Origin: a virus
Reading direction: 5' to 3' (one strand)
IMG/VR virus record: IMGVR_UViG_3300045988_164636
Location: 32,001 to 96,000 of that record
Length of the DNA stretch: 64,000 bases
Shown here: piece by piece, positions 1 through 64,000 of the stretch
Position numbering within the stretch: the first letter of the stretch is position 1
Layout of the letters: each line of letters starts with the position of its first letter
Notes under the pieces: model-generated
Seen by the model: the letters and a program-made list of their open reading frames with translations, nothing else
What the model was told of the DNA's origin: nothing
The model's database searches: none
Translations under genes and position numbers: made by a program

Positions 1-21
1 AAGAGAAAGGAAATTAAAAAT

Positions 22-444
22 ATGAGGTTATGGCATACGGATTTAATATCTGTTCTTCCAAAGGAACAGCTTGTAGGTCAATGGAGAGAACTTTCCGCAA
101 TAGCAGGTTCAATTAAGCAGAAAGGTACTCCCAACCATCTTCTTGTTAATTTTGTAATGGATTATGATTTAGACCATTTTATTAATTATGCTCGTATGAT
201 AAGAGCGGAAATGACAAAAAGAGGATACAGAACTGCTAATTCTGTTTGGGAAAAGATAGCTTCTCTAAAAGAAGATTATACTCTTATAAAAGACAAAGAA
301 GTTTATCCTGATATTATGAATAGTCAATATCTTTCAATTTGTTATGAAAATCTTCTGGAAAAATTCATTAGAGGTGGCATATCAGAAGAGGATATGAACA
401 ATATAGAAGAAGTTTTTAAAGAAGCATTTGAAGTAAATATGTAA
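22..444 (+). CDS. pyrimidine-dimer DNA glycosylase / endonuclease V-like (DenV family) protein
   Basis: 140-aa ORF. The opening MRLWHTDLISVLPKEQLVGQWRE matches my memory of the MRLWH..LI..LP..QLLGQ.RE start of the Pyr_excise family. Confidence 0.55.
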   Translation: MRLWHTDLISVLPKEQLVGQWRELSAIAGSIKQKGTPNHLLVNFVMDYDLDHFINYARMIRAEMTKRGYRTANSVWEKIASLKEDYTLIKDKEVYPDIMNSQYLSICYENLLEKFIRGGISEEDMNNIEEVFKEAFEVNM

Positions 445-454
445 AAAAAATCAT

Positions 455-483
455 TTGAAAAAATAAAAAATTTTTGTTATAAT
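455..483 (+). promoter_or_regulatory. sigma-70-type promoter: TTGAAA, 17-bp spacer, TGtTATAAT (extended -10)
   Basis: TTGAAA at 455-460 and TATAAT at 478-483 with TG at -15/-14. It lies in a ~45-nt block repeated almost exactly at 1196-1240. Confidence 0.6.
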
Positions 484-512
484 ATATATACAATAAAGAA
501 AGGAAATAAAAA

Positions 513-746
513 ATGCAGACGATTTATAAGATGAAGTTAAATACAATTAATGATGTTAAGTCTTTTGTCGATGCGGCAAATGAATATAAGGGAAGAATTA
601 CTGTCCGCAATATGCACTACGCTGTAGACGGAAAGTCAATCATGGGAATTTTTTCAATTGATTTGTCGGGTATTCTTGATGTAGAATTTGATAATGAACC
701 CAGTAATGAAATACTTGATTTATTTAAGAGTTGGAGAGTTAAGTGA
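513..746 (+). CDS. HPr-like phosphocarrier-domain protein
   Basis: 77-aa ORF with an aaaggaaat RBS. The segment VDGKSIMGIFSIDLSG resembles the conserved (A/D)KSImg..sL.. core of the PTS HPr family. Confidence 0.45.
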   Translation: MQTIYKMKLNTINDVKSFVDAANEYKGRITVRNMHYAVDGKSIMGIFSIDLSGILDVEFDNEPSNEILDLFKSWRVK

Positions 747-1198
747 AGGAAGTTCATATTTTAATAGGAATCCCCGCAAGTGGTAAATCTACTTTTGCTA
801 AAAATTTTGTTTTCTCTCATAAAGGGTACAAAATTGTATCAACAGATGATATAAGATGGAAGTTATTTGGAGATGCAAGTATACAGGGAAATCCTAAGAT
901 GATTTTTGCTATTGCTCACAAAGAAATTATGTCTTATTTAGATAAAGGATATAATGTTATATTTGACGCAACAAATATATCAAGAAAAAATCGAGTAAAT
1001 CTTATTAATTTTTTAAAAGAATGTGAAGTAGAAAATGTTGTGGCGGATTATTTTCCTGTTACAATAGATGTTGCTCTTGAGAGAAATCAGCAAAGAAAAA
1101 GACACGTTCCAGAAAAAGTTATTCATAAGATGTTTGGCAAAATTGAGAAGCCTAAATATGAGGAAGGATTTTCAGAAATAAATTGCCACAACGATTAA
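743..1198 (+). CDS. P-loop kinase, polynucleotide-kinase-like (AAA_33 type)
   Basis: Walker A GIPASGKST, then STDDIR, FDATN and a lid-like ERNQQRKRHVP. The layout resembles the kinase domains of T4 Pnk and Clostridium thermocellum Pnkp. GTG start overlaps the upstream stop. Confidence 0.55.
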   Translation: MKEVHILIGIPASGKSTFAKNFVFSHKGYKIVSTDDIRWKLFGDASIQGNPKMIFAIAHKEIMSYLDKGYNVIFDATNISRKNRVNLINFLKECEVENVVADYFPVTIDVALERNQQRKRHVPEKVIHKMFGKIEKPKYEEGFSEINCHND

Positions 1199-1199
1199 T

Positions 1200-1228
1200 T
1201 TGAAAAAATAAAAAATTTTTGTTATAAT
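1200..1228 (+). promoter_or_regulatory. promoter of the tRNA cluster: TTGAAA-N17-TGtTATAAT
   Basis: TTGAAA at 1200-1205 and TATAAT at 1223-1228. It is a near-identical copy of the 455-483 promoter block. Confidence 0.6.
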
Positions 1229-1281
1229 ATATATACAGTTTGAGAAAGAAATAAAAATTAAAAAATCTCAAACTTAGATAT

Positions 1282-1357
1282 TGCGGGATGATGCAGAGGT
1301 AACATGTTAGCTTAGTAAAACTAATTACAGAGGGTTCAAGTCCTTCTCCCGCCACCA
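1282..1357 (+). tRNA. atypical tRNA-like gene, anticodon undetermined
   Basis: Exactly 76 nt. It has a 6-bp acceptor stem with a 1:72 mismatch, a T arm (gaggg/ttcaagt/ccttc), discriminator A and an encoded CCA. The D stem has only 3 bp. The anticodon arm folds as gttag/ctaat closing a 10-nt loop (cttagtaaaa), or as a longer hairpin with a tetraloop. No canonical 7-nt anticodon loop can be drawn. Confidence 0.45.
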
Positions 1358-1526
1358 GTGGATTTTCATATTCCGCTTTCTACGAGCGATAGCTTGCATG
1401 AGAAGTAGACGGGACCGGTCATCAATGATTGCAAGGTTGAGAACTTCCGCTTCAATTCCTTTAAATAGTTATATCTCCTGCGGGAATATGACAGCCTTGA
1501 AATTGCGATAGAGAGGTAGGTTTTAT
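1358..1526 (+). other. structured non-coding spacer containing a tRNA 5'-half-like segment (1400-1440)
   Basis: gagaagt at 1400-1406 is complementary to the 3' acceptor strand tcttctc at 1586-1592. The hairpin tcaat/gttga at 1422-1440 carries gattgcaag in its loop, echoing ttgattgcaatg at 1551-1562. No plausible ORF is present. Confidence 0.3.
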
Positions 1527-1596
1527 GGGAAGATAGCATAAAAAATGCACTTGATTGCAATGAGGGATATTGGTTGAAATCCAATTCTTCTCACCA
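1527..1596 (+). tRNA. atypical short tRNA-like gene (possible UGC or GCA anticodon)
   Basis: 7-bp acceptor stem gggaaga/tcttctc, U8, a perfect 4-bp D stem gcat/atgc with an all-A 5-nt D loop (no GG), and a T arm attgg/ttgaaat/ccaat (G at position 56). Discriminator A and CCA are present. Only 19 nt are available for the anticodon arm plus variable loop. The best fold is a 4-bp stem with loop attgcaa. Confidence 0.4.
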
Positions 1597-1600
1597 ATAT

Positions 1601-1676
1601 GGAGATGTAGCTCAGATGGTAGAGCAACGGGCTTTTAATCCGTGAGCCAAGGGTTCGAACCCCTTCATCTTCACCA
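1601..1676 (+). tRNA. tRNA-Lys (anticodon UUU)
   Basis: Full cloverleaf: ggagatg/catcttc acceptor, tagctcagatggtagagc D arm, acggg-cttttaa-tccgt anticodon arm, gggttcgaacccc T arm, and encoded CCA. Confidence 0.9.
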
Positions 1677-2102
1677 GCCGCAGTTTCTTATATAATTAAT
1701 CTGAGGGACTAAATTAAAATTGATTATATAGAGAGAATAAACATGGATTTAGTAGATAAACTACCACCGATTGATTAATTCAAGTATGTGGCTCGTGGCT
1801 TAAACTCTCTACAAAAAATAAGGCAAAGTAATCTACAATATGGTATTATCTGTACCAAGGTCTTAACCTCGAGACCTTATAAATAAAGAAGGAGATAATT
1901 GCTCTACTCGTAGTCTCATTAGCTTTAAAAGCAACAGAACGAGGACTAACTAAGTGATTCATGAGTCACTGGTTAGGTTCAGTAGTAGATTTAGCCTGTA
2001 TCGGCTTGGTGTACGAGAAATTGCGTCATAGACGTGGTTTCTGAGGCACGCTGGAGAATTTAGACATCCAGAGGAAGTAGATCCTACTACTGAATTAAAT
2101 AT
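1677..2102 (+). ncRNA. approximately 425-nt structured non-coding spacer between tRNA-Lys and tRNA-Glu (candidate large ncRNA)
   Basis: No ORF. Long-range helix ttcagtagtag (~1978-1988) pairs with ctactactgaa (~2083-2093). Local hairpins include aaggtct...agacctt (~1857-1878), ctcgt...acgag and ctaac..gttag around a near-palindrome gtgattcatgagtcac. Confidence 0.35.
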
Positions 2103-2179
2103 GGCACCATCTTCTAATAAGGTCAGGAAACCGGTCTTTCACATCGGTAATATGGGTTCAAATCCCGTTGGTGTCACCA
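2103..2179 (+). tRNA. tRNA-Glu (anticodon UUC)
   Basis: Acceptor ggcacca/tggtgtc, anticodon arm ccggt-ctttcac-atcgg, T arm atggg-ttcaaat-cccgt, discriminator A and CCA. Confidence 0.8.
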
Positions 2180-2184
2180 AATTT

Positions 2185-2263
2185 ACGTCATTAGCTCAGC
2201 TGGATTAGTAGCAACCGCCTTCTAAGCGGTAGGTCATAGGTTCGAATCCTATATGGCGTGCCA
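2185..2263 (+). tRNA. tRNA-Arg (anticodon UCU)
   Basis: Acceptor acgtcat/atggcgt, D arm tagctcagctggattagtagc, anticodon arm accgc-cttctaa-gcggt, T arm atagg-ttcgaat-cctat, and CCA. Confidence 0.88.
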
Positions 2264-2303
2264 ATCAAAAGAATTTTAATAATTATGGTTATTGATTCTG
2301 TTT

Positions 2304-2379
2304 ACCGGTATAGCTTAGTCGGTAAAGCGTCGGACTGTTAATCCGTAGACCGTAGGTTCAAGTCCTACTACCGGTGCCA
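2304..2379 (+). tRNA. tRNA-Asn (anticodon GUU)
   Basis: Acceptor accggta/taccggt, D arm gctt-agtcggta-aagc, anticodon loop ctgttaa, T arm gtagg-ttcaagt-cctac, and CCA. Confidence 0.85.
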
Positions 2380-2560
2380 ATGTCGTAGTTTGTATGTTTA
2401 CAGCGACTTTAAATAAATTGATTAGACATTCTATCAGGCTCATGTTGTTAGCACCTTTTGTGAAATTAGCTAATCTAAGTTAGCCGCCATCCTGATAAAA
2501 ATAAAAACTTTGCGAACAAAAGAGTGTAAGCGGATAATGCTTAGACATTTCCGTGTATTA

Positions 2561-2636
2561 GCTGGAATAGCATAATTGGTGATGCAACGCTCTTGTAAAG
2601 CGGAGACTGTAGGTTCGAGTCCCACTTCCAGCACCA
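2561..2636 (+). tRNA. tRNA-Thr (anticodon UGU)
   Basis: Acceptor gctggaa/ttccagc, D arm gcat-aattggtg-atgc, anticodon loop cttgtaa, T arm gtagg-ttcgagt-cccac, and CCA. Confidence 0.85.
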
Positions 2637-2641
2637 TTTAT

Positions 2642-2715
2642 GTGGATATAGTTCAATGGTAGAATGCTAGCCTTCCAAGCTAGATATGCGAGCTCAATTC
2701 TCGTTATCCACTCCA
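2642..2715 (+). tRNA. tRNA-Gly (anticodon UCC)
   Basis: Acceptor gtggata/tatccac, anticodon arm ctagc-cttccaa-gctag, T arm gcgag-ctcaatt-ctcgt (unusual T loop), and CCA. Confidence 0.82.
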
Positions 2716-2918
2716 TCAAGAACACCTCTTTCACTCTAAAAAGTTAAATTCTTGGAATTAATGATCAAACAACATAAAATCCGATGTTTTGTATTGGTAG
2801 TTGAAAAATAAAAAGGAATAATATTAGCAACAATATTATTATACTTATATTTTTTGAGTGCCATAGTTTTAGGTTAATAGAGTGGAGAATAAAAGGTTGC
2901 TATTTTATTCTCCGATAT

Positions 2919-2992
2919 TGCACAGTCGCCAAGTGGCAAAAGGCAGTAGACCTTGACTCTACCATTCGCTAGTTCGAATCTAGCCTGTGCAG
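2919..2992 (+). tRNA. tRNA-Gln (anticodon UUG), with C at position 33
   Basis: Acceptor tgcacag/ctgtgca, D arm gcc-...-ggc, anticodon arm gtaga-ccttgac-tctac, T arm gctag-ttcgaat-ctagc. No CCA is encoded directly. The loop reads c-c-TTG-a-c, so the usual U33 is a C. Confidence 0.7.
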
Positions 2993-3081
2993 GACCAACG
3001 TCTTTAGTAACCTCCCCGTGGTGTTGGTTGGGTAATTCTAATACTAAAGTTTCGATAGAGGACACTTCCTCATAAAGCGGC

Positions 3082-3101
3082 TACAGCAAATATTCTTATA
3101 A
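3082..3101 (+). repeat. 20-nt direct repeat copy 1 (tacagcaaatattcttataa) in a hairpin loop
   Basis: Identical 20-mer at 3226-3245. This copy is enclosed by the stem aaagcgg (3074-3080) / ccgcttt (~3124-3130). Confidence 0.8.
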
Positions 3102-3225
3102 ATTGGATTATGAAAAATTTTTTCCGCTTTGTTAATTTATTTAAGACGGACAAACAGCAACTTCAAATGATAAATTATTTTTATGTTAAGCCTCCTTCCA
3201 TCCGTCTTGAAAATAGAAAGAGCCT

Positions 3226-3245
3226 TACAGCAAATATTCTTATAA
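3226..3245 (+). repeat. 20-nt direct repeat copy 2 (tacagcaaatattcttataa) in a hairpin loop
   Basis: Identical to 3082-3101. It is enclosed by the stem agagcc (3220-3225) / ggctct (~3267-3272). Confidence 0.8.
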
Positions 3246-3281
3246 TACTTTTTATTATATTAATTAGGCTCTTGTATTTAC

Positions 3282-3325
3282 AAAAAATGCGGAATGATAA
3301 TATAAAAATCATTCCGCATTTTTTA
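3282..3325. terminator. rho-independent terminator ending the tRNA region (A-tract, hairpin, T-tract; potentially bidirectional)
   Basis: Stem gcggaatga (3289-3297) / tcattccgc (3309-3317), flanked by aaaaaat and attttttt. Confidence 0.75.
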
Positions 3326-3344
3326 ATATAGAAAGGAATTAACT

Positions 3345-3623
3345 ATGGTATCATTTGAATTAAAAGAAAATCAAACTGGATATGAAGTCATAGAAGATTA
3401 TTTTGTAAAAAAATTTAATTTTCGTTTAGGAATTTATGAACAATATCTTGTTGCTTTGGAAATATCATATGATAATGTTTATTGGACAAGAGTTACAGAT
3501 ATATTACAAACAGATTCAATGTATTTTGAATGGGGTATAGATTGGTATGAAGGTGAAAAATATATTCATCTTTTAGGTGTTAAAAATATAGAAGATATTG
3601 ACATTATTGGAGAAGGAGTTTAA
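3345..3623 (+). CDS. hypothetical protein
   Basis: 92-aa ORF with RBS gaaaggaatt. Its stop directly abuts the next start. Confidence 0.5.
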   Translation: MVSFELKENQTGYEVIEDYFVKKFNFRLGIYEQYLVALEISYDNVYWTRVTDILQTDSMYFEWGIDWYEGEKYIHLLGVKNIEDIDIIGEGV

Positions 3624-3624
3624 A

Positions 3625-5073
3625 ATGACAATTACTGAACAACTTACAGATATGTTATCAGAAAAAAGAACTGAAAATGGAGCAATCTCATGGAGTACAA
3701 CACAGTCTAGAATTATAGATATGTTTGCTTCAATAGGCGGCAAAAGAAATGCTTCAACAGAAGAAATAGAAAATATATATCTTGCCGCACGAACAGAAAA
3801 TGCGGATTTAGCTGACAAGATGATTTTCTATTGTAGAGATATTCTTGGGGGACTGGGAGAAAGACGTATTGGAAGAATATTGCTTCATAAATTAGCTTGT
3901 ATTGACCCTGATAAAATGAAAAGAAATTTTAACTTAATTGCAAAGTATGGTAGATGGGATGACTTTTATTGTTTAGAATATACTCCCTGTGAAATGGATA
4001 TGTGGGAATATTTATATGGACAACTTATATTCGATCATATGGAATATACGTTACGCACTGGAAATGTTTCATTACTTGCTAAATGGCTTAAGAGTGAAAA
4101 TGCTTCTTCTGCGGAAGCTAAAAGACTTGCCCGCAAGTTTTGTCAGATAAATAATATCTCTTATAAAAAGTATAGAAAGATACTTTCAGAATTAAGAAAA
4201 TATATAAATGTAATTGAAACTAAAATATCTAAAAATGAATGGAATACAATTGAATATTCAACTATTCCTTCAATAGCTCATCATAAATATTCAAGTGCTT
4301 TTGCAAAACATGATAGAGAAAGATATACAGAATATCTTGAAAAATTAAAATCAAATAGTCCAGAAGTAAAGATAAATGCAAAGACGATAACTCCCGCAAC
4401 AATTATTTCAAATATATCTAATCCAGCGGCAGAAGCTCAGTGGAATGCCTTACCTAACTATTTTACTGGTAACAAGAATATCATTTGTTGTGCAGATGTT
4501 AGTGGTTCAATGAGGTATAGTGGCTGTTGTTCGGGAACTCAACCAATAGATAATTCAATAGGATTAGCAATGTATTGTGCAATGCACAATAATGGAATTT
4601 ATAAAAATAAATATTTGACTTTTACTGATAAACCTACATTAATTGAATATGATTCAAAAAGAGATTTAGCATATAACGTTGGACGAGCAAAAACTCATAT
4701 AGGATATAACACTAATCTCGATGGAATGTTTGAAGCAATTTATGAGGCGGCATCCGCAGCACACAGGTCACCAGAAGGTCTTGTAATTGTTTCAGATATG
4801 GAAATAGATAGCTTTTTAGCAGAAAATAAAACAGATGGCATAGTTGATAAGTGGTCAAAAAAGTTCCATGCTGCTGAGCTTGCATTTTTCCCCGTTGTAT
4901 TTTGGAATGTTGATGCTCGTAATGACTTTACTATATTAAATAAAATTAAAAATCCTTATGTTAAATATGCAAGTGGCAATTCTCCTACAATATTTAGCAA
5001 TCTTGAAACAATTATGGATAAATCTCAGTATGATGCAATAGTAGAAATATTAAATAAGTATGAAGTGGTTTAA
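3625..5073 (+). CDS. DUF2828-type (TROVE/Ro60-related) protein with a C-terminal vWA domain
   Basis: Start chosen at ATG 3625 after RBS gaaggag. The N-terminal TENGAISWSTTQSRIIDMF matches my memory of the TENG..(Y/F).S(T/S)g...LD.F DUF2828 signature. The vWA MIDAS motif ADVSGSM is present. Confidence 0.55.
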   Translation: MTITEQLTDMLSEKRTENGAISWSTTQSRIIDMFASIGGKRNASTEEIENIYLAARTENADLADKMIFYCRDILGGLGERRIGRILLHKLACIDPDKMKRNFNLIAKYGRWDDFYCLEYTPCEMDMWEYLYGQLIFDHMEYTLRTGNVSLLAKWLKSENASSAEAKRLARKFCQINNISYKKYRKILSELRKYINVIETKISKNEWNTIEYSTIPSIAHHKYSSAFAKHDRERYTEYLEKLKSNSPEVKINAKTITPATIISNISNPAAEAQWNALPNYFTGNKNIICCADVSGSMRYSGCCSGTQPIDNSIGLAMYCAMHNNGIYKNKYLTFTDKPTLIEYDSKRDLAYNVGRAKTHIGYNTNLDGMFEAIYEAASAAHRSPEGLVIVSDMEIDSFLAENKTDGIVDKWSKKFHAAELAFFPVVFWNVDARNDFTILNKIKNPYVKYASGNSPTIFSNLETIMDKSQYDAIVEILNKYEVV

Positions 5074-5091
5074 TACCACTTCATTTTTTTA
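5062..5091 (+). terminator. rho-independent terminator
   Basis: Stem gaagtgg / ccacttc overlapping the stop codon, followed by attttttt. Confidence 0.65.
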
Positions 5092-5171
5092 TATGTATGG
5101 GTAAAATAAAAACATCTAATTGCTGTATTTTTTAATTATTATTGTAATATAAAGAAAGGAGCTAATGTCTT

Positions 5172-5333
5172 ATGATTAATATAATCGGACAAGGAGATAA
5201 AACAACAACTTATTTAATGTCTTATGTTGCTGATACAGAAGCAGATATTACTGCGGAAGAACCTTCTGATAATATAGCAATTGGTAGCACTTGCTTAGTT
5301 ATAGAAACTTCTAATGTATATATTGCTTGGTAG
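5172..5333 (+). CDS. small hypothetical protein (53 aa), possibly fibre-associated
   Basis: Too short for the ORF track. It reads ATG 5172 to TAG 5331-5333 (MINIIGQGDKTTTYLMSYVADTEADITAEEPSDNIAIGSTCLVIETSNVYIAW), with aaaggagc 9 nt upstream. Confidence 0.35.
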   Translation: MINIIGQGDKTTTYLMSYVADTEADITAEEPSDNIAIGSTCLVIETSNVYIAW

Positions 5334-5371
5334 TGATAGACAATGGCATTTATTATAAGGGGGTAATTTAA

Positions 5372-7072
5372 ATGGATATGACTTTATATGCCCTTTTAAA
5401 CAAAAAAATAAAAGGCGTTATTTCTGGAGTAGATTCTGTTCAAGTAAAAAATCAAAATTTAGTTTTTAATTTTACAGATGGGTCTACTCAAACAATGATA
5501 TTCCCTACTCCCGCAGATGGAAAAAATGGTACTAGCATTATAGATATAGATGTAGATGCGGCTAACCATTTAATTTGTACAATGTCAGATAACACTATTA
5601 TTGATGCAGGTATAGTCAATACTGTGCAAGGTGAGAGAGGTCCCGCAGGAAAAAATGGAAAAGATGGCAAAAATGGTATCAATGGACAAGATGGTATAGA
5701 TGGTATTTCGCCTACTGTTACAATAACTGAATCAACAGGCAGACATACTATATCTATTACAGATAAAGAAGGAGTAAAATCTTTTGTTGTTAAAGATGGT
5801 TCTGCTCTTGATGTAGAAGACTATTATACAAAAGATGAAGTTAATGCAGAATTAGATAAAAAAGCTAATGCGGCAGATTTACCTACTATACCTACCAATT
5901 TATCTGAATTTAATAATGATGAAAACTTCATCAAAAATACTGTTGATAATCTTATTCATTACTATAATAAAGCAGATACATATACACAGACAGAAGTTAA
6001 TAACTTAATTGCAAATATACAAAAATTAACTTCTCAAATTGTTACAGAATTACCCACTGAAAATATTGATACAAGTGTTATATATTTAATAAAGCAAGAA
6101 GAATCTAATTCTTATATGCAATATATGTATATCAATAATGCTTGGGCGGAATTAGGTACAACACAAGTAGATTTATCTAATTATTATAATAAAAGTGAAA
6201 TAGATAATAAACTTGCGGAAAAGGCTGATAAAACAGAATTACCTACAGTTCCAACTATGGTTTCCGCATTTATTAATGATGCAAAGTATATAAGTGATTA
6301 TACTGAAACAGACCCAACTGTTCCTACATGGGCTAAAGCTAAAACTAAACCTACATATACAGCTGCAGAAGTTGGAGCATTACCTGATGATACTGAGGTA
6401 CCTATTTTTACTAATAAGCAAGTGCTTGATAGCATTACTTCTGAAAAAGTTAATGGCTGGGATGAAGCTGCCGCAAATAAGCATACTCATGAAAATAAAA
6501 TTGTGATTGATAAATTCTCTGAAAATGATGAGGGGAAAGTTGTATATGATAACAAACCTTTAGCAAGTGATAATCTTTGGCATGGTACGCAGGCAGATTA
6601 TGATGCTCTTGGTGAATATGACGAGAATAAGACTTATGTTATTACTGACGGCGGCGAAGATGTTGATTTAAGCGAGGTCGTAATTGACGATAGTTCTACT
6701 ACATCTGAAAAAAAGTCTTGGTCTGTGAAGAAGATAAATGATACTATTGTTTTGAAAAATACTAGAATATTATATAAAAACGCTCCGACATCTTCAGGAA
6801 TGACAACCTTTACATTAAATATATCCTCTTTAGGATTGACCCATGGCATATATCATTTTAAATGTTATATAGTAGGTAATGGCAATGTCGCTCATTGTGC
6901 TGAAGGCAGTATTGGACAATATAATGGTAGTTATTACATATCTATTGATTATAAATCATCTCACATTTCCAGTATCGTTGTAAACGGAACAACAATTACA
7001 GTCACAACTTCTGCAGCTCATTATAATCTTAGTTTTTCTATTCAATCAATATATGATTGGGCAGAATCATAA
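5372..7072 (+). CDS. tail fibre protein with a collagen-like segment
   Basis: Gly-X-Y run GERGPAGKNGKDGKNGINGQDGIDG. There are repeated (K/T)AD(L/K)..(I/V)PT.(L/V)S.F.ND modules. RBS is aagggggt. Confidence 0.75.
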   Translation: MDMTLYALLNKKIKGVISGVDSVQVKNQNLVFNFTDGSTQTMIFPTPADGKNGTSIIDIDVDAANHLICTMSDNTIIDAGIVNTVQGERGPAGKNGKDGKNGINGQDGIDGISPTVTITESTGRHTISITDKEGVKSFVVKDGSALDVEDYYTKDEVNAELDKKANAADLPTIPTNLSEFNNDENFIKNTVDNLIHYYNKADTYTQTEVNNLIANIQKLTSQIVTELPTENIDTSVIYLIKQEESNSYMQYMYINNAWAELGTTQVDLSNYYNKSEIDNKLAEKADKTELPTVPTMVSAFINDAKYISDYTETDPTVPTWAKAKTKPTYTAAEVGALPDDTEVPIFTNKQVLDSITSEKVNGWDEAAANKHTHENKIVIDKFSENDEGKVVYDNKPLASDNLWHGTQADYDALGEYDENKTYVITDGGEDVDLSEVVIDDSSTTSEKKSWSVKKINDTIVLKNTRILYKNAPTSSGMTTFTLNISSLGLTHGIYHFKCYIVGNGNVAHCAEGSIGQYNGSYYISIDYKSSHISSIVVNGTTITVTTSAAHYNLSFSIQSIYDWAES

Positions 7073-7091
7073 AAAAGGAGAGTGAAACAAT

Positions 7092-7976
7092 ATGCCTATT
7101 ATGCAAGGTAACAAGCAAGTTGCAAATGTTTATAATATAAATAACAATTTTTATTCTATGCCTATTGGTTGCATCATTCCTTTTAGCAGTAATACAATTC
7201 CTGCAGGTTTTTTACTTTGTGATGGTTCAGAGGTATCAAAGGCGGATTATGCAGATTTGTTTGCTATTATTGGAAATATTTATGGAGCAGCAATAGATAC
7301 AAGTAAATTCAAGTTACCTGATTTAAGGGATGAATTTGTACAAGGTGCTAATAATAATTTGGGCACGGGTAAAGATGCTGGACTTCCGAATATCACCGGT
7401 ACGTTTTATCATGATACAAATGCAAAAGCTGGACTATCAGGTGCGTTTACATATAAAGGTACAGGTCGACAAAATTTAGCAAATGACACGCCAACAAATT
7501 CTGGTCTAGTAACATTTGACGCTTCAAAATCAAACTCAATATATGGTAACTCAAACACAGTCCAGCCGCCGGCGGTTTGTCTTAATTATATTATTAAGGC
7601 TACAAATGTATCTGATATACCCATAGATACGACAAATATTATTGATGATACAACAACTACCGCAACAGATAAAACTTATTCTGCTAATAAGATAAATAAT
7701 ATGATGGCTATATTCCCTTTTAAATGGGAATTAATAGGAACCTCTTCTTCAGAAGAAGTTACAACTTTTAAGCAAACAATGTCAAGCGGAAGTCCTTTCT
7801 GTGTATATCACAGTTCTGGAATATTCTGTTTCGGTAATGGCATTCCCGCCAATAGAGGAAAACTCTACGGAATGACTACTGGAGCAGTTGCTTCTGTTGA
7901 ATATACTACTGCAGGTTTACTTACAGTACAAGTAACTGCCGGAACAGCTTATATTTATGAAATGAAAACAATATAA
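7092..7976 (+). CDS. tail-collar domain fibre protein
   Basis: IIPFSSNTIPAGFLLCDGSEVSKADYADLFAIIGNIYG...FKLPDLRDEFVQG matches the phage tail collar domain pattern. Confidence 0.75.
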   Translation: MPIMQGNKQVANVYNINNNFYSMPIGCIIPFSSNTIPAGFLLCDGSEVSKADYADLFAIIGNIYGAAIDTSKFKLPDLRDEFVQGANNNLGTGKDAGLPNITGTFYHDTNAKAGLSGAFTYKGTGRQNLANDTPTNSGLVTFDASKSNSIYGNSNTVQPPAVCLNYIIKATNVSDIPIDTTNIIDDTTTTATDKTYSANKINNMMAIFPFKWELIGTSSSEEVTTFKQTMSSGSPFCVYHSSGIFCFGNGIPANRGKLYGMTTGAVASVEYTTAGLLTVQVTAGTAYIYEMKTI

Positions 7977-8060
7977 CTATTTGCAATTCCATAAAATTTT
8001 TGATATAATATAAATAGAAGATGAATTTAATATTCATTTTCTATCCCCTTTCTATTTACT

Positions 8061-8101
8061 CAGCAGTTAGATATGGAAATTATCTAGCTGCTGTTTTTTT
8101 A
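8061..8101 (+). terminator. rho-independent terminator of the plus-strand fibre genes
   Basis: Stem cagcagttagata / tatctagctgctg, followed by tttttttt. Confidence 0.75.
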
Positions 8102-8103
8102 TG

Positions 8104-8136
8104 CAAAAAAATAAAAGGGTACGATTGCTCGTACCC
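8104..8136 (-). terminator. rho-independent terminator of the minus-strand lysis/structural block
   Basis: Stem gggtacg / cgtaccc. The A-run on the plus strand is a T-run downstream on the minus strand. Confidence 0.7.
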
Positions 8137-8180
8137 TACACAATAGTAAATCCAAAACCAAAAATATGGTTTAAGATTTT

Positions 8181-9416
8181 TTATTTCAAAATTAGGTTTT
8201 TCACATTTACTGCGGCAGTTACTTGATTATTAAGTCCAATTACCGCTCTATCTCCAACTAATTCAAGAACTGTAAATTTGGTACTATATACCCAAGAAGA
8301 TAATGTGCCACCATAATAATCTTTGGCATTTTTCTTTACCATTACAATTGAACCTTTATTTATTTTCGTTGACTTGTTTGTCTTTTTATTTGCTAAGTAC
8401 AGCTTTGAATCTAATAATATTGCAGTAACTTTTCCTTTTAATCCGATAGTAATATTTTTGCCATTTACCGCTAATACATCAAATACAGTATGATAAACCC
8501 AAAAAGCTAATTTAGCTCCATTGATAGCTGTTGCATTTTTTACAACTCTAACTTTATTACCCTTCTTAAATTTAGAAGTAGTAGTGGTGGTAGTAGTAGG
8601 TTTCTTTACTGTGGAAGTTTTTACAACAATCAGATCTTTTGAATTAACTGCGGCCGTTACCGCTCCATCAATCCCGATTACGACTCTATTTCCAGACACT
8701 TCCATTACATCAAAGACTGCATCATAAACCCAAGAGGCAAGATTTCCGCCGTCGTAAATTTTTGCTCCAGATTTAACTCTTACTTTATCGCCTTTTTTAA
8801 TGGTATTAGTTGTTGGTTTATTGTCGTTGGTTGACTTATATTCTTTATAACATAAATTAGAATCAACATCTTTGCCGCCAATTTTTTCAATACCCCATTG
8901 CCACATAACTTGATTATAATTATATTTACTTGGTATTTTTGGATCATATGTCCAGTTAGCTAACCAAATATCATATTTATTTACTAATCTTGCTTTATCA
9001 AAATAATTTTCAAGCCAAGAGGGATTGGCATAGATACCATAAGGAATACCAATCTCTTTCATTGTATTACAGAAAGTTACCGCCATATCTGTTCTTTGTT
9101 TGGTTGTAAGCATTTCAATTTGCTTTTGTTCTTCCATATCAAAGAAACAAGGATAAGTAGGATTTTGACCTTTTACAACAGAAACGCAAGCATTTAATTC
9201 TTTTTCAAAAGTCTTACCATCTGTTGCTTCAAAGTACCAGTAAAATCCATAAGGAATACCATATTTTCTGCAAGCGGCAAGATTTTTATCAAAATAGCTA
9301 TCCTTATCAGTTCTAATTCCAGCTCTAATGATGATGAATTTTACCCCTGCTTTTTTTGCAGCTTCAAAATCAAAGTTTTCTTGCGCCCTGCTTATATCAA
9401 TGCCTTTAATCTGCAT
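8181..9416 (-). CDS. endolysin: GH25 muramidase with three tandem C-terminal SH3b-like wall-binding repeats
   Basis: KGIDISRAQENFDFEAAKKAGVKFIIIRAG is a GH25 opening. Three ~65-aa repeats follow (KKGDKVRV...WVYDAVFDV..., KKGNKVRV...WVYHTVFDV..., NKGSIVMV...WVYSTKFTV...). Start placed at the second ATG (9416), which has better RBS spacing. Confidence 0.85.
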   Translation of the reverse strand: MQIKGIDISRAQENFDFEAAKKAGVKFIIIRAGIRTDKDSYFDKNLAACRKYGIPYGFYWYFEATDGKTFEKELNACVSVVKGQNPTYPCFFDMEEQKQIEMLTTKQRTDMAVTFCNTMKEIGIPYGIYANPSWLENYFDKARLVNKYDIWLANWTYDPKIPSKYNYNQVMWQWGIEKIGGKDVDSNLCYKEYKSTNDNKPTTNTIKKGDKVRVKSGAKIYDGGNLASWVYDAVFDVMEVSGNRVVIGIDGAVTAAVNSKDLIVVKTSTVKKPTTTTTTTSKFKKGNKVRVVKNATAINGAKLAFWVYHTVFDVLAVNGKNITIGLKGKVTAILLDSKLYLANKKTNKSTKINKGSIVMVKKNAKDYYGGTLSSWVYSTKFTVLELVGDRAVIGLNNQVTAAVNVKNLILK

Positions 9417-9699
9417 TTGAATCATCCTTTCCTTTTGTGAAAAGTTCTTTTATATTGCCTACTAATTCGTATGAACCAGTTGAAGCAAGTCCGCTTGCAA
9501 GTCCGCCTAAAAGTATTTCAGGTGTAAATCCCCAATTATTTACCCAGCAATTAAGAACTACACCGAGAACACCCATAATAAGAGGAATAAACTTATTTAT
9601 TTTATCAGAAGGAATTACATTTTTAATGATAAATCCTATAATAAGACAAATACCTACTACAACAAGTACAATGTAATCTTTTAAAAAGCTAATATCCAT
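9406..9699 (-). CDS. holin (phage_holin_1 / phi LC3-like)
   Basis: 97 aa with two or three TM segments and a charged C-terminus. It lies immediately upstream of, and overlaps, the endolysin gene. Confidence 0.7.
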   Translation of the reverse strand: MDISFLKDYIVLVVVGICLIIGFIIKNVIPSDKINKFIPLIMGVLGVVLNCWVNNWGFTPEILLGGLASGLASTGSYELVGNIKELFTKGKDDSNAD

Positions 9700-9715
9700 T
9701 TAAAACACTCCTTTA

Positions 9716-10141
9716 TTAAAAAATTTTATATTTAGGTAAAGGTTCTTTAAAAATTAAATACCTTAAACCATCATCAACAAAAATTGCTACAACAGATAAG
9801 CCTAACCATGCAAAACAAAATGGTAAACATATCTGTCCTAAAATATTAAGCGGAAGTCCGCTATAATCCCAAACATTCCAACCTAAGATAATATTAATTA
9901 CTACTCCAGATATAAATTCAAAAGTAGTAATAATTATCATTCCTAGGACTGCTTGAGTTAATAAATTTGGGCGGAAACGGGGATACTCATTGAGTAAGCC
10001 TATCCCCGTAAAGCAAAGCCCGCCGACAATTAGCATAGTCCAATGAGTATTACCTCTAAAAGCAATTTCTATCATTCCATAGATAATTCCGCCTATAATA
10101 AATAGAAAAAACTGCTTAAGAAATTGTTTCATTTTGCCCAC
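9716..10141 (-). CDS. polytopic membrane protein (4 TM; resembles the 'putative ABC-transporter type IV' small membrane family)
   Basis: 141 aa. Hydrophobic segments include FLFIIGGIIYGMIEIAF, MLIVGGLCFTGIGLL and others. Confidence 0.5.
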   Translation of the reverse strand: MGKMKQFLKQFFLFIIGGIIYGMIEIAFRGNTHWTMLIVGGLCFTGIGLLNEYPRFRPNLLTQAVLGMIIITTFEFISGVVINIILGWNVWDYSGLPLNILGQICLPFCFAWLGLSVVAIFVDDGLRYLIFKEPLPKYKIF

Positions 10142-10715
10142 CTAAAATAGTATTCATTATTTCTTGATATTTTTCATTTAATTTTGTAACTCCATAAACT
10201 ACAACTTTAACTTCTTCTGAATTGGTCATTTCATCTACTTGTTGTTTTAGTAAATTACAATAAGTAAGATTATAAGTCTTAAAAGAAGTAATTGCCGCAA
10301 CTAAACTTAGGAACTCTTCAGAAGTATATGTTCTACAAGGGTTACCAGAAGAATGATAAGGAACTGAATTTCCTTGTTGAGCTACTGAAGACCAAGCTAA
10401 CATATTAATTTGATCTTCATCAGATAAATCATAATGTTCTCCATTATAATCATATCCGGAATAAATTAATGACGAACAAGCTTGATTTATCTCTTGCTTT
10501 TTATTTTCTTTTAATTCTTCTATTGGATAGTATTCTTCTATAGAAAGAATTTTTCCAGTTTCATCTGTTTTTGTGATTTTAAAATGTCCATTTGAATTTA
10601 TTATAAAATTTGCAATTTTAGAATTATCTTCAACCCAGTATGGTGCATTGTCATCATATTTAGAACAAGGAAAATCAGGAACCATTGTCCACGATTTATT
10701 TTTAAAAACAACCAT
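10116..10715 (-). CDS. hypothetical protein (possible fibre-assembly or accessory protein)
   Basis: Start moved to ATG 10715 (MVVFKNK), preceded by aaaggaggaag. The upstream in-frame extension would overlap the previous gene. Confidence 0.5.
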   Translation of the reverse strand: MVVFKNKSWTMVPDFPCSKYDDNAPYWVEDNSKIANFIINSNGHFKITKTDETGKILSIEEYYPIEELKENKKQEINQACSSLIYSGYDYNGEHYDLSDEDQINMLAWSSVAQQGNSVPYHSSGNPCRTYTSEEFLSLVAAITSFKTYNLTYCNLLKQQVDEMTNSEEVKVVVYGVTKLNEKYQEIMNTILGGQNETIS

Positions 10716-10728
10716 CTTTCTTCCTCCT

Positions 10729-11379
10729 TTAAATATTGTACCAAAGTAAAGATACTCGGCCTGGAATTGTTTCGCATCCAATTCTTATTTTTTGATTTTC
10801 ATCAAAAGAATAAGTTACTACATTATTATTAAAAGACATAATATTTCCAGATGTATTTATTTGAGGAACGTCTAAGCTTATATACCCCATATAACTATTT
10901 CCTTCAATTGTAATCATTGTTAATATAATTACTCTATTTTTATTTCCATCTGCTGGATAAGGAAATTCTACATATTTTGGGTCTTCAGTTGTTGTCCATA
11001 TTCCATTATAATTTAGAGTATTTAATCCTAATGTTCCATTTATTTTTGGTAGAGTTAAAGTAACTGGTTGAGTTAAATCATTTGGACTACCAAACTGAAC
11101 ATAATTTGTATTATTTCCATATATACGGAAAATACCTTTTCTATGTTCATTTCCAGATAAGCTATTTCCTATTGCTAAATAATTTATTGAAGGGCTAGAA
11201 ATATTATAAGCTAAACCTTTGTGTATATAACGGTTATCTTTTTCTTTATCACTTATTATTGGATACACCCATCCACCATTATCACTAAATTGATCAATTG
11301 ATAAAATTTTTGTTTTATCATCAACATATTTTTTATTAACAATATCTTCATCTTTTTCAATAGGAGCAATTAATTTCAT
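10729..11379 (-). CDS. hypothetical structural protein
   Basis: 216-aa ORF with RBS aaggaggaat, lying in the fibre/baseplate gene run. Confidence 0.55.
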   Translation of the reverse strand: MKLIAPIEKDEDIVNKKYVDDKTKILSIDQFSDNGGWVYPIISDKEKDNRYIHKGLAYNISSPSINYLAIGNSLSGNEHRKGIFRIYGNNTNYVQFGSPNDLTQPVTLTLPKINGTLGLNTLNYNGIWTTTEDPKYVEFPYPADGNKNRVIILTMITIEGNSYMGYISLDVPQINTSGNIMSFNNNVVTYSFDENQKIRIGCETIPGRVSLLWYNI

Positions 11380-11394
11380 TAGAATTCCTCCTTA

Positions 11395-12237
11395 TTAAGC
11401 TATATATCTTACTTCATACGTATTTTCCGCAAGAGTTCCTGTACCTACAATAGTAATAGTAATCACATTACCTGAAATTGATATATTAGGATAAACTTGT
11501 TCTCCAGTATCCACCTCAAAAACAGCGACTCCATTAATTGTCGCGGCAGCCGGACCTTCTGAAGTAACAGTCCATTTATAAGAGCCTCCTGAAGCTATAA
11601 TTGCACTATTTTTCTTTGTGTAGATCAATGTTTCTTTTTCATCACCTGAAGGAATATAGTCCCATGTAGGTGTTACTGCACTAGCAATAAACACATCTCC
11701 TACTTTTGCAGCTTGACCTGCATATGTACCAGCCTCTGCAACTTTATATGTATCTCCTACCTTAACATCCGTACTAGGTAATCCCGCAGTACTGGTAACT
11801 GTTCCCTTATAAGTCATTCCTTGAACTGTACTTATTTTAGTGTCTACATAATCATAAACTTCTTGTAAATCTGTAGTTAAAATATCTTTATCAAAAACGA
11901 CTGTGTTAACTGTTTCGCCAGTTTTTTCACCTAAATTATAAATATCTTTATGTTGTGTAATTTTTAAATGGAAGCCTCTTTTAGTTGTTGATTTGACTAA
12001 ATCAGTTTTTTCAAAAGTGTAAGTAAATTGTGTATCAGTATCTGTATCTGTGGATTCTCCGCCAAAAGCAATCCAATCCGTTCCATTATACACTTTTGGT
12101 TTATTATCTACAGTATCATAATACATCTGTCCTGCTTTTCCATTGTCTGGATGCGCCGCAAGATTTTGTAATATAACATTTCTTAATTCATTTCCATTTA
12201 AATTTAAATGTACTAAAATTTTATTTTCTGCTGACAT
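11395..12237 (-). CDS. hypothetical structural protein
   Basis: 280-aa ORF with RBS aaggaggaaatg, tightly packed with its neighbours. Confidence 0.55.
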   Translation of the reverse strand: MSAENKILVHLNLNGNELRNVILQNLAAHPDNGKAGQMYYDTVDNKPKVYNGTDWIAFGGESTDTDTDTQFTYTFEKTDLVKSTTKRGFHLKITQHKDIYNLGEKTGETVNTVVFDKDILTTDLQEVYDYVDTKISTVQGMTYKGTVTSTAGLPSTDVKVGDTYKVAEAGTYAGQAAKVGDVFIASAVTPTWDYIPSGDEKETLIYTKKNSAIIASGGSYKWTVTSEGPAAATINGVAVFEVDTGEQVYPNISISGNVITITIVGTGTLAENTYEVRYIA

Positions 12238-12251
12238 TGTTCATTTCCTCC

Positions 12252-12518
12252 TTAATTTAAATAAGCTTTTCCGCCAAAAGCTCCATTGAAAGTTATTCTT
12301 AAATTATTATTATCTATATATTCAACTGCGCCCATTACTTCATTATTAGCACTATCTATAATGGTAACAGATGGATATTTTTTCATATTATGCTGAATCT
12401 CCCAAACACTTGCGGCAATTGCTTGCTCATATATAAAAGTATCTGTTAGTATTTTTATCTTTTGAAAGACGTGTTTTACGCCTTCTTCATCTAAATAATT
12501 TTTTGTACTATCTGCCAA
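12252..12518 (-). CDS. hypothetical protein
   Basis: 88-aa ORF with RBS gggggaat. Confidence 0.5.
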   Translation of the reverse strand: MADSTKNYLDEEGVKHVFQKIKILTDTFIYEQAIAASVWEIQHNMKKYPSVTIIDSANNEVMGAVEYIDNNNLRITFNGAFGGKAYLN

Positions 12519-12530
12519 GTTAATTCCCCC

Positions 12531-15272
12531 TTAAACAAAAACTTCATTCCAAATATTATCTAAAGCCTCATTTGATATTGATGAACCTAATAACACTCCA
12601 TCGCCATTGATGATGTTACCGGCTATAGTTAAATTACCTTGATAATCTAATTCAAGAGCATTAGATCTTTTTTCATCAGATATACCATTTCCCGCAATAA
12701 ACAAATGATATGACTCTTCATATAAGGTTTCATCAATAGTATCTCCTGTAAAAATTATTCTATCACCATCTTGATTATAATATTTTTTACCTTTAACCCA
12801 TTCTGTATCAGATGTTTTAACATATTCTCCAGATGAATTTAATTCATAATAATCTTTTGGAGAGCTTGGTTTATAAAACTCTATAATAATTTTATTCTTA
12901 CCTTTGGAATCAAAATAATATATTTTATCACTTTGAATAGTATTATCTGATGTTAAGAAAAAAGTTTTTGTATCTTGATTAAATTCACCTATGATAGTTG
13001 CAGATTTTTTAGATTGATTATGAATAAGATAATTACCTAAAAGATTTTGTAGACTACCTTTTATATTATTACCATTGCCTATTACAAAATTATTCGCTCC
13101 TTCAATACTGTTTAAACTATTAAAAGCAGTATTACAAGAGCCAGTTATCTTTTGCCCCGTGCCCGCAACAATATTATAATTTCCACTAATATTTGAATTT
13201 CCACCGCCAATTAAATTGTAGCTTCCAGAGCAATCTTGATCTCCACCCATTAATAAATTATAATCGCCAGAAAAAGAAGAAGTGCTGATAGTACTGGCTA
13301 TATTACCTATCCCAGAAGACATTTGCAATCCATTTGATAAAATTAAATTATAACGTCCAACTATTTCATTATCTTGACCAGATATAATTTGCCCACCACC
13401 ATCAACATCATTTCGTTCTCCACAAATGATATTTTCGTAAGAGCCACTATTAAATCCTACTCTATTTCTCATTCCAGAGATGATAGAACGATTATCATTT
13501 TGAATAGTATTTTCTAATCCAGATATAATACTATGAGAGCTACTACTTATTTCATTCGATTGTCCACTTACAAAAATATTATTAGAATTATTAATTTTAT
13601 TATAATAACCACTGGAATGACAAGCATTTCCACCAATAATTTCATTACCTTGATTTTCCACATGATGATAATGACCGCCTATAATTTTAGTATAAAAACC
13701 TTCTGCATGGCTAGTTTGTGCATTATCAATAGTTGCACCATGTCCTTCTACATGGCTCCCCATTCCTCCATTAAGCAAGGTATTAGAAAAACCTTCTGCG
13801 TGTCCAGAATTTGTATTTTCTAATCTATTTCCATGTCCTTCAACATGAGCCGCAGTATTTTTTAAATTACTATTATTAAAACCTTCCGTATGAGTAAATT
13901 CACCTTTAGCTTGGTTATTATATCCTTCAATATGGTTATATGCGTAACGTTCATTTCCTATTTTTTCATTAGAATTTTTTTTAACCCACTTTTGATTATC
14001 GCCTTGAAAAATATAAGATTCAATTCCTGCAGCATGATTTTTTTTATAGAATTCAGATTGAGTTAATATATTATTATCACTGATATATTCTTTATTTAAA
14101 TATATTGTAAATGAATCCCCATTTTCCGCATTTGCAATAGTAATACCATATTTAGATAAATCTACTTCATTATCATCTAAGTACCATTTTTGAGAAATAA
14201 TTGTACCTGTATTATTAATTTCTTCCACATAAGTAAAAAACATCTCATTTTTTGAATAATCAACAGTAGCATTAATTAATATTAAAGAATTAAATTCTAC
14301 AGTTAAAGATTCTGATTTAATTAATTCTATAGTATAATTATTTAAATATTCCCAATTTAAATTAGATTGATTATTATATTCTGCTATATTAGTAATATCA
14401 GTTCCATAAACTACGTTTTCTTTTGTTGCGGCAGACGGATGTGATAAATAAATTTTATTTATTAATTGGAAAGAACCGTCTTGATTTGTTAAATTTTCAA
14501 TAGTTAAAACATTTGCCGCATCATAGTGTATACAAAATAAATTATTTCCTATTTCTTCATCTTTTGTAAAACTATATCCAAAATTATTTTCATTATTTAA
14601 ATATATTGTAGTAATATAATTATTATCTTGTGCTTCAAGAGTATTGATTGATAATAATAAATTTACACTATCAATAGAAAGAGGAAATGTCTTAGCTAAA
14701 TAATATCCAGTATTATTATATATTGTTAAATTGTCTGGATTTTCTGGAATATTTGCGGAAGTGTATAATTTAATAGAATTGACATCTTCTTGAAAAATAT
14801 TTGTAAGCATTAAATTAATATCTTGATATAATGTTAAATCAATTTCATCTCTTACTATGGTATACCAGTTATTATTCTTTTGAATATAATTATAATTGAA
14901 AATATCTATATTAACTGAATAACTTTCAACTATAAAAGATTGCGGCAGATTAATATCTTGTAAACTAAAAATTAATTCTTCATTATTAATATGATAGTTA
15001 TTACTATTTTCAACTAAATTAATTAATTTAATATTAGAAGAAATATTTAAGATAGGATTACCTGCATAGGCGTAATATTTGTCAGTAGTATCTGCAATTA
15101 TATTCTTTCCGCCTTCAATGTGATTATAAGGTCCAAGAGCAAGATTACTCTCATAGTCATTAAATATCTCACTCGTATAATATCCTTCTTGATATTCACC
15201 AACATCTTTTTGTCTAAGCCAAGATGTAACTTGATATAATCCTTCTCCATCTAAATATCCATTCTCCGCCAT
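12531..15272 (-). CDS. large tail fibre / adhesin with YadA-head-like (Hep_Hag-type) repeats
   Basis: 913 aa. The central region has a periodic H.EG motif (HIEG, HTEG, HVEGHG, HAEGFS, HVEGHG, HAEGFY) and then G..N.I.G-type beta-helix repeats. Confidence 0.65.
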   Translation of the reverse strand: MAENGYLDGEGLYQVTSWLRQKDVGEYQEGYYTSEIFNDYESNLALGPYNHIEGGKNIIADTTDKYYAYAGNPILNISSNIKLINLVENSNNYHINNEELIFSLQDINLPQSFIVESYSVNIDIFNYNYIQKNNNWYTIVRDEIDLTLYQDINLMLTNIFQEDVNSIKLYTSANIPENPDNLTIYNNTGYYLAKTFPLSIDSVNLLLSINTLEAQDNNYITTIYLNNENNFGYSFTKDEEIGNNLFCIHYDAANVLTIENLTNQDGSFQLINKIYLSHPSAATKENVVYGTDITNIAEYNNQSNLNWEYLNNYTIELIKSESLTVEFNSLILINATVDYSKNEMFFTYVEEINNTGTIISQKWYLDDNEVDLSKYGITIANAENGDSFTIYLNKEYISDNNILTQSEFYKKNHAAGIESYIFQGDNQKWVKKNSNEKIGNERYAYNHIEGYNNQAKGEFTHTEGFNNSNLKNTAAHVEGHGNRLENTNSGHAEGFSNTLLNGGMGSHVEGHGATIDNAQTSHAEGFYTKIIGGHYHHVENQGNEIIGGNACHSSGYYNKINNSNNIFVSGQSNEISSSSHSIISGLENTIQNDNRSIISGMRNRVGFNSGSYENIICGERNDVDGGGQIISGQDNEIVGRYNLILSNGLQMSSGIGNIASTISTSSFSGDYNLLMGGDQDCSGSYNLIGGGNSNISGNYNIVAGTGQKITGSCNTAFNSLNSIEGANNFVIGNGNNIKGSLQNLLGNYLIHNQSKKSATIIGEFNQDTKTFFLTSDNTIQSDKIYYFDSKGKNKIIIEFYKPSSPKDYYELNSSGEYVKTSDTEWVKGKKYYNQDGDRIIFTGDTIDETLYEESYHLFIAGNGISDEKRSNALELDYQGNLTIAGNIINGDGVLLGSSISNEALDNIWNEVFV

Positions 15273-15300
15273 ATTTTTCCTCCTTTCTATCTTATTTTAT

Positions 15301-16056
15301 TTAATCATCAGCAACTTCCATTGCTAAAAAAACTACCGTACTATTTCCACGATCTGTAGTAAGACCTGTAAATTTAACTACATAAGAATATAATAATCTA
15401 TAATATTTTCCTTTTGAATTAATAACTTCATTTTTATTAAAAATTCTATTAGTAGCACAACTAGAAACTTCATATAAACTATTAAAATTTCCTTGTATTA
15501 CAAATAACGGTAATTGATTTAAAGTTATCGAAGGAAGTTCTGTTGATAACCATCTTGATGAAAAATTATAATTATATATTTGTTCTTTATAAATATTATT
15601 GTTTTGTATAAAAAGATGAGCCTTCGGATCTATATTGGATTGATAATGTAAATTGCCTAACCAAAATTCAAAATAGCCAATTTCTTTTTGATAACCTATC
15701 CCAAAGTCTAGAATTCCTTCAGTAAAACTGAAACTTATTATATCTTTATTTGCACTTATATTATAATATATTTTCTTACAATCATTTATCAAGTCATTAG
15801 TCCTGCTGCTGGTTAAATAATTGTAAATATATTGGTTATTATTTATTAGATATTTGATAGATAATAGAACTGAATTTACCTGAAATCCTATTCCATTCTT
15901 TTTTTCTAAATCGAAATATATCATTGAATTATCATTGTCAATAGAACTATTTAAAAATATTGATGTTATAATAGGATATATAGCTTCTATGATACAAGCA
16001 GATAAAACACTTGCAGATGAAGCATTTATGTTGATTGATTTATCTATTAAACTCAT
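15301..16056 (-). CDS. hypothetical structural protein
   Basis: 251-aa ORF in the same operon. Confidence 0.5.
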   Translation of the reverse strand: MSLIDKSININASSASVLSACIIEAIYPIITSIFLNSSIDNDNSMIYFDLEKKNGIGFQVNSVLLSIKYLINNNQYIYNYLTSSRTNDLINDCKKIYYNISANKDIISFSFTEGILDFGIGYQKEIGYFEFWLGNLHYQSNIDPKAHLFIQNNNIYKEQIYNYNFSSRWLSTELPSITLNQLPLFVIQGNFNSLYEVSSCATNRIFNKNEVINSKGKYYRLLYSYVVKFTGLTTDRGNSTVVFLAMEVADD

Positions 16057-16058
16057 TG

Positions 16059-16256
16059 TTATTCCTCCTCAATATAAATACTTAAAGGAGTATTAACTAT
16101 ACCCAGAATACCTTGTTCAAAAGGATAACTGATAACTCTATCTTCATAGATTATCTTTTCAGTTTCTTTTTCTATAATTTGCATTCCGCTAATAGAAAGT
16201 CCTTTCATGGCTAAACCTAAAGCTAAACCTTTTTCAAATCCACTTTTTTCTGCCAT
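16059..16256 (-). CDS. hypothetical protein
   Basis: Start moved to ATG 16256 (MAEKSGF), preceded by ggggtga. Confidence 0.45.
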   Translation of the reverse strand: MAEKSGFEKGLALGLAMKGLSISGMQIIEKETEKIIYEDRVISYPFEQGILGIVNTPLSIYIEEE

Positions 16257-16260
16257 ATTA

Positions 16261-16680
16261 TCACCCCACTGAATTAAGTATATCATAAATTTCTTCTGAA
16301 GTCAAAGGGCGGCAACTATCATCGCTTATATCTAAGCCGCTTATATCTATATTTTCCCTAGTAGATTGATTAAATATACCAGTAATATATCCTTCTTCAT
16401 TTTTATTTATAATAAAATTATTTAGGATCGATTTATTATTTAACAAATAAGTTAAATCAAATCCTTCTTCATTAAAGTCAATAGCAGTAGTTTTGGGAAA
16501 AATATTTTCATCTTCCATATTAGTAACAAATAATATTCTTTTTAGTTCATTATCAATAGTACAATCTAAATAAATTTCTTGCGTATCTAAAACAAAAAAT
16601 AATTGTCCAGATATTAAAGGATAATTATCTAATTTATTAGATTTTAGTCTAATTGGTATAAATAAAGAATTTTTCTTCAT
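16261..16680 (-). CDS. hypothetical protein (first gene of this minus-strand operon within the window)
   Basis: 139-aa ORF with RBS aaaggagtatg and an upstream TATAAT in the 16681-16760 divergent region. Confidence 0.5.
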   Translation of the reverse strand: MKKNSLFIPIRLKSNKLDNYPLISGQLFFVLDTQEIYLDCTIDNELKRILFVTNMEDENIFPKTTAIDFNEEGFDLTYLLNNKSILNNFIINKNEEGYITGIFNQSTRENIDISGLDISDDSCRPLTSEEIYDILNSVG

Positions 16681-16769
16681 TTTATATCATACTCCTTTTA
16701 TCTCAATTCTATATTATAATAAAAAAATTTTTAATATAATCAATTTAAACTGCCCATTTGCTGCATTAG

Positions 16770-16798
16770 TTGACTTTTTTAAAAATTTTTGTTATAAT
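16770..16798 (+). promoter_or_regulatory. promoter: TTGACT-N17-TGtTATAAT
   Basis: TTGACT at 16770-16775 and TATAAT at 16793-16798 with an extended -10 TG. It is 34 nt upstream of the RNA ligase start. Confidence 0.65.
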
Positions 16799-16831
16799 TA
16801 TTACAGTAAAAAGAAAGGAAATGATAAAAAG

Positions 16832-18022
16832 ATGTTAAACCCCAAAACTCAAGAAAGAGAACTTTGTTATGTAGTTGAAATTAATGATATTCAGCCTATT
16901 CCTAATTATGATAGAGTTGAATTAGCAACGGTAAATGGTTGGCATATCATCGTTCAGAAGAATCAGTTTAAGGTCGGAGATAAGGCTGTTTATTTTGAAG
17001 TAGATTCAAGAGCACCTGAAAGTGCGGAATTTGATTTTCTTGCCAAGAGAAAGTATAAAATTAAGACTTTAAAAATGTGCGGCTGCATTTCTCAAGGATT
17101 ACTTATGTCTTTTGCAGATTTTGGTTTTGCAGAAGATGAATATAATATAGGAGATTTTTTAACTAAGAAATTAAATGTTACTTATGCTGATGATGAAGAT
17201 AATGCAAGAAAGGCACCTTCCGCAGATAAGTATAAAAAGATGGAAATGCGTCATAAAAAACTTTTTAAAAATTCTTTTGTAAAGAAAGTTATGCAGTATG
17301 AAGTTGGACGTAAGATAATGTTTGTTTTCTTTGGTAAGAAGAAAGATAAGAAGTCAAGTTTCCCTAACTGGGTTGTGAAAACTGATGAAGAAAGAGCCGA
17401 AAACCTACCCTATCTATTTAATAGCAAGAATAGAGAATCTATGCATTGGATGGTTACAGAAAAGATTGATGGAACTTCTGCAACATTCACTTTGAAGAAG
17501 ATAGGTAAGCATAAGTACGATTATCGAGTATGTTCAAGAAATGTATGTTTTGATAAGCCTGATAAGAAATGCTTCTATGAAACAAATGTGTATACTGAAA
17601 TTGCAGAAAGATATAATATGGAGCAGAAACTTAAGCAGCTATTTGAAATAAGTGAAGATATAGTTTTTGTTACAATTCAAGGCGAAATATACGGGAAAAA
17701 AATCCAAAAGAGAGATTATAATATGGAAGGAACAGATCTTGCTATTTTTAATGTTATTTTTGGTTATAAAGATGGTTCAACAGAAAGGTTAAATCCTCGT
17801 GAAATGGAAGTCATTATGAAGATATATAATCTTCCTACTGTTCCAGTCCTTGATTATAACTTTACTTTACCTGTAACTTGTGATGAAATGTTAGAATATG
17901 CGGCAAGTGAAAAATCAAAAATAGACGGCGGTATGCGTGAAGGTGTTGTATTAAGAAGTTTTGATGGTAAGCAATCTTTTAAGGCTGTATCAAGAGATTT
18001 CTTACTCAAATATCATAGTTAA
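16832..18022 (+). CDS. RNA ligase, DraRnl (DRB0094) type
   Basis: The N-terminal OB-like module (VVEINDIQPIPNYDRVELATVNGWHIIVQKNQFKVGDKAVYFEVDS) is typical of the DRB0094 family as I remember it. Nucleotidyl-transferase motif I TEKIDGTS (KxDG) is present. Confidence 0.7.
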   Translation: MLNPKTQERELCYVVEINDIQPIPNYDRVELATVNGWHIIVQKNQFKVGDKAVYFEVDSRAPESAEFDFLAKRKYKIKTLKMCGCISQGLLMSFADFGFAEDEYNIGDFLTKKLNVTYADDEDNARKAPSADKYKKMEMRHKKLFKNSFVKKVMQYEVGRKIMFVFFGKKKDKKSSFPNWVVKTDEERAENLPYLFNSKNRESMHWMVTEKIDGTSATFTLKKIGKHKYDYRVCSRNVCFDKPDKKCFYETNVYTEIAERYNMEQKLKQLFEISEDIVFVTIQGEIYGKKIQKRDYNMEGTDLAIFNVIFGYKDGSTERLNPREMEVIMKIYNLPTVPVLDYNFTLPVTCDEMLEYAASEKSKIDGGMREGVVLRSFDGKQSFKAVSRDFLLKYHS

Positions 18023-18036
18023 TAGGAGTAACAATA

Positions 18037-18792
18037 ATGTCAATCTATATAACAGGAGATACTCATGGAGATTTCCGCAGATTTTCTGCGGATAATTTCC
18101 CTGAAGGTAAAACACTTACAAAAAAAGATTATGTTATTATATGCGGTGATTTTGGTGGAATATGGGATGTCAAAGAATCTTCTCCGCAAGAAAAATATTG
18201 GTTAGACTGGTTAAATGGAAAACCTTGGACTACATTGTTTGTTGATGGAAATCATGAGAATTTTGATAGACTAAACTCTTTACCTGTTGAATATTGGCAT
18301 GAAGGTTACGTTCATATTGTAAGACCAAGTATTTTACATCTTATGCGTGGTGAAAGATTTATTATTGATAATTGTCGTATACTTGCTTATGGCGGAGCAC
18401 CTAGCCATGATGTATATGATGGTATTCTTGATAGAGAAAATTATCAAACTGATGCAATATTCAAATTCAATGTTAAACGGTATCAAAAGCAACATAAAGC
18501 TTTTCGTATTAATCATATTTCTTGGTGGAAAGAAGAAGTTCCTAGCATACAAGAGTATGAGTATGCTTTAGATAATTTATGCTATCGGAGGACTAATAAT
18601 TTTTTAATTACACATGAAGCTCCCGCCCCAATTTTATCTACTTTTGGCTACCCTTATAATCAGACTTCTTTCGAAATATTTGACTTTTTGCAATATGGTT
18701 ATTTTGATAAACATTATTTTGGACATCATCATATTAATCAAGATTTTGGCAAAAGTGAATGTATATATAATATAATAAAGAAAATATGGTAA
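18037..18792 (+). CDS. metallophosphoesterase (calcineurin-like)
   Basis: Motifs ITGDTHGD, CGDFGG and DGNHEN. Confidence 0.7.
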   Translation: MSIYITGDTHGDFRRFSADNFPEGKTLTKKDYVIICGDFGGIWDVKESSPQEKYWLDWLNGKPWTTLFVDGNHENFDRLNSLPVEYWHEGYVHIVRPSILHLMRGERFIIDNCRILAYGGAPSHDVYDGILDRENYQTDAIFKFNVKRYQKQHKAFRINHISWWKEEVPSIQEYEYALDNLCYRRTNNFLITHEAPAPILSTFGYPYNQTSFEIFDFLQYGYFDKHYFGHHHINQDFGKSECIYNIIKKIW

Positions 18793-18822
18793 AGTGGAGG
18801 TTTTTCTTCCACTTTATTTTTT
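18791..18822 (+). terminator. rho-independent terminator
   Basis: Stem aaagtgga / tccacttt, followed by attttttt. Confidence 0.65.
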
Positions 18823-18874
18823 AAAGAATTTTTGTTAAAATATTATTAGATTAAAAAGAAAGAGTTGATGAAAT

Positions 18875-19204
18875 ATGATAAGTAGATTTTTTTGTTGTGA
18901 ATGTGGTCAGGAAGGAATACCAATCTTCCGCAAACCAAGCTGTAAAAGAGAAAGAGGTCATTTAAAAAATTTATTTTGTGTACATTGTGGACGAGAAACT
19001 AATCATGTCGAGATAAAAGAAAATGACTTTGAATATACCTATGAAGATTTTGAAAAAGAATTTAAATTAGGTAGATTTATTAATGGAAAACGCATTCCAG
19101 TTAATGAATTGCAATACTGTAGCAATATTAATTGTAGTAGATATGTAAATGGCAAATGTTGGGATGCCGCAAATATTTCAAACTGTAAATATAAGGAGGG
19201 ATAA
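18875..19204 (+). CDS. zinc-ribbon protein
   Basis: CCECG...CVHCG pairs plus a Cys-rich C-terminus. An extended -10 (tgtTAAAAT at 18834-18841) lies upstream. Confidence 0.5.
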   Translation: MISRFFCCECGQEGIPIFRKPSCKRERGHLKNLFCVHCGRETNHVEIKENDFEYTYEDFEKEFKLGRFINGKRIPVNELQYCSNINCSRYVNGKCWDAANISNCKYKEG

Positions 19205-19205
19205 A

Positions 19206-19760
19206 ATGTCTATCTTAATAACATCAGATCTTCACTTGAATCATGATAAAGATTTTATTTATGGCTCAAGAGGATATTCTACTGTAAAAGAAATGAATGA
19301 AGATATAGTAACGAAGTGGAACATGACTATTGATAATAAAGATACAATTTATGTTCTCGGTGACATTATGATGGGTAAGGACATAGAAACTGCCGCACAC
19401 TATTGGAATAAATTAAAGGGCGATAAAAAAATAATCTTAGGTAATCATGATTCTAAGAAAAAAATTGAATTGTATCAAACCTGCCCTAACACAGAAGTAA
19501 TTGGATATGGCGGAATTATTAAATATAAAGGGTATAGATTTTATTTATCTCATTATCCTGCTCTTTGCGGAAATGCAGATGATAGAGATTTAAAATCTTG
19601 TACAATTAATTTATGTGGACATAAACATACTAAAAATGCTTTTGAAGATTGGAATTTAGGAAAAATTTATCATATTGAATTAGATACTAATTTTATGTAT
19701 CCTTGTGACTTGGACTTAATTTTATTTAATATAAAGGAGAAAATGAGAAATGACTTTTAA
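19206..19760 (+). CDS. metallophosphoesterase
   Basis: Start at ATG 19206 after taaggaggg. Motifs SDLHLNHD, GDIMMG, GNHD and GHKH. Confidence 0.7.
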   Translation: MSILITSDLHLNHDKDFIYGSRGYSTVKEMNEDIVTKWNMTIDNKDTIYVLGDIMMGKDIETAAHYWNKLKGDKKIILGNHDSKKKIELYQTCPNTEVIGYGGIIKYKGYRFYLSHYPALCGNADDRDLKSCTINLCGHKHTKNAFEDWNLGKIYHIELDTNFMYPCDLDLILFNIKEKMRNDF

Positions 19761-20241
19761 ATTATATGCAGAATATTATAATGAAGAAATGGGTATGACT
19801 TTAGTTTTTAAAACAGATCGAGGATTCTTTACGGGTCATGCCAAACTTCACGAAGGAGAAGAAAGAGTTAGTAAGTTCATTGCAGGTGAGATTGCCGAAA
19901 TGAAGGCAAGACGAGATTATTACAATGATAAAAGGAAAGAATATAATGTTCAGAAGAAAACATATGAATATCTTATTAATGCTATTGAAAGTAAATCAAC
20001 TTTTTATCCTGATGATGTTGAATATAAGACTATTTTAAAAAACTATTATAATCTTTTATCTTTAATATGTACGAATGATAAAGAGATACAAAGATTAACT
20101 AGATGTATTAAAAATAGAGCTTCTGATGAAGAATATGCTATTAATTTAAATGAATTCTTAGAAAAACAGAAAACAAAAAGAGCAAAATCAAAGAAAGAAT
20201 TTGAAGAACTTTTAAAGAAGCAGAATAAACTTAAGGAGTGA
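19750..20241 (+). CDS. hypothetical protein
   Basis: 163-aa ORF, Lys/Glu-rich at the C-terminus. Confidence 0.5.
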   Translation: MTFKLYAEYYNEEMGMTLVFKTDRGFFTGHAKLHEGEERVSKFIAGEIAEMKARRDYYNDKRKEYNVQKKTYEYLINAIESKSTFYPDDVEYKTILKNYYNLLSLICTNDKEIQRLTRCIKNRASDEEYAINLNEFLEKQKTKRAKSKKEFEELLKKQNKLKE

Positions 20242-20489
20242 ATAGATTGGGACAAGAAAATACTCCAACAGTAACAGGTAGAATTGTTAATGAAACAAAT
20301 GATACTAAAGGAACCGGTATAGTAGCAAAATTCGTTGTTATTGAAAATGCAGAGTGGTCTGAAAATATGAAATGTGTAGAAGATGAATGCGGAGATTTTT
20401 ATTTTGGATATAGATGTTCAAATTGTAAGGCTATTATGAATAGAACAAAATTTTGCGGCAATTGCGGAGCAAGAATGATTAATTATTAA
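20238..20489 (+). CDS. zinc-ribbon protein
   Basis: CSNCK...CGNCG motif. The start is uncertain: GTG 20238 or TTG 20247. Confidence 0.45.
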   Translation: MNRLGQENTPTVTGRIVNETNDTKGTGIVAKFVVIENAEWSENMKCVEDECGDFYFGYRCSNCKAIMNRTKFCGNCGARMINY

Positions 20490-20565
20490 ATGGGTAATTT
20501 TAATTTATTTCTTTAAGATTACTTTTATATATAATTGTGAAATAAATTAAAAAAGGAGCTTTCCT

Positions 20566-21753
20566 ATGAAAAAATTTTATGATACCTGTAGTCTTTTAGA
20601 TCTACAGGAAAAGGCTTTTGAGGAAGATTTTTATATTAGTATTATTACTTTAAGAGAATTAGAAAATATAAAAACCTCTGCAAATAAAGATGCGGAAACC
20701 AAATACAAAGCCAGAAAATTGTCTAAACTTTTACAAAAATATGCAGATAAATATGAAGTAATTTTAGACCAAACTAATGATATAATTACCGCAGATGATA
20801 GAATAATATCTGCCGCACAGTCAGTGGAATGTCAATTTGTAACCAAAGATATGTGTTGTTGGAATTTAGCAAAAGCCAAACATTTAAATATGGATTTTAT
20901 AATTGATAACACTATTGATGGTTATACTGGTTTCAAAGAAATATTTGTTCCAACAGAAGAAAATTTAGCTTATTTTTATGAGCATATGAATGAAAACATT
21001 TTTGATTTATTACGGAATGAATATTTAATCATAAAAACTGCGGAAGATGGTAAGATTGGTCCATATATTTGGACAGGAACAGAATATCAAGAAATTGGGT
21101 ATCCTAATTTTTGTTCAGAACAGTTTGGAAAAATAAAACCAAAAGATGAATATCAACTTGCTGCGATGGATTGTCTTAGCCGCAATCAAATAAGTATGGT
21201 AAGAGGCGGCGCCGGAACAGGCAAATCATTTCTATCTTTAGCTTATTTATTTCATCTTTTAGAGGAAGGTCAAATAGATAAAATCATTGTCTTTTGTAAT
21301 ACTATAGCTACAATTGGATCCGCTAAGCTTGGATATTACCCCGGAAGCAAGGATGAGAAGCTTTTAGACTCTCAAATTGGTAATATCTTGACCAGTAAAT
21401 TAGGTGATAGTTTTGCTGTTGAACAAATGATTGAATCTGGAAAATTACTTTTATTACCATTTTCTGATTTAAGAGGTTTTGATACAACAGGTATGAGAGC
21501 AGGAGTTTATATAACAGAAGCTCAGAATCTTGATATTAATCTTATGAAGCTGGCATTACAAAGAATTGGTGATGATTGTATTTGTATTTTAGATGGTGAT
21601 TCAGATACTCAGGTTGATGATTCTAATTATGCAGGTATTAATAATGGTATGAGAAGAACTTCTGAAATTTTCAGAGGTCATGATATATATGGAGAAGTTA
21701 CACTTCAAAGAGTTTATCGAAGCAAAATTGCGGAAATAGCTGAGCAAATGTAG
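20566..21753 (+). CDS. phoH: PIN-domain / PhoH-like ATPase
   Basis: N-terminal PIN-like region (FYDTCSLLD...). Walker A GGAGTGKS is followed by PhoH-type motifs. Confidence 0.75.
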   Translation: MKKFYDTCSLLDLQEKAFEEDFYISIITLRELENIKTSANKDAETKYKARKLSKLLQKYADKYEVILDQTNDIITADDRIISAAQSVECQFVTKDMCCWNLAKAKHLNMDFIIDNTIDGYTGFKEIFVPTEENLAYFYEHMNENIFDLLRNEYLIIKTAEDGKIGPYIWTGTEYQEIGYPNFCSEQFGKIKPKDEYQLAAMDCLSRNQISMVRGGAGTGKSFLSLAYLFHLLEEGQIDKIIVFCNTIATIGSAKLGYYPGSKDEKLLDSQIGNILTSKLGDSFAVEQMIESGKLLLLPFSDLRGFDTTGMRAGVYITEAQNLDINLMKLALQRIGDDCICILDGDSDTQVDDSNYAGINNGMRRTSEIFRGHDIYGEVTLQRVYRSKIAEIAEQM

Positions 21754-21764
21754 GAAAGGAAAAA

Positions 21765-22241
21765 ATGTTAAAACCAGCAATTTTATATAAAAAAGAAATT
21801 GAACAGAATATCTTAAATTTAGCTTATAGTGATGAAATGTTTCTATTTACTGGAACTTTAAAATATATTATCCCCGATTTTGAAGATAATAATGGATCTT
21901 TATATCAATATGCAATTCTTGATAAAGATAAAATTATAGGATATTTTACTTATTATATTGACTGGTATATTTCAAGTGTTAGTAATTTTGGACTAATTGC
22001 TTTTGAAAAAGATAACTCGAATATAGGTATAAATATTTATAGAGAAATCAAGAGGATAATTAATGAATATCATATTCATCGGATAGAATGGCGTATGGTA
22101 GGAAATAATCCAGTTGAAAAACATTATAATAAATTTTGTAAAAAATACAATGGAAATAAATATATTTTGAAAGATGCGTTAAGAGATAAACAAGGGCTTT
22201 ATCATGATGATGTAATTTATGAAATAGTTTTTAATAATTAA
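21765..22241 (+). CDS. hypothetical protein, possibly GNAT-fold
   Basis: 158 aa. The IHRIEWRMVGNNPVEKHYNKFCKKYNG segment resembles the GNAT C-terminal core. Evidence is weak. Confidence 0.35.
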   Translation: MLKPAILYKKEIEQNILNLAYSDEMFLFTGTLKYIIPDFEDNNGSLYQYAILDKDKIIGYFTYYIDWYISSVSNFGLIAFEKDNSNIGINIYREIKRIINEYHIHRIEWRMVGNNPVEKHYNKFCKKYNGNKYILKDALRDKQGLYHDDVIYEIVFNN

Positions 22242-22242
22242 A

Positions 22243-22273
22243 GGGAGAATTAAATTCTCCCTTTATTTTTTTT
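22243..22273 (+). terminator. rho-independent terminator
   Basis: Stem gggagaat / attctccc, followed by tttatttttttt. Confidence 0.7.
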
Positions 22274-22311
22274 GAATTTTATTATATAATAAAATAAAAA
22301 AGGAGAAAAAT

Positions 22312-22776
22312 ATGATAGAAATTTATACAGATGGTAGTTCAGCAAAAATTGGAAGTGGCTATGGCACAATAGTTATGTTAGATAGTCCTTATATTATATC
22401 AGAATATTTTGAAGAGGGAACTAATAATCAGATGGAACTAAAGGCAATAATTGCCGCACTAGAGTTTGCAAAAGAACATAAAGAAGATAAATTTATTATC
22501 TATTCGGATTCAGCTTATTGCGTAAATATGTGTAATGACTGGATTTTTAATTGGGCTGCGGCAGGCTGGAGGAGAGGAAAAAATAAGGAAATTTTAAATT
22601 TAGATTTAGTAAAAAAAATATATTCTTTATTAGATACCACTTTTAACCGTAATTATACTATTGAAAAGGTTGATGGACATAGCGGTAATATTGGTAATGA
22701 GATAGCTGATGCTGTTGCTACAAGAAATAAAGTAAAATTGAACAAATTTTTAGAAAAGTATGAGAGAGAAGTTTGA
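22312..22776 (+). CDS. rnhA: ribonuclease HI
   Basis: IYTDGS, NNQMELKAIIAALE, IYSDSAY and GHSGNIGNEIADAVA match the RNase H DEDD core. Confidence 0.8.
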   Translation: MIEIYTDGSSAKIGSGYGTIVMLDSPYIISEYFEEGTNNQMELKAIIAALEFAKEHKEDKFIIYSDSAYCVNMCNDWIFNWAAAGWRRGKNKEILNLDLVKKIYSLLDTTFNRNYTIEKVDGHSGNIGNEIADAVATRNKVKLNKFLEKYEREV

Positions 22777-22830
22777 AATTTATAAAAAAATTTGCTATAA
22801 TAATAAAAGATAAAAAGAAAGGAGAAAAAG

Positions 22831-24342
22831 ATGAAAAATAATATTAATTATTCTGCTGATTCAGTCCAGACGTTGATTGGACTGGAGCCTTTTAGAAAAT
22901 CTCCCGGTATGTATATTGGTGATACTGGAGAATATGGACTTCATCATATAGTTAAAGAGATTATTAATAATTCGGTAGATGAAGCTTTAAATGCCAATTG
23001 TACACATATTAATATAACATTGTTAAAAGATGGCGGAGTTCAGATTGAAGATGATGGACGAGGTTTCCCGCATGGAATGTTAGACGATACATTTTCTATT
23101 TTAGGAGGATGTTTCGGAAAGGAACATACCGGAGGAAAGTTTAACAATAATGGTGAATCAGGATATAATACTTCTGGTGGTATGCATGGTATAGGATGTA
23201 AATGTGCTGCAGCTCTTGGTATTAAAACTATAGCTATTTCGCATAGAGATGGTATTGAAGAAATAGTTGAATTTTCAAGAGGTAAAATGATTAAGCAGAT
23301 AACTGATAATAAATGTGATTCTAATTTGCATGGAACTTTAGTTATTTGGTATCCAGATCCAGAAATATTTAAGACAACAATTACATTCAATAGAGAAAAG
23401 ATTGAAAAAGAATTCTGTCAAGAATACAGTTTTTTAAATAGCGGATTATATTTTACCATTAAAGATGAGAGAACAAATTATTATAAAGAATATTATTCAA
23501 AAAATGGTATTGAAGATTACTTAAATTATTTAAATAAAGATAAGACTTATATTTTACATCCAGTGTGTTTTTCTGCGGAAGAAGGAAATTATAGTATTGA
23601 ACTTGGAATTGCTTATAATACGGAATATTCTAATTCAATAAGATTATATACTAATAGTATCCCTCAAACAAAAGGAACTCACTTAACTGGATTTAAAACA
23701 GCTTGGACTTCCGCAATTAATAAGTTTGCAAAAGAAAATAAATGGTTAAAAGCAAATGATAGTAATTTATCTGGTGATGATTTATTAGAAGGTCAGCTTT
23801 TGATAATAAACTTTAAAATGGTTGACCCTATTTTTGAAGGACAGACAAAAGAAAATTTAACCTCGGCGGAAGGTAGAACTTATACTCAGAAATTGATTTC
23901 TTCTTCTTTTGAAGAAATATTCAATAGCCGCAAAAACGAAATTAAAACAGTAGTTGATAAGGCAACAAGTGCAAGAAAAGCAAGAGATGCCGCAAAAAAG
24001 GCAAGAGAAAGAATAAGAGAAGGAAATAAAAAAGGATTAAAGGCAAAAATGGCAATCAGTAAAAAATTTGTTGATTGCATATCTAAAAATCCTGCGGAAA
24101 GAAATCTTCTCTTGGTTGAAGGAAATAGTGCGGCAAGTAGTGCAATTGAAGCAAGAAACGCAAAGACTGATTGTATTTATATGTTAAGAGGTAAAGTTGT
24201 AAGTCCGCTAAAAACTCCAATTGATAAACTTTTAGCTAATCAAGAAATTTCAGATATAGTTAAGGTAATTGGAGCTGGATTTGGTAACGACTTCGATGTG
24301 AATAAGATGAACTTTGATAAAATCGTTATAACCTCGGATGCT
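22831..24342 (+). CDS. gyrB: type IIA topoisomerase subunit B (GyrB/ParE-like), exon 1
   Basis: GHKL motifs EIINNSVDEAL, DDGRGFP, GGMHGIG, QTKENL and TOPRIM LLVEGNSAASSA. The conserved ITSDA|D.DG motif is cut after codon 504. The read-through (KRMKLAV*) is non-homologous. Confidence 0.85.
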
Positions 24343-25394
24343 AAGAGAATGAAATTGGCTGTGTAATACCTTTCAAGTTTACCACTTGGGTAACTTTATA
24401 TAAACCATCTTAGTCATTTTTGAATGAGATATAGATGGAATTAATATAAAGTTGCTAACGGGGAAACCTGACCAGATAGTGCTGAAGGTAATCCCGTGGC
24501 AAACATTATTTAATTCCTTATTATTATTAAAAGGAGAAAACATATAATGATAGGAATTTATAAAATCACTAACAAAAATACAGGTAAAGTTTATATCGGG
24601 CAATCTGATAATATTGAAAGAAGATTAAACGAACACAAACAAAAAAGAACTCAAACAATAGATAATTATATCAATGTTTTGGGTGTAGAAAATTTTGATT
24701 TTGAAATTTTGGAAGAATGTAAGAAAGAAGATTTAGATTTAAAAGAAAAGGAATATATTAAAAAATATAATTCTCAAATTAAAGGATATAATATTCAACA
24801 AGGTGGGTATAATAATTCTCAAGGTGAAGGTAATGGAAGAGCTCTTTTAACGGAGGCAGATGTTATCTTTATCAGAACAGCTTATCAAAATCATGAATCG
24901 CCAAAAGAAATTTTTGAAAAATATTTTTCAGACAAAATAACAAAAAATAATTTTCAAAGTGTTTGGCAAGGAAGAACTTGGATAAATATTATGCCAGAAG
25001 TTTATACTGAAGAAAATAAGAAATATTATATTTCTGGACAACAAAAAGCAAAATCTTCTCTTTCAAAAGAAGAAGTTCTCTTATATAGACAATATTATGT
25101 TGATCATACAAGAGAAGAAGTTTATCAAAAGATGTTATCTGATAAAGGCGATATTTTAAAAAAAGCTACTTTTTTTAAAATATTAATAGGTGATGTCAGA
25201 GATAATAGTATTTATAAAGAAATTCCAATTTATAAAAAATCAAAAAAGTGTTGGGAATTAAATAATGAGGCTGTATCGACTATCCCCGAATCGGGGGAGT
25301 AGAGCTATTATTGGTACATAGTTCGAAATGGTATCCTTAGTTTTATAGACTAAGTAAGAGATAGTCAGGGCTTATAGAAATATAAGAATAACCG
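24343..25394 (+). mobile_element. group I intron (1052 nt) carrying a GIY-YIG homing-endonuclease ORF
   Basis: The 5' exon ends in U (gct) and the intron ends in G (ccg). R/S-like core elements tatcgactat (25274-25283) and agatagtcag (25359-25368) can form P7. Joining the exons restores ITSDA-DSDGLDIELLLVTFFF. Confidence 0.8.
24547..25302 (+). CDS. GIY-YIG homing endonuclease (intron-encoded)
   Basis: GIYKITNKNTGKVYIGQSDNIERRLNEHK. RBS aaaggagaaaac. The C-terminus runs into the intron core. Confidence 0.85.
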   Translation: MIGIYKITNKNTGKVYIGQSDNIERRLNEHKQKRTQTIDNYINVLGVENFDFEILEECKKEDLDLKEKEYIKKYNSQIKGYNIQQGGYNNSQGEGNGRALLTEADVIFIRTAYQNHESPKEIFEKYFSDKITKNNFQSVWQGRTWINIMPEVYTEENKKYYISGQQKAKSSLSKEEVLLYRQYYVDHTREEVYQKMLSDKGDILKKATFFKILIGDVRDNSIYKEIPIYKKSKKCWELNNEAVSTIPESGE

Positions 25395-25793
25395 GATTCA
25401 GATGGGCTAGATATTGAACTTCTTCTAGTTACATTCTTCTTTACCTACATGAGACCACTTGTAGAAGCTGGTAAATTATATAGAGCGGTAACCCCTCTTT
25501 ATATAATCAAAAATGGTAAAGAAAAAGTATATATATATTCAGAAGATGAGTTTACAGATTGGAAGACCAGACATGGTAACCCTACCGAGATATTACGAGC
25601 GAAGGGTCTAGGAGAGTTAGACGCAACCGTACTTCACGAGGTATGTTTCGAGAACCAAAGATTTAGGCGAATTACGATTTCAGATGTAGACCAAGCGGCC
25701 GCACTTCTTGATACATTACAGGGTAAAGCAGTTGAACCTCGTAAAAAGTATATTTATGAAAATGCGGAACATTTAGGATTTAATTTTGATTAA
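25395..25793 (+). CDS. gyrB: type IIA topoisomerase subunit B, exon 2
   Basis: An open frame with no start codon begins at DSDGLDIELLLVTFFFTYMRPLVEAGKLYRAVTPLY. This is the conserved GyrB TOPRIM/tail segment and is in frame with exon 1. Confidence 0.8.
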   Translation, partial: DSDGLDIELLLVTFFFTYMRPLVEAGKLYRAVTPLYIIKNGKEKVYIYSEDEFTDWKTRHGNPTEILRAKGLGELDATVLHEVCFENQRFRRITISDVDQAAALLDTLQGKAVEPRKKYIYENAEHLGFNFD

Positions 25794-25806
25794 TGGAGGC
25801 GTATAA

Positions 25807-28176
25807 ATGAGTTTAATTACAGAAAATGATATATTAAATGAAGCAAAAGATTGTTTCTTAGGATACGCTTCAGAAGTTTTAACAGATAGAGCAATTCCTG
25901 CGGCGGAAGATGGATTACTTTCCGCACAAAGGAAAATTATATGGACTCTTGAAGATTATCTTAAAATGAATAGTAAGAGTAAGACAAAGAAGTGTCAAGC
26001 TATTGTTGGGTCAACTCTAGCTACATCATATTATCACGGTGATGCCGCTTGTTATGGAGTTTTATGCAAAATGTCTCAACCTTACCTTATGAGGTACCCC
26101 CTCATTGATGGACAAGGTTCATTAGGTACACAGGAGGATAATGACCTCGTTGCTTCTTCAAGATATACGGAGGCTAGACCCTCTAAATATTCTGACCTAA
26201 TGATGAAAGATTTTAAGAAAAAAGTTGTTCCATTAAAAGAAACATATAATGGAGAATTTATGGAGCCTGTAGTTCTTCCATCTTTATTTCCTAATGCTAT
26301 ATGTAATGGTAGACAGGCTATCGGCATCTCAATGTCTCATACATCGGCTCCACACAATCTCGGAGAAGTATGCGATGCTATCATAACTTATCTTAAACAA
26401 AATAAGTCTATAACTTTAGATGAACTGTTAGATATAATGCCCGGACCAGATTTCCCACTTCCTAATACTATTATAAATAAGAAGGACATTCGTACAGCTT
26501 ATGCAACAGGGCATTCCGCAGTTTCTCTTAAAATAAGAGGTCATTATGAAATTAAAGGTCAGAATTTAATTTTTACAACTATTCCATATAGAACTTATAG
26601 AAATAAGATAAAAGAACAAATTGAAAAGAATGTTGATGAATTAGATAAATATATTGATGATTTTGATGATGAATCTGCTCTTGGAGAAAATAAATTAGTA
26701 TTTAGATGTAAGAAGAATGTTGACCCAGAAGCAGTTGCACAAAAATTATTTGCATTAACAGATTTACAAACAACTTTATCTTACAATATGAACTTTATTG
26801 TAGATGGAACACCTAAAATGTGTTCAATGATAGATTTAATTAAATCTTATGTAAAGCATCAAGAAAATATTATAATTAAGATTGCGGAAGATGATAAAAG
26901 TAAAGCAGAATTAAAAAAGCATACTACAGAAGGGCTTATTATAATTTTAAATGATATTGACAATGCTATTCAGATAATAAAAAATTCAGAAAATAGGAAC
27001 ACCGCAAAAATTTCTTTAATGAATCATTATAAATTAACAGATGTTCAGGCGGATGCTGTTCTTGATATGAAGTTAGTAAAACTTACTAAATTAGATAAAG
27101 ATGAATTATTAAATTTATTAAAAGAATTAGAAGTTATAATTGCGGAATGTAATAAACTTATTTCTGATGAAGAATACAGAGCAAATCATTTAATTGAAAA
27201 AGTGCGGGAAATGAAAAGTAAATATGCAGACCCCCGCAGAACTATACTTACACAAATTGATGTATCAAAAGAAGAAAAAGAAGTTGCAGAAATTATACCT
27301 GAAGATTGTGTAGTTATTATTACAAGAAATGGTATGATAAAGAGGATTCCTTCACAATCATTTAAAGTACAAAAGAAAAATGGTAAGGGAGTAAAAAATG
27401 CGGAAGATACTTTATTAACTACTATATCAACTAATACTATTGATACTTTAATGCTTTTTACTGATAAAGGAAAGATGTATAGAGTTTCAATTAATGAGAT
27501 CCCAGAAGGAACAAACACTGGAAAAGGTAGTTTAATTAGTTCTATTGTATCAACAGAACAAGATGAAAAGGTTATTGCCGCAACATCCTTATACCATAAA
27601 AGTAAAGCTAAGTATGTTATCTTTATAACAAAAAATGGTATGATAAAGAAAACCGCCTTAAGTGAATATGAAGGTGGAAAAAAGAAAACTGGTATAGTGG
27701 CAATTAAATTTAAAGATAATGATACTCTTGCTAATGTTACTTTTGCGGAAGAAGAAGATTTTATTGTTATTACTAAAAATGGCATGGGCATAAGAATAGA
27801 AAGTAAGAGTATTTCTCCAATAGGTAGAGTATCTATGGGAGTGAAGGCAATTAAGCTCAATGATAATGATGAAGTTTTATGCGGACTTCCTATTCATAAA
27901 AATAGTGATAAATTAGCTCTTTTTACTATTGACGGATTAGGCAAAAAAATAGCCTTAAATGAACTTTATACACAAGGTAGAGGCGGAAAAGGTATCATCC
28001 TTTCGAAGGAACATCTTGCTGGAGCATTATTAATTGATAATAAAGATATTATATTAATTAATGGTAAGCCTAATTTAATATGTATAGCGGCAGAAGATAT
28101 ACCTGAATGTTCACGAATTGCCGCAGGCAATAAGATTATTAAAGGTAGTATAATTGAGTCTGTTGTTAAATTATAA
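25807..28176 (+). CDS. gyrA: type IIA topoisomerase subunit A (GyrA/ParC-like)
   Basis: AAEDGLLSAQRKIIW and the active-site region SSRYTEAR. The C-terminal beta-pinwheel-like repeats contain G.G. motifs. Confidence 0.85.
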   Translation: MSLITENDILNEAKDCFLGYASEVLTDRAIPAAEDGLLSAQRKIIWTLEDYLKMNSKSKTKKCQAIVGSTLATSYYHGDAACYGVLCKMSQPYLMRYPLIDGQGSLGTQEDNDLVASSRYTEARPSKYSDLMMKDFKKKVVPLKETYNGEFMEPVVLPSLFPNAICNGRQAIGISMSHTSAPHNLGEVCDAIITYLKQNKSITLDELLDIMPGPDFPLPNTIINKKDIRTAYATGHSAVSLKIRGHYEIKGQNLIFTTIPYRTYRNKIKEQIEKNVDELDKYIDDFDDESALGENKLVFRCKKNVDPEAVAQKLFALTDLQTTLSYNMNFIVDGTPKMCSMIDLIKSYVKHQENIIIKIAEDDKSKAELKKHTTEGLIIILNDIDNAIQIIKNSENRNTAKISLMNHYKLTDVQADAVLDMKLVKLTKLDKDELLNLLKELEVIIAECNKLISDEEYRANHLIEKVREMKSKYADPRRTILTQIDVSKEEKEVAEIIPEDCVVIITRNGMIKRIPSQSFKVQKKNGKGVKNAEDTLLTTISTNTIDTLMLFTDKGKMYRVSINEIPEGTNTGKGSLISSIVSTEQDEKVIAATSLYHKSKAKYVIFITKNGMIKKTALSEYEGGKKKTGIVAIKFKDNDTLANVTFAEEEDFIVITKNGMGIRIESKSISPIGRVSMGVKAIKLNDNDEVLCGLPIHKNSDKLALFTIDGLGKKIALNELYTQGRGGKGIILSKEHLAGALLIDNKDIILINGKPNLICIAAEDIPECSRIAAGNKIIKGSIIESVVKL

Positions 28177-28210
28177 GAGATAAAGGAGAGTTGATCTCTT
28201 CTTTATTTTT
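28175..28210 (+). terminator. probable rho-independent terminator
   Basis: Stem aagagat / atctctt, followed by ctttattttt. Confidence 0.5.
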
Positions 28211-28259
28211 ATATAAATTTTTGTTATAATATAATTACAGTAAAAAAGGAGAAATAAAT

Positions 28260-28616
28260 ATGAGAATTGATTTTAAATATAATGTGAGAAAGATAAAATG
28301 GTTTTTTCAGAAATATAAAAGAGGATATTCTGATAGAGATTTATGGAATTTAGATAACTGGATATTAGATATGCTTGAAAAAGTAATAAATGATTTTAAA
28401 ATTCAAAATAATCATAGTTATCCCGCCACTTTTGATTCAATGGACGATTGGACGGCTGAATTAGAATACGCTCATTCACTGTTGAAACATCTCAATGAAA
28501 TTAAGGAAAATGATAGTGGATATTCTTCTTATGAAGAATATTATGAAGATTTAAATTATACAAAAGATAAGCTCTTTGATTGGCTAAAAGAATATTTGTT
28601 TAATTTATGGGACTAA
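28260..28616 (+). CDS. hypothetical protein
   Basis: 118-aa ORF with RBS aaaggagaaat and an upstream tgtTATAAT at 28222-28230. Confidence 0.5.
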   Translation: MRIDFKYNVRKIKWFFQKYKRGYSDRDLWNLDNWILDMLEKVINDFKIQNNHSYPATFDSMDDWTAELEYAHSLLKHLNEIKENDSGYSSYEEYYEDLNYTKDKLFDWLKEYLFNLWD

Positions 28617-28674
28617 TTGATTTTCTTAAAAATTTATTATAAAATAATTATAGTAAAAAGAAAGAGGAAAAAAT

Positions 28675-30621
28675 ATGAGTAGATTAGAATCATTAATCGA
28701 AGAATTAAATACTGCATCATATAATTATTATAATGGGTTGCCACTTTTAATGTCAGATGAAGAATATGATAAGAAGTATGATGAATTAAAAGAAATTGAA
28801 AAGTCAACTGGACTTATATTATCTAATTCTCCGACCCAAAAAATTGGAGCTTCAATTCTTCCTAATTTGAACAAAATTACTATTACTGATAGACCAATGT
28901 TATCATTAGATAAATGTCACACAATAGAAGAATTAGAAAAATTTTCTAAAAATCAGCTTATGTGTGCAACTTGTAAATGTGATGGTTTATCTGTAAGAAT
29001 TATCTATGAAAACGGAAAAATTGTTTCCGCAAATACAAGAGGAAATGGATTTGAAGGACAGGACATAACTGAGCATATTAAGCATTTTCTTAATGTTCCT
29101 CTCGTAATTCCGACAAGAGATAGGGTAATTGTTGATGGTGAAGCAATAATCTTCATTAAAGATTTTGAAGAAATAAATATAAACAAGGAATTTAAAAATC
29201 CTCGTAATCTTGCGGCAGGTACTTTAGCTAGTCTTGATACTTCACTATGCACTTCTCGAAGAATGAGATTCATAGCTTGGGATTTAATTCAATATGGAAA
29301 TATACAATTTGAAGAATATAATGAAAAATTTGATATTTTATATGATTTAGGTTTTGAATTTGTTATAGGTAATCTAGCTATGGCAGAAGAGTTTGATTAT
29401 ATGAATGATTTATTAAAAGCACAAGCTGCACGATATGCAAGAAAAGGATTACCAATTGATGGTATTGTTTGGCGATTTAATGATGAAAATTTCGATACAA
29501 CTCGTACAGCTAAATTCTTTAATAATGCTATAGCATTTAAGTTTAAAGATGAGGAAGCAGTAAGTACATTATTGGATATAGAGTGGAGCATGGGTAAAAC
29601 TGGAGTTCTTACCCCCGTAGCAATTTTTGAACCCGTAGAACTAGAAGGAACAGAAGTATCTAGGTCTAGTATTCATAATGTAAATATTATGAATGATTTA
29701 GCTCCTAATGGGTGGTATAAGGGATCAAGAGTAACAATTGTTAAATCTAATCAAATAATTCCGCAAATTATAAAAGTAGAACCTCCGAAATTTATTGATA
29801 GTGATGAAATACTTGAACCACCTTTAATGTGTCCGATTTGCGGAAAACCCACATTGATAGAAGATACTGGAAACAGTTTGGTTCTCGTATGCAAAAATCC
29901 AGATTGTGAAGGACAATTATTAAATAGAATTGACCATTTTGTTGGAAAAAAAGGACTAGATATAAAAGGATTATCAAAAGCAACTATTTCTAAATTAATT
30001 TCTTGGAATTGGTTAAATAATATTGATGATGTATTTAATTTGAAAGAATACCGGCAGGAATGGATAAAAAAATCTGGTTTTGGAACTGCTTCTGTTGATA
30101 AAATTTTAAATAAAATAGAAGAAAGAAGAAATGATTGTGAATTATGGCAATTTATTTCTGGGTTAAGTATACCTTTAATTGGTTCAACTTATGCAAAACA
30201 ACTTGCCGCATATTTTAAAACTTGGGATAATTTTTTAAATGCAATAAATCATCATTTTGATTTTTCTTCTCTTGAAGGATTTGGTGATGAGATGCATCGT
30301 TCATTGACAACTTATAATTATACAATAGCATCAAAAATTGCTTCCTTGTTAATTTTTAAAGAAAAGAAAGAAGAATTATCAGATGAATGCAAAGGTTCTA
30401 CTTTCTGTATTACAGGTAAATTATCTCATTTTAAAAATAGAGATGAACTTAAAACTTTGATTGAAAAATGCGGCGGCAAGGTTACTGGAAGTGTAACAGC
30501 TAAAACATCTTTTTTAATTAATAATGATGTTAATAGCAATTCAGCAAAAAATGTTGCCGCACAAAGATTGAATATTCCAATTCTTACAGAAGAAGAATTT
30601 TTAAATATGGTGGGCAAATGA
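28675..30621 (+). CDS. ligA: NAD-dependent DNA ligase
   Basis: Adenylation motif CKCDGLS, Zn finger CPICG...CKNPDC, HhH region, and a C-terminal BRCT-like FCITGKL... Confidence 0.85.
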   Translation: MSRLESLIEELNTASYNYYNGLPLLMSDEEYDKKYDELKEIEKSTGLILSNSPTQKIGASILPNLNKITITDRPMLSLDKCHTIEELEKFSKNQLMCATCKCDGLSVRIIYENGKIVSANTRGNGFEGQDITEHIKHFLNVPLVIPTRDRVIVDGEAIIFIKDFEEININKEFKNPRNLAAGTLASLDTSLCTSRRMRFIAWDLIQYGNIQFEEYNEKFDILYDLGFEFVIGNLAMAEEFDYMNDLLKAQAARYARKGLPIDGIVWRFNDENFDTTRTAKFFNNAIAFKFKDEEAVSTLLDIEWSMGKTGVLTPVAIFEPVELEGTEVSRSSIHNVNIMNDLAPNGWYKGSRVTIVKSNQIIPQIIKVEPPKFIDSDEILEPPLMCPICGKPTLIEDTGNSLVLVCKNPDCEGQLLNRIDHFVGKKGLDIKGLSKATISKLISWNWLNNIDDVFNLKEYRQEWIKKSGFGTASVDKILNKIEERRNDCELWQFISGLSIPLIGSTYAKQLAAYFKTWDNFLNAINHHFDFSSLEGFGDEMHRSLTTYNYTIASKIASLLIFKEKKEELSDECKGSTFCITGKLSHFKNRDELKTLIEKCGGKVTGSVTAKTSFLINNDVNSNSAKNVAAQRLNIPILTEEEFLNMVGK

Positions 30622-30806
30622 GAAAAAACCAATTAAAGAATTTATCAAATAAAATTGCAGCACTTGAAAATGAAATAAGATTAGGTAATAATATAGAAAA
30701 AAATGAAAAAGAAATTACTATATTGATGTCAAGACTATCTTTTCAAGAGCTGATACAACTTGAGGAATATTTATCAAATATTTTTGACAATAGCGAAAAT
30801 TTTTGA
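30618..30806 (+). CDS. hypothetical small protein
   Basis: 62-aa ORF overlapping the ligA stop. Confidence 0.4.
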   Translation: MRKNQLKNLSNKIAALENEIRLGNNIEKNEKEITILMSRLSFQELIQLEEYLSNIFDNSENF

Positions 30807-30812
30807 TATAAT
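30784..30812 (+). promoter_or_regulatory. promoter: TTGACA-N17-TATAAT
   Basis: TTGACA at 30784-30789 and TATAAT at 30807-30812 with tga just upstream. Confidence 0.65.
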
Positions 30813-30884
30813 ATATAAGTAATAAGGGAAAAGAAAAATCCCAAAAACAAAAATATTTTTTAGATTTAAAGGAGAAAAAAGGTT

Positions 30885-31163
30885 ATGACAGATAACGCTA
30901 TTAAGGTATTTAACTACATCAAGGAAAACGAAGATAAGAACATTACAGCAGCAGATATTGCTGAAGCAACTGGACTTAATAAGAAGTCAGTAGATGGTAC
31001 AATTACAATGTCGCTTTACAGACATAAGGATGCAGATAAGAATGAAATTCCCCTTGCAGTTCGTGTAGAAGGCGGAGTTGAAGTTGTAAATGGTAAGCCC
31101 AAGGTAATTAAGTATATTAAGCTTACAGATGCAGGTAGAGAATTCGTTCCTACAGAAGACTAA
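30885..31163 (+). CDS. small winged-helix DNA-binding-like protein
   Basis: ITAADIAEATGLNKKSVDGTITMSL looks like an HTH. Confidence 0.4.
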   Translation: MTDNAIKVFNYIKENEDKNITAADIAEATGLNKKSVDGTITMSLYRHKDADKNEIPLAVRVEGGVEVVNGKPKVIKYIKLTDAGREFVPTED

Positions 31164-31179
31164 TTCTATAAATAAAATA

Positions 31180-31210
31180 AGGAGAAGTAATTTTTGCTTC
31201 TCCTTTTTCT
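31180..31210 (+). terminator. rho-independent terminator
   Basis: Stem ggagaag / cttctcc, followed by tttttc. Confidence 0.65.
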
Positions 31211-31227
31211 TATTATAAGGAGAAATA

Positions 31228-32190
31228 ATGATCTGGATAATTTTATGTGTTATAATATGCGGCGGCATCATAGTGGCAGCCGCAATTATAAGTAGTAAAT
31301 TAATAAAGAAGATAAAAAAACAATATAATGAACATTTTGAATTATCTAAAGATTTAGAAAAGTTAAAAAATGAAATCTCAAAATGGGATAAAGAAAGAGA
31401 ACAACTTTTCATTTCTAAATTTAAATTGATAACAGAAGTAAATAATTTAAATGAAAAAAGAAACAATTATGTAAATGATATTATAAAAGTAAAAGACGAA
31501 ATCCTTGCGGGCTATCAATCTTATGAAGATAATTTAAATAAGCAATATTTATCTATTGAAGATGATTTTGATAAAAAAATAAGTAATTTACAAGAACGAT
31601 ATGAAAATACTTGTAGTCAGTATTTCTGTGAATTAGAAAAAGCAAAGTTGGAATTAGACAATATAAAAGAAAAAAGAAAAAGAACAGTAGAAGTTTTAAA
31701 TAGAGAACAAACAGAATTAGAAGATGAAGAAAATCATCGTTTAAAAATTACAGCGGCAGATATTGCAGATATAAATACATTAGAAAAAATCCGTCCACAA
31801 CTTTCTAAACCAAGAGTATTAAGTATGTTAATATGGAGTACTTGGTTCCAAAAACCTATGACAGAACTATGCAATAAATTAATTGGTACTTCTGTAAAAA
31901 GTGGGGTTTATAAGATTACTAATATTTTGACTAATGAATGTTATATAGGTCAGGCGACCGATCTAGCTAAAAGACTAAAGGAACACGCTAAATGCGGCTT
32001 AGGAATAGATACTCCGCAAGGACATAAATTATATAAAGCAATGCAAGAAAATGGATTATGGAACTTCTCTTGGAGTGTTTTAGAACTCTGTCCTTCCGCA
32101 GAATTAAATGCGAGAGAAAGTTTTTATATTGATTTATTTAATTCTTATAATTACGGTTATAATCAAAATCAAGGCATAAGAAAAAGTTGA
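31228..32190 (+). CDS. membrane-anchored coiled-coil protein with a C-terminal GIY-YIG-like (T5orf172/DUF4041-type) nuclease domain
   Basis: N-terminal TM segment IWIILCVIICGGIIVAAAIISS, a long Lys/Glu coiled coil, then GVYKITNILTNECYIGQATDLAKRLKEH. Confidence 0.6.
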   Translation: MIWIILCVIICGGIIVAAAIISSKLIKKIKKQYNEHFELSKDLEKLKNEISKWDKEREQLFISKFKLITEVNNLNEKRNNYVNDIIKVKDEILAGYQSYEDNLNKQYLSIEDDFDKKISNLQERYENTCSQYFCELEKAKLELDNIKEKRKRTVEVLNREQTELEDEENHRLKITAADIADINTLEKIRPQLSKPRVLSMLIWSTWFQKPMTELCNKLIGTSVKSGVYKITNILTNECYIGQATDLAKRLKEHAKCGLGIDTPQGHKLYKAMQENGLWNFSWSVLELCPSAELNARESFYIDLFNSYNYGYNQNQGIRKS

Positions 32191-32245
32191 ATTTTTAAAG
32201 AAATTATTATATAATTATTATAGTAATTAAAAAGGAGAAAAATAA

Positions 32246-32869
32246 ATGACAAATTTAGTAACAAAAACTTTAATGTTTTTAAAAAATAATGAAAAGGAAG
32301 TTAAACATTTTGCCGATGCAGTAGATTTAAGTTTTAATCTTGATAGACAGGCTTATATTGGTGAAGAAATTGATATGGCTACAGCAGAAACTGTTGATAA
32401 TTTAATTCGCTTCTGGAATATGTATGATGAAGAAAATAAGATTCCAGTAGAAGATAGAAAACCTATTAAGATTTATATTGACTCCCCCGGTGGTAATCTA
32501 CTTGCAGGATTTTTAGTTGTAGACTCTATTAGATTATCTAAGACTCCTGTATGGGTAATTAATACTGGTATGGCATATTCTACTGCATTTTTGATTTTTA
32601 TTTCTGGTCACAAGAGATTTGCTTATCCGCAGTCTTCATTCTTACTGCACGAAGGTGGAGTTCAGATGGGATATGAAGATGCACACAAATTTGCAAATTA
32701 TGCCGCATTTTATAAGAAGCAGCTTGCAAAGTTAGAAGAAGCTGTTATAGAATATACAAAAATTACAAAAGAAGAATATAATGAATCAAAGAAAGACGAT
32801 GTTTGGTATTTAGCAGATGAAGCTCTTGAAAAGGGTATTTGTGATGAGATTTTAGGAGAGTTCATATAA
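32246..32869 (+). CDS. clpP: ClpP-family serine protease
   Basis: IYIDSPGGNLLAG, GMAYSTAFLIFISG (Ser nucleophile region) and FLLHEG (His). Confidence 0.7.
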   Translation: MTNLVTKTLMFLKNNEKEVKHFADAVDLSFNLDRQAYIGEEIDMATAETVDNLIRFWNMYDEENKIPVEDRKPIKIYIDSPGGNLLAGFLVVDSIRLSKTPVWVINTGMAYSTAFLIFISGHKRFAYPQSSFLLHEGGVQMGYEDAHKFANYAAFYKKQLAKLEEAVIEYTKITKEEYNESKKDDVWYLADEALEKGICDEILGEFI

Positions 32870-33630
32870 TGAAATTAGAAGATAGTAAAGTTTATAATTT
32901 TCAGAATGCTTTTAGCGGAATGAGGTATCCGCTAAAAAGCAATCAAAAATCTGACAGTGTTTTTGGTTATTGTTCTATTTACGAAATTAATAATTTAATT
33001 CATGCTTTTGTTTCTGAACATTATACTGATGATAAGTTAGAGAAAATGTTTAATTATTATCTTAGTAATTGTATAATAAATCAGAATAATACATTTTGTG
33101 AATACGCCCTTATTGGTCCAGAAGATTTAGATCTTGCCACACGCTTAATCAAAGGCGGAAGTGTTCATCGTAAATTCCTAAGACAGATTTTAACTTCTGT
33201 GGATATAACTGCTCCTATTTATCTTTGGAGTGAGATAGATACTTACAAAGTAGCAACAGTAGCAAATAGTGAGAGCACGATGCATACTCTTCATAAAGAA
33301 AATATCAATTGGGATAGATTTGAAATGGATGATGCGGCAGATGATGAATATACCGCAGAACCTCTTATTAATTTCTTAAATTGGTTAGAAGATTTAAGAA
33401 AAGATTATGAACAAACAAAAGATAAGAAAACTTGGAAGGTACTAAAGAGATGGCTTCCCGCAAGTTGGCTTCAAAAGAGAGCTTACACTTGTAATTATGA
33501 AACTTTAACAAATTGGTATTATTGGCGGAAAGGACACAAACTTTCTGAATGGAAAACAGTTTTAGACTGGATAGAAAGTTTACCTTATGCAAACATTTTA
33601 ATTTTAGGAGAAACAGTAAATGACATTTAA
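32869..33630 (+). CDS. ThyX-fold protein with a diverged active-site motif
   Basis: HRKFLRQILTSVDITAPIYLWSEIDTYKVATVANSESTMH aligns by eye to ThyX HE.pFEH..ftF.i.aPi.v.rQ..RHRi.S.nE.S.RY. RHR is replaced by TYK, and S.RY by STMH. Confidence 0.45.
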   Translation: MKLEDSKVYNFQNAFSGMRYPLKSNQKSDSVFGYCSIYEINNLIHAFVSEHYTDDKLEKMFNYYLSNCIINQNNTFCEYALIGPEDLDLATRLIKGGSVHRKFLRQILTSVDITAPIYLWSEIDTYKVATVANSESTMHTLHKENINWDRFEMDDAADDEYTAEPLINFLNWLEDLRKDYEQTKDKKTWKVLKRWLPASWLQKRAYTCNYETLTNWYYWRKGHKLSEWKTVLDWIESLPYANILILGETVNDI

Positions 33631-33934
33631 GGAAAAGTTTTTAGAAGAATTTGAAAAGAATAAAGAATATTTTTCAGAAGATAGTATAAGTTATATTAAA
33701 ACATTAAAAAATGAGAAAACAAATGGTAAATTAACTGAATTAAACCATTTAATTTTAGACTTTATGAAAGAAAATAAGGATAAGTATGATAACTCATTTT
33801 CATCAAAGATAATTGCGGAAGGTCTTGATACTGCCGCCAAGAAAATTTCTGGTTCAATCAGAAAGTTGGTTACTCTTGGTTTAGTTGAAAAAACAAATGA
33901 AAATCCTGTTATATATGCTTTAAGAGAAGATTGA
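33620..33934 (+). CDS. winged-helix (MarR-like) DNA-binding protein
   Basis: FSSKIIAEGLDTAAKKISGSIRKLVTLGLVEK. Confidence 0.45.
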   Translation: MTFKEKFLEEFEKNKEYFSEDSISYIKTLKNEKTNGKLTELNHLILDFMKENKDKYDNSFSSKIIAEGLDTAAKKISGSIRKLVTLGLVEKTNENPVIYALRED

Positions 33935-33992
33935 TTTTATTAAAAAATTATTATATAATATATTTATGATTTAAAAAAGGAGAAAAAAGATT

Positions 33993-34946
33993 ATGAAGAA
34001 GATGAATAATACAGAAATAATTCAGGGTAGAATTTTTAATCATAGTTTATCTGTTAAGCGGGTTGAGAACAAAGAATCTGCAAGTTTTGGTCAGAACTTT
34101 ATTAAGGGTACAATTAATGTAGCTATTGATGAAGATGGACTTAGCGTAATTCCTGTGGACTATCGCTTTGTTAAGGAAACAACTTCAAAGGGAGCAATTA
34201 ATAAGACATATACTACTCTTATAAACATTATAAATAGCGGCAAGACGTGGGAAACTGATGGTAAGGATGCCGCAACAAAAGTAAAGATTACAGCTTCTCT
34301 TGGCGTAAATGATTTTGTTAATAAAGATAATGAAATGACTTCTTATAAGATAAATGCAGGTAGTTTTATTGACGTTATCACAAAGTTGCCAGAACTTGAT
34401 AAGGAAAGACATAGCTTTACAGTTGATATTCTTATGACTAAGGCAACTCTTAAGGAAGCAGATGGAGAAAGAATTAAAGAAGATTACCTTGTTATTAAGG
34501 GTGCGGTTTTTGATTTCAGAGGTACATTAATGCCTGTTGAACTTGTTGTCCGCAATAAGAACGGTATTGATGCTTTCCAGAGTCTTGAACCTTCTAATTC
34601 AAATCCTATTTTAAATAAGGTATGGGGTATAATTAATTTCCATTCAGAAACAGAAACAAAGGTTGAAGAAACACTTTTCGGTGAACAGAATGTAACTACT
34701 TATACAAAGGAAAATAAGGAATGGCTTATCACTGGAGCAAATCCTGATCCTTATGAGTTTGGTGATGAAGCAGTTCTTACAGTTGAAGAAGTTCAGAAGG
34801 CTTCGCAGGAAAGAGAAGTATATCTTGCAGAGGTAAGAAAGAAGCATGATGACTATATCAATTCACTTAAGACTCCAGAGCCTAAGTCAATTGATGAACA
34901 GGTAATTAATGCAGATACAATTAAAAAGAGTGGATTTAATTTCTAA
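33993..34946 (+). CDS. hypothetical protein, possible ssDNA-binding/recombination partner of the Sak4-like ATPase
   Basis: The call rests on its position immediately upstream of the Sak4-like gene. No motif was recognised. Confidence 0.3.
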   Translation: MKKMNNTEIIQGRIFNHSLSVKRVENKESASFGQNFIKGTINVAIDEDGLSVIPVDYRFVKETTSKGAINKTYTTLINIINSGKTWETDGKDAATKVKITASLGVNDFVNKDNEMTSYKINAGSFIDVITKLPELDKERHSFTVDILMTKATLKEADGERIKEDYLVIKGAVFDFRGTLMPVELVVRNKNGIDAFQSLEPSNSNPILNKVWGIINFHSETETKVEETLFGEQNVTTYTKENKEWLITGANPDPYEFGDEAVLTVEEVQKASQEREVYLAEVRKKHDDYINSLKTPEPKSIDEQVINADTIKKSGFNF

Positions 34947-34962
34947 TTAAAGGAGAATATTA

Positions 34963-35055
34963 ATGGCAACAATTAATTTATTAGCTTTAGAGCCTCATAA
35001 GGTTAGTAGAGATTTATCTGGGTACATTACCTACATATACGGAGCAGCAAAGACT
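34963..35055 (+). CDS. Sak4-like RecA-fold ATPase (AAA_24), exon 1
   Basis: MATINLLALEPHKVSRDLSGYITYIYGAAKT stops inside the Walker A motif. RBS is aaaggagaat. Confidence 0.7.
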
Positions 35056-36121
35056 AGAGAGTTACTGGTCTCTTGATATGTAAATATCAAGCAAACATTG
35101 TAGTAAAAACGGGAACCCTAAACCAGTTTGGCAAGGGAATCCGAACGGAAGTTAATTTGTAATAAAGTTAACACGTGCAACGCGTGGTTTTGAAACTAAA
35201 TAAGGAGTGTATATCGCATATGATAACCCAAGAAAATAAATTATTAATAGTAAAAATGTATAATGAAGGAAGTTCGTTATCAGAATTATCAAGATTATTT
35301 GCTATTGATACAACAGTTATAAAATCAATTTTAAATGAATATAATATTCATATAAGGACAAGAGGAGAACAAACTCGTCTGACAAATATGAAGAGAAGTA
35401 AATCAGTTGATAATTTTTATTTCTCTAATATAAATACAATAAATAAGGCGTGGATGTTAGGCTTTCTTGCCGCAGATGGTAGTATAGCAAAAGAAAGAAA
35501 TACAATTTCAATTGCATTAAGTACAGTAGATAGAGAAATTTTAGAAAAAATAAAAGAAGAAATTAAAATAGAAAAAACTATTTATGATAGTGAAACTAAT
35601 AATGGATTTTTAGTATCAAAATTAGAATGGTCAAGCTTACAACAGAAAACAGATCTAAGTAAATATGATATAGTAAATAATAAAACTTATTTACCAATTC
35701 ATTTGCCACATTTTGATAATGATAACCTAACGTTAGCTTATATTTTAGGGTACTTTGATGGAGATGGCTCTATTACTATCAATAATAATAAGTATTTAAG
35801 ATTTAGGATCTGCTCTCATAGAAATGAAATTCTGCAAGATATAGCTAATTTTATTGAAAAAAAATATGGAGCGACATATTCTTTAAATCAAGACAAAAGA
35901 AAATTATATGAATTAAGTATTTCTACTACTTATGCTATACCTTTATTAAATGACTGTTATAATTTAAATTCTATCCATCTTGATAGAAAATATCAAAAAT
36001 ATTTAGAATATAAAAGAAACCAAGAGACTACAACATCCATGTAATTGGGATGAGAGGGTACGCTGAACTTATAGGAAACTATAAGAAGTAAAGGATAAAA
36101 AGCCTTTACGATAACAAATTG
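35056..36121 (+). mobile_element. group I intron (1066 nt) carrying a LAGLIDADG homing-endonuclease ORF
   Basis: The 5' exon ends in U (act) and the intron ends in G (ttg). Joining the exons gives the Walker A GAAKTGKTT. A 25-nt block (36063-36087) is shared with the minus-strand intron at 58958-58982. Confidence 0.7.
35220..36044 (+). CDS. LAGLIDADG homing endonuclease (double-motif)
   Basis: MLGFLAADGS and ILGYFDGDGS motifs. ATG 35220 follows taaggag. The track ORF begins at GTG 35175. Confidence 0.8.
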   Translation: MITQENKLLIVKMYNEGSSLSELSRLFAIDTTVIKSILNEYNIHIRTRGEQTRLTNMKRSKSVDNFYFSNINTINKAWMLGFLAADGSIAKERNTISIALSTVDREILEKIKEEIKIEKTIYDSETNNGFLVSKLEWSSLQQKTDLSKYDIVNNKTYLPIHLPHFDNDNLTLAYILGYFDGDGSITINNNKYLRFRICSHRNEILQDIANFIEKKYGATYSLNQDKRKLYELSISTTYAIPLLNDCYNLNSIHLDRKYQKYLEYKRNQETTTSM

Positions 36122-37015
36122 GGTAAGACCACTCTCGCCACAAGAGCGGGAGGATCACTTCTTCTTGCCTTTGAACGTGGATATAATGCTTTACCCGGAG
36201 TTATTGCTCAGGATATTACATCATGGACAGAAATGAGAGCAGTATTAAGAGAACTAAAAAAGCCAGAAGTAAGAGAAAAGTTCAAGAGTGTAATAGTAGA
36301 TACTGTAGATATTGCGGGAAGTTTTTGTGAAAAATACATTTGTACACAGAATGATGTTAATAAGATAGGTGATATCCCTTATGGTGGAGGTTGGAACCTA
36401 ATGAAGAAGGAATTTGAAGATGTCTTCCGTACGATCACTCAGCTGGGTTTTGCCGTTTTCTTTATCTCACATGATAAAGACAAGGTTTTTAAGACAGAGG
36501 AAGGTTTTGAGTATAATCAAGTTATTCCTTCTTGTCCCACTTCTTTCAATAATATTGCAAAGGATATGAGTGATATTTATGCTTATGCTAAGAAATATCA
36601 GGAAAATGGAGTAGCTAAGGTAAAGTTAATTCTTCGTTCAAAAGATAATAGCGTAGATACCGGTTGCCGCTTCAAATATATTGAACCAGAAATTCCAATG
36701 AGTTATGAAGCTCTTGTTGATGCTTTAAATAAAGCAATTGACGAAGAAGCAAAAGAATATGACAATGAATTTGTTACTGATGAAAGAAATGTTGATGTGG
36801 TAAAGAAAGAATTAAATTATGATGAATTAATCAAAGAATTTAATTCTATTACAGCAGAATTAATGAATAAAGATGCTGAAACATTCGGTCCTAGAATTGT
36901 TTATATTGTTGAAAAATATTTAGGTAAGGGAAAGAAAGTTGCAGAATCTTCAATAGCACAGGTCGAATTAATTGATTTAATAGTTAGTGAAATTAAAGAT
37001 GACCTCTTAAAGTAA
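36122..37015 (+). CDS. Sak4-like RecA-fold ATPase, exon 2
   Basis: The frame opens with GKTTLATRAGG, followed by a Walker B-like SVIVDTVD. Confidence 0.7.
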   Translation, partial: GKTTLATRAGGSLLLAFERGYNALPGVIAQDITSWTEMRAVLRELKKPEVREKFKSVIVDTVDIAGSFCEKYICTQNDVNKIGDIPYGGGWNLMKKEFEDVFRTITQLGFAVFFISHDKDKVFKTEEGFEYNQVIPSCPTSFNNIAKDMSDIYAYAKKYQENGVAKVKLILRSKDNSVDTGCRFKYIEPEIPMSYEALVDALNKAIDEEAKEYDNEFVTDERNVDVVKKELNYDELIKEFNSITAELMNKDAETFGPRIVYIVEKYLGKGKKVAESSIAQVELIDLIVSEIKDDLLK

Positions 37016-37077
37016 AAATATAGGGGGAGTTATGAAATATTAACTTCCCTTTATTTAATTTAAGAAAGGAGAAATAA

Positions 37078-37560
37078 ATGGCTCACGCTGTAAAATGTGT
37101 TTATTGCGGAGAAATTTTTGATAGAGATAGAGAAATATGTGTAGAAGTATCTCCAAGAAGATACGCTCACGCCACTTGCGATAAACAAGGAATTGAAGAT
37201 TTAAAAGAACTTGAAGAATATATAAAAAAGATATTTTGTGAAACCACAGTAAATGCGAAGATAAAGAAACAGATAAATGATTTTAGAAAAGATTATGGGT
37301 ATACTTATAGTGGTATATTAAAATGTTTAAAATGGTGGTTTGAAATTCAAGGTAATACAATAGATAAAGCAATGGGCGGAATTGGTATTGTACCTTATAT
37401 TTATAAAGAAGTAGAAAAATACTATTATTCTATTTATATTGCTCAAGAAAAAAATCAGAATAAAGAATTAAATAATCAAGTAATTGAAGTAGTAGTATCT
37501 CCTCCCGCAAGAGATGAGAAAAAAAGATTATTTAATATTGAGGTGGAAGATAGTGACTAA
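37078..37560 (+). CDS. zinc-finger protein (possible replication organiser/helicase loader)
   Basis: CVYCGE...HATC. The call also rests on its position upstream of the dnaB-like gene. Confidence 0.35.
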   Translation: MAHAVKCVYCGEIFDRDREICVEVSPRRYAHATCDKQGIEDLKELEEYIKKIFCETTVNAKIKKQINDFRKDYGYTYSGILKCLKWWFEIQGNTIDKAMGGIGIVPYIYKEVEKYYYSIYIAQEKNQNKELNNQVIEVVVSPPARDEKKRLFNIEVEDSD

Positions 37561-39082
37561 ATATACTGATACTACAGCAATTATAAATATTATAGGTAAT
37601 ATTTATAAAAATCCCTCTTTATTAGAAGATGAAAAATATAAATTTATTGAGGAATATTTTCCTAATGAATTTCACAGAATTGTTTTCGGAGCAATTTATA
37701 ATTTATACCAGTTAGGAACAAAAGATATAAGTCTTGCGGCAATTGATGATTATTTATCACAAAGACCGAAACAGTATGGAATATACAAAACTAATAAAGG
37801 TCAAGAATATCTTGAAAAAGCAAAAGAGTATGCAGATATATCTACTTTTCCTTATTATTATAATAGAATAAAGAAACTTACTTTATTAAGAATGTATCAA
37901 GAAAAATGCGGAATGGATTTATCTTCTTTATATGATATGGATAATATTCTTGACGTAAAGAAGAAACAAAAGCAAGAAGATTGGTTAGATAATACAACTG
38001 TTGAAGAAATTGCTGATATTATTGATAAAAAAATTCAAGACATTAGATTAGATTATGCGGAAGATTTTAATAAGAAGAGTATTCAGGCGGGAGACGGAAT
38101 TGATAATCTAATTGATACTTTTATGACCACTCCTGATTTTGGTTATCCTATGTATGGTGATTATATCAATACTATAACTCGTGGAGCAAGACTGAAAAAA
38201 GTATATATGAGGTCGGCCGCTACAGGATTGGGCAAGACGAGAACAATGATTGCAGATATATGTACTTTTGCTTGTAATAGAATATATAATCCTTACATTA
38301 GACAATGGGAAGATAATGGAACAAAAGAACCAACTCTATTTATATCAACAGAGCAAGAAAAAGCGGAAATCCAGTCTATGATGTTATGTTTTGTTAGTGG
38401 AGTTAATGAAGATCATATTCTTACTGGTAGATATGAGGAAGGAGAACTTGAAAGAGTTCGTGAAGCTGCCGCCATTTTAAGAGAATCACCACTTTATATA
38501 GAAGAACTTCCAGACTTTAGTATGGAAGATATTGAAAACACTATTAAAAGGAATATTAGAGATAATGGTGTTAAGTATGTAGCTTTTGATTATATTCATT
38601 CAAGTATGAAAATTTTAAGTGAAATTTCAAGTAAGGCGGGAGTTAAAGGATTGCGTGAAGACAATATTCTTTTTATGATTGGCGTAAGATTAAAAGATCT
38701 TGCTAATCAGTATGAAGTATTTATCTTGACTGCCACTCAATTGAATGGGTCTTATACTGAAGCCAAGGAATTCGATCAAAACCTACTTAGGGGAGCGAAA
38801 AGCTTGGGCGACAAAATTGACACGGGACTAATTCTACTAAAAGCTACGCCTACGGATTTAGATGCACTCAAAACAATTTTAATTAAGCAAGGCATTGATA
38901 CCCCCGATATGAAAATTTCTGTTTATAAGAATAGACGAGGAAGATATAAAGATATATTAATTTGGTGCAAGAGCGATAGAGGAACTTGTCGAATAAACCC
39001 ATTATTTATTACTGATTATCAATACGAATTAATGGATATTCCTAAGACTAAGATAAAAATTAGGGAGAAGGACTTTGAATAA
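37553..39082 (+). CDS. dnaB: DnaB-type replicative helicase
   Basis: Walker A SAATGLGKT, RecA-like C-terminal domain (VAFDYIHS, ILTATQLN). GTG 37553 after gaggtggaag is preferred over ATG 37514. Confidence 0.75.
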   Translation: MTKYTDTTAIINIIGNIYKNPSLLEDEKYKFIEEYFPNEFHRIVFGAIYNLYQLGTKDISLAAIDDYLSQRPKQYGIYKTNKGQEYLEKAKEYADISTFPYYYNRIKKLTLLRMYQEKCGMDLSSLYDMDNILDVKKKQKQEDWLDNTTVEEIADIIDKKIQDIRLDYAEDFNKKSIQAGDGIDNLIDTFMTTPDFGYPMYGDYINTITRGARLKKVYMRSAATGLGKTRTMIADICTFACNRIYNPYIRQWEDNGTKEPTLFISTEQEKAEIQSMMLCFVSGVNEDHILTGRYEEGELERVREAAAILRESPLYIEELPDFSMEDIENTIKRNIRDNGVKYVAFDYIHSSMKILSEISSKAGVKGLREDNILFMIGVRLKDLANQYEVFILTATQLNGSYTEAKEFDQNLLRGAKSLGDKIDTGLILLKATPTDLDALKTILIKQGIDTPDMKISVYKNRRGRYKDILIWCKSDRGTCRINPLFITDYQYELMDIPKTKIKIREKDFE

Positions 39083-40166
39083 AGATTTAATAAAACAGGG
39101 GCTTACAATAGAAAATATAGAGGATTTTGTAAATAATTATGGTGGAGAAGCAATAAGAAAAGATGATGTTCTTATTTGCCGCACAATCTGTCATAATAAT
39201 ATTGGTGAAGGTCATCATAAATTATATTATTATGATAATTCTCATTTATTTAAATGTTATACAGGATGTGAAAATGATACTTTTGATATTTTTGAATTAA
39301 TTATCAAAATAAAAGAACATCAAGGTATACAATTATCTCTGCCACAAGCAATATATGAAATTTGTAATTACTTTAATCTTTCTTTTGAAGAAGAAATACC
39401 GGAAGAAATTTCAAAAGATTTAAAAGACGACTGGACACTTTTACAAAAATATGATAATTTATATACCCCAAAAGAAGAAAAAATTATACAATTAAAAGGG
39501 TATGATGATTCTATTATTAAAAATTATCCTCAGCCTACAATTTTATCTTGGCAAGAAGAGGGTATAAAAAAAGAAGTGTGTGATTATCATAATATTAGAT
39601 ATGATCCTTGTAATTGTGGAATTATTATTCCTCATTATGATATAAATAATAATTTAGTCGGAATAAGAGAAAGGACATTAATTAAAGAAAATGAGCAGTA
39701 TGGTAAATATCGTCCTGCAATTTTTAAAGGAGTTATGTATAATCATGCTCTTGGCTACAATTTATATAATTTAAATTGGAGCAAAAATAATATTAAAGCT
39801 TTACAAAAGGCTCTCGTATTAGAAGGAGAAAAAGGATGTCTTCAATTAGCCTCTTATCTTGGTAGAGATGTAGATTTCTCTGTTGCTGTGTGCGGAAGTG
39901 CATTACTATCTTATCAAGTTGAATTACTTCTGAAGTGTGGAGTAAAAGAAATTATTATTGGTTTTGATAAACAATTTGAAGATGTTAATTCAGATGAAGG
40001 AAAGAAATGGATAAAAAAATTGAAAGATATAAACAAGAAATATTGTAATTTTGTTAATATATCTTTTTTGTTTGATAAAGATAACTTATTACCTTATAAA
40101 GCTTCTCCAACAGATAAGGGAATAGAAATATTTATGAAGTTATTTAATGAAAGGATTTTTCTATAA
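39075..40166 (+). CDS. dnaG: DNA primase (DnaG-like: zinc finger plus TOPRIM)
   Basis: CRTICHNN...HKLYYYDNSHLFKCYTGC zinc-binding region and TOPRIM VLEGEKG. TTG start after tagggagaagg. Confidence 0.7.
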   Translation: MNKDLIKQGLTIENIEDFVNNYGGEAIRKDDVLICRTICHNNIGEGHHKLYYYDNSHLFKCYTGCENDTFDIFELIIKIKEHQGIQLSLPQAIYEICNYFNLSFEEEIPEEISKDLKDDWTLLQKYDNLYTPKEEKIIQLKGYDDSIIKNYPQPTILSWQEEGIKKEVCDYHNIRYDPCNCGIIIPHYDINNNLVGIRERTLIKENEQYGKYRPAIFKGVMYNHALGYNLYNLNWSKNNIKALQKALVLEGEKGCLQLASYLGRDVDFSVAVCGSALLSYQVELLLKCGVKEIIIGFDKQFEDVNSDEGKKWIKKLKDINKKYCNFVNISFLFDKDNLLPYKASPTDKGIEIFMKLFNERIFL

Positions 40167-40609
40167 TGGTCATTGAAAAAGAAATTGATTTATTTTCTTT
40201 ACCTGCGGAAGATTTTTATTTTGTGCAGTGTGTAAGTTCAGATTTTAAAATGGGAAAAGGGATAGCTTTACAATTTAATCAACATTTTGAATGTAAAAAA
40301 GCTATGAGTAAAAGTTATAGTAGTTATAAATGGACGGGCAAAGGCGATTGTCTTTTACCTAAAAATCATAAAGTTTTTCATTTGATTACTAAAAATAGAT
40401 ATTGGGATAAACCAACTTACAGGACAATAAAAGAAAGTTTATTTCAACTTAAAGAATTTTGTTCAGAATTAAATATTAAAAAAATTGCAATGCCACAAAT
40501 TGGATGTGGATTGGATAATCTTATTTGGGAAAAAGTTAAAAAAATATTAATAGAATTATTTGAAGATGAGAATATTGAAGTGATAGTTTGTATTTGGAAA
40601 GGAGAATAA
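40166..40609 (+). CDS. macrodomain protein (ADP-ribose binding/hydrolase family)
   Basis: FVQCVSSDFKMGKGIALQF and IAMPQIGCGLDNL resemble the macro-domain N-terminal and G-rich loop motifs. Confidence 0.55.
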   Translation: MVIEKEIDLFSLPAEDFYFVQCVSSDFKMGKGIALQFNQHFECKKAMSKSYSSYKWTGKGDCLLPKNHKVFHLITKNRYWDKPTYRTIKESLFQLKEFCSELNIKKIAMPQIGCGLDNLIWEKVKKILIELFEDENIEVIVCIWKGE

Positions 40610-40615
40610 TTTGCT

Positions 40616-40846
40616 ATGGAAAAAGAGAATATAATGACAAATATTATTGATAAAGCTCTCATTGATTATCTTATGGCGTATTATAATACTTCTATTACTA
40701 CACGACCTGTATTATTATTAAACTCAAAAATGGCGGAAATTATGAAAAATAAATTAAGTTACGATAATAATCAGATCATGTATCTTGATAAAATAGAAGT
40801 TCTTATTGCAAATCATTTAGGAGATTTTGAAGTAGATGTCCATTAA
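40616..40846 (+). CDS. hypothetical protein
   Basis: 76-aa ORF. Confidence 0.4.
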   Translation: MEKENIMTNIIDKALIDYLMAYYNTSITTRPVLLLNSKMAEIMKNKLSYDNNQIMYLDKIEVLIANHLGDFEVDVH

Positions 40847-42623
40847 ATATAAATTAATAAATGAGCCTCAAGGCTTTTCCGCCACAGAACAAATTATGTT
40901 TAATAGAGGGATTCCTACTTCTGATTTTGGTAATTATATATATACTTCTGATGAAGATGTAAATGATTATAAATTACTTAATCTTCATCAACTTATGAGA
41001 GCAGAAACAGCCTTAGCTAAAGCTCTTGAACAAAAGAAAAAGATATGTATAATAGTTGATAGTGATTGTGATGGATTTACATCTGCCGCATTACTTATTA
41101 ATTATCTATTTCAAATAGATAAAGAAGCAGTAGAAGAAAGAATTGATTGGTTAATTCATGAAGGCAAACAGCATGGATTAGCAGATCATATAGATAATAT
41201 TTTGACAAAAGATTATGGACTTGTAATTGTTCCCGATGCGGGAAGCAATGATTTATTAGAACATAAAGCATTAGCTAAAAATCATATTGATTGTTTAATT
41301 TTAGATCATCATGATGTAGATATTGAAAATTTTGATATTGAATCTTATGAAGATGCAATTATTATAAATAATCAGTTGTGTAATTATCCAAATAAGGATT
41401 TATCTGGTGCAGGAGTGGTATATCAATTTTGTCGCTATTTAGATGATAAGTGGAACTGTTGCTATGCGGATGATTTTCTTGACTTAGTAGCAACGGGTCT
41501 AGACGGCGATATGATGAGCTTGCTCTCGAGAGAAACCAAGCACCTTATCTGGAAGGGGTTCAAAAGTATTGATAATATTCGGAATCCTTTTATTTCAGGT
41601 ATGGTTAAGAAAAATGATTTTAGTTTAAATAAAGCTGAATATAAGTCTGAATATTTAGCGATAAGTCCTATGGGAGCCGCATTTTTCATTGTTCCTTTTA
41701 TAAATGCTACAATGCGAAGTGGAACAACAGAAGAAAAAGAGCTGGTTTTTGAAGCAATGTTAACACATAAAGCTTTTCAAAAAATTCCTTCCAATAAAAG
41801 AGGACATTCTATAGGAGAAATGGAATCAGTATTAGAGCAAGCTTTAAGAACAGTAACTAATATTAAAAACAGGCAGACAAAAGCTCAAGATTCTGGGTTA
41901 ATGGCGATTGAAAAAGAAATAGAAGAAAATCATCTTATGGAACATAAAACTCTTTTATTTTGTGAGCCATCTGGTATTATATCTCCAAATGTAGCAGGAT
42001 TAGTTGCAAACAAGATTATGGCAAAATACCAACGTCCTGTTTGTATTTTAATTGATTGCGGAGATGCATATCAGGGCTCCGCAAGAGGTTGTGAAAAAGC
42101 AGATGTAAAAGATTTTAAAAAGTATTGCTTAAATTATGAAAACACTAATTATGCTGTTGGGCATCCGGGGGCTTTTGGATTATCAATTCCTAAAAATAAA
42201 AAAGAAGATTTTATTTCTTATATGGATAAAAATCTGCCGCCTATGTCTAATAAGCCAATTTATTTTGTTGATTATATTTTTCAAGGAGAGAATTTTGAAA
42301 AAGAAACAATATTAGATATAGCTAAAATGAATGACTTTTGGGGAAAAGATTTTGATAGAAGTCAAATTGCGATTGAAAATTTAAAATTAGATTTAAAGAA
42401 AATAAATGTATATCAAAAGAAAAATATTACAATAAAAATACAATTAAATAATGACGTTGCAATAATGTGGTTTGATGTGCCTGAAGATATATTAAATAAA
42501 ATTGAAACTAATTCTAATTCATTATCTTTAAATTTAGTTGGAGAATGTGTTAAAAATGAATTTATGGGTACAATAACTCCTCAAATTAAAATAGTAGATT
42601 ATGAGCTAAATTATATTTTTTAG
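40836..42623 (+). CDS. recJ: RecJ-like DHH-family ssDNA exonuclease
   Basis: DSDCDGFTSAALL, DAGSND, LILDHHD and DHHA1 GHPGAFG. Confidence 0.75.
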   Translation: MSIKYKLINEPQGFSATEQIMFNRGIPTSDFGNYIYTSDEDVNDYKLLNLHQLMRAETALAKALEQKKKICIIVDSDCDGFTSAALLINYLFQIDKEAVEERIDWLIHEGKQHGLADHIDNILTKDYGLVIVPDAGSNDLLEHKALAKNHIDCLILDHHDVDIENFDIESYEDAIIINNQLCNYPNKDLSGAGVVYQFCRYLDDKWNCCYADDFLDLVATGLDGDMMSLLSRETKHLIWKGFKSIDNIRNPFISGMVKKNDFSLNKAEYKSEYLAISPMGAAFFIVPFINATMRSGTTEEKELVFEAMLTHKAFQKIPSNKRGHSIGEMESVLEQALRTVTNIKNRQTKAQDSGLMAIEKEIEENHLMEHKTLLFCEPSGIISPNVAGLVANKIMAKYQRPVCILIDCGDAYQGSARGCEKADVKDFKKYCLNYENTNYAVGHPGAFGLSIPKNKKEDFISYMDKNLPPMSNKPIYFVDYIFQGENFEKETILDIAKMNDFWGKDFDRSQIAIENLKLDLKKINVYQKKNITIKIQLNNDVAIMWFDVPEDILNKIETNSNSLSLNLVGECVKNEFMGTITPQIKIVDYELNYIF

Positions 42624-42653
42624 GCGGCTGGAGAGCAACCTATAGAAATCTTA

Positions 42654-42710
42654 AAAAGCAAAAATGGGTTTAGAAATTTTTCATCCGATTTTTGCTTTTT
42701 TGATTTTTTT
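42654..42710 (+). terminator. rho-independent terminator
   Basis: 11-bp stem aaagcaaaaat / atttttgcttt, followed by a T-rich tail. Confidence 0.7.
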
Positions 42711-42762
42711 ATAAAAAAATGATATAATAAATTATAAGAAATAAAAGGAGAAAAAATAATTA

Positions 42763-43965
42763 ATGCAACTTACTAAAAAACAAGAAGAAGGTTTAAGAAT
42801 AGCGGTTCAAAGATATAGAAATGGAGAAAAATGCACGGTTATATCGGGATACGCCGGGTCGGGAAAGTCAACATTGATTAAGTTTATTATTGAAGCCCTA
42901 AAAATGATAAACCCCTGCCTAGCAGATAAAGATATTGTATATACTTGCTTTACGGGTAAAGCTTGCAACGTATTAATGCAAAAAGGATTAAAGAATGTTA
43001 AAACTTTAAATAAATTATTATATGAGAGCCGTCCTAAAAAAGAAGGCGGATACACCAATACTCCTGTACGTCGCATAACAGAAAAAATTGTTATTGTAGA
43101 CGAAGTAAGTATGGCTCCAGTTAAATTAATGAAATTATTATTTTCATATAATGTATATGTGATTTGTTGCGGAGATCCTTTCCAGCTGCCGCCTGTATCA
43201 AAAGATGAAGATAATCATTTATTAGACCATCCTCATATTTTTCTTGATAAAATTATGCGGCAGGCTCAAGATTCAGAAATTATAAGATTAAGTATGAAAA
43301 TTAGAAATTATCAGCCTATTGTTCCTTCTGATTATAATAAAGAAGTTTTAGTTTTTAATAAAGATGATTTAACTGATGGTATGTTAACTTGGGCAGATCA
43401 AATTCTCGTAGCAACAAATAAAACTCGAACATCTATTAATACAACAATGCGTACTCTTGCGGGTAGGGGAGAAAAGCCTGAAAATGGAGATAAAGTTATT
43501 TGTTTGAGAAATTATTGGGACGAAAGAAACTCAAATGGAGATGCCCTTGTAAATGGAACAATTGGACAAATTATGACACCTTCTGAATTAACAGTAAATT
43601 TTCCTTCTTATATACAAGGACTCGACCACTATTCTTGCCCTTGTATTAGTGGATTTTTTGTTGATGAGCTGGGTAACACATACAATAAAAGTTTTAATAT
43701 AGATAAACAGTTGTTTAATACTGGAGAAAATTTCTTAACTTGGAAAGATGAATATAATATATGCAAAAGGAAAGGCGGAAAATATTTAATTCCTTATGAA
43801 TTTACTTATGGATATGCAATTACAACACATAGAGCACAAGGTTCTCAGTGGGATAAAGTTCTTGTAGTTGAAGAACAATTCCCGCATAATAGAGAAGAAC
43901 ACGCTCGTTGGCTATATACTGCGGCAACTCGCGCCGCTTCCAAATTAGTATTAATAAGAGAATAA
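42763..43965 (+). CDS. Dda/RecD-like SF1 helicase
   Basis: GYAGSGKST, IVIVDEVSM, GDPFQLPPV and YAITTHRAQGSQWDKV. Confidence 0.8.
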   Translation: MQLTKKQEEGLRIAVQRYRNGEKCTVISGYAGSGKSTLIKFIIEALKMINPCLADKDIVYTCFTGKACNVLMQKGLKNVKTLNKLLYESRPKKEGGYTNTPVRRITEKIVIVDEVSMAPVKLMKLLFSYNVYVICCGDPFQLPPVSKDEDNHLLDHPHIFLDKIMRQAQDSEIIRLSMKIRNYQPIVPSDYNKEVLVFNKDDLTDGMLTWADQILVATNKTRTSINTTMRTLAGRGEKPENGDKVICLRNYWDERNSNGDALVNGTIGQIMTPSELTVNFPSYIQGLDHYSCPCISGFFVDELGNTYNKSFNIDKQLFNTGENFLTWKDEYNICKRKGGKYLIPYEFTYGYAITTHRAQGSQWDKVLVVEEQFPHNREEHARWLYTAATRAASKLVLIRE

Positions 43966-43978
43966 AGGAGAAAATAAT

Positions 43979-44761
43979 ATGACTTATATGGGAAGTAAAA
44001 GAAAATATTGTAAATATATTGTTCCAATTATTCAGAAATATATTGATGAACATAATATTACGGTTTTTGCTGATGTCTTTTGTGGAGGAGCAAATTTAAC
44101 AGATAAAATTCAATGTTAAAAAGTAATTGGTAATGATTTATCTCCAACTTTAATTGCTTTACATCAAACTGCACAGAAAGACTTTTCTAAAATTCCAACG
44201 GATGGAAGTAGAGAATATTGGGATAAAGCATATACTGAATACAAAAAAATTAAATCTGCTATGGATAAGGGAGAAGAATATCAGCCAGAAATGCCATTGT
44301 TTGAAATAGGTGCAATTGAATGGTATGCAAGCTTTTCTAATGGCGGATTTCCACGAGGTTATGCTAAAAATACTCAAACTCGTAATTATTATCAAGAAGG
44401 TTGGCGGAATCACAAAAAACAGCTTGAAAATCCTTTGTATAAAAATATTAATTTTATACAAGGTAACTATAAAGATATTTTATCTAATTTAGATAGCATT
44501 GACCTTAGTCATACACTTTTCTATTGTGACAGCCCTTATAAAGGAACAAAAAATCCTAAATTTAATCATGAAGAATATTATAATTGGTTAAGAGAAACAA
44601 GTAAATATGTTCCAATTTTTATTAGCGAACAGATAATGCCAGAAGACTTTTCTATTCTTTGGGAAAAAGAAGCAAAAAGAACAGCTGGAAAAGATAATAA
44701 TTTTAAAGCTTATGAAAGACTTTATTTTATAGATAATAGAAAGGATATTAATAATGGATAA
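43979..44761 (+). pseudogene. dam: Dam-like (D12 class) N6-adenine DNA methyltransferase interrupted by one in-frame TAA (44117-44119)
   Basis: YMGSKRK, motif I FCGGAN, then ...KIQC-TAA-KVIGNDLSP..., and motif IV CDSPY all lie in one frame. No other stop occurs between 43979 and 44761. Confidence 0.7.
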
Positions 44762-45422
44762 CAGAAAATCGCATTACAATAAGAAGGGTTTATATATGGG
44801 ATATGATAAAAATCATAAAGAGAGAGAAGCTCTTGATTATTATGCCACAGATCCAAAAGAAGTAAAAAATATATTAGATGTTTTAAAAATAAAAGATATT
44901 GATAAATCAATTATTTTAGAACCCTGTGCAGGTGGGGGACATATGCTTTATGCAATACTCAATTATTTGAATAATAATTATAATACTTATTTTACACCTC
45001 TTGCAACAGATGTTCAGAAAAGAGAATTATTTGATGAGCATTTAGAAATTTCAACTGGAAAAGAATTTGACTTTTTATCTGATGATTATCCTTATACAGA
45101 AAATATAGATTATATTATTATGAATCCGCCTTATTCAGTTATTCAACCTTTTGTTATGAAATCTCTAGAGATTGCAAATAAGGGTGTACTAATATTGGGT
45201 AGACTTCAGTTTTTAGAAGGAGGTAAAAGATATGAAAGTATTTTTAAAGAAAATCCGCCAACAGATATATATGTATATGTAGATAGAATAAATTGCTATA
45301 AAAATGGAGATTTTAGTCGAGGCTCTGGACAACAAGCTTATGCTTGGTATTATTGGGATTTTACGAAAAAAGAACAAAATAAAATTGAAACTCATTTTAT
45401 AAGAAGAGCAGATAAAAAATGA
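44754..45422 (+). CDS. N6-adenine DNA methyltransferase (NPPY type)
   Basis: Motif I ILEPCAGGGHM and motif IV IIMNPPYS. Confidence 0.7.
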   Translation: MDNRKSHYNKKGLYMGYDKNHKEREALDYYATDPKEVKNILDVLKIKDIDKSIILEPCAGGGHMLYAILNYLNNNYNTYFTPLATDVQKRELFDEHLEISTGKEFDFLSDDYPYTENIDYIIMNPPYSVIQPFVMKSLEIANKGVLILGRLQFLEGGKRYESIFKENPPTDIYVYVDRINCYKNGDFSRGSGQQAYAWYYWDFTKKEQNKIETHFIRRADKK

Positions 45423-45476
45423 TTTTATTATAAAAATATGATATAATATATATGATAAATAAGAAAGGAGATAAAA

Positions 45477-48400
45477 ATGGAATACTTATCTCGTTTTGAG
45501 CCACACAGTCATACAACTTTTAGTAATATCCGATTACTTGATTGTATAAATTCGCCAGAAGCTCTTATAGATAGGGCGGTACAATTAGGTCTGAATGGAA
45601 TTGCAATAACAGACCATGAAAGCTTAGGTAGTGCAGTTATAATTAAGAAATATGAGAAGATTATTCAAGAAAGTAATCCTAATTTTAAGGTTGCTATTGG
45701 AGATGAAATTTACTTAACAAAAGATAGAAGAAATGGACAGAAATATTACCATTTTATTTTAATTGCAAAAAATGAAATAGGTTTTAGAGCTTTAAAAGAG
45801 ATTTCTTCTAAAGCGTGGTTAAATGGTTATACTGATAGAAGAATGTTCAGAGTTCCTATTACTTATGATGAATTAGAAAAAATAATTAAAAAGTTTCCTA
45901 ATTCAATTATGGCGACTACAGCTTGTTTAGGTGGACAGACTTCCTCAAAGTTATCTGAGCTAATTCAGGCAGAAAAGGCAGGAGATGAAGCAACTGCCGC
46001 AATTATTCACAATGAATTAGTAGACTTTATTTTATGGTGTAAAGAATTATTTGGAGAAGATTTTTATATTGAATGTGCGCCTGGTTGTTCCCATGAACAA
46101 ATTGAAGTAAATAAAAGATTAAAATCTCTTGCAGATTGTTTTAATTTGCCAATGGTTATAGGCACAGACGCCCACTTCCTTAAGAAAGAGGACAGATATG
46201 TTCATAAAGCATATTTAACTTCAAAGCCCGGAGATGGCAACAGAGAAGTAGATGCATTCTATGAATATGCTTATTTACAATCTAATGAAGAAATTATCAA
46301 TCATTTAAGTCAGTCAAATTTTTTAAGACAAGAAGTCTTACAGATGTTTGATAATAGTATAAAAATGTATGATAAGATTAAGAATTATGACATATTTAAA
46401 ACGCAGCAAATTCCGCCTGTGCCAGTTAAAGATTATCCCAAAACAGATTGGTTTAAAAATGAAGAGTTTGATTATCCAAATTTAAAAAATATGTTTACTT
46501 CTGATAATAAAGTTGAACGAAATTGGGTTAATCAATGTTGGACTGCTCTTAATGAAAAAATAGGTAATTGGAAAGAACATCGTAATTATGTAGAAGAATT
46601 AGAAGAAGAAGCAAGAGTAAAGAAGGTTATCAGTGGTAAGCTTCACAACAATATGTTTCAATATCCTATAACACTTCAATATTATATTGATATGATTTGG
46701 GAATGTGGAAGTACAATTGGTGCAGGAAGAGGATCTGCCTGTGCTGCATTAAATCATTATCTACTTGGAATTACTCAGCTAGATCCAGTAGAATATAATC
46801 TACCTTTTTTCCGTTATCTCAACGATGAACGTGAAGAACTTGGTGATATAGATATAGATTTAGCTCCTTCTAAAAGACCGACAATTATAAAGAAAATAAA
46901 AAATGAAAGACGACAGTATTTAAATCAAGATTTAGATGAAGAATTTTTAAAAGAATTAGGAGCTACTTTTGTAGCAACATATGGAACAGAAAATACCAAA
47001 TCTGCAATATTAGCTGGTTGTCGAGGATATAGAAGTGAAGATTATCCCGAAGGCATTATGCCAGAAGATGCACAATATTTATCTTCATTAATTCCAGTTG
47101 AAAGAGGTTTTAACTGGACATTAAAAGATGCTTATTACGGAAATAAAGAAAAAGGAAGATATTATGTCAAATTGTTTAGGGCGGAAATGGATAATTATCC
47201 TAGACTATTAGAAATAATTTCAGGTATTGAAAATATCATTAAGTCAAGAGGTATTCATGCTTCTGGAGTAGTATTTTTTGACGGAGATCCTTTTGAAACA
47301 ACTGCTTTTATGCGGGCACCAAGTGGTGAAGTAGTAACACAGTTTGATTTGCATGATGTAGAATACTGTGGCGGAACTAAATTCGATTTTCTTTTAACTA
47401 AGATACAAGATAAAATAACTACGTTTATAAATTTACTTCAGAAAGAAAAAATTATTGAAGAAGGTTCTTTAAGAGAAATTTATAATAAATATTTTCATCC
47501 CAGTAAACTTCCTCTCGACCGAGATAAGATTTGGACAGCAATCGAAAACAACGAGGTTCTTGATTTGTTTCAATTCGACTCGGATGTCGGCCGTCAAGCG
47601 GCTAAAAAAATTAAGCCTAAAACAATTATGGAATTATCAGATGCTAATGGACTTCTCCGCTTAATGCCAGAAGAAAAAAATGCAGAAACACCATTGGATA
47701 AGTATGTTAGATATAAAAATAACATTGGTCTTTGGTATAAAGAAATGGCAGATAATGGATTAACTAATGAGGAAATAAAATATATTGAGCCTTATTTTAA
47801 ATCGTCTTATGGTGTTCCACCTAGTCAAGAGCAAATGATGCTAATGCTAATGGATCCACATATATGTAATTTTACATTGAAAGCGGCAAATGCGGCACGC
47901 AAGATAGTAGCGAAGAAACAAATGGACAAAATACCAGAATTAAAGGAAAAAATTGAAAAGCAAGCCCTTTCTCCTAGTCTAGGTAAATACATATGGATGT
48001 ACGGTGTAACTCCCCAGCTAGGTTATTCATTTAGCGTCATACATGCGCTCGCATACTCGTTTATAGGCGTACAATGTGCATATTCCGCAACAAACTGGAA
48101 TCCTATTTTTTGGAATACCGCTTGTCTTATTGTGAATACAGATTCACTTGAAACAGATGATTGGGATGCAGAAGATGAAGATGAAGTAGTTGAAGTAAAA
48201 GAGAAAGCAAAAGATTATGGTAAATTAGCAACTGCAATTGGAGCAATTCGCTCAAGAGGTATAAAATTAAGTTTAATTGATATTAATAATTCAGATTATA
48301 CTTTTATTCCAGATGTTAAGAATAATGAGATTCTTTTTGGATTAAAAGGATGTAATAAGATTAATAACAATGTTATTGAACAAATTAAAGCGGGAAGACC

Positions 48401-49445
48401 TTATTCTAGTATAAAAGATTTTATGGTGAGATGTCCATTATCTAAACCTATTATGGTTTCACTTATTAAAGCAGGAGCATTTGATAAACTTGATTATGAG
48501 TGGGCTAGGAAAATTTGTTCAGAACCTCGTATTGCAATTATGGCTTACTATATTTCAATAATTAGTGAACCAAAAACTAATTTAACATTGCAGAACTTTA
48601 CGAGTTTAATGAAATATCATTTAATTCCAGATGAACTTGCAGAAACAAAGAAATTATTTGAATTTAACAAATATATAAAACAACTTAGTAAGAAAACAAA
48701 AGAATACTATATATTAGATAATGCAGCTTATAATTATTATAAGAAGTTTTATGATGAAGAATTACTTGAATCTTTTAATAATTCAATTTGTATAAAACAA
48801 AAAACTTGGGATAAGATTTATTCTTATGAAATGGATAAAGTAAGAGAATGGCTTAAAGAAAATAAAACACAAATTTTACAGCAGTTAAATAGCATATTGT
48901 TTAAACAAACTTGGGAAAAATATGCAAATAAAAATATTTCCGCTTGGGAAATGGAATCATTATGTTTCTATTATCATGATCATGAATTAGCTAATATTGA
49001 TTTTGAAAAATATGGTATTAGCGATTTTAACAATCTTAATGATAGAGAAATTAGTAGTTATTTTAAAAGAAATGGAAGAGAGATTCCGCTTTATAAAATA
49101 TCTACAATTGTTGGAACAGTTATTGCTAAAAATGATACAAAAGCAACAATTAATTTATTAACACCTACTGGTGTTGTTCCAGTAAAATTCGGCAAAGAGT
49201 ATTATTCAATGTTTAAAAAGAGAATTTCTCGTCTAAATCCAGAAACAAATAAAAAGCAAATAGTTGAAGAAGGATGGTTTAAAAAAGGTACTTTATTAAT
49301 GATTAATGGTTATCGCAGAGATGATACTTTTGTTAGTAAAACTTATAAGAACACCAATGCTCATCAGTTGTATAAGATTGTAAATGTTAAAGGACGAGAT
49401 ATTATTTTAACTCACGAAAGAGAAAAAGGAGAAGAAGATGAATAA
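45477..49445 (+). CDS. dnaE: DNA polymerase III alpha subunit (DnaE-type, with PHP domain)
   Basis: PHP FEPHSHTTFS...ITDHESL, palm/fingers GAGRGSACAALNHYLLGITQLDP, DIDIDL, GIHASGVV. Confidence 0.85.
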   Translation: MEYLSRFEPHSHTTFSNIRLLDCINSPEALIDRAVQLGLNGIAITDHESLGSAVIIKKYEKIIQESNPNFKVAIGDEIYLTKDRRNGQKYYHFILIAKNEIGFRALKEISSKAWLNGYTDRRMFRVPITYDELEKIIKKFPNSIMATTACLGGQTSSKLSELIQAEKAGDEATAAIIHNELVDFILWCKELFGEDFYIECAPGCSHEQIEVNKRLKSLADCFNLPMVIGTDAHFLKKEDRYVHKAYLTSKPGDGNREVDAFYEYAYLQSNEEIINHLSQSNFLRQEVLQMFDNSIKMYDKIKNYDIFKTQQIPPVPVKDYPKTDWFKNEEFDYPNLKNMFTSDNKVERNWVNQCWTALNEKIGNWKEHRNYVEELEEEARVKKVISGKLHNNMFQYPITLQYYIDMIWECGSTIGAGRGSACAALNHYLLGITQLDPVEYNLPFFRYLNDEREELGDIDIDLAPSKRPTIIKKIKNERRQYLNQDLDEEFLKELGATFVATYGTENTKSAILAGCRGYRSEDYPEGIMPEDAQYLSSLIPVERGFNWTLKDAYYGNKEKGRYYVKLFRAEMDNYPRLLEIISGIENIIKSRGIHASGVVFFDGDPFETTAFMRAPSGEVVTQFDLHDVEYCGGTKFDFLLTKIQDKITTFINLLQKEKIIEEGSLREIYNKYFHPSKLPLDRDKIWTAIENNEVLDLFQFDSDVGRQAAKKIKPKTIMELSDANGLLRLMPEEKNAETPLDKYVRYKNNIGLWYKEMADNGLTNEEIKYIEPYFKSSYGVPPSQEQMMLMLMDPHICNFTLKAANAARKIVAKKQMDKIPELKEKIEKQALSPSLGKYIWMYGVTPQLGYSFSVIHALAYSFIGVQCAYSATNWNPIFWNTACLIVNTDSLETDDWDAEDEDEVVEVKEKAKDYGKLATAIGAIRSRGIKLSLIDINNSDYTFIPDVKNNEILFGLKGCNKINNNVIEQIKAGRPYSSIKDFMVRCPLSKPIMVSLIKAGAFDKLDYEWARKICSEPRIAIMAYYISIISEPKTNLTLQNFTSLMKYHLIPDELAETKKLFEFNKYIKQLSKKTKEYYILDNAAYNYYKKFYDEELLESFNNSICIKQKTWDKIYSYEMDKVREWLKENKTQILQQLNSILFKQTWEKYANKNISAWEMESLCFYYHDHELANIDFEKYGISDFNNLNDREISSYFKRNGREIPLYKISTIVGTVIAKNDTKATINLLTPTGVVPVKFGKEYYSMFKKRISRLNPETNKKQIVEEGWFKKGTLLMINGYRRDDTFVSKTYKNTNAHQLYKIVNVKGRDIILTHEREKGEEDE

Positions 49446-50019
49446 AACAGTTTTAATTGCCTTATTTGGTGAAAGCGGAAGTGGCAAGGATACTGGGGTT
49501 AATTATTTAACCCATAACTATCCTTATCATAAAATTATATTAACCACATCCCGCCCAATAAGAGAAAATGAAACTCCTGATATTGATTATCATTATAACA
49601 CAACAGAAGAAATAATCTATAAAAATAATCAAAGTAAATTTTTAAATTTAGAGTGTTTTAATGGTTGGTTTTATGGCATTGAAAATTCTGAAATTTTAGA
49701 AAATCAAATTAATATAGGAGCCTTTTCAATTCAGTCGATTATAGATATTATGGAAGAAAGAGATGAAACTATTACTGTTATTCCTATTTATATCAAGACA
49801 AATGAAAAAGATAGACTTTTAAGAACCTTATGTAGAGAAGAAAATCCTAATTGCAGAGAAATTTGTCGAAGATTTTATAGTGATGCAGATGATTTTAGCA
49901 AAGTTTACTTTGATTATGACGTTGTAGAAAATCTTTCTTCTTATGATGAATTTTATAAAAATTTAATCAAAACTGTTAAATCATGCTTAGCGAATTATGA
50001 AATAAATATGGAGGAGTAA
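49438..50019 (+). CDS. guanylate-kinase-like dNMP kinase
   Basis: GESGSGKDT and TTSRPIRENETPDIDYHY. Confidence 0.65.
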   Translation: MNKTVLIALFGESGSGKDTGVNYLTHNYPYHKIILTTSRPIRENETPDIDYHYNTTEEIIYKNNQSKFLNLECFNGWFYGIENSEILENQINIGAFSIQSIIDIMEERDETITVIPIYIKTNEKDRLLRTLCREENPNCREICRRFYSDADDFSKVYFDYDVVENLSSYDEFYKNLIKTVKSCLANYEINMEE

Positions 50020-50021
50020 AA

Positions 50022-50228
50022 ATGATTTTATATTCAACAGGTTGTCCTAAATGTAATGTGTTAAAAAAGAAAATGGCGGCAGTTGGGATCAACTATACTG
50101 AGATCAATGATCCCGCCGCAATAAAAGAAAAAGGAATTGTATTTGTTCCTGTTCTTGAAGTCAATGATAAACTCTACAACTTCAAAGAAGCTGTAGATTA
50201 TATAAATAATTTAAATAAGGGTGATTAA
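50022..50228 (+). CDS. nrdH: glutaredoxin-like protein (NrdH-like)
   Basis: 68 aa with a CPKC redox motif and a VPVLEV segment. Confidence 0.6.
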   Translation: MILYSTGCPKCNVLKKKMAAVGINYTEINDPAAIKEKGIVFVPVLEVNDKLYNFKEAVDYINNLNKGD

Positions 50229-51519
50229 ATTGAACAAAAAAATTAAATTAAGTAAAAACTTTACTACTGAATTTAATAAACTTACAGAAGAATTAGGAGA
50301 AGAATTTGAATTAATAAATGGTTTTCATGAAACACAGTTAAATGGAACTGATTTTATTGATAATTTTACCGCAGACAACAAACCTGTTGCGGACACTACG
50401 ATTGATGCTAATGCTTCTGTAACAACTAAAGACATTCAGTCTTTATTAAAAGAAAAAGATAAATCTGAAAATAAGTTGCTTGCTTTTAATAAAATATTTT
50501 ATGAATTACAGAAGGAATATGGAATAAAAATTGCTAGAGAGTGGCTGGCTATGGAAATGGGTCCATTCTTATATATGCATGATGCACCTACATCTACGTT
50601 CTTCAGCTATTGCTTTGCGTACGATTTATCTAGATTAGCAACGGAAGGTCTATTTTTTATTGACAACTACAATAACGAGCCTCCTAAACATCTCCAAACA
50701 TTCTTAGACGACGTCATAGAATATATATCCTACATGTCGAACAGATCATCTGGGGCAGTAGGAATACCCGATATTCTTATCTGGATGTTTTACTTCTGGA
50801 AGCATGATGTAGAACAGAATTATTATTTAGTATCGCCAGAATATTACTTAAAACAAGCTTTTCAAAAATTAATTTATAGATTAAATCAAAAGTTCTATAG
50901 AGATCAAACTCAAACAGTATTTTCAAATATGAGTATTTTTGACAGTCTTTATCTTGAAGCTTTATTTGGCGGAAGAGAATATCCTGATGGTACATTTGTT
51001 ATCGATTATCTTGATGATATTATGAAAGTTCAGAAAATGTTTATGGACACAGTATCAGAAATTAGAAGCCAGAATCTATTCACATATCCAGTCTTGACGT
51101 TTTCTTTAATCTACCGTAACGGTCATTTCGAAGATGAAGAGTTCGCTAGGTGGGCTAGCAATCATAACCGCAAGTGGAATGATTCAAATTTCTTTATTAG
51201 CGAAAATCCCGGAGCTTTATCCAATTGTTGCCGGCTCATTTCAGACACTACACAATTAGATCCATTTATTAATTCAATAGGTGGAACAGCTTTATCAGTT
51301 GGTTCTGTAAAAGTTTCAACAATTAATCTTGAAGCTATTGCGTTTGAATATCCTAATAATGAAGATAAATTTATTGAAAAATTAAATAGAGTGCAATATA
51401 TTGATATGTGTGCTTTAGACAGGGTAAGACATATTATTCAAAGAAACATAGAAAAGAAACTTCTTCCTAACTTTATTGAAGGCGGGGTTGAAATGGATAA
51501 ACTATTTAATACAGTAGGT
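50221..51519 (+). CDS. nrdD: anaerobic ribonucleoside-triphosphate reductase NrdD, exon 1
   Basis: The class III RNR body ends at ...KLFNTVG. The read-through gives SI*. The start (GTG 50221 or TTG 50230) is uncertain. Confidence 0.75.
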
Positions 51520-52808
51520 TCAATCTAAAGAGCCTTATATTACTTAACCAATTTAAAATATTGGGGTCACAAGGGTGGCTAACGGGGAAAGCTAAGTTAA
51601 AAATATGCCAATCCCGTGGGAGGTTATTAAAAATGAATAGACATAATCATAAGAAAAAAGATATTTATATTATAAAAAATGATATTAACAATAAGGTTTA
51701 TATAGGACAAACTGTTAACCCTAAACAAAGATGGGAACAATATTGCTCTTTAGTAAAACATAAACCGAATACCCAAGTTATTACTAAAGCAATGAAAAAA
51801 TATGGTATTGAACATTTTACTATGTCAATCTTAGAAAATGATGTTGTAAATTATGATGAGAGGGAAAAATATTGGATACAAAAATATAATAGTCTTGTTC
51901 CAAATGGCTATAATGTAGCTATCGGTGGAGATGGAATAGGAAGTGGAGTTAATAATCCAATAGCAAAAGTAAAAAGTGAAGATGTTTTAATGGAATTAAT
52001 TGATGAAATAATTCAAAATGTTTTGCCTTTTAAAATTTTAGCAAAAAAATATGATTTATCTGAGGGACAAATTTCAGAAATTAATAGGGGAAAGGCATAT
52101 TATAATTCAGAATTAAGCTATCCTCTGCGACAATCAAGATACACAGAAGAAAAAATTAAACAATTAACATATTCTTTAAAATATGAACTTGATAAAAGTT
52201 TAAAACAAATAGCGAAAGAATATGAGATTGATTTATCTTATCTTAATGACATCAACCAAGGCAGAGTTTGGTATAGGAGCTATATAAATTACCCTATAAG
52301 ATTAGGAAAAATGAAAAAAGCTGAAATTATTCATCCTCAAATAAAAGAATTATTAAAAAACTCAACTCTCTCTCAAAAAGAAATCGCAAAAAAATTCAAT
52401 ATAAGTCAAATGGTGGTTAGTGAAATTAATCAAGGGAAAAAAGGATATGATAAAAACATTGATTATCCTATTAGAAAAAATTATCAAAAGGAAAGAAAAG
52501 AAACTACTTTATCTCCAGACATAATTGATGAAATTTGCAATATCATATTAAATACCAATCTTTCATTAAAAGAAATTTCAAAAAAATACGAAGTTTCATA
52601 TGCTACTATTCAGAATATAAATAGTGGAAAAGTAATAAAATATCGCAATGAAAAAAAATATAAATATCCTTTAAGAGATAATAGAAAATAACTGCCTGTA
52701 TCGACTATTCGTGGATAACGAAGTAGGTAAAATACCAAAAGAGTAATAGCATTAACAAGGGTTAGTGTTAAAAGATAGTCAGTACCATTAGAAATAATGG
52801 ATAATATG
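51520..52808 (+). mobile_element. group I intron 1 in nrdD (1289 nt) with a GIY-YIG homing-endonuclease ORF
   Basis: The 5' exon ends in U (ggt) and the intron ends in G (atg). It shares gctaacggggaaa, aatcccgtgg, ctgtatcgactat and agatagtcag with the gyrB intron. Splicing restores NTVG-FLGLYEV (compare E. coli LGYIGIHE). Confidence 0.8.
51633..52691 (+). CDS. GIY-YIG homing endonuclease with four tandem HTH-like DNA-binding repeats
   Basis: IYIIKNDINNKVYIGQTVNPKQRWEQY. Four repeats fit the pattern L..IAKKY.(I/L)S...(I/V)S.IN.G......YP(L/I)R. ATG 51633 follows gggagg. Confidence 0.8.
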   Translation: MNRHNHKKKDIYIIKNDINNKVYIGQTVNPKQRWEQYCSLVKHKPNTQVITKAMKKYGIEHFTMSILENDVVNYDEREKYWIQKYNSLVPNGYNVAIGGDGIGSGVNNPIAKVKSEDVLMELIDEIIQNVLPFKILAKKYDLSEGQISEINRGKAYYNSELSYPLRQSRYTEEKIKQLTYSLKYELDKSLKQIAKEYEIDLSYLNDINQGRVWYRSYINYPIRLGKMKKAEIIHPQIKELLKNSTLSQKEIAKKFNISQMVVSEINQGKKGYDKNIDYPIRKNYQKERKETTLSPDIIDEICNIILNTNLSLKEISKKYEVSYATIQNINSGKVIKYRNEKKYKYPLRDNRK

Positions 52809-52988
52809 TTTTTAGGTTTATATGAAGTAATGGATATTTATGGGTATATTAATGAAGATGAATTTGGCTATAAGAGTTATTCAGATAAAGGTATAGCCTT
52901 TGCTCAAAAAATATTTGACGCATTAAATAAAAATAAAGAGGTTTTCTGCGCAGACCGAGATTATAAGATAAACCTCGAATCCGTCCCT
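52809..52988 (+). CDS. nrdD: NrdD exon 2 (60 codons)
   Basis: FLGLYEVMDIYGY...KINLESVP is in frame with both neighbouring exons. Its length matches the corresponding E. coli NrdD segment as I remember it. Confidence 0.7.
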
Positions 52989-54203
52989 AAAAAATCTGGG
53001 GCTAAATAAATTAAAACTTATTTAGAAAATTCTCTCTAATTGACTTGGAACGCCCCATCGGGGTGGACAGGGCGGAAGGAGTTTTTCCACCGTGAACGAC
53101 TAAATGAGAGAACACCTGAAAAAGGTGATGCGATAGTCTGAGCTCTACCATATAAAGAAAGTAGAGAATGAAATTTAACGATTTCATCGCCATACAATAA
53201 ATACCACTCATTTGAAGAGTATAAAAAGAAAGGAAAACTATGAAAAATATTATTAAAAATGCCAGTGGCAAGCCCATTGGAACGGTTGAATTGACAGCAA
53301 ACACAATAAAAATAATGAATGATACTAAACCCGTTTTAGAAATTCAAAATTCTAACTTAGCTCAACAAATTATAAATAAAGATAATAGCCCAGAAATTTT
53401 AAAGATACTATATGATAATTATTTTTTATCTGCCGGAGAAATTGCAGCTTTATATGAAGTTTGTTATTCTAATATGAACAAACAACTTAAATCAGTTAGT
53501 TTAGAAACAAGTGCTAAACAGGGACGAAGAAATAGATCCTACGGGAAACCTCAGTCCGAAGAATGCTTAAGAAAAAAATCTGAAACAATGAAAAGAAAAG
53601 TTGCTAATGGCGAATATACTCCTCCAAATTATGAAAGAACGCCTGAAATAAAAGAAAAGATTTCTCGTGGACTAAAAGAATATTATAAAAATCATCCTCA
53701 AGATCCAACTCCTCATATAAATAATTGGAAAAAAGGAGTTTATGATAATGTAGATTTTCATATAAGTATTGGTGGGAAAATGTTTTCTATAAAAAATCAA
53801 AAAACATATAATTTTAGAAGTTTATTAGAATTATATTATATGTTGTTACTCGAAGATTCAACAGAAGTAGAATTTTATGAATATGAGCCTATACATATTA
53901 ATTGTGAAAATGGACATATATATACACCAGATATTCTAATTAATAATACAACTTTAATAGAATTAAAGTCATACAAATATATTCATAGTAAAGACGAAAT
54001 TTTAAATTCCTTTAATTATAAAAAAGAACAGGCTGAAAAATATTGTAAAAATACAGAAATGCAATATAAAGTAGTATTTGATATTGATATTGATTTTGAT
54101 TCTTCTCGATATAAAAGAGAACTAAAAAATCATCCTGAAATTATTGAAAAATATCACATTATTTTCAATCAGCCAGAACGTATGGTCATAAAGTAACAGA
54201 TTG
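52989..54203 (+). mobile_element. group I intron 2 in nrdD (1215 nt) with a 3'-located endonuclease ORF
   Basis: The 5' exon ends in U (cct) and the intron ends in G (ttg). The core precedes the ORF (ccccatcgggg hairpin; acgactaaa / gcgatagtct P7-like pair). Splicing gives LESVP-GESAAVKLAAKD (compare E. coli YGTPSESL). Confidence 0.75.
53240..54196 (+). CDS. intron-encoded endonuclease: NUMOD3-like motifs plus a C-terminal PD-(D/E)xK-like domain
   Basis: GRRNRSYGKPQSEECLRKKSETMK resembles NUMOD3. YTPDILI...LIELK gives a candidate D...E.K nuclease motif. RBS is aaagaaaggaaaac. Confidence 0.55.
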   Translation: MKNIIKNASGKPIGTVELTANTIKIMNDTKPVLEIQNSNLAQQIINKDNSPEILKILYDNYFLSAGEIAALYEVCYSNMNKQLKSVSLETSAKQGRRNRSYGKPQSEECLRKKSETMKRKVANGEYTPPNYERTPEIKEKISRGLKEYYKNHPQDPTPHINNWKKGVYDNVDFHISIGGKMFSIKNQKTYNFRSLLELYYMLLLEDSTEVEFYEYEPIHINCENGHIYTPDILINNTTLIELKSYKYIHSKDEILNSFNYKKEQAEKYCKNTEMQYKVVFDIDIDFDSSRYKRELKNHPEIIEKYHIIFNQPERMVIK

Positions 54204-54674
54204 GGAGAGTCGGCTGCAGTCAAACTCGCGGCAAAAGATAGATTATACTATGCTCATCCTAAATGTCACGAAATTTTAAGTAATCAGTGGATACCATTAA
54301 CAGAAAAATGTACAATAGAGGAAAAAGCAAGATTATCAGGATTATTTGATAAACGTTGCGGAGGCGGAGTTATTGCACATATTAACATAGAAAGCGAGTT
54401 CCCAACAGAAGAATCAGCTTGGAATATGTTAAATTATTTAGCTTCACATAATGTTATTTATTTTGCTTTCAATAGCAGAATAAATGAGTGTGCAAATCAT
54501 CATGGCTTTGTTGGAACTAAAATTTGTCCAGAGTGCGGAGGAGAGGTTATAGATACTTATCAGAGAATCGTGGGTTATTTAGTACCTACAAGATCTTATT
54601 CTGCCGCCCGCAAAAAAGAATTCGGTAAAAGGCAATGGTATAATATAGGAAATATGATAGATACGATAGGTTAA
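54204..54674 (+). CDS. nrdD: NrdD exon 3 (zinc ribbon and glycyl-radical domain)
   Basis: CANHHG...CPECGG Zn site and the glycyl-radical motif QRIVGYL. Confidence 0.8.
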   Translation, partial: GESAAVKLAAKDRLYYAHPKCHEILSNQWIPLTEKCTIEEKARLSGLFDKRCGGGVIAHINIESEFPTEESAWNMLNYLASHNVIYFAFNSRINECANHHGFVGTKICPECGGEVIDTYQRIVGYLVPTRSYSAARKKEFGKRQWYNIGNMIDTIG

Positions 54675-54676
54675 AT

Positions 54677-55147
54677 ATGAAGATTAGACAATTAATTATC
54701 GGGGATTTTATCAATTATAAAAAACCAAGTATGGTAATCGCAATGCCATATTGTAGTTTCAAATGCGAAAAAGAGTGCGGAATAGCTTGCTGTCAAAACA
54801 GCGAGCTAGCCACTGCCCCTCTTATAGAAACAGATGTTCAAACATTAATAAAATATTTTGATAAATCGGATATTTGTCAGGTAGTTGTTTTTGGTGGTTT
54901 AGAACCTTTTGATAGTTATGATGATTTATTCATCTTTATTAAAGAATTTAGAAAAAATCATACTAATGATATAGTTATCTATACAGGATATTATAAAAAT
55001 GAAATAATTGATAAAATTGAACCTCTTAAAAAATATCAAAATATTATTATAAAATATGGGCGTTTTATTCCTAATGAAAAAGAAAAATTTGATTCTATTT
55101 TAGGAATAAAATTAGCAAGTCCTAATCAATATGCGGAGGTATTATGA
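54677..55147 (+). CDS. nrdG: anaerobic RNR activating enzyme NrdG (radical SAM)
   Basis: 156 aa, the same size as T4 NrdG. Cys cluster YCSFKCEKECGIACCQN. It lies directly downstream of nrdD. Confidence 0.65.
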   Translation: MKIRQLIIGDFINYKKPSMVIAMPYCSFKCEKECGIACCQNSELATAPLIETDVQTLIKYFDKSDICQVVVFGGLEPFDSYDDLFIFIKEFRKNHTNDIVIYTGYYKNEIIDKIEPLKKYQNIIIKYGRFIPNEKEKFDSILGIKLASPNQYAEVL

Positions 55148-55743
55148 AATATATTTTAACTGATGATGTTGAAGTAAAAACGGAAATATTAGAAGGATTA
55201 AAAAAGAATAAAAAACAATATGGAGAAAGATATTGTCCTTGCGTCAATCCTTCTGAATATAATGAAGATTACATTTGTCCTTGTAAGGATTTTAGAGAAA
55301 ATGTTAAAGGCGGAGAACCTTGTCATTGTGGTTTATATATAAAAGAAAAAACAGAAGAAGAAAAAACTCATATGAACTTAGGTTCAATATATGATTATAA
55401 TAAATCTGTTTATGACAACTTTAAACCTTTAGATAGGATAATGTTAAATTTGAATCAAAATTTAGTTGATCATTTTATTGAAGATACTAAAAATAAATAT
55501 TATATGCTTCTCAATAGAGAAAATGCAGACTATACTATTTTTACAGTCGATTATACCAGACCTGCAAAAAGAAAATCTGCCGCAAAAATTCTTATTGATG
55601 AATGTATCTATAATAGAGGTCAAGCTATTGATATAAATTTAACAGAAGATAAAACAGCTATTGAAATTTGGCTTCGTAATGCGGAAAATGAAAATTTATG
55701 TTATTATTTCTTTCCTTATGATGCCGCAATAATTGAGGTGTGA
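55144..55743 (+). CDS. ferredoxin-thioredoxin-reductase-catalytic-subunit-like Cys-motif domain fused to an unknown C-terminal domain
   Basis: The N-terminal ~70 aa carry CPC-x16-CPC-x13-CHC (CPCVNPSEYNEDYICPCKDFRENVKGGEPCHCGLY). The remaining ~125 aa were not recognised. Confidence 0.5.
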   Translation: MKYILTDDVEVKTEILEGLKKNKKQYGERYCPCVNPSEYNEDYICPCKDFRENVKGGEPCHCGLYIKEKTEEEKTHMNLGSIYDYNKSVYDNFKPLDRIMLNLNQNLVDHFIEDTKNKYYMLLNRENADYTIFTVDYTRPAKRKSAAKILIDECIYNRGQAIDINLTEDKTAIEIWLRNAENENLCYYFFPYDAAIIEV

Positions 55744-56033
55744 GAATGAAAACTTTATTCTTTTTTATTAGTCCTTTTGTTTTGAATCAAAAAGCTGTAA
55801 TTGTAGATAGTGAAAATATAGAATATTATCAAGAAAAGCAATTTTCAATTACAGAACTAAAAGATATAGGATTAAATTTAATAAATAGTTATGATATAAA
55901 CAAGATTATCTTTAAAGGTCCTCTTAAATATACAAAGAGAATTTATAATGATTTTAAAGAAGAAGCAACTACTAAATATAATTATTCAAATATAGAATTT
56001 GAATTAAAAGGCGAAGAAGGAGAAACAATATGA
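55740..56033 (+). CDS. hypothetical protein
   Basis: 97-aa ORF with a GTG start overlapping the upstream stop. Confidence 0.4.
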   Translation: MRMKTLFFFISPFVLNQKAVIVDSENIEYYQEKQFSITELKDIGLNLINSYDINKIIFKGPLKYTKRIYNDFKEEATTKYNYSNIEFELKGEEGETI

Positions 56034-56290
56034 AGTATTTAATAAACACGACAGAAACTTATAGGGTTGAATCGGAAAGTGAAGCAAAGGCTCTTATTGA
56101 AGCAGCAAAGAGTAATAGTATGTATTCTCTTAGTAAATATAGCTGTACTTATAAGGAGAGAAAACAGAAGGGTGAAGTTGTTGATGCTTATTATAAGGTA
56201 ATTTTGACAAAAGCTATTGATGATGAAAAAGAACCTTGCAATAGCACTATTGTTAAATATGTTCTGGATGGTGAATTTGATGAAAATTAA
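56030..56290 (+). CDS. hypothetical protein
   Basis: 86-aa ORF with RBS gaaggagaaac. Confidence 0.45.
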   Translation: MKYLINTTETYRVESESEAKALIEAAKSNSMYSLSKYSCTYKERKQKGEVVDAYYKVILTKAIDDEKEPCNSTIVKYVLDGEFDEN

Positions 56291-56705
56291 GCTTTTAGAT
56301 GAAAATGCTAAAATTCCTTTTAGAGGCAGTGATATGGCGGCAGGTTATGATTTATATAGTGCTGAAGAAGCAATAATCCCTGCAGGAGACTGTAGATTAA
56401 TATCTACTGGAATTGCTCTTGAAATACCTAATAATTATTTTGGAGGTATTTTCCCTCGTAGTGGAACTGCGGTAAAGCGAGGTCTGAGATTAGCAAATTG
56501 CGTAGGTATTATTGATGCAGACTACCGGGGAGAGGTTAAGGTACCGCTTTATAACGATAGCTCTGTTCCACAAAAGATAGAGTTGAATGAACGTATAGCT
56601 CAATTAATTATTTTACCTTTTGCAACAATTGAATATGAAGTAGTAAATGAATTATCTGATACTGAGCGTGGCGAGGGCGGATTTAATTCAACAGGTAGAA
56701 AATAA
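56280..56705 (+). CDS. dut: dUTPase
   Basis: Start at ATG 56280 (MKIKLLDENAKIPFRGSDMAAGYDLYS). Motifs PRSG, GIIDADYRGE and ERGEGGFNSTG. Confidence 0.85.
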   Translation: MKIKLLDENAKIPFRGSDMAAGYDLYSAEEAIIPAGDCRLISTGIALEIPNNYFGGIFPRSGTAVKRGLRLANCVGIIDADYRGEVKVPLYNDSSVPQKIELNERIAQLIILPFATIEYEVVNELSDTERGEGGFNSTGRK

Positions 56706-56707
56706 AA

Positions 56708-56742
56708 ATATGCGGAGAATAAAAATCTCCGCATATTTTTTT
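56708..56742 (+). terminator. rho-independent terminator
   Basis: Stem atatgcggaga / tctccgcatat, followed by ttttttt. Confidence 0.8.
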
Positions 56743-56769
56743 GACTTTTTTTAAAATTTTTGTTATATT
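56741..56769 (+). promoter_or_regulatory. promoter: TTGACT-N17-TGtTATATT
   Basis: TTGACT at 56741-46 and the -10 TATATT at 56764-69 with an extended TG. Confidence 0.55.
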
Positions 56770-56780
56770 AAGGTAAAGGA

Positions 56781-57299
56781 GTGATAATGATGATAATGAG
56801 CTTAGATTTAAGCACAAAAAGTAGCGGGGTTGCTATTTTTAATCAAGAAGAATTAATTGACTATTATTGCATTACAGCTTCTTCTACCGATTTAATAAAA
56901 AGGATATATAAGATAATAAATGAAATCAAGAAATTTTGTGAAGAATATACGATAGAAACAATCATTGTAGAAGAAGTAAGACCAGAGGGCAATCAATACG
57001 GAGTGGGCAATCAAAAAACTCATAAGGCATTAATGTACTTACAAGCAGCACTCGCTTTTATGATACATGATTTTTTTCCAACTATTCAAATTGAGTATTT
57101 ATATCCAAGCGAATGGAGAAGTATTTGTGGTTTAAAAACTGGTAGAGGCATCAAAAGAGAAGAGTTAAAAAAGAAAGATATTGAATTTGCGGCGAATAAA
57201 TATAATATTCAAGTTAATGATGATATAGCTGATGCTATTGGAATCGGCTATGCTTGGTTAAAAAGAACACCTGAATTGCCGCAAATAGACTGGGCATAA
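56781..57299 (+). CDS. RuvC-like Holliday-junction resolvase
   Basis: SLDLSTKSSGVAIF (first Asp), IIVEEV (Glu) and NDDIADAIGIG (C-terminal Asp pair). Confidence 0.6.
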   Translation: MIMMIMSLDLSTKSSGVAIFNQEELIDYYCITASSTDLIKRIYKIINEIKKFCEEYTIETIIVEEVRPEGNQYGVGNQKTHKALMYLQAALAFMIHDFFPTIQIEYLYPSEWRSICGLKTGRGIKREELKKKDIEFAANKYNIQVNDDIADAIGIGYAWLKRTPELPQIDWA

Positions 57300-57303
57300 A
57301 AAA

Positions 57304-57332
57304 AAGAGAGGTTTAATTAAAAACCTCTCTTT
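57304..57332. terminator. bidirectional hairpin terminator at the convergent junction
   Basis: Stem gagaggttt / aaacctctc, flanked by an A-run and a T-rich tail. Confidence 0.6.
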
Positions 57333-57637
57333 ATTGTTTCATAAACTTCTTCTGTTGTCATTAAAATTTCTCCGCCATAAGTTGCAACTAAGTCTGCTAA
57401 AACTTCTTCTTCGTATAAATTTAAATTTATATCGTAAGAAAATAATACTGCATGAGTAATTTCATGACATAAAACTCTCCAAAGCATAAATTCTGATAAG
57501 CCATCTTGAATATAAATTGTATGAGTTATATTATCACAAGAACCATGAGTATAAGTTCCATCCTGCCTCTGAAGGCTGTAAGACATAGGTGGAACAAATA
57601 TTATAGTCCATTCTTGATTTCTTATATAAAATATCAT
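57317..57637 (-). CDS. small HExxH zinc-metallopeptidase-like protein
   Basis: 106 aa containing LCHEITHAV. Confidence 0.45.
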   Translation of the reverse strand: MIFYIRNQEWTIIFVPPMSYSLQRQDGTYTHGSCDNITHTIYIQDGLSEFMLWRVLCHEITHAVLFSYDINLNLYEEEVLADLVATYGGEILMTTEEVYETIKRGF

Positions 57638-58128
57638 ACTGATATTCTTTGAGCTAATTCATTCAGCTTATGTTGGAGAACAGTCTTTTCTTCGGTTGTT
57701 GCATTTTGTATCATTTCTGTAATATCATTTGATAATTCTTCCATATAAATTTTTAATTCCTTCATTTGTTCAGTAGGATCTTTATGAAGTTTCTTTGATT
57801 CCATATACATTTTTCTGTGCTGAGGAGAGCGACCTTCATTCATATCTCTCATATTTGTATCATTATTCCATCTTTCAGTTCTACTATCGTTCCATATTGT
57901 AGGATAAGCTCTTTCTCTTTCAGGATAATAAGGAGTATAATATTTATAATTATTTTCTTCTTTTTCTTCCATAGCTTTTGATATAGAATGATAATATTTA
58001 GCTTCTTCCATATCTTTTATCATATCAACAACTTCACCTAATTCTTTAGCGTCAACATCAGAAGTATTACCCATTTGTCCTTGAACTAAAGAAATTAAGC
58101 AATCTTCAATTGCTTTTAATCTGTGCAT
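57634..58128 (-). CDS. hypothetical acidic protein
   Basis: 164-aa ORF with RBS aaggggg. Confidence 0.5.
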   Translation of the reverse strand: MHRLKAIEDCLISLVQGQMGNTSDVDAKELGEVVDMIKDMEEAKYYHSISKAMEEKEENNYKYYTPYYPERERAYPTIWNDSRTERWNNDTNMRDMNEGRSPQHRKMYMESKKLHKDPTEQMKELKIYMEELSNDITEMIQNATTEEKTVLQHKLNELAQRISV

Positions 58129-58140
58129 AAAATAACCCCC

Positions 58141-58566
58141 TTATTCTTTTGTGATAATTAAATTTGCATTTTGAACGTCTATTGCTTGAGTCGAAGTATT
58201 TTCAACAGCAATAGATACACAGCAACAAGCAGGAACATCAATATAAGTGCTACTTGCTACATTATTATATTGAGAAACTGCACCGGGAGTTGTAATCATA
58301 GTTGTACTTACAATAGGTTCTCCGTCAATAGCAATAGCTAAAGAAATTGCAGGATCTGTTGTAGTACCTGCTGCAGGAATAGCAATATTACCACCGAAAC
58401 TTACTTTAAAGCGGGTACGACATTTTCCCGTCGTACCCTTTAAAGTAATTACTCCACTACCAGCTCGATGAATAACATTGCAACAGCCGCTTACAACAGT
58501 ATTGGTAAATAATACATTTCCATTAGTAGCTACTGTCTGTACTGCATTTGCAATATATTCTGCCAT
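58141..58566 (-). CDS. C1q/TNF-like (BclA C-terminal-domain-like) protein
   Basis: The pattern AVQTVATNGNVLF...HRAGSGVITL...FKVSFGGNI...NANLIITKE resembles the beta-sandwich domains of exosporium BclA-type proteins. This is from memory only. Confidence 0.35.
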   Translation of the reverse strand: MAEYIANAVQTVATNGNVLFTNTVVSGCCNVIHRAGSGVITLKGTTGKCRTRFKVSFGGNIAIPAAGTTTDPAISLAIAIDGEPIVSTTMITTPGAVSQYNNVASSTYIDVPACCCVSIAVENTSTQAIDVQNANLIITKE

Positions 58567-58579
58567 ATTAGTGTCCTCC

Positions 58580-58923
58580 TTAAGAATTTACGCCACAGTT
58601 ACATCCGCAACCATTATATCCATAATTCGCATAAGGACTCTGAACAATATATGCGGGGATTGCAGCCTTCTGTCCTAACTGACTTACAAGATAATTGTTT
58701 TGAGCTTCTTGAGATGCAGCAAACTTAAGACTCTGATTTTCTGCTGTAAGTGTAGCAATTTTATCCTGAGTTAAGAAGTCTAAGATAGAACGAGTATTTG
58801 CATCTTGGTTAGTTGTAATAGCTGTTGTTGCATCAGCTATAGCCTGTCTTGTCTGACATGATTGTTCTGCTAATCTGTAATTAAGATCTGATGCCTGAGT
58901 AGCTGATTGATAACGTAAATCAC
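58580..58923 (-). CDS. Cys-rich coiled-coil/membrane late protein, exon 2
   Basis: A 114-codon open frame with no Met codon at all (so absent from the ORF track) ends ...YGYNGCGCNCGVNS*. It is followed at once by the RBS of the next gene. The exact 5' boundary is inferred. Confidence 0.55.
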
Positions 58924-60022
58924 CGTTTTGTTACCCTAGAGATTCTTTATTCTCTAGTTCTTATAGTTTCCTATAAGTTCAGACTATATCTTCACCCTTT
59001 TGTTAAAGGGGTTCGGCACTCGTGTTGGTATTATTGTCTGTCATGACTCAACCATTAGTCGTTGAACCTTCCAATTACTTTTATTGACTTTCATTGGCTT
59101 GGCTGCTGATTGGCATATTCACAAGTATGACCCATACAAATTTTTCTTCCTTCTCGTAAACTTTTATTTAATGTCACTGGTTTTAATCCTACTGCTAATG
59201 CGGCTTCTGTCCCTGAGTTATAATAAATTCCATCAACAATAACAGGGTGTCCTTGTCTAGATGGTTTCTTTAAACCGTCTTTATATCTACATTCTTTTCC
59301 GTCCGGTGATTTTCCCAATTGACACCAACTTGAAATTGTTGTCTGAGAAACCCCATAATAAGTAGCTGCATCAATAGCCCCTTCAAATTCTTTACCCTCT
59401 ATAATGACTGCTCTTTTATGAGCTTTTCCATTCTTCTGGGCAACTTCTTTATTATACATAGGATTCTTTTCTCTCATGCGCTGTCGTTGTTCTTCTGATT
59501 TCATCGGATTATTTTTTGACCAATATTCTCTTAATTCTGGTGTCCAAACAACTTCTAAACCACCATGACCAGCTTCAGCCAGATTACATTTACACTGATT
59601 TTGTTTTTTATATTCATCTGTAATCTTTTTTTCTTCTATAAAAGCCTCTTGTTCAGTAAGATTATCTGATATAATTCTAACTTCTGTGTTATGCGTAGCA
59701 AAATAATTAAGAAATTCTTGATTTCTATGTCTAGTATCTGAATATCTTTTTCCGCATCCTTTTCCTACATAAAACACTTCTCCAGTATCTAAATCATACC
59801 ATTCATACACATAAAATTTACATAATTCTTCTTGCATAATTTTAAACTCCTCTATATTATATTTTATCAGATACCGTATATCTGATTTCATATATCTTAG
59901 AAAAATCTAAAAATATAATTATTTTGTATTGACCATTTTTTGTGAACTTAGCTTTCCAGCAATTCACCGAATTATTTTTCTAATAATTACTTATTAGGCT
60001 GCCATGATTTTGTTATAGCAGC
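58924..60022 (-). mobile_element. group I intron (about 1.1 kb) with a GIY-YIG homing-endonuclease ORF, in a late gene
   Basis: On the minus strand, R-like gttcaacgactaa and S-like gaagatatagtctgaac form a T4-td-like core. A 25-nt block is shared with the Sak4-gene intron. Boundaries were chosen so the 5' exon ends in U, the intron ends in G, and the frame is kept (..QMSN-C-DLRY..). Confidence 0.6.
59091..59837 (-). CDS. GIY-YIG homing endonuclease (intron-encoded)
   Basis: FYVYEWYDLDTGEVFYVGKGCGKRY. ATG 59837 follows agaggag. A C-terminal HTH-like region is present (AATYYGVSQTTISSW). Confidence 0.75.
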   Translation of the reverse strand: MQEELCKFYVYEWYDLDTGEVFYVGKGCGKRYSDTRHRNQEFLNYFATHNTEVRIISDNLTEQEAFIEEKKITDEYKKQNQCKCNLAEAGHGGLEVVWTPELREYWSKNNPMKSEEQRQRMREKNPMYNKEVAQKNGKAHKRAVIIEGKEFEGAIDAATYYGVSQTTISSWCQLGKSPDGKECRYKDGLKKPSRQGHPVIVDGIYYNSGTEAALAVGLKPVTLNKSLREGRKICMGHTCEYANQQPSQ

Positions 60023-60470
60023 AATTCGACATCTGTGTTCCTAAGCTAGTTAACTGAGCACCAATAGCATTAGTATTTTGCATAGCTTCTACTGTATTAT
60101 TGTTGATTGCAGCAGTTACACCCGCCTGAGCTGTTTGAATTGAGTTCTGTATAGTATTAAAACCATTTAACATTCCAGTGTTCATTGCATAGAAGCCATC
60201 ACAAATACCGCTATTTACAGTATCCAGTTTTCTTTCGATGTTAGCAAAGTCAGATGTTAGTATATAACCATCTGTAATGCCCGAACCTGTAGATGAACCT
60301 CCGAAAAGTCCACCATTATTCCATCCACCTGCAAAGCAGAAAAGGAACAAGATAATAATCCACCAGGCAGAATTTCCACCCATAAATCCATCGTCATAAT
60401 TTCTGTTGTTGCCACCGGTTGCAGCAGCAATGTCGGCTAAAGAATAGCCACTATTTGTTGTGTTGAACAT
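60023..60470 (-). CDS. Cys-rich coiled-coil/membrane late protein, exon 1
   Basis: RBS gggagg. A Gly-rich N-terminus carries one TM segment (WWIIILFLFCFAGGW), followed by Asn/Gln-rich helical repeats. The track ORF reads on into the intron (..NCCYNKIMAA*). Confidence 0.55.
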
Positions 60471-60505
60471 ATAATGTCCTCCCTTTTCTTAAAAATATAA
60501 TATAT

Positions 60506-60742
60506 TTAAATGCCTAAAGTTTTTCTAAAGGCATTAAATTCTTTATCAAAATCAATTCCTTTTTCTTTCATTAAATTTCTTGCAAAAGTTTCAATACCTT
60601 TTTCATCATTCGATTGAGCCATTTGCATTAAATTTGCCATTAAAGGATTGTTGTTATTTTGTTGTAATAAATTTAACATTAATTGTTGTGGGTTATTTCC
60701 ACTTTTCATCATTTGAATTAATTGCATAGGATTAACTTTCAT
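60506..60742 (-). CDS. hypothetical Asn/Gln/Met-rich small protein
   Basis: 78-aa ORF with RBS aaggaggaaat. Confidence 0.5.
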   Translation of the reverse strand: MKVNPMQLIQMMKSGNNPQQLMLNLLQQNNNNPLMANLMQMAQSNDEKGIETFARNLMKEKGIDFDKEFNAFRKTLGI

Positions 60743-60754
60743 TTTATTTCCTCC

Positions 60755-61150
60755 TTAAAAATTAATTTCTGCGGAAGGCTTAGGTTGAACGCCTCCACCC
60801 ATCTCCGCCCGCAATGACTGAATAGCTTTCTCAAATTCATCTCTCGTTATATAACTTGATGAGGTTGTATCTTCAATTAATTGGTAAACATTTAAAGTAG
60901 CTGTACCATCTAAATTAATTTGTTTGGTATAAATTTTTTTATTCCCAATATCAGTAAAAATATGTAAACTTCCATCTAAATCAATTTGAGCTGCACGTGC
61001 TTCTTCTATTGATACAACAGGACGACCTTTAAGAAAATTTTGTGGTATTGGTGCTTGCGTTTCCATCTGCATAGGCTGAGATGGCATTTGAGGACGCTGT
61101 TGAAATTGCGGCTGATAATAATATTGAGGTTGTTGTGGAAAATTATACAT
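60755..61150 (-). CDS. hypothetical protein with a Gln/Pro-rich N-terminus
   Basis: 131-aa ORF opening MYNFPQQPQYYYQPQFQQRPQMPSQPMQ. RBS is aaaggagtg. Confidence 0.5.
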   Translation of the reverse strand: MYNFPQQPQYYYQPQFQQRPQMPSQPMQMETQAPIPQNFLKGRPVVSIEEARAAQIDLDGSLHIFTDIGNKKIYTKQINLDGTATLNVYQLIEDTTSSSYITRDEFEKAIQSLRAEMGGGVQPKPSAEINF

Positions 61151-61320
61151 TTTTTTATCACTCCTTTCGCTCTCACTTATTATTAAAAAATAGCTGGTAA
61201 TATTTTTCTTACTTTTACCAATTTTTGGAAATTTATTAAATTGTAAATTTTAATAGAAAAGTAACGATAGAAGTATCATTTTTATTTTTATTAATTATTA
61301 ATTGCTAACAAAAACAGATA

Positions 61321-61355
61321 AAAAAAATAGGAGTACATATAAATGTACTCCTTAT
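61321..61355 (-). terminator. rho-independent terminator (hairpin symmetric, flanked by A and T runs)
   Basis: Stem aggagtacat / atgtactcct. On the minus strand it is followed by tattttttttt. Confidence 0.75.
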
Positions 61356-61363
61356 TTTTATTA

Positions 61364-63412
61364 TTATCTTCTTTGAATTACTCTTTTTGCAGTAATTGAC
61401 ATTGTTCCGCCCAAATCCATGGGTATAGTCATACTATTAATTACATACTCTCCACTAATTAAACTTTCTTCATCTTCAACAGTAATAATCATATTTGGTT
61501 CTAAATAATATATTGGTAAACATTGCAACGTAATGCTCTCATTATAATTAGTATATTCATAGATTAAATCTTTCATTAAGTTATATGCAGAATTAAGAGT
61601 TCCGCCTAGAATTGTATTTATTTCTATTAAATTGTTTTTATCTTTATCTAATAATGAGGATACATTTAAATATTTTTGTCCTCTATCTTGACACCATTTA
61701 ATCTCTTCTGTAGTATAACAAAATACATAGTCTTCGATTATAGGTTCAAAAATACAATTTACCTTATCATCAGATACTACTTTCGTCATTCTCCCTATTG
61801 TTGAAACACTTATATTATTATATGCTTCTCCTTTTTCAATGAAATCTAAAAAATAATCTATATTAGAACATTGTTCTATAGACTTTTCTTTAAATCTGCC
61901 TTTTATAACATCATAGATTTTTGTCCATTCATTAACAAGTTCTGTATAATAATAGTTACTATCTGTCGCATATCTTTCCGATAAACAACCTTGAATATAT
62001 AATTCTGTCCGCCAATCTTTAATAGCTATATCTTTATAAATTTTCAGATTGGTATCATTGTTATCTTTATCTATTGTTTTCCAAGAATTATCTTCCCAAT
62101 AGCTATATTCATCTAAATCTTTGGTATGATAAATCATTCCGGGATACCCTTGTAAAGGTCTGTTACTATGAGTATTAATTTCAATAGGTGGTTTAATTAA
62201 AGTTGTTGTTTCATATATTTCTTTATCTTTATCTACTAATTGAGTATAATCCCATTGAACAAAATCGCAAGTTTTTCGAAGCGGTGGTTTTTTATCTAAA
62301 GTTAAATGATACCTAATTGGAACTTCTTTATCTGCTGCAGTTTTTCTCTTGCCCCATACAATAAAATCATTTTTTACCATATCATATTGTGGAGTATTTT
62401 GATATGAAACAATTAAATTACTATTATCAAAATTATATGCACTATAGACCGTAGAAGGTGTAGTATTATATTGAATTTGTTCTAAATTTTGAGTAGATGC
62501 TTTTGTAGTATTATAGTAATTCTTTTTTTCTTGAAAATGGAAATATCCTTGCGTATCAAAAAAATATTCATAATTACCAAGTTTATTTTTTATTTTATCA
62601 AGAATTGTGCAAACATTATCTCCTTGATTGGCAGTCAGTTCTTCATCATAATAAAAGTTTGTATAATGAAAACCAATATCATCTCCTTCATAGAAGATTT
62701 TTTCCCAAGTATCAAGTAATTCCGCATCATTATCAACCATCATTACTTGATTAGTAGAATAATTCACACAAAGTTTCTTTGAACTATTATTCCACCTTAG
62801 TACTTCTTTAGCAATAGTATCAATATCTTTAATAATAATTTTCTCTAATGGTATATTTCCAAAATGATTTACAACTTCTTGAATAATTTGATAAATAGGA
62901 ATTTTTTTTGTTTCTATATCGCCAGAAGGTGTTATTTCATCAACTTTATCAAATATACAATAGGCGGGAAGAATACCTCCACGACTACCATTTAATAAAC
63001 ACATTTTATCTTGTAAAGATAAACTAATTGAAACACCATTTGTACCTCTGCTAATATTAGGATTAATAATAATAAAAATACCAAGAGGAAACCAAATTAT
63101 TTTTTCTTCTTGATATTTAGCTGTACGATTAGCATACCCAATAAATATTTTTATTCTTTTATTTATAGATAGTAAATTACTTGTTTCCATAACATTTCTA
63201 TATTTATCATCTGCAATCATATTTAAAGTACAAGTGCGGCGGACGGAGGAATCTCCATTTATAGATAAAGTTCCGCCGCTTGTAACATATCCTTGAATTT
63301 CTTCAAGTTCATATTCGTTTTGATCTAATACAATAATTCTTATGTACTGCTCTTTTTCCGACATTTCGTCTAATTCTCTTAAAAAATTTTTATCATTTAA
63401 ATAGTTATTCAT
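61364..63412 (-). CDS. large baseplate/tail structural protein
   Basis: 682 aa. The N-terminal part (IQGYVTSGGTLSINGDSSVRRTCTLNM) resembles tail/baseplate hub-type proteins. No enzymatic motif was recognised. Confidence 0.5.
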   Translation of the reverse strand: MNNYLNDKNFLRELDEMSEKEQYIRIIVLDQNEYELEEIQGYVTSGGTLSINGDSSVRRTCTLNMIADDKYRNVMETSNLLSINKRIKIFIGYANRTAKYQEEKIIWFPLGIFIIINPNISRGTNGVSISLSLQDKMCLLNGSRGGILPAYCIFDKVDEITPSGDIETKKIPIYQIIQEVVNHFGNIPLEKIIIKDIDTIAKEVLRWNNSSKKLCVNYSTNQVMMVDNDAELLDTWEKIFYEGDDIGFHYTNFYYDEELTANQGDNVCTILDKIKNKLGNYEYFFDTQGYFHFQEKKNYYNTTKASTQNLEQIQYNTTPSTVYSAYNFDNSNLIVSYQNTPQYDMVKNDFIVWGKRKTAADKEVPIRYHLTLDKKPPLRKTCDFVQWDYTQLVDKDKEIYETTTLIKPPIEINTHSNRPLQGYPGMIYHTKDLDEYSYWEDNSWKTIDKDNNDTNLKIYKDIAIKDWRTELYIQGCLSERYATDSNYYYTELVNEWTKIYDVIKGRFKEKSIEQCSNIDYFLDFIEKGEAYNNISVSTIGRMTKVVSDDKVNCIFEPIIEDYVFCYTTEEIKWCQDRGQKYLNVSSLLDKDKNNLIEINTILGGTLNSAYNLMKDLIYEYTNYNESITLQCLPIYYLEPNMIITVEDEESLISGEYVINSMTIPMDLGGTMSITAKRVIQRR

Positions 63413-63416
63413 ATTA

Positions 63417-63965
63417 TCAATCCTCCACCCATATTAAATAAAGTATTAATTGATTATCTTTATCTTTTTCTAATTCTTTAGTTAATACAGAAGTAGCATT
63501 ATAATTACTAATTAATTGATTATCTTTAAAAGTAAGTGCAGAATTAGCCGCCTTAAGAATATATTCAAAATGACCTTTAATTTCATCTGTCTTTAACACA
63601 TTATACTTATTATAATTTTCAATAGTATCTTCTGCAATTTCTGTGGCTGTTGCGGAAAAGCTATATATTCTACGACTTAAAGTCTTATTTGGGGTTAAAG
63701 AAATATTCGTTAATTTTACAAGAATATTACCTTCTGTTAATGTTCTTAATAATTTAACATTATTTGCATATAAAATATCTATAACTTTATCCCTAAAGTA
63801 TTTTTCATATATATAATTATTTACATTAGGTTGGATATTATATTGTTTTATAAAATTATTATAACATTCTTCTCCCACTTTACTTTTAATAATATCTTCT
63901 GAATATAATATATTCTTAGAAATTTCTTCAATAAGAATATTTTCTTGAGATTTATTATGTATCAT
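63417..63965 (-). CDS. hypothetical structural protein
   Basis: 182-aa ORF immediately upstream of the 682-aa gene. Confidence 0.45.
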   Translation of the reverse strand: MIHNKSQENILIEEISKNILYSEDIIKSKVGEECYNNFIKQYNIQPNVNNYIYEKYFRDKVIDILYANNVKLLRTLTEGNILVKLTNISLTPNKTLSRRIYSFSATATEIAEDTIENYNKYNVLKTDEIKGHFEYILKAANSALTFKDNQLISNYNATSVLTKELEKDKDNQLILYLIWVED

Positions 63966-64000
63966 TACACTATTATTAAAAATGCCAACTGAATTATCAT

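What the first reader, a model, noticed from the sequence alone, without database searches (positions are those of the whole stretch)
50221..54674. nrdD carries two group I introns with different endonuclease types, leaving a 60-codon middle exon
NrdD is in three pieces: 50221-51519, 52809-52988 and 54204-54674. The joins NTVG-FLGLYEV and LESVP-GESAAV match the conserved E. coli segments (LGYIGIHE and YGTPSES, as I remember them). The middle exon has the expected length. Intron 1 (1289 nt) carries a GIY-YIG enzyme with four tandem HTH-like repeats. Intron 2 (1215 nt) has its ribozyme core first, then a NUMOD3 plus PD-(D/E)xK-like endonuclease ending 7 nt before the 3' splice site. T4 nrdD (sunY) has one intron. 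Two introns with unrelated endonucleases 180 nt apart suggest repeated independent invasion.
Basis: partly seen in the sequence, partly recalled or inferred. Interest (0 to 1): 0.65.

Follow-up and report, generated by a model that had tools for sequence, protein, structure and literature searches.

The report
Two group I introns in phage nrdD

Summary
nrdD lies in three pieces: 50230-51519, 52809-52988 and 54204-54674. Joined, they give a 1941-nt CDS that aligns without gaps to an uninterrupted allele that is 99% identical at the protein level (L007). Intron 1 (51520-52808) is an IA2-type group I intron like T4 sunY, with a GIY-YIG plus four-HTH endonuclease gene in loop L6. Intron 2 (52989-54203) is a compact group I intron with no P7.1/P7.2. 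Its endonuclease gene (TnsA-like PD-(D/E)xK nuclease, NUMOD3 only borderline) sits in loop L9.2. Both RNA folds are backed by strong covariation in homologous introns from other phages, including exon-guide covariation in P1. The two introns occur independently in relatives: either one alone, both, or neither. Near-identical phages carry an intein or a different intron instead. Neither intron is at the T4 position (codon 180). The arrangement is not unique, because L009, L049 and L050 have the same pair and some relatives have four or five interruptions. Multiple introns in phage reductase genes are well documented. Modest new points: the TnsA-like endonuclease lineage is tied to one nrdD site, Rfam detects neither intron, and a third intron lies in the gyrB-like gene.

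The parts
It ends ...NTVG with U at 51519.
   Evidence: Gapless alignment to intronless alleles P0001/L007 and to 4u3e. AAGGGTGA lies upstream of TTG.
51520..52808 (+). Intron 1, a 1289-nt IA2-type group I intron. Helices: P1 51516-51521/51530-51535; P3 51538-51545/52741-52748; two extra hairpins X 51548-51564 and Y 51566-51579; P4 51582-51587/51612-51617; P6 51618-51624/52691-52697; P7 52703-52707/52776-52780; P7.1 52708-52722; P7.2 52726-52736; P8 52750-52767; P9 (GAAA loop) 52785-52800; terminal G at 52808.
   Evidence: Covariation test on 8 family members: 89.3% of cells paired against about 40% in slid controls, 38 of 66 pairs compensatory, 0 of 500 shuffles as high. Same element order as T4 sunY. 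Coordinates.
51633..52691 (+). Intron 1 ORF: GIY-YIG homing endonuclease (352 aa) with four HTH-like repeats, located in loop L6. Its Shine-Dalgarno sequence GGGAGG is the 5' strand of P6.
   Evidence: Pfam GIY-YIG E 2.1e-12. PHROG 7168 'homing endonuclease' E 1.2e-37. Repeats at residues 133-166, 190-223, 248-281 and 312-348.
52809..52988 (+). nrdD exon 2, 60 codons (FLGLYEV...LESVP), ending in U at 52988.
52989..54203 (+). Intron 2, a 1215-nt compact group I intron without P7.1/P7.2. Helices: P1 52985-52989/52997-53001; P2 53002-53025; P3 53030-53036/53106-53112; J3/4 53037-53043; P4 53044-53047/53068-53071; P5 53051-53065; P6 53072-53075/53090-53093; P7 53097-53102/53134-53138; P8 53113-53127; P9 53143-53166; P9.1 53168-53187; P9.2 53190-53195/54180-54185, which closes the ORF loop; conserved 3' tail to the terminal G at 54203.
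   Evidence: RNAalifold on 20 family cores recovers P3, P4, P6 and P8; 14 of 23 pairs are compensatory. P1, P10 and P9.2 covary across loci. P7 and its flanks match T4 sunY. Coordinates.
53240..54196 (+). Intron 2 ORF (318 aa): N-terminal beta/HTH region, basic NUMOD3-like linker and C-terminal TnsA-like PD-(D/E)xK nuclease (E197, D231, E241, K243). A putative site-specific homing endonuclease, located in loop L9.2.
   Evidence: Pfam TnsA-like_N 2e-4 in the window copy and 2.3e-7 in the L009 ortholog; NUMOD3 6.3e-4 in L009. Invariant motif in 25 homologs. AF2 model pLDDT 89. Foldseek top hits are TnsA with probability 1.0.
54204..54674 (+). nrdD exon 3 (156 codons plus stop), carrying the glycyl-radical and Zn-ribbon C-terminus (GESAAV...RIVGYL...).

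Best explanation
nrdD is transcribed as one pre-mRNA that contains two independent, self-splicing group I introns. Each ribozyme folds and binds guanosine in P7. It cleaves after the exon U that forms a G.U pair in P1 (U51519 and U52988). It then ligates the exons at its terminal G (G52808 and G54203). This restores an uninterrupted 646-codon nrdD mRNA. Each intron also carries a homing endonuclease gene in a peripheral loop. Intron 1 has a GIY-YIG/HTH enzyme in L6. Intron 2 has a TnsA-like PD-(D/E)xK enzyme in L9.2. During mixed infection the endonuclease is expected to cut the intronless nrdD allele near the insertion site. Repair from the intron-bearing copy then spreads the intron (homing). 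The two elements invaded and move independently of each other. What is shown: the exon structure, the RNA folds by covariation, the protein families, independent presence/absence, and purifying selection on the exons. What is inferred: actual splicing, endonuclease activity and specificity, and the homing mechanism.
For: The joins are exact against a 99%-identical intronless allele, with the same 1941-nt length and no gaps. U sits at -1 and G at the intron end for both introns. Every intron-bearing allele has U at -1, whereas intronless alleles vary at that synonymous position. Intron 1 family: 89.3% of cells paired, 38 of 66 pairs with compensatory change, 0 of 500 shuffles as high. Its P1 covaries between exon and guide: exon A to U is matched by guide U to A. 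Intron 2 family: P3, P4, P6 and P8 are recovered de novo and 14 of 23 pairs are compensatory. Exon-guide covariation in P1 (GUCCCU/GGGGC, GUGCCU/GGGCAC, AUCCCU/GGGGAU, AUUCCU/GGGAAU) and covariation in P9.2 are seen across loci. The P7, J7/3 and J8/7 sequences match the experimentally self-splicing T4 sunY intron. The exons differ from the intronless allele at 112 synonymous but only 6 nonsynonymous codons, so the interrupted gene still encodes a selected protein. In-frame stop codons follow each 5' splice site within 2 and 7 codons. Endonuclease families. The ORF2 family lies in the nrdD 493/494 intron in 10 of 10 fetched loci and in 3 of 3 contexts found by protein search alone. Independent mobility.
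Against: There is no RNA evidence for splicing here. Rfam's group I model (RF00028) gives no hit in the window even at E<=10 on the 3.1-kb region, and no hit at its gathering score in 10 related loci. P7 and P4 of intron 1, and P7 of intron 2, are invariant, so covariation says nothing about them. Intron 1 has two hairpins between the P3 5' strand and J3/4 that I could not match to a textbook IA2 scheme. The NUMOD3 call for ORF2 is below Pfam's threshold. Endonuclease activity is untested, and either gene could be a decaying copy, although both ORFs are full length and keep their catalytic motifs.
Confidence: 0.9

Rival explanations
1. Gene in pieces. The insertions are endonuclease cassettes that split nrdD into three separately translated polypeptides, which assemble after translation without RNA splicing, as reported for Aeromonas phage Aeh1 nrdA split by mobE.
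For: An in-frame ATG at 52797 lies 12 nt upstream of exon 2, and a TTG at 54201 precedes exon 3. Split but functional phage reductases are documented (PMC3653736).
Against: Both insertions carry conserved, covarying ribozyme cores with P1 and P10 pairing to the exons. Selection on exon-guide pairing has no purpose without splicing. An ORF-less 243-nt version of intron 2 exists at the same site (L017), which a free-standing endonuclease cassette model cannot explain. A 60-residue middle fragment cut inside conserved motifs is unlikely to assemble.
Confidence: 0.03
2. One or both introns are splicing-defective relics, so nrdD in this phage is a pseudogene.
For: Splicing is untested. The window copy of intron 2 has G instead of the near-invariant A just after P7' (GUCUGAGC against GUCUGAAC).
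Against: All helices are intact in the window copies. The exons show 112 synonymous against 6 nonsynonymous differences and no frameshift or stop. Both endonuclease ORFs are full length with catalytic residues. Other family members also vary at the position after P7'.
Confidence: 0.06
3. The interruptions are inteins or group II introns rather than group I introns.
For: Inteins do occur in close alleles: L008/P0002 at residue 131/132, and phage c-st near residues 331-337.
Against: The reading frame is broken by stop codons right after each 5' junction, and the frame changes across each insertion. Neither ORF has an intein splicing domain, a reverse transcriptase or a domain V-like element. The RNA core is of the group I type.
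Confidence: 0.01

Closest known systems
T4 nrdD (sunY) intron with I-TevII
   Same: The host gene family is the same (class III reductase large subunit). Intron 1 shares the IA2 layout: P7, P7.1, P7.2, P3', P8, J8/7 AAGAUA, P7', a GNRA-capped P9 and a GIY-YIG endonuclease. Intron 2 shares the 'core first, ORF near the 3' end' layout and near-identical P7 flanks (AACGACUA...GAUAGUCUGAAC).
   Different: The T4 intron lies in codon 180 of 605 (AYE|YEVN). The T4 equivalents of the window's sites (GYIGIHE, STPAEN) are uninterrupted. T4 NrdD belongs to a distant subclass; that it uses formate is from my own knowledge. Intron 1 keeps its ORF in L6, not in the 3' region. Intron 2 lacks P7.1/P7.2 and encodes a PD-(D/E)xK enzyme, not a GIY-YIG enzyme.
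Staphylococcus phage Twort nrdE (two group I introns), Brochothrix phage A9 nrdE (three introns plus an intein), and SPbeta bnrdE/bnrdF
   Same: Several independent group I introns and inteins sit in one phage reductase gene, inserted at conserved motifs, and some carry homing endonuclease genes (PMC3653736).
   Different: Those are class Ib genes (nrdE/nrdF), with different introns and mostly HNH endonucleases.
Jug (jumbo gut) phage nrdD split into up to four fragments
   Same: nrdD is fragmented by group I introns, endonuclease genes and intein-like elements, and metatranscriptome reads support splicing (PMC12880540). PD-(D/E)xK endonucleases (PDDEXK_5) are among those counted.
   Different: A different phage group (Bacteroides/Phocaeicola hosts). 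Most of their introns are about 206 nt and lack ORFs. Their endonuclease family is PDDEXK_5, not TnsA-like.
I-Ssp6803I and I-Bth0305I (PD-(D/E)xK-fold homing endonucleases)
   Same: A restriction-endonuclease-like fold recruited as a group I intron homing endonuclease (PMC3424549).
   Different: ORF2 matches the TnsA/endonuclease I clade (PF08722/PF05367; Foldseek TnsA probability 1.0). It does not match PF11645, and it matches the Vsr-like I-Bth0305I only weakly (rank 23, E 1.7).

Membership tests
Group I intron (both insertions) | The 5' exon ends in U, which forms a G.U wobble with the internal guide sequence in P1. | tested here: met
   U51519 and U52988. The P1 helices covary with exon sequence across homologs. 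All intron-bearing alleles have U at -1.
Group I intron (both insertions) | The intron ends in a terminal guanosine. | tested here: met
   G52808 and G54203, conserved in all homologs.
Group I intron (both insertions) | Conserved core helices P3-P9 in canonical order, with the P3/P7 pseudoknot. | tested here: met
   Intron 1: (38 of 66 pairs compensatory). Intron 2: (14 of 23 pairs compensatory). P7 is invariant in both, so it is supported only by complementarity and by identity to T4 sunY.
Group I intron (both insertions) | Match to the curated Rfam model RF00028. | tested here: not met
   No hit at the gathering score in the window or in 10 related loci, and none at E<=10 on window 51300-54400. 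This is a detection aid, not a defining property; the long ORF inserts and phage-type cores are the likely reason.
Group I intron (both insertions) | Guanosine-dependent self-splicing that yields ligated exons. | not testable with these tools
   Needs in vitro transcription and splicing, or RNA-seq.
Subgroup IA2 (intron 1) | P7.1 and P7.2 hairpins between P7 and P3'. | tested here: met
   P7.1 at 52708-52722 (100% paired; 3 of 5 pairs compensatory) and the outer pairs of P7.2. Same order as T4 sunY. The extra hairpins X and Y between P3 and J3/4 are not part of the scheme I know.
GIY-YIG homing endonuclease (ORF1) | GIY-YIG catalytic domain with the conserved Arg, Glu and Asn, followed by modular DNA-binding repeats. 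| tested here: met
   Pfam PF01541 scores 47.6 bits against a cutoff of 22.6. The motifs IYI...VYIGQT...R...E...N are visible in the sequence. There are four HTH repeats. PHROG homing endonuclease families match.
PD-(D/E)xK nuclease, TnsA/endonuclease I clade (ORF2) | E...PD...(D/E)xK catalytic signature on a restriction-endonuclease-like fold. | tested here: met
   E197, P230-D231 and E241-x-K243 are invariant in 25 homologs. The AF2 model has pLDDT 89. The top four Foldseek hits are TnsA with probability 1.0. The window copy is below Pfam's cutoff (22.2 against 26.5 bits), whereas the L009 ortholog is above it (31.7 bits).
NUMOD3-containing endonuclease (ORF2) | Match to the NUMOD3 DNA-binding motif (PF07460). 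| tested here: inconclusive
   The window copy has no hit even at E<=10. The L009 ortholog scores 20.1 bits against a cutoff of 20.4. A few family members carry precomputed PF07460 hits.
Homing endonuclease (both ORFs) | Site-specific cleavage of the intronless allele, and intron homing. | not testable with these tools
   Only indirect evidence exists: strict site association, intron polymorphism among phages that are about 94-96% identical, and intron 1 being more conserved than its exons.

The most novel reading that the evidence does not exclude
The intron 2 protein represents an undescribed lineage of homing endonucleases. It would be a TnsA/endonuclease-I-like PD-(D/E)xK nuclease fused to an N-terminal DNA-binding region, dedicated to one site (ESVP|GE) of class III reductase genes. 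It rides in loop L9.2 of a widespread compact group I intron that current Rfam models do not detect. That would make it a third independent recruitment of the restriction-endonuclease fold for homing, after I-Ssp6803I and I-Bth0305I.
Probability: 0.45. Interest if true: 0.45.

Novelty: new member of a known kind. Interest (0 to 1): 0.3.

Why it matters
For annotation, nrdD in this phage group should be called as one spliced gene. Gene callers report it as three fragments plus two 'hypothetical' ORFs, and Rfam does not flag the introns. For biology, the locus is a compact natural experiment in selfish-element turnover. Phages about 94-96% identical in this region carry no element, an intein, an HNH intron, or the two introns described here. 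More distant relatives stack up to five elements in the same gene. The TnsA-like endonuclease family (over 130 homologs, always at one nrdD site in the cases checked) is a candidate new source of long-target, site-specific nucleases. None of this changes what is known about how group I introns or homing work.

Tried and rejected
- Rfam, at the gathering score and at E<=10 on the region, gave no group I hit. The only weak hits (L31 leader, snoRNA, U6atac and similar) are chance.
- Megablast of the whole locus against GenBank phages gave no match. The closest cultured-phage NrdD is Clostridium phage c-st at 39%.
- I tested whether either intron sits at the T4 sunY position. Neither does. T4's intron is in codon 180. 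A third site used in relatives (SSG|AVG, residues 178/179) lies about 11 codons downstream of the T4-equivalent position.
- The HMM alignment of T4 NrdD to this family is reliable only in the C-terminal half, so the GYIGIHE equivalence rests on motif inspection.
- I tried to fit hairpins X and Y of intron 1 into P2/P2.1.
- MAFFT misaligns the variable hairpins (P5 and P9 of the intron 2 family; Y, P7.2 and P8 of distant intron 1 relatives), so the pair counts are conservative.
- I considered and rejected intein, group II intron and gene-in-pieces readings (see the rival explanations).


Full report
**1. Observation.** ORF listing and direct reading of 51400-54300 show three NrdD-coding pieces separated by 1289 and 1215 nt. 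Concatenating 50221-51519, 52809-52988 and 54204-54674 gives a 649-residue protein. It matches Pfam NRDD end to end (E 2.7e-83). It also aligns to the Thermotoga maritima NrdD structures 4u3e/4coi (E about 1e-137) with no gap at either join.

The decisive test came from the protein database. P0001 is an uninterrupted 646-aa NrdD that is 99% identical, and its alignment shows no residue missing or duplicated at NTVG|FLGLYEV or LESVP|GESAAV. Its gene (L007) is 1941 nt, exactly the length of the spliced window CDS. The two align without gaps, with 121 mismatches. Intron 2's boundaries are unambiguous. Intron 1's could slide by one base, but only 51520-52808 gives a terminal G.

The homologs start at the codon equivalent to TTG 50230, which is preceded by AAGGGTGA.

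**2. Intron 1 (51520-52808).** Rfam gives nothing, so the fold was tested by comparison with homologs. Homologous introns sit at the same codon (433/434) in several loci:

- L009: 92.6% nt identity to the window's intron.
- L006: 82% nt identity.
- L011 and L013: their NrdDs are only about 45-56% identical to the window's.

Paralogous members sit at other nrdD sites and in the window's own gyrB-like gene.

On an alignment of eight ORF-deleted members, the hand-derived structure pairs in 89.3% of cells, against about 40% when the partners are slid. 38 of 66 pairs show changes on both sides, and no shuffle out of 500 reaches any observed measure. The structure tested was P1, P3, two extra hairpins X and Y, P4, P5, P6, P7, P7.1, P7.2, P8 and P9.

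P1 covaries between exon and guide sequence: exon GUA to GUU is matched by guide U to A. The element order P7, P7.1, P7.2, P3', P8, J8/7 (AAGAUA), P7', GNRA-capped P9 matches the T4 sunY intron read from the T4 record. Intron 1 is therefore an IA2-type group I intron.

The ORF (51633-52691) lies in L6. Its Shine-Dalgarno sequence GGGAGG is the 5' strand of P6, and the P6 3' strand follows the stop codon directly. Ribozyme folding and endonuclease translation should therefore compete; this is an inference, and RBS sequestration by RNA structure is described for the T4 intron endonucleases (PMC2988022). The protein is a GIY-YIG enzyme (Pfam E 2.1e-12; PHROG 'homing endonuclease' E 1.2e-37) with four tandem HTH-like repeats.

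**3. Intron 2 (52989-54203).** A gapped pattern of its invariant core found 33 viral contigs. Most of those carry the core at exactly nrdD codon 493/494, in NrdDs 27-80% identical to the window's. On 20 cores, RNAalifold recovers P3, P4, P6/P6a and P8 de novo, with 14 of 23 pairs compensatory. Only the two loop-proximal P8 pairs have more than one broken or gapped sequence.

P7, J7/3 (AAU) and J8/7 are invariant and nearly identical to T4 sunY. P1 covaries with the exon: GUCCCU/GGGGC, GUGCCU/GGGCAC, AUCCCU/GGGGAU and AUUCCU/GGGAAU. The third pair of a short P10 also covaries. There is no P7.1 or P7.2, and I did not assign a subgroup.

The last roughly 22 nt (GGUCAUAAAAGUAACAGAWUG) are conserved even in the ORF-less 243-nt copy in L017. 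A helix P9.2 closes the ORF loop. It reads CCAUAC/GUAUGG in the window, CCAAAU/AUUUGG in L009, L033 and L045, and forms a plain hairpin CCGAA/UUCGG in L017. The endonuclease gene therefore sits in L9.2, and its last five codons (RMVIK) plus stop overlap the P9.2 3' strand and the 3' tail.

**4. The intron 2 protein.**

- The window copy gives sub-threshold Pfam hits to Tn7_TnsA-like_N (2e-4) and Phage_endo_I (2.9e-4).
- The L009 ortholog passes the TnsA-like cutoff (31.7 bits) and nearly passes NUMOD3 (20.1 against 20.4 bits).
- A protein search found 133 relatives, nearly all full length.
- In 25 diverse relatives the motif FRSLLE...PD...ExK is invariant.
- An AlphaFold model (pLDDT 89) has TnsA as its top four Foldseek PDB hits (probability 1.0). 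I-Bth0305I appears only at rank 23.

The PD-(D/E)xK call is thus confirmed and refined to the TnsA/endonuclease I clade. NUMOD3 remains borderline.

All ten relatives in the fetched loci lie in the 493/494 intron. Because those loci were found through the intron core, I also looked up three distant homologs found by protein search alone. All three lie between an N-terminal NrdD fragment of about 493-502 aa and a C-terminal fragment of about 143-149 aa.

**5. Independence and mobility.** Four phages that are about 94-96% identical to one another across this neighbourhood carry four different nrdD states:

- the window: introns at 433/434 and 493/494;
- L005: an HNH-encoding intron at 291/292;
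- L008: an intein at 131/132;
- L007: nothing.

Among more distant relatives the two introns occur alone, together or not at all. Intron 1 is 92.6% identical between the window and L009, whose exons are about 75% identical. The first 45 nt of exon 2 are 93% identical, which may be a co-conversion tract or a target-site constraint. Intron 2 is only 63.5% identical between the same two phages.

The exons are under purifying selection, with 112 synonymous against 6 nonsynonymous codon differences from L007. The base at -1 is U in every intron-bearing allele but varies in intronless ones.

**6. Comparison with the known.** T4 nrdD has one intron, in codon 180. Neither window site corresponds to it. 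Multiple group I introns and inteins in phage reductase genes are well documented:

- Twort nrdE has two introns.
- Brochothrix A9 nrdE has three introns plus an intein.
- SPbeta is another example.
- nrdD was the most frequently split reductase gene in a survey of 128 phage genomes that carry RNR genes (PMC3653736).
- Jug phages have nrdD in up to four fragments, with RNA-seq support for splicing (PMC12880540).

The very same pair of introns recurs in L009, L049 and L050, and L015, L030, L033 and L044 have four or five interruptions. The finding is a new member of a known kind.

The least-charted element is the TnsA-like endonuclease. A survey of the PD-(D/E)xK superfamily lists homing endonucleases only in the Vsr-like and I-Ssp6803I clades, and lists TnsA only as a transposase (PMC3424549).

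**7. Limits.** Splicing and endonuclease activity are inferred, not shown. Invariant helices (P4 and P7) cannot be tested by covariation. The naming of hairpins X and Y, and the subgroup of intron 2, remain open.

Noticed in passing
window 24343-25394 (+): A third group I intron of the intron 1 (IA2-type, GIY-YIG) family interrupts a GyrB/topoisomerase II B-like gene inside the Toprim motif (...VITSDA|DSDGLDIELLL...). The 5' exon ends in U at 24342 and the intron ends in G at 25394. The GIY-YIG ORF is 24547-25302, and its 3' end overlaps P7 and P7.1. Exon 2 runs to 25793 and is followed by a GyrA-like gene at 25807-28176.
   Followed up: partly
window 51548-51579, and the same position in L006, L009, L011, L013, L015 and window 24.4 kb: All members of the intron 1 family have two covarying hairpins (X and Y; Y carries an AAGG loop like P8) between the P3 5' strand and J3/4. 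The T4 sunY intron has none there. I could not match them to a named peripheral element.
   Followed up: partly
window 50022-50228, 54677-55147 and 55144-55743: nrdD is flanked by an NrdH/glutaredoxin-like redoxin, NrdG, and a protein with a ferredoxin-thioredoxin reductase catalytic-chain domain (FeThRed_B, E 1.8e-15). Clostridium phage c-st has the same module. Together with the close match to T. maritima NrdD, this suggests a thiol-dependent rather than formate-dependent class III reductase.
   Followed up: no
L005 2977-4000; L008 4388-5566; L001 (phage c-st) about 3973-4941: Other selfish elements occupy the same gene. L005 is a 99%-identical allele with an HNH-encoding intron at residue 291/292. 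L008 is a 99%-identical allele with a 393-aa intein at 131/132. Phage c-st has an intein near the NCCRL active-site loop.
   Followed up: partly
L014 about 10830-11090 (-); L043 about 5142-5294 (-): Relatives of the intron 2 core also occur outside nrdD. L014 has an ORF-less copy inside a capsid-like gene. In L043 an ORF appears to be inserted right after P3', in the P8 region, instead of in L9.2.
   Followed up: no
window 1282-2992 (+): A cluster of nine tRNA genes (Rfam tRNA hits).
   Followed up: no
window 52809-52853 against L009 and L006: The first 45 nt of exon 2 are 93% identical between phages whose exons are otherwise about 70-75% identical. This may be a co-conversion tract or the recognition site of the GIY-YIG enzyme.
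   Followed up: partly
L018 268-340 (+): A RAGATH-18 RNA hit (75.9 bits) lies in a related viral contig near its nrdD.
   Followed up: no
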